A DNA stretch of 64,000 nucleotides from positions 53,010,001-53,074,000 of the forward strand of contig NC_043003.1 in NCBI RefSeq assembly GCF_006345805.1, in the 5' to 3' direction. The position numbers and the translations under genes are program-made. The notes beneath the pieces are model-generated. The model searched no databases. It saw nothing but the letters and a program-made list of their open reading frames with translations, and was not told the origin of the DNA. Source of the stretch: Octopus sinensis. Lineage: Eukaryota. Of this stretch, positions 1-64,000 are shown piece after piece (positions within the stretch are counted from its first letter, which is position 1; every line of letters begins with the position of its first letter).

Positions 1-210
1 TGCCCAGTAGTGCAATTTTCTGTATGTTATATGTGTTTGTAAGTCCTGGTGTTTTTGTTCTGTATTTGTCTGAATATTTTCTTATCATGCCTAATGCGCC
101 TACTATGATAGGAATTGTTTCTGTTTTTAGATTCCACATTCTGGTTACCTCTATTTCCAGGTCTTTGTATTTTGAAAGTTTCTCCATTTCTTTTAGAGAC
201 ACATTGTCAT
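1..210 (-). mobile_element. Dong/R4-clade LINE 3' fragment (RLE endonuclease C-terminus), cut by window edge
   Basis: Minus strand reads DNVSLKEMEKLSKYKDLEIEVTRMWNLKTETIPIIVGALG...QKIALLG; near-identical to the copies at 8055 and 9808; abuts (TTA)n. Confidence 0.85.
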
Positions 211-212
211 AA

Positions 213-251
<39 letters not shown>

Positions 252-410
252 AACCATAAGAAGAGCACGACTGTGATTGATAAAAGAGATTGACTCTGTT
301 TATTAAAATGAAAAGGAAACAAATGAACAATATTTCCATGTGTCTTTTGCCAGTTCTAAATATAAAATGAAATGAAATAAAAAAAAATAGGAAACGCTCA
401 TTCAAAATTG

Positions 411-464
411 AACCAGAATAACTGCGTTTCTTTTCACATATAACGACGTCATCAGTCTTTGGTA
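411..464 (-). ncRNA. Degenerate type-I hammerhead ribozyme motif downstream of a Penelope-like ORF
   Basis: Minus strand ACCAAAGA-CTGATGA-(18 nt)-GAAAC-GCA-GTT-ATTCTGGT: intact CUGAUGA and GAAA cores, ACCA/TGGT stem I, eroded stem II. Confidence 0.55.
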
Positions 465-541
465 TTTCATAAAAGGTAGCAGAAGGAAGGAAAGAAAGAC
501 AAAACAAAAAGAAAGGAAAGAATTGGGAAAATAAAATTTAT

Positions 542-1090
542 TCAGTCAAAAAGTTTAGTGTAAATATGGTGGAATTCACCTCCCTTTTTATTGATTCCTC
601 TAGGTGGAGATGTCAACAGTTCACAAATATATCTATCCTCATGGGTTTTGAGGACTGAAAGCGCAGTGGAGTGAGGGTATTTTATGAGAATGTGCACCTT
701 CAGGTCTTCCTCAAAATTACACCCGTTTGATGTGAAATGTTCCGCATGTTCTGTGGAATCACTGTTATTGTGCCTGACGTCGTACCTACGTCCGTTAAAT
801 CTTTTTTTATAATCGTTCTGTTGCTCAGCCAACATAAACCATTTTGCGTTTGGCACTTCCACCGCATACACCAAATGGGAATCCTTACAGGTCCCTCCTT
901 CTGTGTAAGTCATAACATTTCTGTTATAATTCTTGATGGAATTGGTCTGATACGTGTTATTGCACAACGAACAGGGCTTACCTCCTTTTTTGTGTGTTTT
1001 TGGAGGGTACAGCGTTCAGAAACAGCGATGGAGTCTTTATTTGAGGTACTGGTCAAAATTTCTCTAATATTCTTATTACGGCTACAATAG
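542..1090 (-). mobile_element. Penelope-like retroelement remnant, GIY-YIG endonuclease region (frameshifted)
   Basis: RNKNIREIL followed by TCKDSHLVYAVE...KRFNGRRYDVRH...HAEHF...EDRYICELLTSPPRGIN, matching the PLE GIY-YIG C-terminus. Confidence 0.8.
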
Positions 1091-1244
1091 CCGGAAGAGG
1101 AAATATTTGAAGATATTTTTCTGAAATATGTTGGAAACTGTCATGTAACACTTTTGAAATGCCAGCGAAACTTCGGTGCCAGTTAATCATTAAAGGAATT
1201 CGGCCATAAGCATTTTTCTGACTTTATTTTTTGTAGTATTTCAC

Positions 1245-2700
1245 TCAAGGGATTGGGGACACACCGTCTCCATGGAAGATTCCTCTCTTGATTTTCACCT
1301 CTCCTAGTACTAGCTTCCCTGCTGTCAATTCCGTTCTCCAGCATTTCATGCTACTCCATATAAGACTTCTCATATTTTCTGCTATTCCATACATTTCCAT
1401 TGCTGTTATTTTCCAGAAGTTTGCTGTTATTTTCCAGGAGTGTCTATTCATGGAGCTCTTCCACTTCATCCAATAACCTTGGACCCCATCCGATCCTGGT
1501 CTCTTCCAGTTTGGGAATTTTCTTAACTGCTTTTGTATCATTTTTGTAGTTATCTTTATGTATCTTGGACTTCTATATTTCTTAACCTATCTTGGATTTC
1601 AGGTAGCCACTCCGCTCCCTCATTATGCTCTACAGTTTGGTTCCAGATCCCACTCCTGAATGCCTTGCTTTCCACTGCATCTGGTATCCTTGTGACGTGT
1701 ATTTGTCCATCTAGTTCCTGAAACAGTTTCATCTGATTTGCTTGAAGCAATTTGTTTTGCCTGAACTGGCTTTTGCTATTGTCACATCTTTCCAGCTTTG
1801 CTTTAATTGCTCTTACTCTTTGTTTCAATTCTTCCAAAATCACAAAATAACCTTTATATCTTATTCTGTATGTTCTTTCCAGCATTATCCTTATACTTTC
1901 GTTCTGCAATTCCCCTTTTCTCAATCTATCAACTTGTCCTAAATGTCTTTTAAAATTTTTTCTCACAAATTTCTCTACGCCAGTATGGTTTTTAAAGTTC
2001 TATTTGTTCTTTTCTTTTGTATACAACTCTATCCGCAGTAACCATGGCTGCAACCCAAATAATCTTGTTGGTTTTAGTTATATTTCTCGCTCAAGAACCG
2101 AATCTATATTTTCGGTTTCAACCTTGAGCTTGTGCCGATCAATGTACCTCAGATTGGGCGGGATGCTTGGTCTTGATCTTCTCTACTATATCGGCACAAC
2201 GTCCTCACTATGTCTTGTTGGTCAGCATCGAATTCTTGTGATATAGCTCTTCCTATTACTTCTGCTTCATTTGCTGAGAATGCGATTACATTTACACTTT
2301 ACTCTACTTCTTTACAGTCGCCTTTCATTTTTCTGTTCTCGCTGGGCGCGCTGTCTTTCCCTCTTCTACTTTCTTTTTTATCTCTTCTATTTCTATGTCT
2401 GTTAATCACCCTTTTGCTCTTGCCTGGTCGGCTAATCGTTGCTCATTTGTTCCGAAGAGTCTTATCTCATTCCATTACGCTTTCATTCGTTGTCGGAATC
2501 CCCGTCTGCTGGGTTCACTTCTGATCCAGCATTCAGTAACTGTTCAGTTTCTCTCCGTATTCCATCTTCTTATCTGCCTCTGGCTTTGTGTACAAGGAGT
2601 CTCTGGATAACTACCGAACCTGGGCTGCTCAACCACAGAGCACCTGCCGGGCAAAAGGCTTTCACCTTTGGTTCAAGTCTCATTAACACCATTATTTGAT
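1245..2700 (-). mobile_element. Dong/R4 LINE, 5' half (N-terminal domain and partial RT), decayed
   Basis: EELKQRVRAIKAKLERC...QFRQNKLLQANQ; NWKRPGSDGVQGYWMK; IKRGIFHGDGVSP. Confidence 0.8.
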
Positions 2701-2959
2701 ACATTTGTATTAGACATTTCACTCAATATTGAAGTATGTGTTTCAAGGTTAGCCACCAACCGGTATTTTTACCGAGACACTATCTCTAGTAAGATTGTCA
2801 ACCAAGACGGCAGAACTCTTACTACCCGTAATGTGGGCCTGTTCCCTTCGCATTTCTGTGTGTTGGGGACCACGATCGTGATTCCTACTTGGAGACAGGT
2901 GAGCGTCAGTTGGTCCCGTATCTTCACCCAAATATTCCCCCATTTGCTCTCTTCATGTA

Positions 2960-3078
2960 TAGCTGATCAGTGTCTACACGTGGATGATGGACTCCATGAA
3001 TCGTCAGGAGCTTTCTTGACTTCCTGTCCATCTCCTTTAGCTCCTCCTCTGTCCACTTCAAGATTCCACTTCAGGATA
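2960..3078 (-). mobile_element. Short Dong/R4 post-RT fragment
   Basis: Same sequence (gatcagtgtct...ctctgtccacttca) as at ~12000-12095 and ~27790-27890. Confidence 0.65.
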
Positions 3079-3199
3079 TATTTTTATTATTATTATTATA
3101 ATTATTATTATTATTGTTGTTGTTGTTGTTGTTATTATTATTATTATTATCATTGTTATTATTGTTGTTGTTATTATTATTGTCGTTGTTGTTGCTGTC

Positions 3200-6110
3200 T
3201 TTGCACAGTTTCTATCGCTAGAGATGTACTACGGTATCAGCTGTTCACTACCAGGGAACTCAGGTAACATCCTGTAGTTTTCGAGCACCATCCGGAGTAT
3301 TCAAGCGGTTCCAATCTGTTATTTTCTGCAAGTGCTTTACCCTTATTGTACCTCTATTTGTTCCATGTACTTCTCAAGATTTTTACTCACTGTTCCCAGG
3401 GCTCCCACAATCATGGTTCTACTACCACCTTTTTCATTGACCATAACTACTTAATTCCCAAGCTAACCTGTCATATCTATCGACTTTTCTATCTTTCTTA
3501 TCTCATACCTTGTTGTTAGCTGGGCATGCTATATCTATGATCCAGCAGTCTCTTCTCTCTCTTTTTCTTGGTACATACAGTCTGTCTATGTCACTTTTTG
3601 AGCGAAGCATCCCATATCTTGTCAGTAACTTCTTATCTTTATGTTTAGTTCGTCTACTGTTCATGCGATTACCCCTGCTCCATATCTAAGGAGTGAAACC
3701 GCCCCAGTTGTTGATAGCTTCAATCATATTCCATCCGTTTAATTGCGACTTAAGGATCAGTCTCAGTCTGCGCAAGTAATCCACCTTAAATTTTTCTGTC
3801 ATTTATTTCTCCATCAATTTATCTATTTCCAATATCCCCAAGTACTTATAGTCCGTCTCTTCTATCTGCTTCATAACCTCCCCCGACGGTATCTCTAGCC
3901 CGTCAATACATTTGATTTTGCCTCTCTTCAAGACTAACACACCACGCTTTTTCAGTTCAAACTCCATTCTGAAATCAGCACTGAAAGTATACACCGTATC
4001 AACGAGGGAACTGACTTCTGATTCATCGTTACCATAAAGTTTGAGGACGTCCATGAATAACAAGTGGTTGACTTTTTGCTGGCGGCTTTTGAATACATAC
4101 CCAGCCGTTGCTTTCCTCAGAATCAGTGTTAGTGGTATCATGCACTGTACAAAGATCAGTGGGAACAAGCAGTCTCCTTAGAAATACCTCTTCTGATTTC
4201 TATTGTCCCTAAATATTGTCCTCCACTTCGCCATACTTTTTCTAAGCAATCACTCAACATTCGATGCAGTACAAAATAGGTTCATACATTCCATAATCCA
4301 AGAATGTGGGATCACATCGTACGCTTTACGATAATCAATCCATGTCATGGCTAAGTTAGTTTCTTCCTCTTGCTGTCTCTAAGTACAGTTTTGTCTACCA
4401 GGAGTTGATCCTTGGTACCTCTGCACTTACGCTTACAACCTTTCTGATAATGTGGCAGGACACCATTTTTTCCAGATGTCTGTACATTGACTGTGTGACT
4501 ATTCCTGTCAATAATTTCCACTTAAGTGACAAGCAGGATATCGGCCTGTAATTGTTTACCGTATTGCCTTTTCCGATGTTTTTCAAGCAGAGCACTGTCA
4601 TACCCATTGTCACCACTCTGGTGTTACTTGGTCGACATTTAACAAGGTGTTGAGTTGTGCAGCTATTAGTGCATGACATTCACCAAATCTTTTGATCCAG
4701 TAGCCTTGAACTGTATCTGGTCCCGGGACTTCCAGTTGCCCAATTTTTGCTGATTTCCTTCACTTCCTTAACTGAAATGACTAGTTCTAACTGTTTTGTA
4801 CAGACTACTGTTTGTTTCAGTTCTTGCAACCATTCAGCATCCATCTTGTGCTCCTTGTCTTTGCTCCAGATGTCACTCCAAAACCTTTGACTTTCACTGT
4901 TATCTAGTATCAACTTTTCATCTGTACACGCTCCATTTATTTCTTTGTAGAATCTCTTCTGATCTACTCTGAATAACCTATTCTGCTGGCAACCCGTCAT
5001 TCTTTGGTTGTATATTACCATCTTTTTACTTTCTTTGCAACGAGGCACTGTTTCAATTCCTCCGTTACCACTTTCAGGCCCTTTCTTTCAATATTATATT
5101 TCCTGTTCAGTTCCCTGTATTTTTGTTCGCTTTTAACTTCCCCCTTTTCTTTTCGGTCTAACACAGAAATGTCATTCAAGAGCATATCTAACGCCGCCTG
5201 TATTCTTCTTTTCCACCATGGATCTTTTCTTTTGTCACTCCCATTATATTTCATTTTCTTGACATAAACACCCACATTTTCTGCTACTGCAATACTTGCT
5301 GCCTGGATCAAATTATTTGTTCTGTAATGTTTTCTGTTCTGATGTATTTCAGAATTTCATTCACATTTTTCGTTGCTTGGTTCAATTTCCACCGATCAAC
5401 CTTTTTAAGTTTGCAAATAATGTCGTTATCTTTCTCCTGTAGCCCAGCCCTTATTCTGTCGTAGATTGCCTTTTGCCCATCTGCCTTGTCACCATCAGTT
5501 TTATAGCCTTCCAAACCATCTTTATGTCTCTCATCAAGTATGCTACCATTGTTCCTTTCCTGTGATTTATTAGAGATTTCACCACTGTTTTCTGCTACGA
5601 GATTACTTTTATCAGTAGGAACTGTATTTTCATCGCTTCCTCTGCTGCTGTTTTCCAATACCCGTCTTTTGATAGCTTTGAGCTCTACTTCTGTGAACTA
5701 ACGATATTTTGTTATTGCTCTAGCTTGATCACATAATCTCTGTTCCGTGAGTTGAAACATTCCTCTTTTACTCCATTAATCATACATACGTTGTCGGTAT
5801 CCCCTAAGAAGAACACCATTTTGTTCATGGTTGCTCAGGAAGTAACACTCCATGACCACTGCATTGATTTATTTGTTCCATCTACGTTATGTATATGGTC
5901 CTTTGTTGGATAACAACAGGCTGAAATCGGACCAGTATCTCTGAGCTTGCCGGGTGTAACACTGTCACCATCAAGGGATTCAGTTTCATTACCTCCGTTA
6001 TTCACAATATTTTGTTTATTCATTGTCACTCATATGAGGTAGTGATTACCAGTGTTTTTATTGTGACACCATCACTAGATTATCATCAATCAGAACATGG
6101 GGAGATTCCA
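3200..6110 (-). mobile_element. Dong/R4 LINE, near full length with an internal deletion near 3550
   Basis: N-terminal TEQRLCDQARAI; RT motifs [24 protein letters not shown]; sequence jumps from DIDRLYVPRK to the RLE domain; microsatellites at both ends. Confidence 0.88.
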
Positions 6111-6120
6111 ACCGCTTACT

Positions 6121-6141
6121 TTCATTCTTCTTCTTCTTCTT

Positions 6142-6224
<83 letters not shown>

Positions 6225-6252
6225 CATCCTCCTCCTCCTCCTCCTCCTCCTC

Positions 6253-6322
<70 letters not shown>

Positions 6323-6325
6323 CTG
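6121..6325. repeat. Compound trinucleotide microsatellite (TTC)n(TTA)n(TCC)n(TCA)n
   Basis: Read directly from the sequence. Confidence 0.97.
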
Positions 6326-6489
6326 ATATTATTATTTTCATTTTTTTTATTACTATTCGTCATTGTTAATAATTCCTCTGATCCGACATGAATTTTGGCT
6401 AAATTATTGTTATTATCATTATCACCATCATTATTATTATTTCCATTTATTATTAAAAGGTATTATTGAATGTTGTTTAGTTTCAACTT

Positions 6490-6745
6490 TTGTCTTGTAC
6501 TTGAGATGATCATAAATATGTGAGAGTTTTAGGGAGAAATAGTAACAAGAGTGACTGCTTGGTGAACAGATTAAATTCTACAGGTGTGTAAATAGATTCA
6601 GCAGATGATGAAGAGATCAGCAATAGGCATTCCTGTGCGATAAGGAGACAAAAGCGGCCTTACACTCTTGGTGTCAGCAGAAGTCAAATGTGTTTGCTAC
6701 TATTAGTAATCAATGAGAGCGCTGACCTTAGCCTTGAAAAGAACC
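6490..6745 (-). mobile_element. Possible very old Jockey/CR1-type LINE 3' remnant
   Basis: Minus-strand FKAKVSALIDY and SLSHRNA loosely resemble the YKAQVRP.LEY and SL.HRR motifs; many stops. Confidence 0.3.
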
Positions 6746-7089
6746 AATTCAACTTGTTCTGTTTTTAATTACTGATAAAAAAATAATTATATATATATGT
6801 ATATATATAATATAATATATATATACATATATATTATATATATGTATGTGTGTGTGGTGTGTGTGTGTGCGTGTATGTATGTATGTATGTATGTATGTAT
6901 GTATGTATGTATGTATGTGTTGATGTTCACCTCGTTGAATTTTTGAATGTTTTTCCTTGGAAATTTTTCTTTTCATAAGTTTTGCTGTGGTTTATAGTTT
7001 TTGTAATTGTGCAGTTTGTATATATTGGTAGGTACTTACCTCCTTAATTTTTTGTTTTTTATTGTGCATTTAATTGTGTTGTTATAATA

Positions 7090-7565
7090 AAAGGCATGTT
7101 TACATATTCGGGTTGTTAGAGAAAAAAGAAAGATAAATTTTTCACACAAAATTGTAGATATTAAAATTTATAAACTTTTTAGAGATGTTTGTTTGTATCT
7201 TGGAAGACTTTAGTATTTTTGCAATGAAAAGGATGTTTACATTTTCAAATACTCAGGGAGAAAGGAAAAGAAAGAAAAGGAAAGTAAAATTTTCACAGAA
7301 AATTGTAGATATTAAAGTTTTAAAATTTACTAAAGATGATCTTTTGTATGTCCGAACAGAGAAAACTGTAGTGTTCTTAGAATAAAAAGTATGTTTACAC
7401 TTTCGAATACTCAGAGAGAAAGGAAAGGATAGGTATTCACAAAAGTTTTAGATATTAAAGTTTTTAAAGCTGATCGTTTGTGTTTTCGAAAACTGGAGAT
7501 ATGTCAGTTTCTTAACTTATTTTGAGGAAAATTTAAAATATTCACAGGAAATTGTACATATTCCA
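7090..7565. repeat. Degenerate tandem repeat, ~3.3 units of ~140-160 bp
   Basis: atgtttaca...ttcaca.aaaa.t.tagatattaaa recurs at about 7096, 7233 and 7391, with a partial unit at 7541. Confidence 0.75.
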
Positions 7566-7681
7566 GTCTTTGAGAGTTATTTTTCTGTTGTTCTATTGGG
7601 TTGTATTAGTGTTGCTGTGTCTTCGGCTGCTAACTGGTCAGAGCAACGAAGAACTCGTCCAGCCGCTGTCAAGGCTGGCGC

Positions 7682-7825
7682 TCTTCTTCTTCTTCTTCTT
7701 CTTCTTCTTCTTCTTCTTCTTCTTCTTCTTCTTCTTCTTCTCTTCTTCTTCTTCTTCTTCTCTTCTTCTTCTTCTTCTTCTTCTTCTTCTTCTTCTTCTT
7801 CTTCTTCTTCTTCTTCTTCTTCTCC
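7682..7825. repeat. (TTC)n microsatellite
   Basis: Read directly from the sequence. Confidence 0.97.
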
Positions 7826-7964
7826 AAGTCTGAGACCTCAAGAGACAACACGTTAGAAGTTCATGTTGGTGTTATGCCTAGGTTGCAATATATCTGTTTT
7901 TGTACATCGTGTTATCCTAGAGAATGTTTAAGAAACCATTAGAAAATCATGTTTGTTATTATTA

Positions 7965-8020
<56 letters not shown>

Positions 8021-8054
8021 ATTTTATTATTATTAATATTATTATTATTATTAT

Positions 8055-8745
8055 TCAGTAGTTTTATTTTTATAGCGTGCTTTCACTTCACTACCGAGCA
8101 CAGCTCTGTGTGCCTTGGGTATGTGCTGTGATTTGTTGTGATGCTCTGATGGTTATTGTATGGAAAGTGTTCTGCGTAGGATGTGTGCAGTGCCTAGTAG
8201 TGCAATTTTCTGTATGTTATATGTGTTTGTAAGTCCTGGTGTTTTTGTTATGTATTTGTCTGAATATTTTTTTATCATGCCTAATGATAGGAATTGATAG
8301 GAATTGTTTCTGTTTTCAGATTCCACATTCTAGTTACCTCTATTTCCAGGTCTTTGTATTTTGAGAGTTTCTCCATTTCTTTTAGAGACACGTTGTCATC
8401 AGCCGGTATTGATACATCAATTAGAAAGCATTTTTTTCTTCATGATCTCTGACAACTATATCTGGTCTGTTGGCCTTATTTCTCTATCTGTGTGTATCGG
8501 CATATCCCAGAGTATGGTTGCTTTCTCGTTTTCTGTGACCTTTTCTGGTGTGTGCCTATACCATCTTTTTTCTGTCGTTATTCCATAATGTTGGCATAGC
8601 TTCCAGTGTATGTAGGTTCCAACTCTGTCATGTCTGTGAATATATTCCTTCTTAGCCAGGACTGGGCAGCTAGAGATAATATGATTTATTGTTTCTTGTC
8701 CATCTCCACATATTCTGCAGTTACTTGTAATATTTCTTTTCATTA
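8055..8745 (-). mobile_element. Dong/R4 LINE, 5'-truncated copy (CCHC knuckle, RLE, 3' UTR)
   Basis: CRICGDGQETINHIISSCPVLAKKEYIHRHD...ILWDMPIHTDR; (TTA)n on both sides. Confidence 0.9.
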
Positions 8746-8747
8746 CA

Positions 8748-8804
<57 letters not shown>

Positions 8805-9471
8805 TTTTTTTTCTTCTTTCAAATTTGCTTCCATTTCTTGCCGAGTGTCTTCCCGACTCCTAGGGCAAAGAAACTCATAGTATACATTGGTAGGCCATTA
8901 AACCAAACTCAATAGTTCATTCATTTTTTTTTTTCAAGTTAAAAAACTATTACTACATGGGTAGTAATAGTTCTCACATCGACAATGCTCTTCTCAATAC
9001 GTGCGATGTACCAGTTAAGACAATCTTTTGCACTTCTTGCAGGGATGGTAAGCCAGCGATCATTCTCATATAATTTTCGGTTCCCTTCTTGATCATTCCT
9101 AGTGCTCCTACGATCACTGGTATTGTAACCGCCTTGAGATGCCACATTTTCTCAATTTCAATGAGTAGGTCTTTATATTTTCTGAGCTTGTCAAACTCTT
9201 TCGCTGAGATATTATGATCACAGGGGATGCTCATGTCGATCAATAAGCAAACTTTATTGTTTTGATCTTTCACAACAATATCTGGTTTATTGGCCTTGAT
9301 GGTTCGGTCTGTATGAATTGGAAAGTCCCACAGAATGGTTACATTTTCTCCTTCAGTTACAGCCTCAGGGTGGTGATTATACCACTTGTCGGCAGTTTTG
9401 ATATTGTAATGCCGACTTATTAGCCAGTGTAGATATTGGCCAACTCTGTCATGTCTTAATTTATACTCCAC
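8805..9471 (-). mobile_element. Dong/R4 LINE, 5'-truncated copy of a second subfamily with an open RLE frame
   Basis: ORF 8974-9471: RHD...ILWDFPIHTDRTIKANKPDIVV...LIDMSIP...EFDKLRKYKDL...PVIVGALG; distinct 3' UTR; (TTA)n on both sides. Confidence 0.92.
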
Positions 9472-9522
9472 TTATTATTATTATTATTATTATTATTGTT
9501 ATTGTTGTTGTTGTTGTTGTTG

Positions 9523-9564
<42 letters not shown>

Positions 9565-9725
9565 TTATTAATATCATTATTATTGTGTACAGGATCTTAT
9601 TTCAGATATTCTCATCTTAAAAATCATCTCCGGTTAATCGTTGAGAGGACGATGGTGTTGCGTTGGCGGGGGATTTGCTCTCTCTGACTGCTCTTTTAGT
9701 ATCATCATTATTGTTATTATTATTA

Positions 9726-9789
<64 letters not shown>

Positions 9790-9807
9790 ATTATTATTAT
9801 TATTATT

Positions 9808-10358
9808 CAGTAGTTTTATTTTTATAGCGTGCTTTCATTTCACTACCGAGCACAGCTCTGTGTGCCTTGGGTATGTGCTGAGATTTGTTGTGATGCTCTG
9901 ATGGTTATTGTATGGAAAGTGTTCTGCGTAGGATGTGTGCAGTGCCCAGTAGTGCAATTTTCTGTATGTTATATGTGTTTGTAAGTCCTGGTGTTTTTGT
10001 TTTGTATTTGTTTGAATATTTTTTATCATGCCTAATGCACCTACTATGATAGGAATTGTTTCTGTTTTTAGATTTCACATTCTGGTTACCTCTATTTCTA
10101 GGTCTTTGTATTTTGAGAGTTTCTCCATTTCTTTTAGAGACACGTTGTCATCTGCCAGTATTGATACATCAATTAGAAAACATTTTTTTCTTCATGATCT
10201 CTGACAACTATATCTGGTCTGTTGGCCTTAATTTCTCTATCTGTGTGTATCGGCATATTCCAGAGTATGGTTGCTTTCTCGTTTTCTGTGACCTTTTCTG
10301 GTGTGTGCCTATACCATCTTTTTTCTGTTGTTATTCCATAATGTTGGCATAGCTTCCA
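9808..10358 (-). mobile_element. Dong/R4 LINE, 5'-truncated copy (same subfamily as 8055-8745)
   Basis: Near-identical 3' end (cagtagttttatttttatagcgtgctttca); (TTA)n on both sides. Confidence 0.9.
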
Positions 10359-10422
10359 ATATTATTATTATATTATTATTATTATATTATTATTATTATT
10401 ATTATATTATTATATTATTATT

Positions 10423-10975
10423 GAGTGAGCGAGCAGAGCATGCCATCAAAGTGACACTGGGGTAAAATATACGAAGCCCAATATACCCATCATGACTACC
10501 CGTCTGATAAGGGTACACCAGGCACATGCATCACAACCATATGTGCGCGACATGGTGATCTCATATCAAGATAAACAGCACATGACCTTGCAGGTGGAGC
10601 CCAGTTAGAATTTTCTTCAGATCGAGTAACCCATCCCGCTCAAAAGGTCCCTGAATAAGGGTTGTTTAAGGACGTTGAACGAAACACCCATGTTTCCAGA
10701 GGTGAATTATTCAAACCCAAAGAATCCTTCTCAACACATGGCTATGATGCTCCCCCACTACTCTGCTCGTGATCAGAGATGCACATATCGTCAGCCACTA
10801 AGGGACATGCTCAACTGGTTAAGGTCAAACAACTGACAAGCAAATCTGTGGTATTGAGCAGAATATTTGCTGTAGCCCATCTTTTATACCAAAACAAAAC
10901 AATGTACATGATAACACTTCCAATCAGTTAAGATCAGAAGCCATGAGAGCCACTGCCTGGTACTGAATCAGGGCG
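10423..10975 (-). mobile_element. ~550-bp non-coding repeat unit in (TAA)n, full-length copy; SINE-like with a 5S-like head
   Basis: Three copies in the window share both termini; no ORF; flanked by (TTA)n; strand inferred. Confidence 0.8.
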
Positions 10976-11027
<52 letters not shown>

Positions 11028-11044
11028 TATTATTATTATTATTA

Positions 11045-12098
11045 TTTTCTCCTTATCACAATTTTGTTGGAGCTCCTGGAGTCTTGCACGTGTTGCGGGC
11101 TAACTACCTGTACCATGCTATTCCTTCTTTTCGGCTATCTAATACTTTTCTGAATATTCTGGCCGTGCCAAGAGGGTAAACCTTTTGTAGCAGTTCTATC
11201 GGGCACTGTATTCCAATTTCCTATATATTCCTCTTGATGCCTTCTGATACTGTTACCAAGGACTCATCAATAATTGGCACTATCTTCACCTTCTTCATTT
11301 TCCATTGGCGGGCTATTACTTGCATGCGGAGCGAGCTGACTTTTTGCAGCCTACGGTATACTTTCCTGATTATTCTGGGCGTGCCAAGTAGGTAAGCCTG
11401 TTGTACTGGGTACTCAATTCCAATTTTCTTTATATTCCTCTTGATGCCTTCCGATACTGTCCCCAAGAACCCAACAATGATTGGCACTTCACCTTTTTCA
11501 TTTACCATAGTCGGGTAATTTCGTACTTAAGAGAATTGTATCTATCAATCTTTTCACCTTCCTTCTTGAATATTCGTGGATCAAACGGGCATGCAACATC
11601 AACTATATAACATATGTGGTGCACCTTGTCCACCACCACTAGGTCTGGTCTGTTATGCTCTAGCACCTGATCTGTTTGGATTGGGAAATCCCAGAGGATG
11701 TTGCTAGTCTCCAACTCTGCCACTCTCTACAGTTTTTTTTCACCAACTTCTGTTGTGGTTACACGGAATTGATTGTGTAGTCCCTTGTTGCGTAATTCTT
11801 CTTCGTGTCCTTTTTGTACTTCTTTCTTTGTTTTCCCTTTTTCTCTGCTCTCAATACTTCCTCGTTCCTAACTGTGGCTAGCAAGGTTTCCTTACTTTGG
11901 GCTAGGTATCTCATTAAATTCTCGAGTTCGATAAGCACGCAGTCTTCCACACTTATCAGTCTCCTTCCTCCATTTGCTTTCTTCATTTATAGGCGATCAG
12001 TGTCTACTCATGAATGATGGGCTTCATGCATCGTTAGAAGCTTTCTTGACTTCCTGTCCATCTCCTTTAGCTCCTTCTCTGTCCACTTCAGGATTCTA
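11045..12098 (-). mobile_element. Dong/R4 LINE 3' part, third subfamily, with a duplicated 3' end and internal deletion
   Basis: GGRRLISVEDC; ILWDFPIQTDQVLEHNRPDLVVVDK...IVDVACPFD; the PII.G.LGTVSEGIKRNI segment occurs twice. Confidence 0.88.
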
Positions 12099-12134
12099 GT
12101 ATTATTATATTGTTGTCGTTGTTGTTATTTTTAT

Positions 12135-12765
12135 TACCTTTTAATCTGCATATTTGTTACAACCACTCGCCGAAACACACCCAGCATCCTAGGGTGAGTG
12201 AAAGATAAGAGATGTTATTGTATAACTGAAAGCTTGGGTTGGGAAGTGGCAAGGGCAGTAGCAAAATATCTTCATGTAGCACACCATAGACATTTAAATG
12301 TATAGTTTTTTTTTAATGATGTAGGCAGTTCTTGTAAACATAATCTTTTAGATTTCTCTGAGACATGGTTCTCCTGGGAGATTATATAGATGTTTATGAC
12401 ATTCCTTTCTTATCAGACATAGGGCATCTACAATAACAGGTGCAGTTATCGCTTTAAGAGGCCACATCGTTTGTATTTCAATTTCCAAGTCCTTATATTT
12501 ACTTAATTTTTCAAATTCCTTTACAGATATATTTTTATCAGTGGGAACACTTACATCTATAAGTCTAAAAGTATTTTTTCCTCTGTCTTTAATGACTATG
12601 TCTGGTCAGTTAGTCTGGATCCTTCTGTCGGTGTTGACTGGAAAATCCCAGAGGATAGAAACATTTTTACCTTCAACGACTGACTCAGGATGATGTTCAT
12701 ACCAGTAAGTAGGAGTGCTTATTTTGTAGTGTTTCATATTTTCCAATATAAATACAGTCCTCCCT
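12135..12765 (-). mobile_element. Dong/R4 LINE 3' fragment, fourth subfamily
   Basis: Minus strand ILWDFPVNTDRRIQTN*PDIVIKD...DVSVPTDKNISVKEFEKLSKYKDLEIEIQTMW. Confidence 0.85.
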
Positions 12766-12777
12766 ATTATTATTATT

Positions 12778-13033
12778 GAATGAGAGAGCAGTGCATGCCA
12801 TCAAAGTGACACTGGGGTAAAATATACGAAGCCCAGTATACCCATCACGACTACCCGTCTGATAAAGGTACACTAGGCACATGCATCACAACCATAAGCA
12901 AATCTGTGCTATTGAGCAGAATATTTGCTGTAGCCCATCTTTTATACCAAAACAAAACAATGTACATGATGACACTTCCAATCAGTTAAGATCAGAAGCC
13001 ATGAGAGCCACAGTCTGGTACTGAATCAGGGCG
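12778..13033 (-). mobile_element. Internally deleted copy of the ~550-bp unit
   Basis: Same ends as 10423-10975; about 300 bp missing at the junction acaaccat|aagcaaatctgtg. Confidence 0.8.
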
Positions 13034-13072
<39 letters not shown>

Positions 13073-13092
13073 GTTGTTGTTGTTGTTGTTGA

Positions 13093-13145
<53 letters not shown>

Positions 13146-13381
13146 TTATTGGGCTAAAATCAGTTGGTTTGCGGATGGACTCCTGGAAAGCCGGGACGAT
13201 GTCGTCGGACGCCGGACTTACGGACCAGTTAAAGTGCTCTGAGTCTCGTTTGGTCCCGACTTCCAGGTTGATAACAACTGGGACGTGGTGGCGAACAGGG
13301 TGGCCAGTCTTACTCATCATCATCATCATCATCATCATCATTATCATTATTATTATTATTATATCATTATTATTATTATTA

Positions 13382-13418
<37 letters not shown>

Positions 13419-13429
13419 TATATTATTAT

Positions 13430-16400
13430 GTCATAAAACCCCCATAGCTTATTTTGCTGGGTATGATGGAAAGTCTCAGCTCTCCACAGCCAGCAGACTA
13501 AGGTGACACTTTAATACTGGTCATGGTTTAAAAATACTACTAAGAATTCTTGCAGTTCTAAGCAATGCTAATTTTTGTGGGTGTTCTACCTTTACACTTG
13601 CACCAATCTTTTTTTAGTCATGCTGGTAGTTGAGTGCTGATACTTCCAAGTGATCCAATTACTATTGGCACCACGTCTACTCTCCTCATTGACCATGATC
13701 TTCGTATTTCTCACTTTAAATCGTCATAGTTGTTCATTGTATTTTCTTCTTTCTCGTTGATCCTGTTGTCACCGGGGCAAGTTATGTCGATTATCATAAT
13801 ATTCCTTGTTTTTTATTCACCACAACAATGTCCGGTTTCCGATGTCTGGTCAGGTGATCGTACTGAATCATTGCATCCCACAGGATTTTGCAATTCTCAT
13901 TCTCGGTGACTCCTTTCGTGGTTTGCTCATACCAAGTCTTTGCTCTCTCTAGGCCGTGATTTTCACATAACTCCCAATGGATCATTCTTGCCACATTGTC
14001 ATGGCGTCTTTTGTATTCACTTTGTGTTAATTTCAAGCATTCGCTAACGATGTCCCATACTGTTTCACCCTTCTCACCACACAATTTGCATTTGTTGCTT
14101 TCGGTAGTGTTGTCTATTCTGCACTTCAAATAGTTGGTCCTTAACGCTTGTTCTTGAGCTGCGCATATGAGTGCTTCTACTTTCAGGTCACTCCTCCACA
14201 TCCATAACCACCGGTCCTCTGTATTTGTCTTGGCGTTCAGATCTCTTGCGAACTGACCGTACATTTTTTTCTCCTTCCATGCTGTTTCTTTTTGTGTGTT
14301 CATTTCTTCTTTAAACTTTTCTTTCATTATACAATTCTCAGTTTTGATGACGCCGGCCTTCTTTGTATGTTTCACTAATGACTCCACAGCATTTTTTTGT
14401 ATACCACCCCAAATTGTTTTCTTCTGTTTAGATACAGTCCTGGCAACTAATCAAGCCTCTCCCACAAGTACAGCCTATCGGTGTCACTTTTAGGGTGGAA
14501 GGCTCCGTGAACTGTCAACATTTTTCTTGTCTTTGTATCCACTTTCATGACTTCTCTCTTTTGCCATTTTATAATTCCAGCTCCATACCGAAGTGATGCT
14601 ATCGCCCACGTATTAACTGCTTGGATTTTATTCCATCCAGTCAATTTTGAGGGCAACACCAACCTTAGTCTACGGAAATGTTCCATCCTCAGTTGTTCTT
14701 TCATTTCCTTCTCCATTATCTTGTCGCCTTCCGTTTCAATTTGTTTAATCTATTCGGTAATGCTATCCCTGATAGGGACTGTAACTTTCCTCTTTTTAAG
14801 TAGATTATTCCGCATTTCTTGAGACCGAATTCCATTCTGTAATATCAGCACTAAAATAGTGGACCGTGTTCCCGAAGGAACTCACTTCTGTCTCAGCCTT
14901 GCCATACAGTTTCAACTTATTCATGAAGAGGAGGTGGTTGATTGCTTGGGATTTTCCTTTTAGTTGGTATCCCATGTTCATTTTCCTAAGTACCAAGATT
15001 AGGGGTGTCATGCAGAGAACATCGCCCTGGAACATCCCTCTTCTGATACTAAGCTTTTTCCGTAAGATGTCAGTTCAGTTTTCCATCACACCATACTTCT
15101 CTTCAGAAAACACGTTACATTCCTCGTAGTTCCAAACAGATATAAACATTCAATGATCCATAAATGTGGACTTATACCATAAGTTTTGCGATAGTCAGTT
15201 CAGGCCATTCCCAAATTTCTTCTCCGTTTACAATCTTGCATTACCATTTTGTCTATCTATAAATGATCTTTGGTACCTCTGCATCACCCTCTACAGCCTT
15301 TTTATTCCATCGGTAATATATTGTTCTCATCAAGAAATTTGTACAATTCCTCAGCAATTCCTCCTGATAGTAACTTCCACATCAATCGGAGGCAAGAAAT
15401 TGGCCTGTAATTGTCACCAGCATTTACCTTTGATGCATCCTTCAGACACAACACCGTTCATCCTTTTGTCAACCAGCCTTTAAATTGCTCTGCGATTAAT
15501 TTATAGCAACTACTGAAGTTTTTTTTTATCTAAAATCCCTGTCCACCCTCAGGTCCTGCTGCTTATCTTTTTACTAATATTTCTGATACTGTCTTCTCTG
15601 AAGTGGATAGCCCCTTGCTGGGGATAAGAAGCTGTTTGTTTCAAGCTGCAAAAACATTCAGCTGTAGTATTATGTTGTTCTTGCTTACTCCATATCTTAC
15701 CCTAGAAAAGCCGAATTTCATCAGCATCGGGGACTAATCTTTCACGTATTTTATCATCATTAATCTCTTGATAAAATCTTTTTTGGTTGGATCTAAACAA
15801 TTTGCTTTGCTGGATGTGCTTAAACCGTTGTTCAAACCTAACTAGCCTTGCTTTTTTGCAAGTATGTGCTGCTTCAGTTCTTCAATTACAACATTCAAGC
15901 CATGTATATCTACACCATACTTCTTCCTAACTTTTTCGAGTTTGCACTCATTCTTAAGTTCTCCATTTCTTTTCCTGTCAAGTATTGACACTACACTGCT
16001 CAAGGAGTTTATATCTTCTGAAATTCTCCTTGTCCAACAAGATTGTTTATTTCCTCTTCTATTCGTTACTGTTCTGTTCTCAGGAGTTCTCAATCTCATC
16101 CTTTTTGCCACAATACTACCAGAAGCCTTGATAAGATTATTTGTTTGTGTGATGTTCTTTGTTTCAATGTGTCTCAATACATTATTGACTTTACTCGTCT
16201 CTTGATTTAGTCTCCATAGGTTAGCCTTCTTAAAGTCGCACTTAAACTCTGTCCCTTCTGTATTTAGTAGATCCCAAATCCTACCTATTACTGATCTGTC
16301 TTCATTGCTTAAGTAGTCCCTGATCTTAATTCTTTCACAATTCACGGTAGTATATTCTTGCGAACACCTGTCCATCTCTTCCACTACATCACTTTCGTTT

Positions 16401-16735
16401 CTCGTATGCCCAGCATCTCCCGATATCTTTCTTTTTATAGCTTTTAGCTCCAATTCTGTTAACCATTCATTCTTTCGTATTGCCCTTGCTTGGTCACATG
16501 ATCTCTGTTCAGTAATTTCAAACAGATCCATTGCCTTCCATTCATTGTGTATTCATTTGCTATACTCCCTGACAGGCCCGCCATTTGCATCCACTGGGCT
16601 GCTCCGGTAGTAACACGCCTCAACCATCATATTTACTTGTTTACTCCACTTATGTCTTGTAGCAGCATGGCTAGCAGTGACTTGATTACGACCGGGCCGA
16701 GGAACTTGGATGCCAAAATCCATTTAAGAGGATTT
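13430..16735 (-). mobile_element. Dong/R4 LINE, essentially full length (~3.3 kb), frameshifted
   Basis: N-terminal RHKWSKQVNMMVEACYY...TEQRSCDQARAIRKN; RT FQGD, NHLLFM; CKLCGEKGETVWDIVSEC; RRHD; RKPDIVVV; (TAA)n at the 3' end. Confidence 0.92.
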
Positions 16736-16772
16736 TATATTATTGCTTTAATTTTAATTTAATTATGTTTAT

Positions 16773-16845
<73 letters not shown>

Positions 16846-17009
16846 AGCATATAGATATATATGTATGCATGTGCATAGTAAGAGGAGGGATATAATAACC
16901 AGGCTAATACTGAATGTCTATGTAAAAAACCCAAGGCTGGTTCTTTTACACTCTATGTACTTTACACTATATATATTTTATACACACACACACACACACA
17001 CACTCATAT

Positions 17010-17079
<70 letters not shown>

Positions 17080-17192
17080 ATATATATTGATAAAAATGGT
17101 ATGGCGGCGTGGATTTCCACCTCGGCATCCGAAAGTCGGAGTTTTATCATGGCTACCGAATAATTGTCACATATTACATTTACAGATATATA

Positions 17193-17251
<59 letters not shown>

Positions 17252-17281
17252 ATATATATATATATTATATATATATATATC

Positions 17282-17312
<31 letters not shown>

Positions 17313-17349
17313 ATATATATATATATATATATGTATAATATATATATAC

Positions 17350-17535
17350 CACATGAGAATCGTCGGCGATTTTTCTCCCTCCGTCTTCCCTTTGTATTGA
17401 ACTTTCCTCTGTTTCTGAAAAAGAGTTTTGCTCGAAACGTAAAACCACCTTTCTTTCCTTCCCCGAGCGTCTGCTAATACTTTACATGTACAACGTCCTA
17501 GCATTGCTGTTTGTTGTTGTTTTTGGGGATTTATG
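17350..17535 (+). mobile_element. Short non-coding Penelope-terminal-like unit in (TA)n carrying a minimal hammerhead motif (17411-17445)
   Basis: GTTT-CTGAAAA-A-GAGTTTTGCTC-GAAAC-GTA-AAAC; related units at 59690 and 59958. Confidence 0.6.
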
Positions 17536-17544
17536 ATATATATA

Positions 17545-17586
<42 letters not shown>

Positions 17587-17680
17587 ATATATATATATGT
17601 ATATAATATATATGTATATACATATATATATGTATATATATAATATATATATATAATATATATATATACATACAAAGACA

Positions 17681-17716
<36 letters not shown>

Positions 17717-18079
17717 TTTTATGTCTTAAATTTATAAGGTTCATGAACTTATTTTATTTACTTATTTATACTTGTATACTTGTAATCAATTTTGACAAAC
17801 ATATTGATATATAAGGAGTAGTTATATTTATAAATGTGGGAAAGTGGACCTGACGATTGGGAGTGCGTAAACATAATGAGTTTTTGAATGAGACTTTGTG
17901 TCTTAACAATACCATACGTACCCTCATGAAACACGTGTAGTCCGTAATATGGAAAATTTTGGGATTATGAATATAAATAGTAAGTATAATATTTAAGAAT
18001 TTATGGCTTGGTTGAGTTAATGAAGTTGTTGGGGTATCTATCTCAAACACTATTTTGATACACACACACATAAATGTGA

Positions 18080-18285
18080 AGATGTGTGGCCTAGTACTCG
18101 CTAGATCGTGTACCTCATTTCACGTTTTTTTGCGATCATTTCGATATCTGATATATAAGGCACACTTGTGCATTTGTACAACAACGTCGATTTTATAGAG
18201 GAGTGAGCTAATGTACAGCGCATACATTTTATCACTATAAAACAAATCATTTGTGCAGGTCGTTCAGCAGAAACTGATTCCATCA
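18080..18285 (+). mobile_element. Old SINE-like repeat (family D)
   Basis: Tail gagctaatgtacagc.catacattt..cactataaa.caaatcatttgtg is shared with the inverted copy at 48290-48545. Confidence 0.6.
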
Positions 18286-18293
18286 TACACACA

Positions 18294-18352
<59 letters not shown>

Positions 18353-18519
18353 TTCATATATACATATATACAAACATACATATATATATACATACATATA
18401 AACATACATACATACATACATACACACATACATGTATGCAAGTTGTAGGTGCTCGTTACGTATTTGTCTGCTTTGTTTTTAAGTAAAATCATGCGACCAG
18501 TTATAGTAGCTATTGCTGT

Positions 18520-18950
18520 TTTCATGCTCTGCATAATATTTTTCTGTATTTGCACATCTGTATACATGTGAATATTTGTCATATTTCTTCGAAATACATA
18601 TCATTGTCTGCCGAAATTGAGAAATTCATTAGAACGTATTTCTTTTCCTAATAATTTTTGACAATAATATCAACTCGATTTATCTCATTGGCTTGTCCCT
18701 AACAACGATTCCTTTATCATTCCCTGAAACATTTTTCTATTGTGTGATTCTACCATATCGTCTTTCTGGGTATTTCATAAACAACAAAAGCATCATGACA
18801 TAACTAGGCTCTTTACATACAGAATTACTTTTTGAGATACGCTGCTTTTTTGTAGTCATGTGGATTGTGATAGTTTTCATTTCAGTAAAAAACGTGAGTG
18901 TTATTTCTAACTCTTTCAGTCGCTCATTAAGTATTTTTGCAAGCATTTTG
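18520..18950 (-). mobile_element. Highly decayed Dong/R4 RLE fragment
   Basis: Minus strand NRVDIIVKNY*EKKYVLMNFSISADNDM resembles NRPDIIVKD...LIDFSIP.D. Confidence 0.5.
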
Positions 18951-20088
18951 TGTGTATGTTAAATATTTTGACAAGAAATTTGGAGCGTTATTACTTCTTG
19001 GCGTCTTATCCTAGTTTATTTATTTTTTTTGTCTTCCATTAGCTCATTTATATATTCATATATTTTATAGTGTCTGGGACACTTATTGATTATATCTTCC
19101 TAGTCTTTGAGCATAACAAACTTTCTGGGCCCAACCATAGAAGATGTAACTAAGAAATGGGCATAATTTAGAAATAAATCAATGAAGGAGATGGAGACCT
19201 TGAAGTTTGAGTAAGACCAGCAATGGGGTCACCAAGAACGAGAATGGTCAAAATAACAAGTGCAGTACCTTAACAACCAAGGGAGGAAAGTATAATAACT
19301 TAAGTGTCCCAGACACTTGGTAACATTTCTTTGTGATTTTGGGAAAAACTCTTTCGTGGCATTCTTTGATTTTGAATATGTTTTTTTTCTTATATTTCTT
19401 ATGGTAATTAATCACTAGTGTAAGAATTTGCAATAGATGACGCATGACGCAAAAAGCGACACAATGTTACCAATACGTTATGGCATTACAGAGTTACCTT
19501 TTTTAAATTCTTGATATTATTATTTAAAAACATTCATATATAACGCACTTTCAGTGTACAAACGAATGTAGCTCCATGGATCTTGGAAATTGTACTGAAT
19601 TTTGCTTTTGCTTTTGAGATTTATATTTTACTAAGATTATTTAATGTATGGATAGTACTTGCGATATTTTGTGTATGTTTCATATGTATATATATCCTCG
19701 CATTTCAGTTATATATCCGTCCACATTTCAATTAATCATCCCCATGTCATTTATTATTTTGTGGAGTGCTGCTGTTTTCAATATCAACATTCTGGGTATC
19801 ATTATTTCCATCTCTTTTTACTTCGATGATTTCCCAAACTTTTCAAAGATATCTCGTCAACCATTAAAACCAATACATCAAGTTTGAAACTTTTTTCCTC
19901 ATAATTTTTAACAATAAAATATATGAACCGTATGTCATAATCTCTTTGTTTATGTGAATCGACATGTCCCAGAGTGTGGTCTCTGTCATTCTCTCGAACC
20001 ATTGTTTGAAAAGTGTTTCTGCAATATCTTTTCTCTTCATACATCATTAAGTTTCCTTAGTCCCTACCTGTGTCACGTTTTTCTAGAT

Positions 20089-20766
20089 CAGTGGTTCTCA
20101 AACAATGTTTATTTTTTACCTTTCGACTCCTTTGATTCCTATTTTACCCTACAGGGCCCCATAGCCATTTGCAGTTTAAAAAACATCCCATTATATTTTC
20201 ATAATTAAATATTATTAAGAATTGTATGCTCTTTTACTCTTTTACTTGTTTCAGTCATTTGACTGCGGCTATGCTGGAGCACCGCCTTTAGTCGAGCAAA
20301 TCGACCCCAAGACTTATTCTTTGGAATCCTAACACTTATTCTATCGGTCTCTTTTGCCGAACCGCTAAGTTACGGGGACGCAAACACACCAACATTGGTT
20401 GTCAAGCGATGTTTGGGGGACAAAACAGACACACAAACATACACACACACATATATATATGATGGGCATCTTATATATGATGGGCATCTTTCAGTTTCCG
20501 CCTACCAAATCCACTCACAAAGCATTGGTCGGCCCGAGACTATAGTAGAAGACACTTGCCCAAGGTGCCACGCAGTGGGACTGAACACGGAACCCTGTGG
20601 TTGTTAAGCAAGCTACTTACCACACAGCCACTCCTGCGCCTATGAAAAAGAATCCTTAGAATATTTTGTGCAATGTAGAAGTATAACTGATTTATTGCAC
20701 GTTATTTTTAACTAAATCTTATATGGATCCCCCAAGGGTCGCATTGTCCCTGGTTGAGAACCATTG
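20089..20766. mobile_element. Non-autonomous hAT (Charlie-like) MITE interrupted by a SINE
   Basis: TIRs CAGTGGTTCTCAA / TTGAGAACCATTG; 8-bp TSD TTCTAGAT / GTCTAGAT fits the NTCTAGAN target preference. Confidence 0.85.
20229..20641 (-). mobile_element. tRNA-derived SINE family B (CORE-like), nested in the MITE
   Basis: Head ggcgcaggagtggctgtgtgg (A box), ggttccgtgttcagtccc (B-box region), caccttgggcaagtgtctt, tail gactgaaacaagtaaaagag. Confidence 0.88.
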
Positions 20767-21684
20767 GTCTAGATACTATCTTTTGGCTGAAACTGAGCAA
20801 CTAGAAACAAACTTGATTGATTTTTTTTTTCACAACCTGCACATATTTTGTAGTTAAGAGTATTCATTTGTTTCTGGTGGCAACTCTTTGTGCCACTTTG
20901 TTCTGCGTTTCTCACTGCCAGGTGATATTTCATTATCCACTTCCGCTTTTTTCAGTCTTGTCCTGTATTCGTCATGTAGGTTCTTTTCTTGAAAACGTCC
21001 TCTCATAACATTTTGTAATTTGTTGTTTGTTTATCCGCTCCACAACTGTTCGTTGTTTTAGCCTCAATTTCCATTGAAAATGGAAGGGTACATTTATTAC
21101 TTTTTAAATGTTTTTTTAACTGTTTTATTGGTTTCATTCATACTTTACTAAATTATTTTGTTATTCAACAATAGATACCTTATAATCATACTTACAGAAA
21201 ACGTTTTAAATCCTTGTATATGTAAGTTACTAACATTTCAGTCGACCTTTGAGTTGTGTATTCTAAATTCAAGCCATTATTTTTCATATTTGTACGAACT
21301 ACACTTCGCTCCTATATGAGGATATTACAGTCATAATTTATTACTTAGATATATAGAGCATTGATATTTGTCACCTATTTTCAGTATTCATCTTTTCTGT
21401 ATTTATGAAAATTTCGTAATGTGTCGATGTCATTTTTGTATTGTGTGTGTAGTTGGCTCCATCGAGTTCCTTAATGGTGGGTTTTATCAAAATATCTTAT
21501 CCCTACATTTTAGACTGATTTCATTTAGGGGAATGAACTGTCCTCATTACCTCCACAGGCTTTCTCACTCTGGTGTAATCGATGCAGTTTATGTTACATA
21601 TTGCTCTCTGTCATAAAACATCATCATTCAGTTTATATGTACGTGCGTACTTTTCTAAACTGAATTTAAAACTAATTTTTCTGG

Positions 21685-21890
21685 GAGGTAATTTGGCAGA
21701 ATCAGTAGCGCTTCGAGAAAAGAATGCTTTTAGTATTTGTGCTGAGTTCAAAACCGACCGAGGTTGACTTTGCCTTTCCTCCCTATGGTGTTGACAAAAC
21801 AAAATACCAGTTAAGTACCGATGTCGAAGGTATTAACTAACTCACTGTCCTCAAAATTACTCGCCTGCTCCTATACGAGAAAAAGAATTA
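21685..21890 (+). mobile_element. SINE family A (tRNA head plus Meta-like core), diverged
   Basis: tggcagaatc...gagttcaaa...gaggttgactttgcctttc. Confidence 0.7.
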
Positions 21891-22134
21891 TTATTCGTCA
21901 TTTGTAGCTTACAAGTGGATGCTATGTCTCTACAGAAGATGGCTGATTGTCCCTGCACATCTCTTATATACGATTTCAGTCTTGATTAGCAATTTGCTAA
22001 AGGATACAAGCATCAGACAGAAAAGAAGTTCAGAATGTGTTTTATCAGACTAGAGAGGGTTATTGTGCATTTTCGTTCTTTCAGTGACACACTTAAATGT
22101 TGTTATGGTTTGTGGTTTGATATTTTCTAATAGT

Positions 22135-22590
22135 AAAGCGGAGAGCTGGCAGAATCGTTAGGGGTATTTCGTTTGATGTTACGTTCTGAGTTCAAATTCC
22201 GCCGAGGTCGACTTTGCCTTTCATCCTTTCGGGGTCGATTAAATAAGTACCAGTTACGCACTGGGATCGATATAATCGACTTAATCCGTTTGTCTGTCCT
22301 TGTTTGTCATCTCTGTGTTTAGCCCCTTGTGGGTAGTAAAGAAATAGGTATTTCGTCTGCCATTAGGTTTTAAAAGGCGGTGAGCTGGCAGAAACGTTAG
22401 CACGCCGGGTGAAATGCTCAGCAGTATTTCGTCTGTCGCTACGTTCTGAGTTCAAATTCCGCTGAGGTCGACTTTGCCTTTCATCCTTTCGGGGTCAATA
22501 AATTAAGTACCAGTTGCATACTGGAATCGATCTAATCAACTGGCCTCCTCCCTAAAAATGTCGGGCCTTGTGCCTAGAATAGAAAAGAAT
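22135..22590 (+). mobile_element. SINE family A, two adjacent units
   Basis: gagctggcagaa...gagttcaaattccgccgaggtcgactttgcctttcatcctttcggggtcg occurs twice, with different tails. Confidence 0.88.
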
Positions 22591-24479
22591 ATTTTCTAAT
22601 AGTATTGAACGTACTTGTCAGATATTTTCGCTTGAAGTTTGGAATTTTACGATTTCTTCATGCATTATATAATTGATCACATTCTATAGTATCTGAGATA
22701 TTTCTCAAATCTTATGTCTTCAAGCAATTGTTCAAGTGGTTCTTATTATTTCAACAATTCTTGGATGTGAAAATTCAATCGTTCTCTAATATTCCTCTCT
22801 CAAAGTTTTATTTCTTTTCGAGCCTTGTTTCCTTTTTATTAATGCAGAGAATCTATAGCTATAACTATCCTTTCGATCTACAAAAAAGAAAAAAAATTGG
22901 TAGGTTTTTATCAAACTAACCGAGCATTTGCGACTGTGTTTTTTTTATTGAGCGCGTATCCAGAATGAATAGTTTGACATTAGTATTGAAATTTCGAGAT
23001 ACTGTGGCACTCTTCTCATCCTGTATTATCTGACTGGGATGTTCCCAGTATTTAATGCATGAGGTTACTCCGCAAACGATTCATTCCTGGTGAATTCTTT
23101 TAGGCTCTCACTCACCTACTCCACACCCTACAATAGTATGACCCAATGATATTTTAATATCGTTGAATGTGATATCACCACCTCATGGTCTGATATTGAC
23201 ATCAACTTTTCTAACTTTGTCACATTGCTATGGATATCAAATGGAGAGATGGCTGTCTTGAAAACCATGTAACATCACCAAAGAGCCACATGAGCATCCG
23301 ATGAGGAGATCGGGAGCAGATTTGATGTATTGAAGTCGAAGATCAGTACTGTAGTCTCTGAATTCTCCACTTAACAAGACACTGCGTATTTGAAGCCTAC
23401 TTTTATGGAGCATTTAATTTTACAACACTTCTGTATCTCTCTTTTTGATATTGTTAATTGATGTCACTGTTTCTGATAGCACTGTCACTGCTGCTGTTGT
23501 TGCTGTTATTATTGCTGCGGTTATTGGTGTTCTTGTTGTTACATCACCTGCTACAACTAAGAACTGTTCTTGTTACAGTCGATGTCTTGAACATTGTTTC
23601 AACTGTTTGATTTGCTGCCTTTGTTTCTTTAGCTGATGTTGTTATAACGGCAGCTGCTACCATTGTGGTGTTTGTAGTTGCAGATATGTCCAACAAGATT
23701 AGTTTCTCCAGGTGGGCAGTTGCAAGCCTATCGATTTGTTCTGAGTAATCTCGACTACTTTTTACGACATTGTATTTCTAGTTTGCTGCAGATCATCAGA
23801 TTTACTAACAGGTGACACACTAATGTGACAGGGTCTTCCTATGTAGACACTGCCGTTTCCTACTCTGTTTTAAGTGGAATTCTCTCCACAATACACCCGA
23901 CTTCTGAAGGAACATCTCAAGAGCCAAAAGGTAGAGAAGTAATAAGGAAGATAGGCACACGGTAGAGTCATCACGAAAATCAAATAATTTTGGGAGACGG
24001 CCTTTATTCTAACCACAAAGAAAATATTCCAACCTCTGAGCACAGGGCTCTTAGGGTAGCCAACAGATAGTAATAGACAGCCCTTTCGAATGCTTTTGAT
24101 TGAAGGACAATTTCGCCTCGACGTGATGTATTACAAATAGTACCCGGATTCCTTTAAAGCTCGTTCTACTGTCCTGGAAACCACAGGGTTATTGGCCAAT
24201 ATAGTCCTAGATATACAAGAAGAGTTGATGGTCATGATTGATAGGCTGTTAACATCAGTCTGCTCAACAAGGACTGATTTAGAGCCAAAACAAAAAGAAG
24301 AATTTAACAAATTGGTCACCTTTATCGCCTTCATAGTTATTTGAAAGAGTAGTTAATAGATGAGCTGTCGAAACAAAATAAGAATTACATTATGTGAAGA
24401 TATGGGCAAAAGAATTCCATCGTAGACCAACACATAGGTGTTGTAGGCAAAAAGTATTCCTATTCAGCAACTCGATAAT

Positions 24480-25240
24480 TTATAGAGAAGAATCAGCAAA
24501 GAGTGGCCTTCAGGTGAGTCGGATGGAAACTAAGCTGATACATGTCGGAGGTAGCACGAAACCTTCCTCCTCTCCATATTGTCCCCAACGTCGTGGAGTT
24601 TGTCTGCTCCTTCATCTGTCTGGTCTCCACAGTCACCAACAATGGAGACCTGACCCCAGAGATCAACTGAAGATGTGGTCTGGCCGCTGAGGTCACGTAC
24701 TCCCTATAGAAGTCCCTCTGGTACCACTGCTCTATCTCCCAGAAGACTAATCTCCGCATCTACAATGAATCGGTCCTCTCCATTCTCTTAGGAGCAGAAA
24801 CGTGGCCCCTGGCAAAGAGGATCGAGGGCTTTGGTAGCAGAGCCCTGAGGACCTTCGAGAACACCAGATGGTATTACGACGTTTCCAACAAAGAACTGCA
24901 TGCCCACATGCATCAACCTGCAGCCTTCTGACTCATAGCTATCCGTCGGATGCGCTGGAAGGGACATGTCTTCCATCTTCCGCTATATCATACTACCAGG
25001 ACTTTACTCTCATTCGACGCAACAGCTGCAGGATGGAAAAGGACTCGTGGCAGGCTCCGCACCAGATGGCTGGACGTGATTGGAGATCTTCATAGGCTCG
25101 ACGTCACCTTGGAGTATGCAGAAGGGCTGACAAGGGACTGCCCGCGATGAAGAGCACTGGTTAACATAGTCGGCTACACACATGATGACACCTCTGGGAC
25201 CACTAGCCCGGAATCATCCCAGCCCCATCGAGTAAGAGTA
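24480..25240 (+). mobile_element. RTE-clade LINE 3' fragment, decayed
   Basis: LRIYNESVLSILLGAETWPL...RRMRWKGHVFHL...GWKRTRGRLRTRWLDVI is a typical RTE C-terminus. Confidence 0.85.
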
Positions 25241-25304
25241 TGAAGCTAGCCAGCCAGCCAGCCTATCCAACTGAGGCAGAGCTTTTAGAAAAGGTCCCGA
25301 GTTA

Positions 25305-25485
25305 TCTAATCGGTTTCGAGGGAGGGGTTAAGTTGATTACATCGACCTCAGTGCTCAACTGGAACTTATTTCATCGATACCGAAAGGACGAAATACAAAA
25401 TCGACCTCGATAGAATTTTGAACTCAGAAAAAATGCCTTTAATCATTTTGTCAGATGCAGTAACAATTCTTCCAGCTCGCCGCAT
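25305..25485 (-). mobile_element. SINE family A, diverged
   Basis: Reverse complement of the family A core (tcgacctcg...gaactcagaa...ccagctcgccgc). Confidence 0.7.
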
Positions 25486-25974
25486 TTACCTTAGTTACTT
25501 AAATCCGAACGCATCTATAAAAAGGAAAATGTAAGAAATTAGTTAAAAAGAAATCTTCAGTGGAATGTGGAAAATAACAAATAGCGGGAAAGTTTAAAAT
25601 TATACAAATTTAAATTAAAGTTTAGTAAGAATTTGATGTTAAAGCTTATAAAAGTTATGAGACGGCGAGAAGAGACTTACAGGAAGGATAATGCTGACTA
25701 GTGGTTTGTGGAAAAAAATGGTTTTTGACAATTTCTTCAAAACTGGAGGCTTAGTTCGACATGAATGCCATCGGTGGCTCTCGATTGTTTTTAAGAGCAT
25801 TAGATTTCTATTTCGTTTGCGGAAGTCTGTTCGGTCTCCAGAGTAAATGAATCGCCATTAAAATAGTTAAGCAGACACATTTAAGAGTATTCTATCTTGT
25901 TGAGTGTGTACGCCAGGAAAAGTCGGTAGCTCTGCAGCTACCTGGAGTGAGAGATCCATTCTGCCAAAAGAGTC

Positions 25975-26175
25975 GTGGTTCAATGGCAGAATCTTTAGCG
26001 CGACGAACAAAGTGCTTAGCGAGCATTTCGCCCGCCTCTGTGTTCTGAATTCAAATTCCACCGAGGTCGACTTTGCCTTTCATTCTTTCGGGATCGATGA
26101 AATAAATTTAATTTGAGCACTGGGGTCGATGTAATCCCGCGAAATTGCTGGCCTTGCGTCCAAATTTGAAACTAT
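25975..26175 (+). mobile_element. SINE family A
   Basis: gaattcaaattccaccgaggtcgactttgcctttcattctttcgggatcg. Confidence 0.8.
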
Positions 26176-26230
26176 TATTATCATTATTATTATTATTATT
26201 ATTAATATTATTATTATTATTATTATTATT

Positions 26231-26744
26231 GAGTGAGAAAGCAGCGCATGCCATCAAAGTGACACTACGGTAAAATATACGAAGCCCAGTATATCCATCA
26301 TGACTGCCCGTCGAGCGACATGGTGAGCTCATATCAAGATAAACAGCACATAACCTTGCAGGTGGGGCCCAGTTAGAATTTTCTTCTGGTTGAGTAACCC
26401 ATCCCTCTCAAAAGGTCCCTGAAAAAGGGTTGTTTAAGGATTTTGAACGAAATACCCATGTTTCCAGAGGTGAATTATTCAAATCCAAAAGAATCTCTCT
26501 CAACACATGGCTATGATGCTCCCCCACTACTTCTGCTAGTGATCAGAGATACACATATCGTCAGCCACTAAGGGACATGCTCAACTGGTTAAGGTCAAAC
26601 AACTGACAAGCAAATCTGTGTTATTGAGCAGAATATTTGCTGTAACCCATCTTTTATATCAAGGTAAAACAATGTACATGATAACATTTCCAATCAGTTA
26701 AGATCAGAAGCCACGAGAGCCGCTGCCTAGTACTGTATTAGTGC
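26231..26744 (-). mobile_element. Third copy of the ~550-bp unit (small internal deletion)
   Basis: Same termini as 10423-10975; flanked by (TTA)n. Confidence 0.8.
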
Positions 26745-26789
26745 AATTATTATTATTATTTTCATTATTATAATTATTATCATTATTAT

Positions 26790-28045
26790 TATTTTCTCAT
26801 TATCACAGTCTTTGTTAGAGTTCCTGGAGTCTTGCATACGTAGCGAGCTGACTATTTGCTGCCTACGGTATACTTTCCTGATTATTCTGGCCGTGACAAG
26901 TGGGCAAACCTTTTGTACTGGCCACTCAATTCCAATTTTCTTTATATTCCTCTTGATGCCTTCCGATACTTTCCCCAAGAACCCAACAATAATTGGCACT
27001 ATCCTCACCTTTTTCATTTACCATAGTCGGGTTATTTCGTACTTAAGAGGATTGTATCTATCGATCTTTTCACCTTCCTTCTTGAATATTCGTCGATCAA
27101 AAGGGCATGCAACATCAACTATATAACATATGTGGTGCACCTTGTCCACCACCACTAGGTCTGGTCTGTTATGCTCAAGCACATGATCTGTTTGGATTGG
27201 GAAATCCCAGAGGATGTTGCTAGTCTCCAACCCTGCCACTCTCTGCGGTTTGCACTCATACCACGTCTTGCCTATCTCTAGAGCTCCTAATTTCGTACAC
27301 TTTCCAATATAGCACTTTCGCTACCTGGTCATGTCGTCACAACCTTTTTTGGTTTTTGGCAAGTCTAGGGCACTCATTTGTGATATGGGCAATGGTTTCA
27401 TCACCTCTATTGCAGATGCACTCACGTTTATCTTCCGATTCGTGGCAAAAGCTTGATCCTACGCTGCCAGTATAGTGCTCTAGGTTTCCTTTTTTTAGGG
27501 TTCCGTTCACCACCCAATTCCACCTATTTTTCCCAGCAACTTCTGTGGTGGTTACATGGTATTGATTGTGTAGTCCCTTCTTGCGTAATTCTTCTTCATG
27601 TCCTTTTTGTACTTCTTCCTTTGTTTTTCCTTTTTCTCTGCTCTCAATACTCCCTCGTCCCTAACTGTCGCTAGCAAAGTTTCCTTACTTTAGGATAAGT
27701 ATCTCATCAAGCTCTCGAGTTCGATACGCACGCAGTCTTCCACAATTATCAGTCCCCTTCCTCCATTTGCTCTCTTCATGTGGAGATCATCAGTGTCTGC
27801 ACGTGGATGATAGGCTCCATGCATCGTTAGGAGCTTTCATGACTTCCTGTCCATCTCTTTTAACTCCTTCTCTGTCCACTTCAAGATTACAGCGCCATAC
27901 CGAACTACTGTGACTGTGCACGAGTTTATTGCGAAATTGTTTCTGGTATTCAACTTTGAAGCCCACATCTTTCTCACTCTCCTTCATGTCGTGGTGTTAG
28001 ATTCCGTCTGCCTTAAGTATTCCCAGGTATTTATAGCTCGATTGA
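26790..28045 (-). mobile_element. Dong/R4 LINE 3' part (same subfamily as 11045-12098)
   Basis: ILWDFPIQTDHVLEHNRPDLVVVDKVHHICYIVDVACPFD; CICNRGDETIAHITNEC knuckle. Confidence 0.88.
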
Positions 28046-28059
28046 GGTATTATTATTAT

Positions 28060-28145
<86 letters not shown>

Positions 28146-28149
28146 TACC

Positions 28150-28870
28150 TGTTATGTGCTATATTAGTTAGGAGGGGTAATATTAGTTATGAGGGATAAT
28201 AGCTTTGGTAGCAAGCGTTCTCAATTCTCAAGAATCTTTTTCAGGTTTCTTGCAGAACCCATGATGGTACTTTTCTGCAGGTCAGCAATTGGGCCTCAAT
28301 ATCTTCCAGCCACTTAGGTAGTAGTTTAGGTGTTGTGCCTAGTGCACCAATTATCATAAGAATCATTATCATCTTAGTCATTCAAAATGTCTTCATCTCC
28401 GGATAGATCCTGATGTTTCTCATTTTCTTAACTTTTAGGAGTATCCTTTTTATTATCATATGATATTGCAAAATCAATGATCTTACACTCCCTGTTCTTT
28501 TTTTGTCAACTACAATCATATTTGGTCTTTGCATGATCAACCTTTGTGAGGAAATCCCATGAAACTTTATAATTACTATTCTATCATAGACTCAAGCTCA
28601 CGTTCATACTATATTTTTCTGCTTTGAATTCACACACTCGACTTTGACTATTTTACCGACACAGTTACGACTGCACCTATACTCTGTACTGGCTTACTGC
28701 ATTTACTTAAGATGTAGTTAATACTTTGGTCTTCTTTCCCACAGATTCTGTTTGCTCACCGACTGAGTTTTAGCAATCTTTGCTTCTATTAAATTCGTTC
28801 TTGTTCCTCAGCAGCTATAATATGCGATCGGTTTCTAGTTTGAGGTTTCCATCCGTTAGCCACAATCAGA
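28150..28870 (-). mobile_element. Older Dong/R4 3' fragment
   Basis: Minus strand WDFLTK...RPNMIVVDK...CKIIDFAI...IIGALGT motifs; next to (TTA)(CTA)n. Confidence 0.7.
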
Positions 28871-29976
28871 ATTCTTTGCTTCAAAGAAAAAAATAAAATG
28901 TCCAGGCTGATTTGTGAAGCTGAGTGCTCTCCATGGAACGGGTGAAGGTATACAAAAGTTTTCAACCCTGGTGTCCAACGCTGAGAGTGAGGTGAAGCAT
29001 CAGGTAGAGATAACGAGACATAAACCTTTCCTTGGGTTTATGCCGTAATACATGAGTAAATGCAATACGACGCGCCAAACAGGGGTCGTTGTCAATTATA
29101 TTGACCCTTGTCTCATTGATGCGTTCGTAGTACAATACAGACAGGTAGTGGATACAAATTGTAAAGAAAGGTTATTTCTGGCTGGGAGAGGCCCACATGT
29201 ATTTACAAGTTCTATTTATGCCTGAAAATCGCAGGACTATTCCAAAGCTGAGCCTCAAGATGTGCACAGAAACAAAGGAAGATTTGCGTTGCGTGGTTGA
29301 AAGCTCGGTTGTTACACTTGTAACGGTAAGAGCCACTTGAAAACTAGAACAACTAATAACACCATGTTACCGTTGCTGGGATTGTTGCACTCCATTCCTC
29401 TCTCTAAATTTCTCATTCCTCTCTTTCTCCTTCTTTGTCTTTCTAGTTCCTCGGGGCAGAAAATGACGCGTGTTGCCAGAAGCATAATAACTGCAGTTTC
29501 TGAACTGTACCTCCAATCTCTTTGCTCCCGTTTCAGCACATATATTAGAGCATATTTCCGGAGCTTCGACTAGTGATATAGTCGTAGCTCCGAAAATTAT
29601 AGAAGACATGGTATCATTCTGTTTAAATGGAGTAAGTTAATGCATTACTTCTAGTTACGAATTAGGGCGTACCACAAGATAAAAGGCGTGTAGAGAAGGA
29701 TGAGATGCAAACGCAGTTCAGTTATATAAACGGGTTGACAATGTTAAGGACATCCAACAAATCCTGATAAAAGAGGAATTCTTCTCTTTAAGTCAGATTA
29801 AGAAAAAGACACTTATAAGAAAGAAACAAACAGAAAAGGTTAACTATAATATCAAATGACATTAGAGCGGAATACTAAATGTACCAACAGAATAAGTTCC
29901 TTATGGGCTGCATCTTGAAAAGCTAGACAGAAAGAGGAATGAATATACAACATACAGAAAATAGTTGTGTTAACAT

Positions 29977-30142
29977 AGGCGCAGGAGTGGCTGTGTGGTA
30001 AGTAGCTTGCTTACCAACCATATGGTTCTGGGTTCAGTCCCACGGCGTGGCAACTTGGGCAAATGTCTTTTACTATAGTCTCGGGTCGACCAAAGCCTCG
30101 TGAGTGGCTTTGGTAGACGGAAACTGAAAGAAGCCCGTCGTA

Positions 30143-30191
<49 letters not shown>

Positions 30192-30395
30192 GTGTGTATA
30201 TGTTTGTGTGTCTGTGTTTGTGCCCCCAACATTGCTTAACAACTGATGGTGGTGTGTTTACGCCCCCGTAACTTAGCGGTTCGACAAAAGAAGTACTAGG
30301 CTTCCAAAGAATAAGTTCTGGGGTCGATTTGCTCGACTAAAGGCGATGCTCCAGCATGGCCGCAGTCAAATGACTGAAACAAGTAAAAGTAAAAG
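29977..30395 (+). mobile_element. SINE family B, full length with internal (TA)n
   Basis: ggcgcaggagtggctgtgtgg...gggttcagtccc...cttgggcaaatgtc...gactgaaacaagtaaaag. Confidence 0.9.
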
Positions 30396-30549
30396 TGTAT
30401 GAAGTGCAATGAGAATGACAAAGTTTATGATTTACAATAATTCAGTATTGGGGAAAATATCGATAGTCTAATGGCCAATATTATACTTGAAGTTCCCTTA
30501 GATGAACTTCATCGAGGAACTGTTTCAACTTTTGGCTCAAGATCTTCAG

Positions 30550-30730
30550 TTTTAGGACGAGCGAGTAGGTCAATTACATCGGCCCACTTCTTGACTGGTA
30601 TTTTTATCGACATGGAAAGAATGACAGGCAAAGTTGACCTCACCAGGATTTGAACCCAGGATGTAAAATACTGGAAGAAATGCTGCTAAACATTTGTTCT
30701 ATGAGCTAACGATTTTGACGGTTCGCCGCA
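30550..30730 (-). mobile_element. SINE family A, old
   Basis: ggcaaagttgacctc...ggatttgaacccag is the reverse complement of the core and B box. Confidence 0.6.
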
Positions 30731-32831
30731 TCTAAGCATTTACCTGTGGAATCAACATGTCTGTTGCACTTGTTGTTTTACTTGTTGATGATGTTGATGA
30801 ATTTGGTGTTGGGCAACCACTGTCAACACATCAGTAAATGATCAAACAACTAGAGTATAAACCACAGATCCAGTGTTCCTGATATATTATGCCACCAGAT
30901 ATTCTAACATGCTGTAAATTACTGTATTTGATGCGTGTCGACAGTTATGATATGTTGCATATCTTGTTGTGTGCAGGCTGCTCCAGTATACTTGTCGATG
31001 TTGCTTTATTCCAGGACATTCCTATAAGAGCACACTGATGACAAAAAGTTATTCAACTTTGACCGCTTTGTCTGTCATGGTTTTTGGATCAATTAATTAT
31101 GATTTTATTCAACATATTCCCCCTCTCAGATTTAGCGGTCCTTAAGTTTTTTCTTAACCCTGTAAAAAACTCGGAAGCTTGGACCTCCAATCAGGCCATT
31201 TCGCGACACCCTTAAAGCCAGGAACTTTTCAACACCCACCTCTTATATCAGGCCCTACATTGTCCACGTTAAGGCATGATTTGAAGGATATTTGGCTGCC
31301 ATTTCTAGCAAGTCTAGTGACTACGTATAAAATCTCTCATCCTCTATGTGCTAGTGATGCTTACAGTGAAGTGGGGGAGCGGAATCGATTGGAGTGTAAG
31401 AGTTGCTCTCATTTCATCTTTATCATTGGCAGTGTGTATTCTCGCCCGGTGTTTGAGGATAATGACGTTATCAAGACTGTTTTGCTTGTGCATATCTGAT
31501 ACTTCTCTTTGTCTAAACTAAACAGAATGTACAGTGTTCTACTAGTGTTATGTTGTGGTATAAATGAGAGTGTGGTGCTTAACAGTGATTGAAAATGCAT
31601 TTTCAAGGACTATGTGGTATAGAGACTACTGCAGAAACAAAATGTCTCCCTTACTTATCCCACTTAGTCTTTGCCTTTTGAATAATTTTATTCCATTATG
31701 AATATAAATTGTTTCGAGGGTGTGTGCTGTTTGTGGTGATTTTTCTTCTTTGTAGTTTGTTGTGGAAATATTAGTGTCCCAAACAGGACCCGCATAATTC
31801 GTGATTTAAACATCATAATCGTTATTGTTTCTTTGTATTATCCATATGTGGTGCCTGTAAAGCGTTTATTGTGTTTGCCTTTTACAGTCTTCTATATTTG
31901 GTATGAATGTGCTAACAATGCTGTTTTCTGTGTGGGTGTGTGTGAGTGTGGTATGTTTGCATTGTCAAGTTGGTCTGGTGGTTGTACTTTGATGCTCTTT
32001 TGTGTTACCAGCAAGAAGGAAAATGGTGGATTTTATAAGGGTTGCATATAATCTTTATCTGGAGCCATTTGTTTAGGTGTGGTTGCTATAAGATTTGAAT
32101 TGCTGGATATCTGTATTTAGGCAACAGCAGGAAAAAGTAAGTGTTAGCTCGCCTATATATGGTTGATCGAGAAAGTTGTAGTATAAGTGAAAACAAACGA
32201 TTGCTCACTGTGTATGGGTAAACTGGGGGATAGTACTATAGTTAGCGTTTTTAAGTTGCTTTCTTAAGATGTTTACTGTTTAGCTTATCAACGAGCAACA
32301 GAAACTGAGTCAAAATCTTTGTTAGTGTCAATACAATGGTGTATGCGTTGGGTTTATTATGTTTAAGACATTAAATAATCTTTGTGTGAGGATTCTCTGT
32401 CTTGTAATTGTATGTTCAGTGTAGAAGCTGAGTATACTCGTCTAAATCGATAAGTCGTAAAAGAAAAGAGAATGCGATAGTTTAGAGGATGCCAAGGCGT
32501 CTTTGAATAGACAATTGTTAATGTTAAAACAAAATGTACTATGAGATGTAATGTTCTTTCCAATTAACCTTCAGTTATATGGAGAATCTATAATCACTAA
32601 TTCCTGCTTCGTAAACATATTGTATGAAAAGTTAGCATTTACAATTGCTTTCACCTTTACCTTCAAACTAAAATAGTTTGTTAAATATATAAATATCGCA
32701 CTGAAATTATAAATAAAGGAATGCAGAACAAAACTCACTATCCTCTATTATTAGTGAACTGGACATCGTTGAATTTACCAGTTTACAGGAGATATATTTA
32801 ACATTATCAGGGTCTTTATATATATATATAT

Positions 32832-32922
32832 ATTGTGTCTTGGGAGAGTCATTCTTTTTTAGTTCCTTATTATTTAACACGTTCACCGGATGAGAAGGAG
32901 AATGACTCTCCCCAGACATAAT
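32832..32922. repeat. Inverted-repeat unit (24-bp arms, 22/24 identical) next to (TA)n
   Basis: attgtgtcttgggagagtcattct ... agaatgactctccccagacataat; the left part recurs at 56993. Confidence 0.75.
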
Positions 32923-33048
32923 AAAGTACGCTTCAAAACACGAATTCACATAAAGAATCTTGCAAACCAAATCCCAAAACGATATATATATATATATATT
33001 TGTTCGACTAAAGGCGGTGCCCCAGCATGGCCACAGTCAAATTACTGA

Positions 33049-33092
<44 letters not shown>

Positions 33093-33095
<3 letters not shown>

Positions 33096-33336
33096 GAGGC
33101 GCGTAGCTTAGTGGTTAAGGTACCAGCACCATGATCGTAAGATTGTGGTTTCGATTCCTGGACGGGGTGACGCGTTGTGTTCTTGAGCAAAACATTTCAT
33201 TTCACGTTGCTTCAGTCCACTCAGCTGGCAAAAATGAGTAACGCTGCGATGGACTGGCGTTCCGTCCAGCTGGGGAACACATACGCCAGAGAAACCGGGA
33301 AACCGGGCCCATGAGCCTGGCTACGCTTAAAAGGGC

Positions 33337-33340
<4 letters not shown>
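33093..33340 (+). mobile_element. tRNA-derived SINE family C
   Basis: tagcttagtggttaagg (A box), gtttcgattcc (B box), gttgtgttcttgagcaaaaca, gtccactcagctggcaaaaatgagta. Confidence 0.85.
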
Positions 33341-33379
<39 letters not shown>

Positions 33380-33619
33380 TATATATATAGTTAACGTTGA
33401 GCATAGAATTATTGCTACTTTTTATGAAGTTTCACTGATAGTGTAGATAGGTACTGACCGACAACATTTGACAAAGTGATTAAGCTTTCTAAACATATGA
33501 TGGTATACTTTGCAGGCTGAGCACTTTCCTCATTCATATCTTTGGCTACAATTATGCCAGTCGATGAACACGTATTTTGGCTGTTAGTTGTAATTGCTAT
33601 TGACATTTCTCAACTAAAA

Positions 33620-33815
33620 GATGGGCGGAATCATTAGCGCATCAGACGAAATGTTTCACAGTATTTCAAAAGAATTTACATCTTGAGTTCAAATCCCACC
33701 GAGATCAGTTTGATTTTCAGTGTCAATAAAATTTAGTAGCAGTCAAGTACTGAGATCAATTTAATTGACTGCCCACCTCCGCCCAAATTTTAGACTTTAT
33801 GCTATATTAGAAACA
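33620..33815 (+). mobile_element. SINE family A, old
   Basis: gagttcaaatcccaccgagatc plus family A tail. Confidence 0.6.
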
Positions 33816-34344
33816 ATTGTCGATCAAATAAGTCTTACTGGTATAGAAATTTTCTTTGTCAATGACTTTCCGATTTAGCAAATGATGTTTCATGGTGTAT
33901 TGTCGTTAGTCATCATACTACTTCACCATATCCTAAGTGTAGACAATTCTAAATGGAATCCAACGCTTCCATTTCTACATCGACAGACAGCAACCATAAT
34001 ATGATACACAGCTTAATTCTCTCTTGCACGGACTTTTCATTCAATTGATTCAATTTACAAATACTATTTGTGAATTTATTCTTAAAATGGTCATTCATTG
34101 ATTTACTGTCATGTGGATGGGTTTCCGGTATTTTCAACCGGTGACCTATTATTAATCTTATTAACTTCTAATTTATTAACTTCTCTTTTGTTGTTGTTAC
34201 TTTCTGAAGGTATACGGAATCTTCCATGTTTGGCAAAAAAAAACCCAAAAAAACCCAAAAAGAAGAGAGTGGGGAAAGTAATCTTGTTTAAATTTCGAGC
34301 ATATCTATGCGGCTGAGAAATTCTACTGCGCCGCACATTCACCA

Positions 34345-34625
34345 AGTGTCTTCTACTATAGTTCCGGCCGACTAAGGCATTGTGAGTAGATTTGGCTGAC
34401 GGAAACTGACAGAAGCCTGTTATGTGTATATTATATATATATATATATATACATTGGTTTGCTTACGTTCCCTTTAATTTGGCGGTTCGGCCATAGTAAC
34501 CGAGAGAACAAGTATCAGCTTAAAAAGAAATGAGAAGTGGGATCAATATGTCTGACTGAACCCTTGAATGTAGTGTCCCAGTATGGCCTGTGTCCAGTGA
34601 TTAAAACAAGTAAAAAGTAAAAGAT
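34345..34625 (+). mobile_element. SINE family B, 5'-truncated
   Basis: caagtgtcttctactatag...ggaaactgac...aaacaagtaaaaag. Confidence 0.75.
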
Positions 34626-35624
34626 AATATGAGTTTTTTTTTTATTTTGCTTTCCTCAAAATCATTGAATATTAACCATGCCCTGACTTCAGCTTGGTTA
34701 TTCAGATTGAGAATTTTCTGTGCTACCTTTGTCGTCAATTAGCCGTGTTTTAATGGTTGCAAGTAGGGAGATCACACACGCCTTTGTCTGCCTTTCTCGA
34801 CCAACATTTAGTGAATTTCTCTCATTTGTAGGAAGACGAAAATAACTCTTAGTAGAGTTATCAAGGCCCGTAACTCGCAATGACTACATTTCAAACAATC
34901 AGTGACAACCTTAACAATCAAAAAGTTCACCGAAGACATATATTAGTAAATACCAGCGAGAAAACTTTTATATCTACTCCATTATCCTCTATAAACTTAG
35001 ACTAATACCTAATAGAAAGAAAACTTTACTTCGAGACAATGTCTCAAATTTAACACCTCTAAGTAAATAGTCAATTACTATATAACACGAGCCTCATATA
35101 ATCCCAGCTGTTATAACAGTATCTCAACAAACGCACAACCCTCATATGCGATGCTTAATAGCGTGTGTGCGTGAGGGATGCGTATGTGTTGCGGTACAAG
35201 CCCTGCTCGCATGTGTGTTTGTTATCCTGCCAATGTCCCTATCAAAGTGTCAGCGTATGTATATATGTGTGCGTGTCTGTGCAATAATGATTATGTCAAT
35301 GAGTAATGATAATGGAAAATATATTTATTTGATTGTTTATGTGTATAAATGTTTCTGCTTAAGTGCGTGCGCGTGTACGTATTATTTTATGCCAGGTTTT
35401 ATATAGAATAATACACACATTCATACGAATGTTTAATTCTTTTTTTTTTTGTTTGTGTGTGTCTGTGTGTGTCTGTGTGTGTGTGTTTGTGTATGTGTGT
35501 AAGTTATAAAGTGCTTTTCTTTAGTGTACTTATCTGTGTATCTTTTTTTGTTCTTCACAATTTATCTACCTAACTATCTCTCTTCCTCAATGTATGCGTT
35601 CATACATACAAATGCATAGTAAAA

Positions 35625-35692
35625 ATGCATGCATACATACGTGCATACATATATGCATGCATACATACATACATATATGCATGCATACATCA

Positions 35693-35723
<31 letters not shown>

Positions 35724-36065
35724 CATACATACATACATACACACATACATACATACATACATGCATACATACATACATACATACATACATACATACAAGG
35801 ATAGAAATACAGTGTGTATGAAAAAGAGAAAGAAAGAAAAATAGAGAGAGAAGGAGAGAGAGAAAAGCAGACAATCAGACATATACATATCTATCTATTC
35901 GTCTGAATATACGTACATACATGCCTACATACACACATACATACATACATGCATACATACATACATACATACATACATACATACATACATACATACATAC
36001 ATACATACATACATACATACATACATACATACATACATACATAATACATACGTATGTATGTATGC
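35625..36065. repeat. Two (CATA)n microsatellite blocks
   Basis: Read directly from the sequence. Confidence 0.95.
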
Positions 36066-37111
36066 ATTTGTACCCTTTATAACATAAGAAAGAATAGCTC
36101 TTAAAATCCAATACCCTGCATTCGTACATTTATGGAGGAAAAGAGAGAAAGAGAAAGAGAGAGAGAGAAATAATGAGATAAATGAAGACAGAGAAAATGT
36201 GAGAGACAGAGAAACGTATAAGTATTAACCCAATACATTAAATTCAATGTACGCCCAGAAGAAGTATAAAAAACACAATCGAAACAATAGCGTCACGATG
36301 TTACAAAATATCTATGAGAATAGATTGTTTTATATGCCGTAAAGAAGATAAGGTTTGAATGGAAAGGATATATATGATAAAAAGGTGAGGGGTTAAGAGA
36401 AAAATGATACTATCTCCATAAGAATGAGAAGGGTGTGCTTGGAGAGAGCGTCATAGGACTGAAAATATTTCAAAGCTGAATAGACATTCAAGAAACCTGT
36501 GATTTTATTTCTAAATTTGATGCCCTTGGATAATTTTATAGCGGAACTGACCAGAACCCGCTCACACATTCATGCAAGTATCTATGTATGTTTGTATGAA
36601 TGTATGGTAAGTGTATAAATGAAAATAATTCTGAAGACACGTGTGTGTGTGTGTGTGAGTGCGTGTGTGTATATGTTCGTGTTTGTATGTGTATGTGCAC
36701 ACATATGTATTAAATATATATACATTGATACATACACGCACACACACACATATGCAAAAGGGGCCTCTGTATGAAACTCAAATGCAACTATGTATTTATA
36801 TGTGCACACAAACAGACATTAATACATGCATTCACACACTAAAACAAACACATATATTTACACACACGCTCACAAACACACATATATGATCCGTAATGTT
36901 TACATAGTATCATATAGCAAATACATACATGCAAGTGAATGCATTATATTTTATACTATGTACACTTAATATATCCTCTTTCCACTTAGTCAGAAGGATA
37001 TACGTGCAAACACGTATGTATATACACTGTACATGTGTGTTCGCGTTCAGAAAACCACGTAGTACTTTCTACTTGTTTATATGCAAATACGCACATGCAC
37101 GCGCGCATGCA

Positions 37112-37181
<70 letters not shown>

Positions 37182-38879
37182 TACACACATTCAGGATGAT
37201 ATAACTACGTGACTTGTACGTTACACGTGTGTATGAAGGCTATATTTTATTGCAATCTTATTACGTGGTGATTTGTCAAGATAACCTCAGTGTGGTCATC
37301 TGAACAGCTAGAAATAGCAGTCTTTCATATCATATCATATTCTCGCATGTATATAAAAAAAATTAAAATGATAAAAAAAAAAATTTGGAATGGTAATAGC
37401 TAGGATAGGGCTGTTCGATAAAAGGTGGACTAACACTAAAGAACAGCAACACCTACAACTACTACCAAGTTATACTAGTTAGTATCGTTACTGGTATATA
37501 GCCTCGGTCAGCTCTGATAGAATAGATATACACAAAGTAGCTTTGTATAGAAATAAGATTTCAATGAGCACAGTTCAATACTTGATTCAATATTCGCTTC
37601 GTTCGATTTAACCTCATCCATGTCTTTGAGAAAAACATGAAAGCCATATAATCTCTATGTTTTACCTACTTCTATGAATTACATTTCAATATTATACTTC
37701 AACTTTAAAATATTGTTGTCAGTTTTCTCCTTATTTTTTTTTTTTTTTTCGTCAACACTGTTTGTATTCGTTGATAAAATTTTATAGCATTTTATTTGGC
37801 TTTTATTTTAAATAGTCAGATTTATAAAAATAATCTGTTCACTGTAGCGAAGAAATCTGAGTTATTAATAGCGTTCTTTAATCAGTTTACTTAATTCATT
37901 ACTGGTTTTATGACAATCATGGTCTGAAAAAAGAGAGTCATAATGAAGCAGAATCTATTTTTAAATGACTTAAATTCACTTTATTACAGTAAAAGAAAAA
38001 AATAAACAAGCAAACATATGATTCGTTCATTGTCTGTTAATTGAGTTTTTTTTATGTTTTTACAATGCCCTAACACCTGGTCGAAATCATAGTCTTCTTT
38101 CAGAAACAGCTGGAAAATATCAATAAAGCATATAACCCTATACAAAGTAGTAATCTCTGAAGCACGCATTTATTTCAACTAAATTTATTATAAATCATTT
38201 GTATTTAAAGGGCCCCGACCATTTTATAGTACCGTCTACTTTGATTATACTACGCGGAGAACACCAGACAATAATGTTCATTTATAAAATCATGCTTAGA
38301 GAGAATATATCTTTAAGAATATTTCAACAACCACCAGTTCTGTAATTGTTATAACTGGAGCGACAAATTAAAACATATCCTTACTTTAATTTTGTATATA
38401 TTCAAATGCTTGATTAGAGGAGGTATTTTAATCATTTTAATATATAAAGTGCGCTTTTACAAAAAGATAATCTTTTGTTTTAGATTTAAGAGCACGTTCA
38501 TAGCACTAAATTCACTTACAGACAGAAACAAAAATGAAAACCGTACTACAGATACAAACATTCATGTGTTTATCTTTACCCAATATCATCAATATCATTT
38601 TACTTTTGAGCATTTTTATAACTTTGAAATATTTTAGATATATTAAAAAAAAATCATGAATAAAATAATAGCTAACGAAGCAAGATGTTGCGTTGTATCA
38701 GAGTGCGAATTCTTCATATCTTTTGGGCGTGGAAGTAACACTGTTTAATTAAGTTTCTCATGTTATTCATTTAAAATATATACAAATGTTCTTTTAATAT
38801 AAATGTTATAACTTTTACTAAACTTAAGAAATACTTTTAGATTAATTACTCTTATTAATAAAATGTTGTAAAAGTTTCT

Positions 38880-39450
38880 TACACTTTAAAAAGTTTTGCG
38901 TCAATTTTGCGTCGGCTGCTATAAAATCAGACTAAGTGTATAGTTTTCGCACCTGCTTTTTGTCTTAACTCCCCTGAATGGAACTCTCCTCTTCTTCAAC
39001 GCTTTTAAGATCTAGAACAAGCGATACAGAGTTAAAAATTTAGTTGCGTATTAATTGCGAAATATAACAAAACAAATGCCCAGTATATTTTGTATAATGA
39101 ATATATCAATAATTTATTTTAAAAATCATTTGCTATTAAAGATATATACGCATCAAAGTATTTAAATCGTTCCTCAGCTAGTTAGAAGGGGGCTAGCTCT
39201 GCTGTACAATCTCTTGTGGCGTCAATTTTGAATGCGCAACTATTTCGCGCGGAAACTGCATCCGCTGAAAACCCACGCGAAAAACTCTCCCGCTCTCCGC
39301 AATTAAGAAAGATATAAACTTTTTTTTTCTCTCTGGATTTTAGGAGCTTTTTAACGAAGGACTAGGCTTTCTTTACTGTCGTCAGTGCCTGACAATAGAA
39401 CATTGAGCCTACCCTTCAACACAAGTACGCCTCATGCAAATGAGAAAATG
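38880..39450 (+). promoter_or_regulatory. Candidate promoter or cis-regulatory region
   Basis: Repeat-free and CpG-enriched; TATAAAA at 38920; GCGTCAATTTTG at 38898 and 39219; E2F-like TTTCGCGC at 39243 and CGCGAAAA at 39276; octamer ATGCAAAT at 39434. Confidence 0.4.
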
Positions 39451-39821
39451 CTGGCTTGAAAACTACTTTTGGCCTGAAAAGCTTCATTGTACACGGTGTA
39501 AAGAAAACCAACAATCGAAAATAACAAAGAACAATTAATAAGTTGTTTTTCTACCAAACGGCAGATGGCTGGGTCTGCGGCTTCTAGACTGAAAGTTCAC
39601 GCGATGGGAAGGAAAACTTTTTACAACGCCATTTCTTTTTCTTCTCCCCCCAACCTAAAAAAAAAGCAAGTTGCATCGTTTCTAGAGGTGTAGCTTAAAG
39701 AGTTGTCTTTATTGCAACTTGGCCTGGAGAGAGGGAGAGAAAAAAATGCAGCAGTTTATCGGAAGAATGAATATATTTTATTGTTTCGGTGTCTTGTATA
39801 CACTTTTTTTCTTTTTATCAG

Positions 39822-39857
39822 GATATGAATAGCTTCCGAGACCCCAACAGGACTAAT
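39822..39857 (+). CDS. Candidate 36-nt exon (DMNSFRDPNRTN) of an unidentified gene
   Basis: Acceptor tttttttctttttatcAG and donor GTAAGC; length is a multiple of 3 and only frame 0 is stop-free. Confidence 0.55.
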
Positions 39858-41183
39858 GTAAGCCACGTGGGCAAGATCTAGCTTGGTTTAATAGCGCGTG
39901 TGTACCAGACGATGGAGCGGGCCGCGTGTGTCGTCTAACTGTACAGAAAGATGCGGTCTTTGTGATAGGATCCAATTGCACACTAAGGCCAATAATTTGT
40001 ACGTAATGGTAATTTGGCGTCAGCAAAGGAACAGGAGGGGTTTCGTCTCAAATGAACAGACGCTTCGAGCAGGCGTGGGGCCTGTCGACAGCATGTTTTG
40101 TAAAGTATTCAAATGGTCCCAACTTCCAGTGGCGATCACCTGCCTTTAGGAGGCGAGCACCCACAACCAGATGCAAAAATTATTTAATGATCAAATCAGT
40201 ATTGGGGGTGCAAGTGAGTAAGAAGAGAGTGTAAGACCCGAAACAAGGCGTCAGGAAGTAAAAGTGAGACGGTGGTAGTGTGTGAGGAAGAACAGATCTT
40301 TGATATGAAAAATACTTAGTCCAAAAGAAAGAATAAATAGAAAATGAAAAATGGGTGAAGGGTGGGGGAGATAAAAGGGAAAGAAAGAAGTTATAATGAA
40401 GAGGGGAAAAGAAAACAAGAGAATGATTTCAACTTCTGTCCTCTTTGTCTATATCTTTTTTCTCTTTCTGGTTAGAGATTTTTCTTTCGTATTTTCTTCT
40501 TTCTCTATTCTCTAGTTTGTTTGTGTTTTTTTTAGTTTTGTTTTTGTTTTTATTTTCTCCCCCATCTTCGTAACCTTTTCCTCGTCTTTATTTTTTTATA
40601 TATATAATGTAATGTGATTGTGTTGATAGTACACAGACGAAGGAAAGAAGCGAACACACCAATTGTCTGTGATTATGATGAGACAGCACTGAAGACGTGA
40701 TCTTACTGGAGGGGTCGACAGACACTGAATATATTGAAAAGAAAAGTCCATAATAATATCAAATGAAGTAAAAACAAAAAGTTTCTGATATGATTTTATT
40801 TTATTTTTATTTTTTTTGAAGAAAATATCAATATTACAGTTTTACAGTTCAAATTGTAGTTGTGAAGAAATGAGTCAATAGAAAAATGGTAGGTTGTTGC
40901 TTAAGGTGGGTGGGAGAAATATGAAGACGGTAGGGAAGAAAGGGGAAGCACAGAGCAGGGAAATTAGATGGAATAAGAGTGTTTGGTTTGTACAAGTTAG
41001 AGTAGGTGCGAATGTATAGCAGCGAACATTGGGGTGTGATATTTTCAATAGAAATTTAGATAGACTAAGAAAGAAGGATTTACTTAATATTTGTTTTTGT
41101 GTGTAAATATATCAACGTGTACGTGTGTATGTATATGTGAGAGAACTTATGTGTATTTTTGTGCTTGCTTTTTCCTGTGTATG

Positions 41184-41218
<35 letters not shown>

Positions 41219-42420
41219 GTGATGAAAGAAAGGGAGGAAAATTCTGTGTATGTATCTGTAGTGTTCGTGTATTCAATGAGTGTATACGTGTGTCTGAGTG
41301 AGAAAGTGAGAAAGTCTATGTATCTCTAGGATTGTGTGTGTGCGCGCGTGTACGTGCGTGTGTGCGTGTGTGCGTGCATGTGTTAATGAATTTCAATATG
41401 TGCTTTGTCCAAGAGAGAGAACTCTCCACTCATAAAATCTGCTTGCTAAAACTACATGTGTATTGAGAAAGAAATTATAAAGATTGAAAGAACTTCTTTA
41501 AGGATTTCTCTTCACAAAAGAAAAATGAAGTAGATCTGATTAGACAAACAAGAAAGAAGAATAATTATAAAAAATGAACAATAAATGAATTTAAAAAAAA
41601 AAAAAGCAAGGATAAAAATAGGTAAATGAAATAGTCTCTTTAAATACTTAATCTCCGCCCCAACACTTTTTCTGTTCTGCTTTTTCTTCTTTACTTTTTG
41701 TATTTTTATACTTTTTACTTCAAGTTTCTTGTGAGAAGAAAACCTGAAGGTAATATAAAGCATAATGAATAATTCATTCATTCAATAATTCTATCACCTT
41801 TATTTTAGAGAAATAAGCCAAGAAAGCTAAGTATATACTATGCAATGAGAAGTGGTCACTTTCCATTTATGTGTGCCTCGTTTTGTTTCTCTTCTTAGAT
41901 GGCACCCTGCGAGTGAACAAGTAAAAAGTCTTGATAGCTTTTGTCCGTATATAGAAAGAAATTAATTGGAGTAAAGTTGTACGCCTTTCTGGTGCTTATT
42001 TAAAAAAAAAAAAAAGAAGTCTTAATATGGGAAAAGTCTTTTGTAAGTGGAAAAGGGTGGGAGTCAGAAATAAGTTATTTTCGTCGGAATAAAATTGGTC
42101 ATATGAAGACTATCCACATATGTCGCGTTCAAGTGAGCTTTCCAACTGACACATATGTTGATGAGATCGCAATATTTTTCTTGATGGGCTCTAAACCGAC
42201 AGATTCACATAGAAAAGAAAACAAAGCGCTACATGTAAAAAAAAACAAACACTCGTACATTTATACATACTTAATAACGCATGCATAGGTACACACAACG
42301 ATAGGCTGATAAATGTATTCAAACATATTAAGAGCTATAAAGACGCGAAGCGACATGCGTGTGTCGACGTATAAAGCCCTAAATAATGCCCTCACTCACA
42401 TGCATATGCCCACACACACA

Positions 42421-42458
<38 letters not shown>

Positions 42459-43903
42459 ACACACACACAACACACAGGTATATAAATACATGCGCACTCA
42501 ATCAGACGTATGCATCCACAAAAGTATATACACATAGGCACACTCAAAGTTCGTCATTATTTTTCTCTTCCCCGAATCTTGCCCGATAGTTTCTTCAATT
42601 AACCTTTGTTATTACTATTCTCTGATCTTTCTTTCTATCGCTCTTCCTTCTTTTCTTCCTTCCTTTCGTCTTTATCCTTTTCTTTCTTTCTTTTTGTTAT
42701 TATATCTTTTCCCCCTTCTTGTCATCACTCCTTTTCATTATATATTCTTTTTATTCATTAAGTTTCTTTTAAAAATCTACCTGTTATTCTTTTCTGTTTC
42801 TTTAATCATTGTTTCTCAATTACTTCACTTCGGATAATTACATTTTACATTGAATAGATAGAAATTTAAGAGTTTTTGCAACTTTTACTGTATCAATCAG
42901 TCCTTTATGTATTCTAAAATATTGTTTGTATCAAACAAGGCTAGATTCATGTTCGTTCCAGACTACTAGTAGAGGAAACACGGAACATTATCTCTTCTCA
43001 TTATGAGCATATTCTTTCTTAATATATATTATCTGATTCATAGAATTAGTTCAGAATTTGAAACTATCAAAGTTTACGAGAATTTGTAAAATATTCCCCG
43101 GACAGGTTTTCCTACATTTTATAATATGCATACGTTGCAGTTTAGCAATATTCGAAATATTGGACTAATCACTTCCATTTCTAGGAACTCACACACACCA
43201 CCACCACCACTCATACCAATTTAATCTCAGTTTGTTCAACTTATAAGCATGCCAAAGTTTTTCTTCTCATCATGAAACGCAACCAAACTGATGAAAATAT
43301 CAAAAACATTTACAGCGTCAGCAAAAGTCTCATTAGCATTATGCTTTATTGTTCCACATACGTCCGGTAGTAGTCCCTGTTTTTACATACCTTATAATGC
43401 ATGTTTGATTCATACTGCACTTTCCACAAAATTTTGCTTATATTTTGTTTCTCAGAATCCTTTACTTACCAGTTTCTTATTTGTTGTTGAGGGCTGGTAA
43501 ATGAACTTCCATTACAAATTTCTGAAAAGTACGTTGGATGCATATGTACGAATATTTAATATCCCTTTTTCTTTCTTTCAGACATAAATACCTCACACTG
43601 TTTTATGTATTCCTATTAACAGCCAGCATGGGATACTTAAACTGAATATTAACCTTAATAATCGCGCTAAATTATCCTACATAACGTAACACCGTTTTCT
43701 TCCAATTCAATAGTACAGAAACAATAGCATTGTTAATTATGCCTGCGTGTGTGTATATGCATACCTCAGTATGTATATGCATATATATAAATTAATATAC
43801 GTAGATATACATACATAAAAGTACACATAGGCAGATATTATATATTCGCGTATCTATATCTGTATCTATATCTCACTCTCTTTCTCTCTTTCCATATGGT
43901 TAC

Positions 43904-43952
<49 letters not shown>

Positions 43953-44708
43953 ATATGTAATTGCTATGATTAGCATGAAACTAGCAACAATGAAGCTGTG
44001 AAATTTTTAATTCTGACATAATTCTGTTTATACATAAGTGTGGGAACCGGTTTGTATGTGAGTGTGCGTGTGTACGCTCTGGCAAATGAAACAACATATT
44101 TAATATAGAATTATGAATATATTATCATAATTACAAAATATTCTCCGTAGCCATACCCGTGCTTAGTGCATGCAATCACAAGTGTGAAACACAACAAAAT
44201 ACGCGAAATAAGGAGTGGAAAGTCCTGGTATTCTTTTCTAATACATTAGTGAACACAGTGATGAAATTGTAGGTGGGAATGAAAACCAGATTGAAATTAT
44301 GGTCAGTGAAAAGTTAGAGCTGTCACACGTGTCATACAGGGCCCTGGGATATATTCTTTTAAAATAAACTTTGTCTTTAGCTTATATGTTTCTACTTGAA
44401 TTTCTGGTATATTTTCAGCACACTTACAAACATGCATAAAACTCAATCTGATGGGAAAGAAAAAATTCTAACTATATTATATCATCGTAATTTTCGTAGA
44501 GCCATCGTTAGTTCTGCATATATTTTCTTCCCCTCTTGTGTTGCACAGAATGTTGTTAATATTGTTATTAGTATCATTGCTCTCATTGCAGCTGTTGCTT
44601 TCTGGTTTATTTGTTGTTGTAGTTGTTGTAATGATTAATTTTTTGCTTCTTGTTGATGGTAATTACTTCAGCGACGGTGGTAAAAACAATGATGATAACG
44701 ATGATAAC

Positions 44709-44741
<33 letters not shown>

Positions 44742-45301
44742 GGAAATCCTATAACGAGAACGACAAGGGTGACAACAGTAGTAACTTTAAAAGAAAAAAA
44801 AATGAGTGGTGGTGACAGTGATAGAGGTATTGATGACTATTGTGATACTTTTACTACTAATGTAACCAATTAGCTTTTATTTGAAAGAGATCATAATTAA
44901 TATTAGCTTATTGTTTCATTGCTTTATTTTCTTTCCTTCGAACACCGAGACACACTTTCTACACGTAGCTGTATTATACTAATGTGGAAGTTTTCTCCAA
45001 CAGCCAGTCAGCTAATCATTTCATCTCAGCCACTACTACGTTAGCGTCCAGCTGTCTGCTACTGTTTCGCTACTAGCCTCATTCCCGCATTTCCCGATTA
45101 GTACATGGGATTTATCTGCCCTTGTACTAATCTGCCATAGACAGCCAGCGCTTTTATCCCATTTCTCCCTGTCTTTTCTGTTCATTTTCTCCTGTAATAT
45201 GTCCTAAATATAATATTGGTTTGTTTAAACACTTCTCTAGCATCTAAATTTACATAACTCAAACATATATATTTAAGAATATTTCAAGACCCGATTTTAA
45301 G

Positions 45302-45337
<36 letters not shown>

Positions 45338-45424
45338 TATTCAATTTTCTATCCATTCACCTAATTCATTATAATATATTTATTTAATTAAATTTACAAT
45401 TGTATTTAGAATATACTTTTTTTT

Positions 45425-45612
45425 TTCTACTCTAGGCACAAGGCCCGAAATTTTGTGGGAGGGGACCAGTCGATTAGATCGACCCAGTCCGCAACTGGTA
45501 CTTAATTTATCGACTCCCGAAATGATGAAAGGCAAAGTCGACCTCGGCGGAATTTGAACTCAGAGCATAAAGACAGAGAAATAGCGCTAACGTTTCTGCC
45601 AGCTCGCCGCCT
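45425..45612 (-). mobile_element. SINE family A
   Basis: gaaaggcaaagtcgacctcggcggaatttgaactcag...ctgccagctcgccgcctt. Confidence 0.85.
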
Positions 45613-47304
45613 TGTATTTAGAATATATTAAAACACTTACAATATATGAAACTTCTCTGATTTTTTCCTCGGTAAAAATTATTGGAAATAATCCACACTT
45701 TATTTCACTATGGTTTCATTATGCTTAACTTTCCTATGACTCTCCTTGAATATATGTTGCAGACGAGGTAATTTTAGTATATTCTTATTCAATTGCGAAT
45801 ATCATACAAAGAGAGAAGTTCCTGACAAGACGATTTTGACTCCAGGTTGTAGCTCATTCGCTTCATATATAACAATAAAACTCTTAAGAAATGTGTTTAT
45901 AGAAATGATAATTTTCATATTCCACCCACTTAAAATCAATAGATTATTTCTTCGTTTAGTATGCCTTCTGAAAGATTAGTTAATTTGAATATTGCACTTT
46001 TGGTGAGAACATTTCTAATGGCTTAGTCAGGAAAGAAAGGTAGAGCTCATGACCCCTTTACAGAGCCTCTGATACTCATGAAGAGAAGGAGGATGGTATC
46101 CTGAAAACGGATAGGAGTTTGCAACAGAATAAGCTCTGGTTGAGACACACAAGAAGCAGGTGACGTTAAACTGGGCGGCAAATTAAATTTACCACCCAAG
46201 TAGGCTAAGGCGGGATTTGAACTCATAACGCAGAAAGCTGAAATAAACACTGCCAGGCATCCGGTCCGACGTTCAAACGATTCTCTAAACCCACTTTTCT
46301 AGATTGATACTTTATTTATCGGTATTACTGTACACAGTAAGAATCTTTTGATTTCGATCCTTGATTGTAGTTCGCTCAATCCATTATTTCCCTAGTACCA
46401 AAAGAAGGCGCACGGTCTCCTCAAAAGTTTTCCTGTTTCCGTGATGTCAAATAAATAATTACACATTCATAAAAACTACGAACTGTTATACAATTTGCTC
46501 CAATCATTACACAAATGCATGGAAATATATAAATATTTATCCTTACATTTGTAGTGTTTCAAATAATGGATATTAACCAATTTTAATGTTATCCTTATTT
46601 ATGCTATATACCTGTGGAGTTATGTAATTTCACATTTAAAATTTATTTTAACTTCTTAATTGAAAAAAGAAAATGTATTTCGAGCAATTTTTTTTCCTAT
46701 GAAAGAAAAAAATACCGATTCAATTGAAATGAAGGATTTGAATAATTCTGTGCTGTCACAGCAAGCATTAGTAAAACAGGAACTTTTCAGCGTTTGTAAA
46801 TCTAAGAACTTATAAAGTTAAATATTAGTGTGTTATATAAAATAATAGAATCATATTGAAGATAAACAAAGCGTTCTTGAGCAAGTTTATTTCAATATTC
46901 TCATAACTGAATATCGTTTGAATAATTTTAACGAGTATGTACCACAAGTAAGGTTCAAGTTATCTCCATTAGTCCCAAGCCTTGTACTAGGTTGAACATT
47001 GTCAGTGAGTGAAGAGAAATACCAGCTGTCACGCCCTGACCGTCCTCTTTGTTTATCTCTTCAATAGCTACCATCAGAATCTAACACTGGATAATGTAGT
47101 CCTATATGGTCACAGCTGGAATGTATTTGATTATATGCCTGCTTAAAGAGAGGTGACCCGGGGATAAACAGCAAAAACAGACGCACAAAAATTGACTAGG
47201 CAGCGGTGAGAGCGCATTTCCAGACTCAAACTGCCCCCTAAAATATTAACCACTATAGGTCAGAGTGTGTTGGCAAGGTTTTCATCTAGACGGAGCTATG
47301 TTGT

Positions 47305-47370
47305 ACATACATACATACATACATACATACATACATACATACATACATACAGACAGACAGACAGACAGAC

Positions 47371-47433
<63 letters not shown>

Positions 47434-47455
47434 CAGATAGATAGATAGATAGATA
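47305..47455. repeat. Compound tetranucleotide microsatellite (CATA)n(CAGA)n(TAGA)n
   Basis: Read directly from the sequence. Confidence 0.95.
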
Positions 47456-47540
47456 TGGGATGCGCTTAATTATCTGTCTTTTATAAGCCTGTTCGAAGAT
47501 AGCTGACTTGGAGTTATATTGCAACAGCAATAATATATGA

Positions 47541-47591
<51 letters not shown>

Positions 47592-47794
47592 GTTGTTGTT
47601 GTTGTTGTTGTTGTTATTCAAAATTAGGAATATTCAGAGGAAGAGGGATATTTGTGCCTTGGGCGAGAGTATTATTGGTGGGAGTAAAGCGAATTAATTT
47701 CACCCGAGTGAGTGTTAGACGCAAATATGAAAAGTATGGAAGATTACTTTTTGCTTTACGGCGCTCGCGACGGAACGTAAAATATTGTAATAGA

Positions 47795-48012
47795 AAGTAG
47801 CCAGCTGGCAGAATTGTTAGAACGCCGGGCAAGATGCGTAGAGGCATTTCAACCGTTTTCACGTTCTGAGGTCAAATTTTACCGCGGCCGACTTTGCCTT
47901 TTATCCTTTCGGGTTCGATGAAAAATAAGTACCAGTTAATCACTTGGGTCAATGTGATCGACTTATCCGCTCCCCTGAAACTGCTGGCTTTGTGCCGAAA
48001 TTTGAAACCAAT
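47795..48012 (+). mobile_element. SINE family A
   Basis: agctggcagaattgttag...gactttgccttttatcctttcgggttcg. Confidence 0.8.
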
Positions 48013-48289
48013 ATATTGCAGTAGAGTCACTAATATAACGGTGATTATGATGAACTGACTCTAATCTTAGCTTGTAGAATGCCACACAAAAGGACTCACG
48101 CTATTTAATTTCGTCTCTTTAAGATCCAAATTCAAATCCAGCCATTGTAATTTTTTCCGTCCATGCTACCAGTATTGAGTGTTAATTTTATTAACCCACG
48201 AAAAAAAAAATGTGAGATCTTGGACCTTGTCTGAGTTAACACATATATTTCAAGGTTCAACACAAATTCCGAGAAAGATGGTTCTTCCA

Positions 48290-48545
48290 TTTTTTTGCTA
48301 AACAATCTCCACAAATGATTTGTTTATAGTGGTCAAATGTATGTGCTGTACATTAGCTCATTCCGTCAATCAAATTGATATTCCCTGAACAGGTGCATAG
48401 CGTGCCACACATCATGTGACAAAGTGATCGCTGAGCAGCTTGGGATAAAGCTTTTTGCTAAAGAACATTACGGACTCCCCAGCCCATGATCTGAAACGAC
48501 AATCTGAATACAACACCCTAACCAGTGGGCTGTGCATCCTCTCAA
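48290..48545 (-). mobile_element. Old SINE-like repeat (family D)
   Basis: Inverted match to the 18080-18285 tail. Confidence 0.55.
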
Positions 48546-48974
48546 CACAAATATTCAATATTAAGAAAGCTGTCCACTAGAAAACATACACGAGTCATTC
48601 AGACTTGACAAAAGGTGTTAAAACTTAACATGAATGTTCAAATAATTTTACGATTTGCAAAACCTGGTATTAATTGAAAAAGAGGACCCTGCATGATCTA
48701 ATTATCTTTATTCCTCGATGTCACATTTTCATACAGTAAACTAGTTACCATAGGGTCACTTAGTATTCGTGAAAACTATACTTCCGCTAATGAGAGTCAA
48801 GAATACAGAAACGTTCGGAGTTGTTTCCCTTGTTACCGCGGTCACAGAATCAAGTTGACTAACCCTCATTTGGTTTCTTAATCATGATATTTAAACATAC
48901 TGTAGTTATTCCTGACGTCAAAATCATGAGGAATCATAAAACCCCGTTTTCGTTTATTTCATAATTATAGTCAT

Positions 48975-49302
48975 AATGGAGCACTCCGTCGGTTGCGACG
49001 GTCGAGGGTCCCAGCTTATACGATCAACGAAACAGCTTACTCGTGAAATTAACATGTAAGTGGCTGAGCACTCCACAAACCCGTGTACTCATAACGTAGT
49101 TCTCGGGGAGATTCAGCGTGACACGGAGTGTGACAAGGCTGGCCCTTTGAAATAAAGGTACTACTCATTTTTGCTAGCTGAGTGGACTGGAGCAACGTGA
49201 AATAAAGTGTCTTGCTCAAGGACACAACGCGCCGCCGGTAATTGAACACACGACTTTACGATCATGAGCCGAATGCCCCGAACCACTAAGCCACGCGCCT
49301 TC
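48975..49302 (-). mobile_element. SINE family C
   Basis: Reverse complement: ggcgcgtggcttagtggtt...gtgttcaattacc...gttgtgtccttgagcaagacac. Confidence 0.85.
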
Positions 49303-49726
49303 ACATAATAGTCATAATATATTATAATTAAATTACCAATTTATCTAATTTGTTAGTCTCAATTAATGCAGTTCACTAACTTTTCAATATAGTAAGTTAG
49401 TCCGAAGACATTTTCATTCCCCCATCCCCAACGAAAAAGTTGCAGAATCGGAAAACTTGCCACTAACGGCAATTAAGAAGGGAGAAACTTTGTGAGTTGT
49501 TTGCCTTGCTAAGTTGGACAAAGGATGCAGTTAACAATCCCATAATAATTTTTCATACCCATTGTATTTCAACAATACTTGGATCACATCTGATGTAAAT
49601 TTTGGGAGAAATAATCAAGTTCACATTCATATTTATCTGCGTGCGCTTGTCTATATATGGACTTATGGTGTATATACATGCACTGCTCGTATATATGTAT
49701 TATATGCAGTATATATATATATATAT

Positions 49727-49758
<32 letters not shown>

Positions 49759-50214
49759 CTTGTATGTGTGCACTTACATGCATTTATATAAGTTTGTATG
49801 CGTGCATATATGTATGTACACCACAGGCTTGTGCTGTATTTTCTCTAATGTTTGTGCATTTATGTTGCCCTTATAGAAAATAAAAGAATATTTTATTGTA
49901 GTAGTAGTAGAAACTGTTGTTTACGGTTGGTGTTATCATAGAAGAAAATTCTTGTTTTACTAAAGCTAGGATCAGGTTTCTATTTCCGACTGAAGCAATA
50001 GTATTTGATGCACGTTGCAAATTTCCGTGGGAAAGTCATTCTTACGCAGCATCTTATTGTTTCCTTCATAAACGGTCGACTCCACGCTTGTTTTCCTGTT
50101 TCCGAGATATCAATAAATAACCACACGCCGATCTTTGTATTTTACAGGAAGATGTTACAATTTTTATCGCTAGTGAAGGTATTATATAAACAGAAATATT
50201 AAAACGTGTTATGC

Positions 50215-51440
50215 GGAAGTCAGTGGGTTAATAGAATCATTAAAAAGATGATTCATACACTTCTGTTTTCAAATCCAGCTGCGGTCAGTTTTGATTTTCA
50301 TCCTTCTGGCATCAATAAAATAGAATATCAGCCAAGTACTGCGAATGATTTATATTTTTATACTAATTTCAAATTTAGGTGCCAGACCAGTGAATCGTCG
50401 GAAAAGGGTCAGTCGATTAAACCGGCTCCTGTACTTGACTGGTACTTCATTTTAACAACCGAGAAAGGGTTAAAGACAAAGTTAACACCGGAAGGATTTG
50501 AATCCAGAATAAAGAACCGGAACGAATACCGTAAGACGTTTTCTCTGATACTCTAATATGTCAATCTACCGGCCTTTATATTCCTAAAATACATTTTATA
50601 CGTGAAAGGAATCATGATAGAAGACTCCCCGACCGCTTATTTTGATTCTCGTTTGAAACATTATTCACTCCGTTGCCAGACAAATGATTCTTAAAATTGC
50701 TGTCTCTTTTCTAAAAACTTTATTGCTTCATATCTTGTCCCTATACATTAAAAGATCATTATTTTATAGCTAATATGCATAATATGTTCTATTCTATGAC
50801 ATTTTCCACTAAGAGAGCAGTTCGTCTGACAATGAAGGAACTTCTTATGGTAGTTCCTCAAACTGCTAGATATTGTGACCACATTTATCTCAAATCATAA
50901 CCAATTGTCGTAATACTTGAAGAATACTCTGCACAATGTAACTCTAAATATACTTTTTGAATACAAGCATGTTTGGTTACATTTTGGAACGTCTTTGATC
51001 ATGAGTTTTCTGAAGCTTAAAATCAACAACTTAATCAGTAACCTCTTTACAGCAAGCGGTGAACAAGCGTCAGAGACAAATGCTTTATGGCATTTGTTTA
51101 CGCTCTGTGTTAGAATCCCGCTGAGGTCAGTTTTGCACTTCATGTTTCTGTTGTCGATTAAACGGAATACCAGTTAAGTACCGAGGCCGTTGAACCCGAT
51201 TCACTTCAACCCATCAAATTTGTTGGCCTGTTGCCTAAATTAGGAAATCTTAAAGGTGGGTAGCGGCACAATCATTTGAGCGTTGAAAGAAATGTCACGC
51301 AGTATTTATTACGGCTCTTTACGTTCTCAGTACAAATCATTCCGAGTTCAACATTACCTTTTATCCTTCTGGAGTCGATAAATTAGAGTACCAGTCAAAA
51401 AGAACAATGGTATCCACTAAACCCCATCCCTAAAAATTGT
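50215..51440. mobile_element. Cluster of about four old SINE family A remnants in both orientations
   Basis: Degenerate B-box/core matches near 50270 (+), 50490 (-), 51120 (+) and 51330 (+). Confidence 0.5.
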
Positions 51441-51528
51441 ATTTTGAGCAAACGTATTAAAACGTAACGCTGAGGATGATACGGTTTTATCACCCTGTGT
51501 TCTCTCTCTTTCTCTTTTTTTTCTGCAG

Positions 51529-51598
51529 GTGTCTTACCATACAAATAGAATATTTTGGAAAATGTAACGATATACCCTGTTCAGCACAGGATAGAAAA
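51529..51598 (+). CDS. Candidate 70-nt exon (CLTIQIEYFGKCNDIPCSAQDRK)
   Basis: Long pyrimidine tract ending ttctgcAG; donor GTAAGA; one open frame, Cys-rich. Confidence 0.45.
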
Positions 51599-52262
51599 GT
51601 AAGACTCTTTATCGGACATGCTTATTGTTGTTTTTATTCGTGCTTTAAAATGACTTGTACTCCTGAGGTGAGAGGGACTAGCCATGAATGTGATAGCACA
51701 ATGCATGACAGGAAGAAGAAAACAAAATGTGCAAATTTATATAAAATTTATATAAAAGACAAACAGAAAACGAAACGAACATCATCGAACAAAAAGAGAG
51801 TAAACATCAAACTTTCACAAACGAAATGAATAAAGAATTAGTTAATGGTACTGAAAACAATGACGTAAGTTTTGCTAGTGTTGCTGGTCAAAGAGAGCCC
51901 TGATACATAGTCAGATAACATAAAGAGAAAACGGTATAGAAATGATATAGGAAAGTACCTCCTTTCTTTTGGAAAGAAAAGGGAAAGCGTTATATGTATC
52001 TATTTTGTCATAAACGGAAGAAGCTTTGACATCAAAGCATCAGTTAAAAGAAACCCTGTTTGTTGTGTGGAGTGATGTCCCACTGAGATCTCAGCGGGAC
52101 ATTTGGTATTGTGCACTTGAACTTATGTCGAGAGTAGGTGACAGATGAATTTGGTGTACTACTCACTCACCTACAAGTTGGTACTGCAATGTATATAGTA
52201 GGATAAAAATGGCCGTTGTCAAAGAAATTCGTTATGGCTTAGACTTTTGACTCGTCTTTATA

Positions 52263-52312
<50 letters not shown>

Positions 52313-52354
52313 GCACACACGTACATACATACATACATACATACATACACTATA

Positions 52355-52640
52355 ACTGGCTCTCCGTCGGTTACGACGACGAGGGTTTCAGTTGATACGA
52401 TCAACAGAACGGCCTGCTCCGCAGACACATGTACCCTTAACGTAGCTCTCAGGGAAATTTAGCCAGACAGAGTGTGACAAGGCTGGCCCTTTGAAATACT
52501 GGTACTAGTCATTTTTGCCAGCTGAGTGGACTGGACCAACGTGAAATAAAGTGTCTTGCGCAAGGACACAACGCGTCACCGGGAATTGAACTTACGACCT
52601 TACGATCGTGAGCCAAATATCCTACCCACTAAACAATGCA

Positions 52641-52645
<5 letters not shown>
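52355..52645 (-). mobile_element. SINE family C
   Basis: Close match to 48975-49302. Confidence 0.85.
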
Positions 52646-52708
<63 letters not shown>

Positions 52709-53522
52709 TGTATGTATGTATGTATTATGTATGTATGTATGTATATATGTATGTATGTTTGTTTCTATGTATGTATAGATGGATAGATAAATAGATAGAC
52801 AGATAGGCAGACAGATAAACAAACAGACAGACAGACAGATAATTTGATATTTGTAATTCTTAACCTCTTTGTGGATGCAAAAGAAAAGCTCTTAGACTAA
52901 AGGTAGTTCAGAGAAGAGGAGCTAAAGCGAAGTTGACAGGGTGAGCAACGGATAGTAGGAGACCCTGCAATAACAATATTAAACCTCACGAACGGCTGCT
53001 TTCGCAGCAGTTCCGAGAAGAGCCAAAAAACTCATCACAACTTTATAGCCAGAAACCGACATCCAGAAAGCTGTAAGGAATCCTTCCAGTTGCATCATTC
53101 TGTCATCGTAAAACTATTCAAAGTAAATGGATGATAGAAATGGGTGGTAAATTGTCAAAGAACTAACAAAGAATTGAAGGGTTTCCTTAACAAACTGACG
53201 GTAAGAATATGCTTTATATGTTATTGAAAAGGAGCTGGACTAAAATTTTGTGGAACGATAAACGGCCAATTCAATCCAAACGAACAGTTTCTGAATATCC
53301 AGGATTTAAGCTACACAGAGCGCCTAGGGCGCTTCTCATCCAAACCAACACCAAAGAATTTGCCAATCACATTTGGGAGCACCGTTTTTGAAGGAATGAG
53401 AGTTCATGAGCAAGTCTACAGGGTACCTTAATCTTACCCAAAAAAGGGAGTTTCTGCATTGTATATCCGTACATGGGTAATTATGTTTTATTTTGTGTTA
53501 TTTATCTACCTATATGCTTTCC

Positions 53523-53596
<74 letters not shown>

Positions 53597-53657
53597 ATAT
53601 CTATCTATCTATCTATCTATTATCTATCTATCTATATCTATCTATCTATCTATATAT

Positions 53658-53730
<73 letters not shown>

Positions 53731-54048
53731 ATAATTATAACGATAGAGTATATGGAAACTGGTACAACCTCAAAATTGACTTCCTTTTATTTTACAATGT
53801 CATATTTTTACGACGACCTACACATGTTTCCACTGCAGAGAGTATGAGCAGTTGCATATCCAAGTAGTCATAGACGTTTACTACCAATCGATACAGTTAG
53901 CCGTATCCTGGAACATAACTGAGAGCTACCACGGTATCCGTCCGGATAATATATCCCTTTAAACTCTCTCTCTCTCTCTCTCTCACTCACACACACATAC
54001 ACACACACACATATATGTATGTATTATGTATGTATGTATGTATGTATG

Positions 54049-54414
54049 CGTGTCTCTTCTATTTTTTAATTATAATAAATCTTCCACGGAAGAGGGAGCC
54101 GGTTTCCAACAAAGATACAAGGCTCCATCTTTGAGATGTAGTTAACAGACAAATTCACATTTGGAACTTGAGAAAAGTCTTGCATATTTTTACTGTTCCA
54201 CTCACAGCTTGGACTTGTAATGTACGGATCAGCCAGTCAATTTCTCTTTCTGAAAATCCCAGTTTATTCAGATTCTCCTTTAAGCATTTACTAGCAAAAC
54301 CCAGTGCTCCAATTATTATTGGTATGAATATGAATTCATAGTCTGGATATAGAAGCTGGAGGTTTCGAAGCAGTTGTCCATAGATATCCTCATAGCTAAC
54401 CTCTATGATGGCAC

Positions 54415-54415
<1 letters not shown>
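54049..54415 (-). mobile_element. Divergent RLE-type (R4/Dong-like) LINE 3' end inserted in (CATA)n
   Basis: CAIIEVS...YGQLLRNLQLLYPDYEFIFIPIIIGALG...LQVQAVSGTVKICKTFLKFQM* plus ~105-nt 3' UTR; (TATG)n on both sides. Confidence 0.8.
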
Positions 54416-54445
<30 letters not shown>

Positions 54446-55215
54446 TGTATGTATGCATGTATGTATGTATGTATGTATGTATGTATGTATGTATGTATGT
54501 ATGTATGTATGTATGTATGTATGTATGTATGTATGTATGTATGTATGTATGCATGTATGTATGTATGTATGTATGTATGCATGTATGCATGCATGTATGT
54601 ATGTATGTATGTATGTATGTATGTATGTATGTATGCACGCATGTATGCATGTATGTATGTATGTATGTATGCATGCATGTATGTATGTATGCATGTAGGT
54701 ATGCATGTATGTATGTATGTATGTATGCATGCATGTATGTATGTATGCATGTAGGTATGCATGTATGTATGTATGCATATATGCATGTATGTATGTATGT
54801 ATATATGTATGCATGCATGCATGTATGTATGTATGTATGTATGTATGTATGTATGTATGTATACATGTAAGTATGTATGTATGTATGCATGTATGTATGC
54901 ATGTATGTATGCATGTATGTATGTATGTATTATGTATGTATGTATGTATGTATGTATGTATGTATACATGTAAGTATGTATGTATGTATGCATGTATGTA
55001 TGCATGTATGTATGCATGTATGCATGTATGTATTATGTATGTATGTATGTATGTATGTATGTATGCTTGTATGTATGTATGTATGTATGTATGCATGTAT
55101 GTATGTATGTATGCTTGTATGTATGTATGTATGTATGTATGCTTGTATGTATGTATGTATGTATGTATGTATGTATGCATGCATGTATGCTTGTATGTAT
55201 GTATGTATGTATGCA
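54416..55215. repeat. ~800-bp (TATG)n array with CATG/TAGG/CTTG variant units
   Basis: Read directly from the sequence. Confidence 0.95.
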
Positions 55216-55648
55216 TCTGTGTTTGTGTTTGTGTTTGTATGTGTTAGAAAGCGGAGTAAGTAAATTTGTTTGTTATACGCACACATATACATTTACATGT
55301 TTGTGTAAGATTTAATAGGACTATTTCTCTCTGTAATTTAATTGTGTGTATATTCATTGAATCATCTGCATTGAACCATTCTGATTATTTTCATTAGATG
55401 TGCTTATATAAATAAGCTCGTGTTACGGTTCTATTTTTTTGTTAAGTATACATAAGAAAAGAAGACTGGTGGTCGTTGTTTTTTGTTATTGTCGTTGTTG
55501 TTCTGTTTTATATATTCATTAATATTTTTCAATGCCAACAATGAATTTCGGTTTGGGGGAGAAACAGGGTACGAAAGCTAAGAGGCTTATAAACAGCATA
55601 AATGGTATGAAGACAGAAAATAAAAGTGAGAAAGGGAAAGAGAGAGAT

Positions 55649-55687
<39 letters not shown>

Positions 55688-55892
55688 TGAGAGAGAGAGA
55701 GAGAGAGGGGGGAGAGTATAGATATATGAAGGTTCATATGAGGGAAAGGAAATGAAAATAAAGGAATATATAGACAAGATTTTCGTATGTGTCTGTGTCT
55801 GAGTTTGTGTGCGAATATATAGGTAAGTACATGTATGTATGTATGTATGTTTGCATGCATGCATATGTATGTGTGTATGTATGAAAATATGA

Positions 55893-55939
<47 letters not shown>

Positions 55940-56006
55940 TGTATAAATACATACAAATGTATATATATATTCATATGTGTACACACACACACACCACACA
56001 CACACA

Positions 56007-56040
<34 letters not shown>

Positions 56041-56870
56041 TCATGCTTTTACATTAGTTTGCCGAAGCGTGAGTTGCTGCGGACCGAACCCTTATCTGAG
56101 TTTTATATCTAAGCACATGCAATCTCCTCGCTCGCACTCACTCCTACTCTCAAGACACACATAAACGCACGCGTGCGCATTGCATACACACACGTAGACA
56201 CACACACACACACACATGTACATAAGTAAAGTTTGAGTAAGAAATACAGGTAGGTATATACTAGAGAAGAAAGAGAGAAGAGAGAGAGAGAGGTGGGGAG
56301 ATTTGACAGAGGCGTAAGAGAAGAAAATGAATTACTGGATGGAACAAAAGAGATATTCAACCGGTCGTAAATTGGTTTTTATCTTAACAGCGTAAGTAAC
56401 TCCCATAATGATTTTAGCTATGTATACACAATTCTATTCACAGAATTGTGCGGTAAACCAAGCCTTAGTGTTTTCTCAAATGATTGTTAACTTACAAATA
56501 GTTTTTATTCCTCTTATTGTCCTTACGATTCAATCTTGTCAATAAGTACATGCCTCTCTGCTATTTCTCTTTAACATTATCGTATTTGTTTAAAACATCT
56601 ATTCGCTCGCTGTACTCTGCGGTATTATTGTCGTGAAGTGATTATAGTTGACGTCTAATCGATACCTTCATTCGTATTCATTGATGTTTCCATTCTCTCA
56701 GTCAATTAGTACTGGACAACCCTTCGACGAGACATTTTATTCGGCTCCAAACAACTGTGTTTGAATTTATTCTACATCTGAAAGTCTAAAATTAGCAAAA
56801 AAAATACATATTGAAAATGACTTGCTTACATACATACATATATATATATATTATATATATATAATATATA

Positions 56871-56954
<84 letters not shown>

Positions 56955-57162
56955 TGTATGTATGTATGTATTGTATATATATATATATATATATTGTGTC
57001 TGGGGAGAGTCGTTCCGTTTTGATGCCTTATTAATTAACACACTCACCGGTTCGATTTACACTCGTTTATTTATTTTTAAAATTTTCGACGCTTCTTGCA
57101 ACCTCTTCAAAGTCGTTGTATACACACACACACACACACACACACAATGGATATATATATAT

Positions 57163-57196
<34 letters not shown>

Positions 57197-57212
57197 TATA
57201 TATGTATGTATG

Positions 57213-57249
<37 letters not shown>

Positions 57250-57338
57250 ATATATATATATATATATGTATAATATATATGAATACATATGTATGTATGT
57301 ATGTATATATTATATATATGCGTGCATATATATATGTG

Positions 57339-57379
<41 letters not shown>

Positions 57380-57398
57380 ATATATATATATATGTATG

Positions 57399-57437
<39 letters not shown>

Positions 57438-59574
57438 TCATTGCTCCTTAAGGGCGCTAACGAGTTACGCTGCATTAAAGGATATCCTTTTAATATACTT
57501 CTCGTATATGTGTGTGTGTGTATATACATATAAATATATATATACTCACACATACACCCATATACACGCATTAGTGTGTGTGTTTGTGTGTGTGTGTGCG
57601 TGCATGAGTGTATAGAATAGAATTCAAGTAATCTGGGGATAGTTTGCCTTAACAAGACTTACACACATACAGACAAACACACACACACGTACACACACAT
57701 ACGTATGTATATTATTATCAGAGGATAGTTACGTTTATATCTCATGTGAATATATACAATCCTTTATGTACGTGTGTGTGCATAAATACGTATATACACG
57801 CACATACACCCCCCCCCCCACCACACACACATTAGCATGAGCGTATGTTAAGTTGGCATCCAAACGACGCGCTTTCTGGATTAGTCCTGTGCATGGCATG
57901 TCGGCAAGTGTCCGTTGTTATAAGCAATTACATGGAATGACATGCGGCTTGTGAGTAAAGTTAGTTTACGGAAACGTTGTGGAAGCCTGTTGTACAATTG
58001 CGTATGTGCACGCGCGCGTGTGTTTGCGTGTGCGCGCACTTACGTCGTGACGTTCGTGTTTATCTCTCACGTCTTGACAACTGGTGTTTGTTTTGTGTCT
58101 CTGTAATTTTGAAGCTCATCAAAAATAAATGGAGTAAGTAATAGAATTTGAAATTAAGACTGCAGGTTTATCTATACATGCATATATATATGTATACATA
58201 CACGAATTCATTCACATGTTCACAGATCCAAGGAGCTGTCTTGACTAACAAAATATAAAAAAAAGAAAGAAAGAAAAGATCCTTGTCGTTTTTTTTTTTG
58301 TTTTTTTTTTTACTGACTGACTTGAATTCTGCAAAAGAAAACGAAACCAATCTCAGAAGGGATCACACCGCCTCTAACCCCTTGGTTAAATAGCTTTCTA
58401 TCAATCGCACTATCAAAGAGTATATTGCTTGAGATTTTTCTGTGCCTTATTCTATCAACTCCAAGGTTCAGTTTTATCTCTAATCTCTTCCTTTTATGAA
58501 CTAATTGCAGGTACTTCCAACAACCCCCACCTAAAACGCTATTCCTCATCCTTCCCTAACATTTTCTAACCGTGCATCATACACCTGCGACCAAATCCGC
58601 ACTGATTCAAGGAGCAGAAAAGCATCCCTCGATATTGTATGCCATTTCTTGACTCTCTCAAAAACAAGAGAACACAAACGCTACTGAAATATATTTAAAA
58701 AATATAACATAATCCCAATCTTCCTCAATTAATCATGAACCGCACACAAACGGAGCTTCTCGGTCGCACCAAGCGTTGGGAATCACTATAGTAGATTTCT
58801 CAGCGAAAGCACACTTTTAACATCGCAGGAATTGTATCCCATCGGCAGGCCCTTCTCGTCTTCTCTTCAGAGTCTGAAGATACTTTAACACCCAACAATT
58901 ATTGATCCTCTTCAAAGTTCAGACGAGGCCTGGAATGGAGTATTGTTTTCACGCCTGGGAAGTTTGTAGTGAAGCGGATAGCTGTGGACACGTGTTTCTT
59001 CCTTAATAGACATCATCAGTTTCCGCACCTTGACACTACAACAGATATAAAACTCACACACACATACACACACACACGAACGCATGCATCCGTACATACA
59101 CACACACAGCATGCACACGTACACACATGCGCGCGCGCGTATATACACGTAAAGGCATAAATAATGGGCTTTACACATTTGTTTATTGAGCATCGTAGAC
59201 ATCCAGCTATTTCTGATATGCCTTCTAGGTGCGGTTATAGTTCCGCTTACACAATCGCGGATTATGAAGACGATGATATTTGAAGTCGTTCAATTTTTTA
59301 AATAGATGAATCGATCGATTGAGTAAAGAGAATTATGAAAGCACCTAAAACGCACGTTATAAAAAGACGAAGGTCTACGATCGAAAATAAATAAAAGTGT
59401 AAAGGCCTGGGGAATGCAACCATGAAATTAGAAAGTGGACTGGTGATTGACATCGACTTCGGGTTTTACATCAGAGTTACCTGGAGCTCTGTACCAAACC
59501 TTTTGTTAGCCTGCTGTATTTGTATTAGTAAAAAAACTTTTTACCCGAATTGATAATCCCTTACTAATAACTCC

Positions 59575-59661
<87 letters not shown>

Positions 59662-59689
59662 GTGTGTGTGTGAGTGTGCGTGTGCGTAT

Positions 59690-59835
59690 ATGTATTTCCT
59701 CGTGTTCCTTTCTGTTGAAGAGCGTATGCTCGAAACGTAAAAGATTTTCTCACCTTCTCGAGCGTCAAACTAATACACCTGCTTGTTGTTGATACACCTG
59801 TCTTCGTCTTTTGTTTTTCTGTAAAATTCAACAAT
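59690..59835 (+). mobile_element. Short Penelope-terminal-like unit with a minimal hammerhead motif (59708-59743)
   Basis: CTTT-CTGTTGA-A-GAGC-GTAT-GCTC-GAAAC-GTA-AAAG; downstream gagcgtc...taatac is shared with ~17465. Confidence 0.6.
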
Positions 59836-59957
59836 ATATATATACATACATACATACATACACACACACACATATATATATATATATATGTATGTATATA
59901 TGTATGTATATATGTATATATATATGTGTGTCTGTATATATATATATATATATATAT

Positions 59958-60075
59958 AGTTAATCCAAACAAGAAAACACAGAAAAAAAGAGAAAAAAGG
60001 AGAAAAAAAACACAGCAACGCAGGACGTGGAACAATTAAAGTATTATTGACGCTCAGGAAAGAAGGGAAGAGAGG
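59958..60075 (-). mobile_element. Inverted partial copy of the same short family
   Basis: Reverse complement ttcctgagcgtcaataatactttaattgttccacgtcctgcgttgctg matches 17460-17510. Confidence 0.6.
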
Positions 60076-60139
60076 ACGAAAGAGATAGATAGATTAGATA
60101 TACATACACATACACACAAATACATCTATCTTTTATGTT

Positions 60140-60330
60140 TTTTATTTACTTCAATTATTTCACTGCGGCCATGCTGAGGCACCACCTTGAAGAGACTTAG
60201 TCCAATAAGTCGAGCCCAGGACTTCCTTTTTTAAGCTGAAACACTTATTTTATCGGTGTCTTTTGTAGAACCGCTCAGCTACGGGGACATAAACAGACCA
60301 AAATCGATTTTCAAGCGGTGGTGGGAGACA

Positions 60331-60361
<31 letters not shown>

Positions 60362-60530
60362 CGCACACACATATTTGTTTATATTTGACGGCTTCTTACA
60401 GATTCCGTCTACCAAATCCACTCCCGAGGTTATAGTAGAAGTCACTTGGCCTAGGTTCCACACAGTGGAACTGAACCCGAAGTCATATGGTTCGGAAGCA
60501 TGCTTCTTACCACACAACCGCGCCTGCACC
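60140..60530 (-). mobile_element. SINE family B
   Basis: gtggaactgaacccg...cttcttaccacacaacc is the reverse complement of the family B head. Confidence 0.8.
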
Positions 60531-61336
60531 TGTAATCTATATGTATGTATATTTTATAGGTTTGTATACTTAAATGCATTAAACAAAAACTGACACAAGG
60601 ATTCGATAGTGCCAGAAACAAAATATTTTCGAAGGTTGACCGACTGGCAAACATGTCAGGGATAGACGATATCTGTTTGCCTGTAAGTTATTATCATTTT
60701 TAAGTCAATGGACATATAAAATTGCTGGCTTAGGAAACTTCTGGTGTAAATATCTTACAGTATTTTTTATTATGTATCACATTGAAATCAAGCTACAAAA
60801 TGGTCTGCGTCCGAGTAGTCGTTATATAATAAGCTTAATTAAATCGATTACACTCATCATCTATCTATTTTCTCTTTTTTTTCCCCCTATACAAGAAATG
60901 ATAAATTATTTAATGTTCTACTTCTATTCAACCGTCAGCCCTATCTATATGCATATATGTTTAGCGCTCGGTGAGCCGTGCTATATAGGTTTTAATTAGC
61001 ATTGTACAGCGTCAGTTACCTTTAAATGAAGGTTTGACACCCTAGAATTTTGACAAAAGATGACCTTTTTTCGTGTTTGTCTTTCATAATGACTTTAGAA
61101 GTTGTCCTAAGAAAGAGATGTGTTCCACTCACCCGATAACGCGACCCATTTTCGACCTTTGTTTATTTTTGTAATTGTTTTCCGTAATTATTTTTCTACG
61201 TTCAACCAAACAATATTCACAAAAAAAAAGCATGTATATCACTATATATAATTTCTTTTCTCTTAGAAAACGTAATTCAGTAGGCTTAAACCGCTGTTCA
61301 CCCGAATTAAAGGTCATTAACACATTTCCTTTGATA

Positions 61337-61550
61337 AGGCGGCGAGCTGGCAGAATTGTTAACGCGCAAGGCGAAACGCTTAGCGGTAATTCGTCTGTCT
61401 TTACGTTCTGAGTTCAAATTCCGCCGAGGTCGACTTTGCCTGTCATCCTTTCGGGGTCGATAAATTAAGTATCAGTTGCGTACTGGGGTCGATCTAATCG
61501 ACTGGCCCCATCCCCCAAAATTTCGGGCCTTGTTCCTAGAGTAGAAAAGA
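61337..61550 (+). mobile_element. SINE family A, well-preserved monomer
   Basis: aaggcggcgagctggcagaa...gagttcaaattccgccgaggtcgactttgcc...gggccttgttcctagagtagaaaaga. Confidence 0.9.
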
Positions 61551-61899
61551 AACACATTTCCTTTGATTTTACGTTGTAAAATAAAACTGTAAAGAAATAT
61601 AAAAAAAACAAAAACAATCCTAATAAAATCTGTTCTGAATCGATTCGTACAAATATAGACTTCAAACTTTACTGTAGTGTCTCCATTATATAGATCAGGC
61701 CTGGATAACCTCTTGCGACATTGCTCATTAACTGGCAGGCCGCATTACTAAAACATTTTCAAGACAATTTTTCGTTGGCGTGCCCAGGTTGCAGTTTGCC
61801 TCTGACTAGTATTGATATTGTGAACATTTCAAATATTAGTATTTGAAATTACTACTTGACAAAAAGAAAACATATATTACTGTTAATCATATATCACAA

Positions 61900-62192
61900 A
61901 ATGGAGGCACATGGCCTAGTGGTTAAAGCATCGGACTCGGGATCGCGGGTTCGAATCTCAGACTAGGCGATGTGTGTGTTTATAAGCGAAACACCTAAAC
62001 TTCACGCGGCTCCGGCAGAAGGTAATGGCGAACTTCTGCTGACTCTTTCGCCACAACTTTCTCTCACTCTTTCCTCTTGCAGCTCACCTGCGACGGACCG
62101 GCGTCCCGCCCAGGTGGGGAACCTATACGCCAAGGAAACCGGGAAACCGGCCCTATGAGCCAGGTGTGGCTCGAGAAGGAGTAAACAACAAC
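61900..62192 (+). mobile_element. tRNA-derived SINE related to family C
   Basis: tggcctagtggttaa (A box), ggttcgaatct (B box); tail gaaaccgggaaaccgg is shared with 33290. Confidence 0.8.
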
Positions 62193-62219
62193 ATATATTA
62201 GGAAAATGAATACTATTAT

Positions 62220-62597
62220 TCTTTTCTACACTAGGCACAAGGCTCGAAATTTTGGGGCCAGTGGATTAGATGGACTGGTACTTAATTTATGGTACTTAAT
62301 TTATCGACATCGAAAGGATAAAAGGCAAAGTCGACCACGGCGAAATTTGTACTCAGAACGTAAAGACGACGAAACACCTATTTCTTTACTGCTCACAAGG
62401 GGCTACAAACAAGGATAGACAAACGGATTAAGTCGATTATATCGACCCCAGTGTGTAACTGGTACTTAATTTATCGACCCCAAAAGGTTGAAAAGCAAAG
62501 TCGACCTCGGTGGAATTTGAACTCAGAACGTAACGGCAGACGAAGTACGGCTACGCATTTCGCCCGGCGTGCTAACGATTCTGCCAGCTCGCCGCCG
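62220..62597 (-). mobile_element. SINE family A, dimeric form
   Basis: Two copies of the core separated by a taatccgtttgtct...gtaaagaaatagg linker. Confidence 0.85.
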
Positions 62598-62830
62598 TTC
62601 CAAGTAATACTATTATTGATTATCTCGTGTTCTACTTGTTTTGCCTCTCTTTCTCTGATACAGCCAAACATTGCAACATGTATTACTATTTTGTGATTTA
62701 TATACTTTTGCTTCAAAAACCAAGTTTCGTCTATCTCACGATTCTTTCACACATATTGAACTATAAAGACATTGTTTAGCAACTGGACTCTGTACTTTCT
62801 TTCTATATTAAACTGTTGTTATTAAATAAT

Positions 62831-63047
62831 AATTGCAGCGTGGAAGGTGTTTATAAACCATTTAAGAAACACACAAAATCGTTGGATTCACTTCAACATT
62901 CAAATTTGCACGAAGTTTTGTCAGTGAACAGGTCGCGGTCTCAAAGCGACGAAAATATTTTGACAAATTAAATTTAAATGTTGAAGTGAATCTAACGGTT
63001 TTTGTGTGTTTCTTAAATGGCTTATAAACACCTTCCACGTTGCAATT
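62831..63047. mobile_element. Foldback/MITE-like element with ~77-bp inverted arms
   Basis: aattgcagcgtggaaggtgtttataaaccatttaagaaacacacaaaa...ttttgtgtgtttcttaaatggcttataaacaccttccacgttgcaatt. Confidence 0.85.
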
Positions 63048-63410
63048 GTTTTCGTTCCAGCACACGATCTCAGATCAAGTCACTCGCTATGCAAGTACAT
63101 CTCCGTAATATTAAATAATGATTTCTCATTTATTCATTCATATTTTGATAATAATTCATCACCTATATAGTTATGGACTCAACTTTCTACTGTCATCATT
63201 ATTGTCATCATGTTTATCGTCATCATCACCGTCGTCGTTATTATAATCATCATCATCATCATCATCACCATCATACTACTACTACTACTACTACTACAAC
63301 AACAACCACCACCAACACCATACATCATCGTAATCATCTCAATAATTCTGTTTTCATAAGAACGGAACTTAATTTATATTTAGCATTTCATATTGAGTAC
63401 TCCCTCTTTT

Positions 63411-63449
<39 letters not shown>

Positions 63450-63738
63450 GTCTCTTCTCTGTCTCTGTCTCTCTGTCTCTCTCTCTCTGTCTCTCTCTTC
63501 CGATTCGTTTTATCCTTCTTCTTTTCTCTCTCATTTTCGTCCTCGTTTATTTTATCGTATTTTCTTTCTCTATTCAACGTCTCTTTATATCTGTATTTTT
63601 CCACATTTTCTTCCATTTACTCCACCCCACCTTCTATCTCGCTTTTTTCACCCTCTCTCATATAAATATATGTGTGTGTATGTGTGTGTGTGTGTGTATT
63701 TGTGTGTGTGTGTATGTGTGTGTGTGTGTGTGTGTGTG

Positions 63739-63774
<36 letters not shown>

Positions 63775-64000
63775 GTACAAGTGTGTCTTTATGTGTAGTG
63801 TTACATGTGTGTGTCTTGTATCTATTCTTACTTAACAAAGAACCAGAACAGATATCGCACAGCATCTAATAATTCTACCAATTCATTGTCTTGCATTGGT
63901 TCTTTATTCTTTGTTGGAAAATGATATTTTATTCTATTTCATTTTCGCTTAATACACTGATTAATGCTATGCTACTTTATAAATGTTTGCAGATACAACA

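What the first reader, a model, noticed from the sequence alone, without database searches (positions are those of the whole stretch)
10423..10975. Candidate (TAA)n-targeted SINE with a cryptic 5S rRNA-like head, possibly mobilised by Dong/R4
Seen: three copies (10423, 12778, 26231) share both termini, have no ORF, sit in (TTA)n and adjoin Dong/R4 copies. Fixed ends despite internal deletions argue against 5'-truncated LINE UTRs. On the minus strand the first ~145 nt carry 5S-like words in 5S order: GCC, TACCA, CTGATCT (5S CCGATCT), CTGAT, GGAAG, GTA, GATGGG, AATACC, TGCTTGT (5S TGCTGT). The 5' CTGAT can pair with GTCAG at the end of this block, like 5S helix I. Known: SINE3 elements use the 5S internal Pol III promoter, and Dong inserts in TAA repeats. 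Inference: a 5S-derived non-autonomous partner of a sequence-specific RLE retrotransposon. The alignment was done by eye and is gappy, and I cannot tell whether the family is already described.
Basis: partly seen in the sequence, partly recalled or inferred. Interest (0 to 1): 0.72.

Follow-up and report, generated by a model that had tools for sequence, protein, structure and literature searches.

The report
Dong-hitchhiking SINE, no 5S head
This is an abundant 556-base non-coding jumping element that sits in TAA repeats and shows no 5S rRNA-derived front end; it likely borrows the enzyme of Dong retrotransposons, probably through a hairpin near its tail that resembles one the Dong families share.

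Summary
The element is real; the 5S head is not supported. It is a 556-nt, ORF-less family of roughly 40,000 copies (12 in 800 kb of evenly spaced tiles). The 3' end is fixed and joins (AAT)n in Dong's orientation. The 5' end has a fixed maximum but is often truncated (2 of 12 tile copies complete), so 'fixed ends' holds only for the 3' end. The head scores no better than shuffles against Rfam, a host-5S covariance model, pairwise alignment or the promoter boxes. Its last third belongs to a 170-nt segment shared with an older MITE. Three young Dong/R4 families with long open frames exist here; none shares alignable sequence with the element. Seven Dong tail types share a covarying 3'-UTR hairpin. 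A model built only from them scores the element's hairpin, 73 nt from its 3' end, at 16 bits (E 4.5e-4; none as high in 200 kb of background). This is moderate evidence, found after the fact. Best reading: a Dong-mobilised non-autonomous retroposon with no identifiable head, like Entamoeba EhSINE1. The scan noted a similar, probably identical, family on another piece (e1-10333100).

The parts
10423..10976 (-). Copy 1, full-length young member of the 556-nt family
   Evidence: best genomic copies 95-99% identical
12778..13034 (-). Copy 2, both ends kept, element positions ~140-437 missing
26231..26746 (-). Copy 3, older (86%), 40-nt deletion removes the left arm of the 3' hairpin
10474..10523 (-). 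Dong-type 3' hairpin in copy 1 (two stems, CCTTA bulge, C-GGGTA-G loop); likely RT recognition signal (inferred)
   Evidence: 13.6 bits with the Dong-only model; 16.0 bits, E 4.5e-4 in copy L008
12829..12878 (-). The same hairpin in copy 2
   Evidence: 14.3 bits
10707..10871 (-). Middle segment (element ~103-272) shared with the inside of a ~470-nt MITE family
   Evidence: 163 of 170 positions equal the MITE column majority
10832..10976 (-).
10360..10422 (.). TAA/TTA array at the 3' side of copy 1
10977..11046 (.). TAA/TTA array at the 5' side of copy 1
13035..13072 (.). TAA/TTA array at the 5' side of copy 2
26173..26230 (.). TAA/TTA array at the 3' side of copy 3
26746..26803 (.). TAA/TTA array at the 5' side of copy 3
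8804..9471 (-). 5'-truncated copy of young Dong family A (RLE domain, 3' UTR with hairpin at 8828-8876)
9808..10359 (-). 5'-truncated Dong family B fragment next to copy 1
11047..12095 (-). Decayed Dong family D fragments next to copy 1
13430..16000 (-). Older Dong family E copy (RT to RLE, hairpin at 13466-13514); upper limit is where I stopped reading
26804..27890 (-). Decayed Dong family D fragment next to copy 3

Best explanation
It is a 556-nt non-coding repeat family with no detectable 5S head, sitting in (TAA)n arrays in the same orientation as Dong LINEs, and it is likely copied by Dong/R4 reverse transcriptase-endonuclease that probably recognises a Dong-type hairpin near its 3' end. 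Inferred steps: the Dong protein binds the RNA, nicks a TAA/TTA array and primes reverse transcription at the fixed 3' end; early termination gives the many 5'-truncated copies, and re-annealing at the 5' junction gives short duplications of the first ~18 nt. The complete 5' end is most likely made by processing out of read-through transcripts (about 45%), otherwise by an unrecognised internal promoter (about 40%); this step is untested. The body is a mosaic: an unidentified ~100-nt head, 170 nt shared with a MITE, and a tail carrying the hairpin.
For: Target and polarity: 30 of 30 fetched top copies have TAA-type repeats on both sides. In unbiased tiles 11 of 12 copies are followed by AAT repeats and 8 of 11 assessable ones are directly preceded by them; chance of both at a random point is 0.15% in one orientation. 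81 of 83 3' ends are followed by (AAT)n and none by (ATT)n alone, as for Dong A 28/29, B 39/40, C 13/14. Of 42 copies with an intact 3' end, not selected for length, 13 start at 1-3 and 29 at 6-521 (a few may be cut by locus edges). Partners exist: Dong A, B and C have open frames of 1116, 1226 and 1286 codons and copies 97-99% alike. Hairpin: ten 3'-UTR stretches from seven Dong tail types align without gaps; 83.6% of cells pair, 28 double changes against 9.4 in shuffles. A model from these alone gives the element 16.0 bits, E 4.5e-4, right strand, all 14 pairs formed. Nine copies rank 6-14 of 21 hits in 100 kb, above the remaining background; 0 hits of 16 bits or more in 200 kb of element-free tiles. 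Dong targets TAA repeats (PMC3812793, passage).
Against: No alignable primary sequence is shared with any Dong copy fetched, unlike typical SINE-LINE pairs. The hairpin score (12-17 bits) is far below real Dong tails (28-44 bits in the window), and the background holds 3 hits of 14.5 bits or more and 6 of 12 or more in 200 kb. Default filters lose all element hits. I defined the motif after seeing the element's hairpin and used 10 of 51 candidate rows; Dong B (8 rows), an A-like family (3 rows) and one stray row did not fit the five-base-loop register and were left out. Sequence-only p is 0.036 for the whole element, 0.010 for the last 150 nt. The hairpin lies 73 nt from the end, against 46-62 in the Dong rows used. 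Copy 3 and two other copies have lost part of it, and it is no more conserved among copies than the rest. The head does not resemble Dong A or C 5' ends (p 0.24-0.62). No empty site or TSD was obtained.
Confidence: 0.72

Rival explanations
1. A SINE3: the first ~145 nt descend from 5S rRNA and supply a type 1 Pol III promoter.
For: A box-C-like word matches host box C at 9 of 11, at position 95. A few short words fall in 5S order. At 50% simulated substitution my test has only 65-76% power, so extreme divergence is not excluded.
Against: No 5S hit among the 3 Rfam matches at E<=10. Host-5S model: 6.1 bits, E 6.8, a 27-nt hairpin only. Pairwise z -0.49 to +0.74 in 16 tests. Simulated 5S derivatives with up to 45% substitutions plus indels score as low as observed in at most 1.8% of runs. 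Promoter-only alignments p 0.34-0.87; box A 4 of 11, although SINE3 heads keep the promoter best (PMC10886601, passage). ATGGG occurs four times in the element. Positions 103-145 belong to the MITE-shared segment. A T4 run lies at 78.
Confidence: 0.06
2. An internal-deletion derivative (SIDE-like, bipartite LINE) of a Dong family I did not sample, so that head and tail are that family's own UTR ends.
For: R2 makes such elements (PMC3414825, abstract). Bombyx Dong has a self-cleaving 5' end (PMC3774820, passages). One O. vulgaris annotation lists 51 Dong-R4 families; I sampled about eight tail types and complete 5' ends of only A and C. A 41-column stretch of the head lines up loosely with the Dong A 5' end.
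Against: That alignment is not significant (p 0.26-0.32). The best-supported loose ends in eight sequencing runs show the MITE, TAA and other short repeats, no LINE joined to the tail (most rows not shown). Bipartite non-autonomous LINEs were reported only for RTE, Ingi, Vingi and R2 (PMC5786205, passage).
Confidence: 0.12
3. It is mobilised by another TAA-associated retroelement, such as a Penelope-like GIY-YIG element or a Tx1/CR1-type LINE, and the hairpin likeness is chance.
For: A fragment that looks like a GIY-YIG domain by eye (window ~540-1015) ends at a TAA array in the same orientation (no Pfam hit). Another repeat with a CTGATGA core starts after TAA arrays. The hairpin evidence is moderate.
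Against: No hammerhead geometry in the element and no terminal-repeat structure. Orientation and junction register equal Dong's.
Confidence: 0.08
4. It is only the 3' UTR of a LINE seen as 5'-truncated copies.
For: 5' truncation is common.
Against: 48 of 54 copies that reach position 1-3 have TAA repeats within 15 nt upstream and 5 carry a short self-duplication; none of the 30 top copies runs on into coding sequence.
Confidence: 0.02

Closest known systems
EhSINE1 of Entamoeba histolytica (PMC2996970, passages; PMC3118788, reference titles)
   Same: 500-600 nt, no ORF, no identified small-RNA precursor, only weak Pol III boxes, partner LINE with a restriction-like endonuclease (its R4-clade placement is recalled, not read).
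   Different: EhSINE1 shares about 70 nt of 3' sequence with EhLINE1 and inserts at T-rich sites. This element shares no alignable sequence with the Dong copies fetched, only a hairpin, and sits in (TAA)n.
R2 SIDEs and R2/R1 hybrid SIDEs of Drosophila (PMC3414825, abstract and outline)
   Same: Short non-autonomous elements using a site-specific LINE's machinery and target.
   Different: SIDEs are recognisable 5' ribozyme plus 3' UTR of the partner and are rare. Here neither end aligns to a partner, no ribozyme was found, and there are tens of thousands of copies.
Dong elements of the R4 clade (PMC3812793 and PMC3774820, passages)
   Same: TAA target, same orientation and 3' junction, 5' truncation, similar 3' hairpin.
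   Different: Dong encodes its RT and RLE; this element encodes nothing.
SINE3 (5S-derived SINEs; PMC10886601 and PMC5786205, passages)
   Same: Size class, non-coding, LINE-dependent.
   Different: No 5S similarity and no box A / IE / box C set above chance.

Membership tests
SINE3 | 5' head homologous to 5S rRNA | tested here: not met
SINE3 | Box A, IE and box C at 5S spacing | tested here: not met
   box A 4/11, IE 1-3/6, box C 9/11, p 0.22-0.75
SINE3 | Pol III transcription from +1 | not testable with these tools
   only contigs of runs not on record as RNA were available
tRNA-SINE (SINE2) or SINEU | tRNA- or U1/U2-derived head | tested here: not met
   ARAGORN 0; no box A/B match with fewer than 2 mismatches; host U2 best E 0.15 on the opposite strand; no Rfam hit; host U1 not fetched
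Non-autonomous non-LTR retroposon | No coding capacity, many dispersed copies | tested here: met
Non-autonomous non-LTR retroposon | Fixed 3' end, variable 5' truncation, defined full-length 5' end | tested here: met
Non-autonomous non-LTR retroposon | Target-site duplication | tested here: inconclusive
   hidden in the TAA arrays; no empty site bridged
Dong/R4-dependent element | Same target, orientation and junction as Dong | tested here: met
Dong/R4-dependent element | 3' end sequence shared with the partner LINE | tested here: not met
   no BLAST sharing with Dong A, B, C, E, F copies
Dong/R4-dependent element | 3' structure shared with the partner LINE | tested here: inconclusive
   positive but moderate and post hoc: 16 bits, E 4.5e-4; lost with default filters
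Dong/R4-dependent element | Mobilisation by Dong protein in trans | not testable with these tools
   needs an assay
SIDE / bipartite LINE | 5' end homologous to the partner's 5' end | tested here: not met
   p 0.24-0.62 against Dong A and C; other families' complete 5' ends not obtained
SIDE / bipartite LINE | [quoted passage not shown] | tested here: inconclusive
   no hit in the element, but the strict descriptor also missed Dong A, B and C heads, so there is no positive control

The most novel reading that the evidence does not exclude
An animal SINE-like element with no small-RNA head that parasitises the microsatellite-specific Dong/R4 machinery by structural mimicry: it carries the covarying 3'-UTR hairpin common to divergent Dong families without their sequence, so several Dong enzymes could copy it. 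The hairpin would then be the RNA recognition signal of Dong RT.
Probability: 0.45. Interest if true: 0.6.

Novelty: new variant of a known kind. Interest (0 to 1): 0.4.

Why it matters
If the partnership holds, it gives a natural minimal substrate for a sequence-specific R4-clade enzyme and a concrete, covariation-backed candidate for the RNA signal that Dong proteins recognise. That makes the question of how restriction-endonuclease LINEs choose their template directly testable by stem swaps. It also shows a very abundant short retroposon that fits none of the tRNA, 5S, 7SL or snRNA classes and shares its middle with a DNA-transposon derivative. I could not search Repbase, Dfam or SINEBase, so the family may already be catalogued, perhaps as an unclassified SINE (893 such recently active families in one octopus annotation, PMC13282606).

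Tried and rejected
5S head: rejected. The whole-window Rfam scan listed 150 of 262 matches, none 5S; 112 were not shown. Against the whole element a few settings gave p 0.02-0.06, on both strands alike, so I treat them as noise. U2-derived head: rejected. tRNA head: none. Coding relic: none. Hammerhead: CTGA-N-GA cores at 183 and 359 lack a matching stem II (judged by eye). HDV-like ribozyme: no hit, test uninformative; Rfam also gave nothing for Dong A and C 5' ends. Shared termini with Dong: none. Search for an older subfamily with the 79% copy L151 returned only ordinary copies at 79-81%. Expression: no RNA holder listed; contigs of four RNA-guessed runs cover the element but cannot show transcription. 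Empty site in four other runs: none bridged, repeats were skipped. Sigma-70 scan irrelevant here. Literature: nine searches answered; no listing showed a Dong-mobilised SINE in an animal. The 2015 octopus genome paper is not held, and Repbase, Dfam and SINEBase are not available, so absence from print is not established.

Full report
1. Observation. The three copies exist on the minus strand at 10423-10976, 12778-13034 and 26231-26746. They share both ends and lie between TAA/TTA arrays. Copy 2 lacks about 300 nt of the middle; copy 3 is 86% identical and lacks 40 nt. There is no ORF of 150 codons and no Pfam match better than E 0.12 in six frames. Neighbouring fragments translate to RT, zinc-knuckle and restriction-like endonuclease motifs of Dong/R4 type (the motif names and the clade label are my recalled reading). 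The genome is likely an octopus (inference; R4-Dong is almost confined to cephalopods among molluscs, PMC10294476, one passage).

2. The family in the genome. A DNA search found 3151 candidates, scored 40, and listed 42 matches at 95-100% identity. All 30 fetched have TAA-type repeats on both sides and none runs into coding sequence. Because these were selected for full length, I took 80 evenly spaced 10-kb tiles. They gave 13 hits: 12 element copies in 7 tiles and one MITE. That is about 40,000 copies by proportion (my arithmetic; 21,000-71,000 if Poisson, wider because copies cluster). Ten of 12 reach position 554-556 and 11 are followed by AAT repeats. Only 2 are complete at the 5' end, 9 start at 24-501 and 1 is cut by the tile edge. 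Identity runs from 79% to 97%, so the family has been active over a long time. Across all loci, 66 of 81 3' ends are followed by exactly AATAAT. Of 54 copies with an intact 5' end, 48 have TAA repeats within 15 nt upstream and 5 carry a duplication of the first ~18 nt. This is the pattern expected of target-primed reverse transcription into a pre-existing array.

3. The 5S head fails. I fetched the host 5S genes (47 matches). Rfam on the element gave 3 weak matches, none 5S. A covariance model of host 5S with filters off gave 6.1 bits (E 6.8) for a 27-nt hairpin, tied for tenth of 15 hits in 19 kb. Sixteen pairwise tests of the first 150 nt gave z from -0.49 to +0.74. Simulated 5S derivatives with 45% substitutions and 3-8% indels beat the null in 88-93% of runs and scored as low as the element in at most 1.8%; at 50% power falls to 65-76%. 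SINE3 heads keep their promoter best (PMC10886601, passages), so I tested that alone: p 0.34-0.87 for alignments, and box A 4/11, IE 1-3/6, box C 9/11, p 0.22-0.75. The one good word is box-C-like, but ATGGG occurs four times in the element. U2, tRNA and hammerhead origins also failed.

4. A shared middle. Positions ~103-272 also form the inside of a separate ~470-nt family with ~100-nt inverted ends. Its ends read CACTGTG and many copies are flanked by TTA/TAA, which suggests a Tourist/PIF-type MITE (label recalled). It has 6098 candidates, 40 scored, at 82-87% to the query. The element matches the majority of 15 MITE copies at 163 of 170 positions, while single MITE copies match it at 88-95%. 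The direction of exchange is not settled.

5. Candidate partners. Three Dong families are young: A (frame of 1116 codons, RVT_1 E 1.5e-30), B (1226, 1119) and C (1286 down to 1189), each with 150 scored matches at 96-100% protein identity. They use the same orientation: 3' ends followed by (AAT)n in 28/29, 39/40 and 13/14 copies, against 81/83 for the element and 0 followed by (ATT)n alone. BLAST with word 7 against 60 Dong loci found only separate nested copies of the element, MITE-type partial hits and chance-level short hits. The 5' ends of A and C resemble each other (p 0.001) but not the element's head (p 0.24-0.62). B's true 5' end may not have been captured.

6. The 3' hairpin. Reading Dong tails I noticed a hairpin like one in the element. 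A script listed 51 candidates. I aligned 10 rows from seven tail types and left out redundant rows, Dong B (8 rows), an A-like family (3 rows) and one stray row, which did not fit the five-base-loop register. The ten align without gaps, with six invariant columns. Two stems pair in 83.6% of cells with 28 double changes (shuffles 9.4; 0 of 500 as high; slid controls at most 49%). The tool warns that related rows and a structure read from the same rows inflate these controls. A model from these rows alone scores a young element copy at 16.0 bits, E 4.5e-4 for 556 nt, sense strand, positions 456-505, all 14 pairs formed with one inserted base. In the window copies 1 and 2 score 13.6 and 14.3, below four Dong tails (27.8-43.9) and one unclassified hit of 17.6. 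In 100 kb, nine copies rank 6-14 of 21 hits (11.8-16.8 bits), under five stronger hits that I take for Dong tails (two checked against neighbouring Dong fragments) and over the rest. In 200 kb without the element there are 0 hits of 16 bits or more, 3 of 14.5 or more, 6 of 12 or more. Against this: default filters drop every element hit; a sequence-only matrix gives p 0.036 and 0.010; the motif was chosen after the fact; the hairpin is 73 nt from the end rather than 46-62; three of 51 aligned copies have lost part of it, and it is no better conserved than the rest. In leave-one-out scoring the element (6.8-12.1) falls within the range of held-out Dong families (0.9-23.2). I rate it as probably real.

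7. Mechanism. Shown: size, lack of coding, abundance, target, polarity, truncation, mosaic body, absence of 5S similarity. Inferred: Dong protein binds the element's RNA, probably at the hairpin, nicks a TAA/TTA array and copies from the fixed 3' end. Untested: how the full-length RNA arises. Bombyx Dong cuts itself out of a longer transcript with an HDV-like ribozyme (PMC3774820, passages and section 16), so processing from read-through transcripts is my first guess. My descriptor found no such fold but also missed the local Dong heads. An unrecognised internal promoter is nearly as likely.

8. Known kinds. It works like EhSINE1 and the R2 SIDEs: a short passenger of a restriction-endonuclease LINE. 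It is not a SINE3, since two defining features were tested and not met. It is not shown to be a SIDE. Kojima's survey lists bipartite non-autonomous LINEs only for RTE, Ingi, Vingi and R2 (PMC5786205, passages). Nine paper searches listed no Dong-mobilised animal SINE, but the repeat databases were out of reach. For PMC13282606 I read part 1 of 3 and searched its supplement; it does not describe single families there. PMC8967140, PMC4758252 and PMC4640811 (passages) added nothing on this family. It is probably the same family, though a look-up by sequence found nothing. It agrees with my reading, reached before I saw it, and is not independent support.

9. Verdict. Real element, wrong head. 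A new variant of a known kind; interest 0.40. The testable new part is the covarying Dong 3'-UTR hairpin and its likely counterpart in this element.

Noticed in passing
L125-L139; L063:119-585: A ~470-nt MITE family (inverted ends of ~100 nt, TTA/TAA flanks, 6098 candidates) whose inside shares 170 nt with the element.
   Followed up: partly
window 8828-8876, 12157-12205, 13466-13514, 3227-3275 (minus); alignment A3: Seven Dong tail types share a two-stem 3'-UTR hairpin with strong covariation. In families E and F the loop could also pair with a downstream stretch (pseudoknot, by eye).
   Followed up: partly
L113, L105, L104, L107, L101 (Dong A) and L193, L195, L197 (Dong C): Dong A and C have long 5' UTRs whose first ~90 nt resemble each other (p 0.001) and look structured; Dong A's also holds two ~450-nt tandem repeats and an internal A run. 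No Rfam ribozyme match.
   Followed up: partly
G000: At least three young Dong families with open frames over 1100 codons coexist and stack with each other and with the element in the same TAA arrays.
   Followed up: yes
window 10881-10888 (minus; element 89-96): A TATAAAAG word lies about 30 nt before a TCAAT; positions 41-120 are the least diverged part among copies (1.8-2.5%). Several truncated copies start at 97-110. May be chance.
   Followed up: no
L005, L019, L055, L190, L209: Five of 54 full-length copies are preceded by a duplicate of their first ~10-18 nt.
   Followed up: partly
window ~260-1015 (minus): A fragment that looks like a Penelope GIY-YIG end by eye finishes at a TAA array; no Pfam hit.
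   Followed up: no
window 13145-13313: A 170-nt GC-richer fragment between copy 2 and Dong E, bounded by TTG and TCA repeats; not identified.
   Followed up: no
L031, L035: Dispersed 5S copies followed by a T run and a shared repeat, apart from the tandem 5S cluster on C4; possibly retroposed 5S.
   Followed up: no
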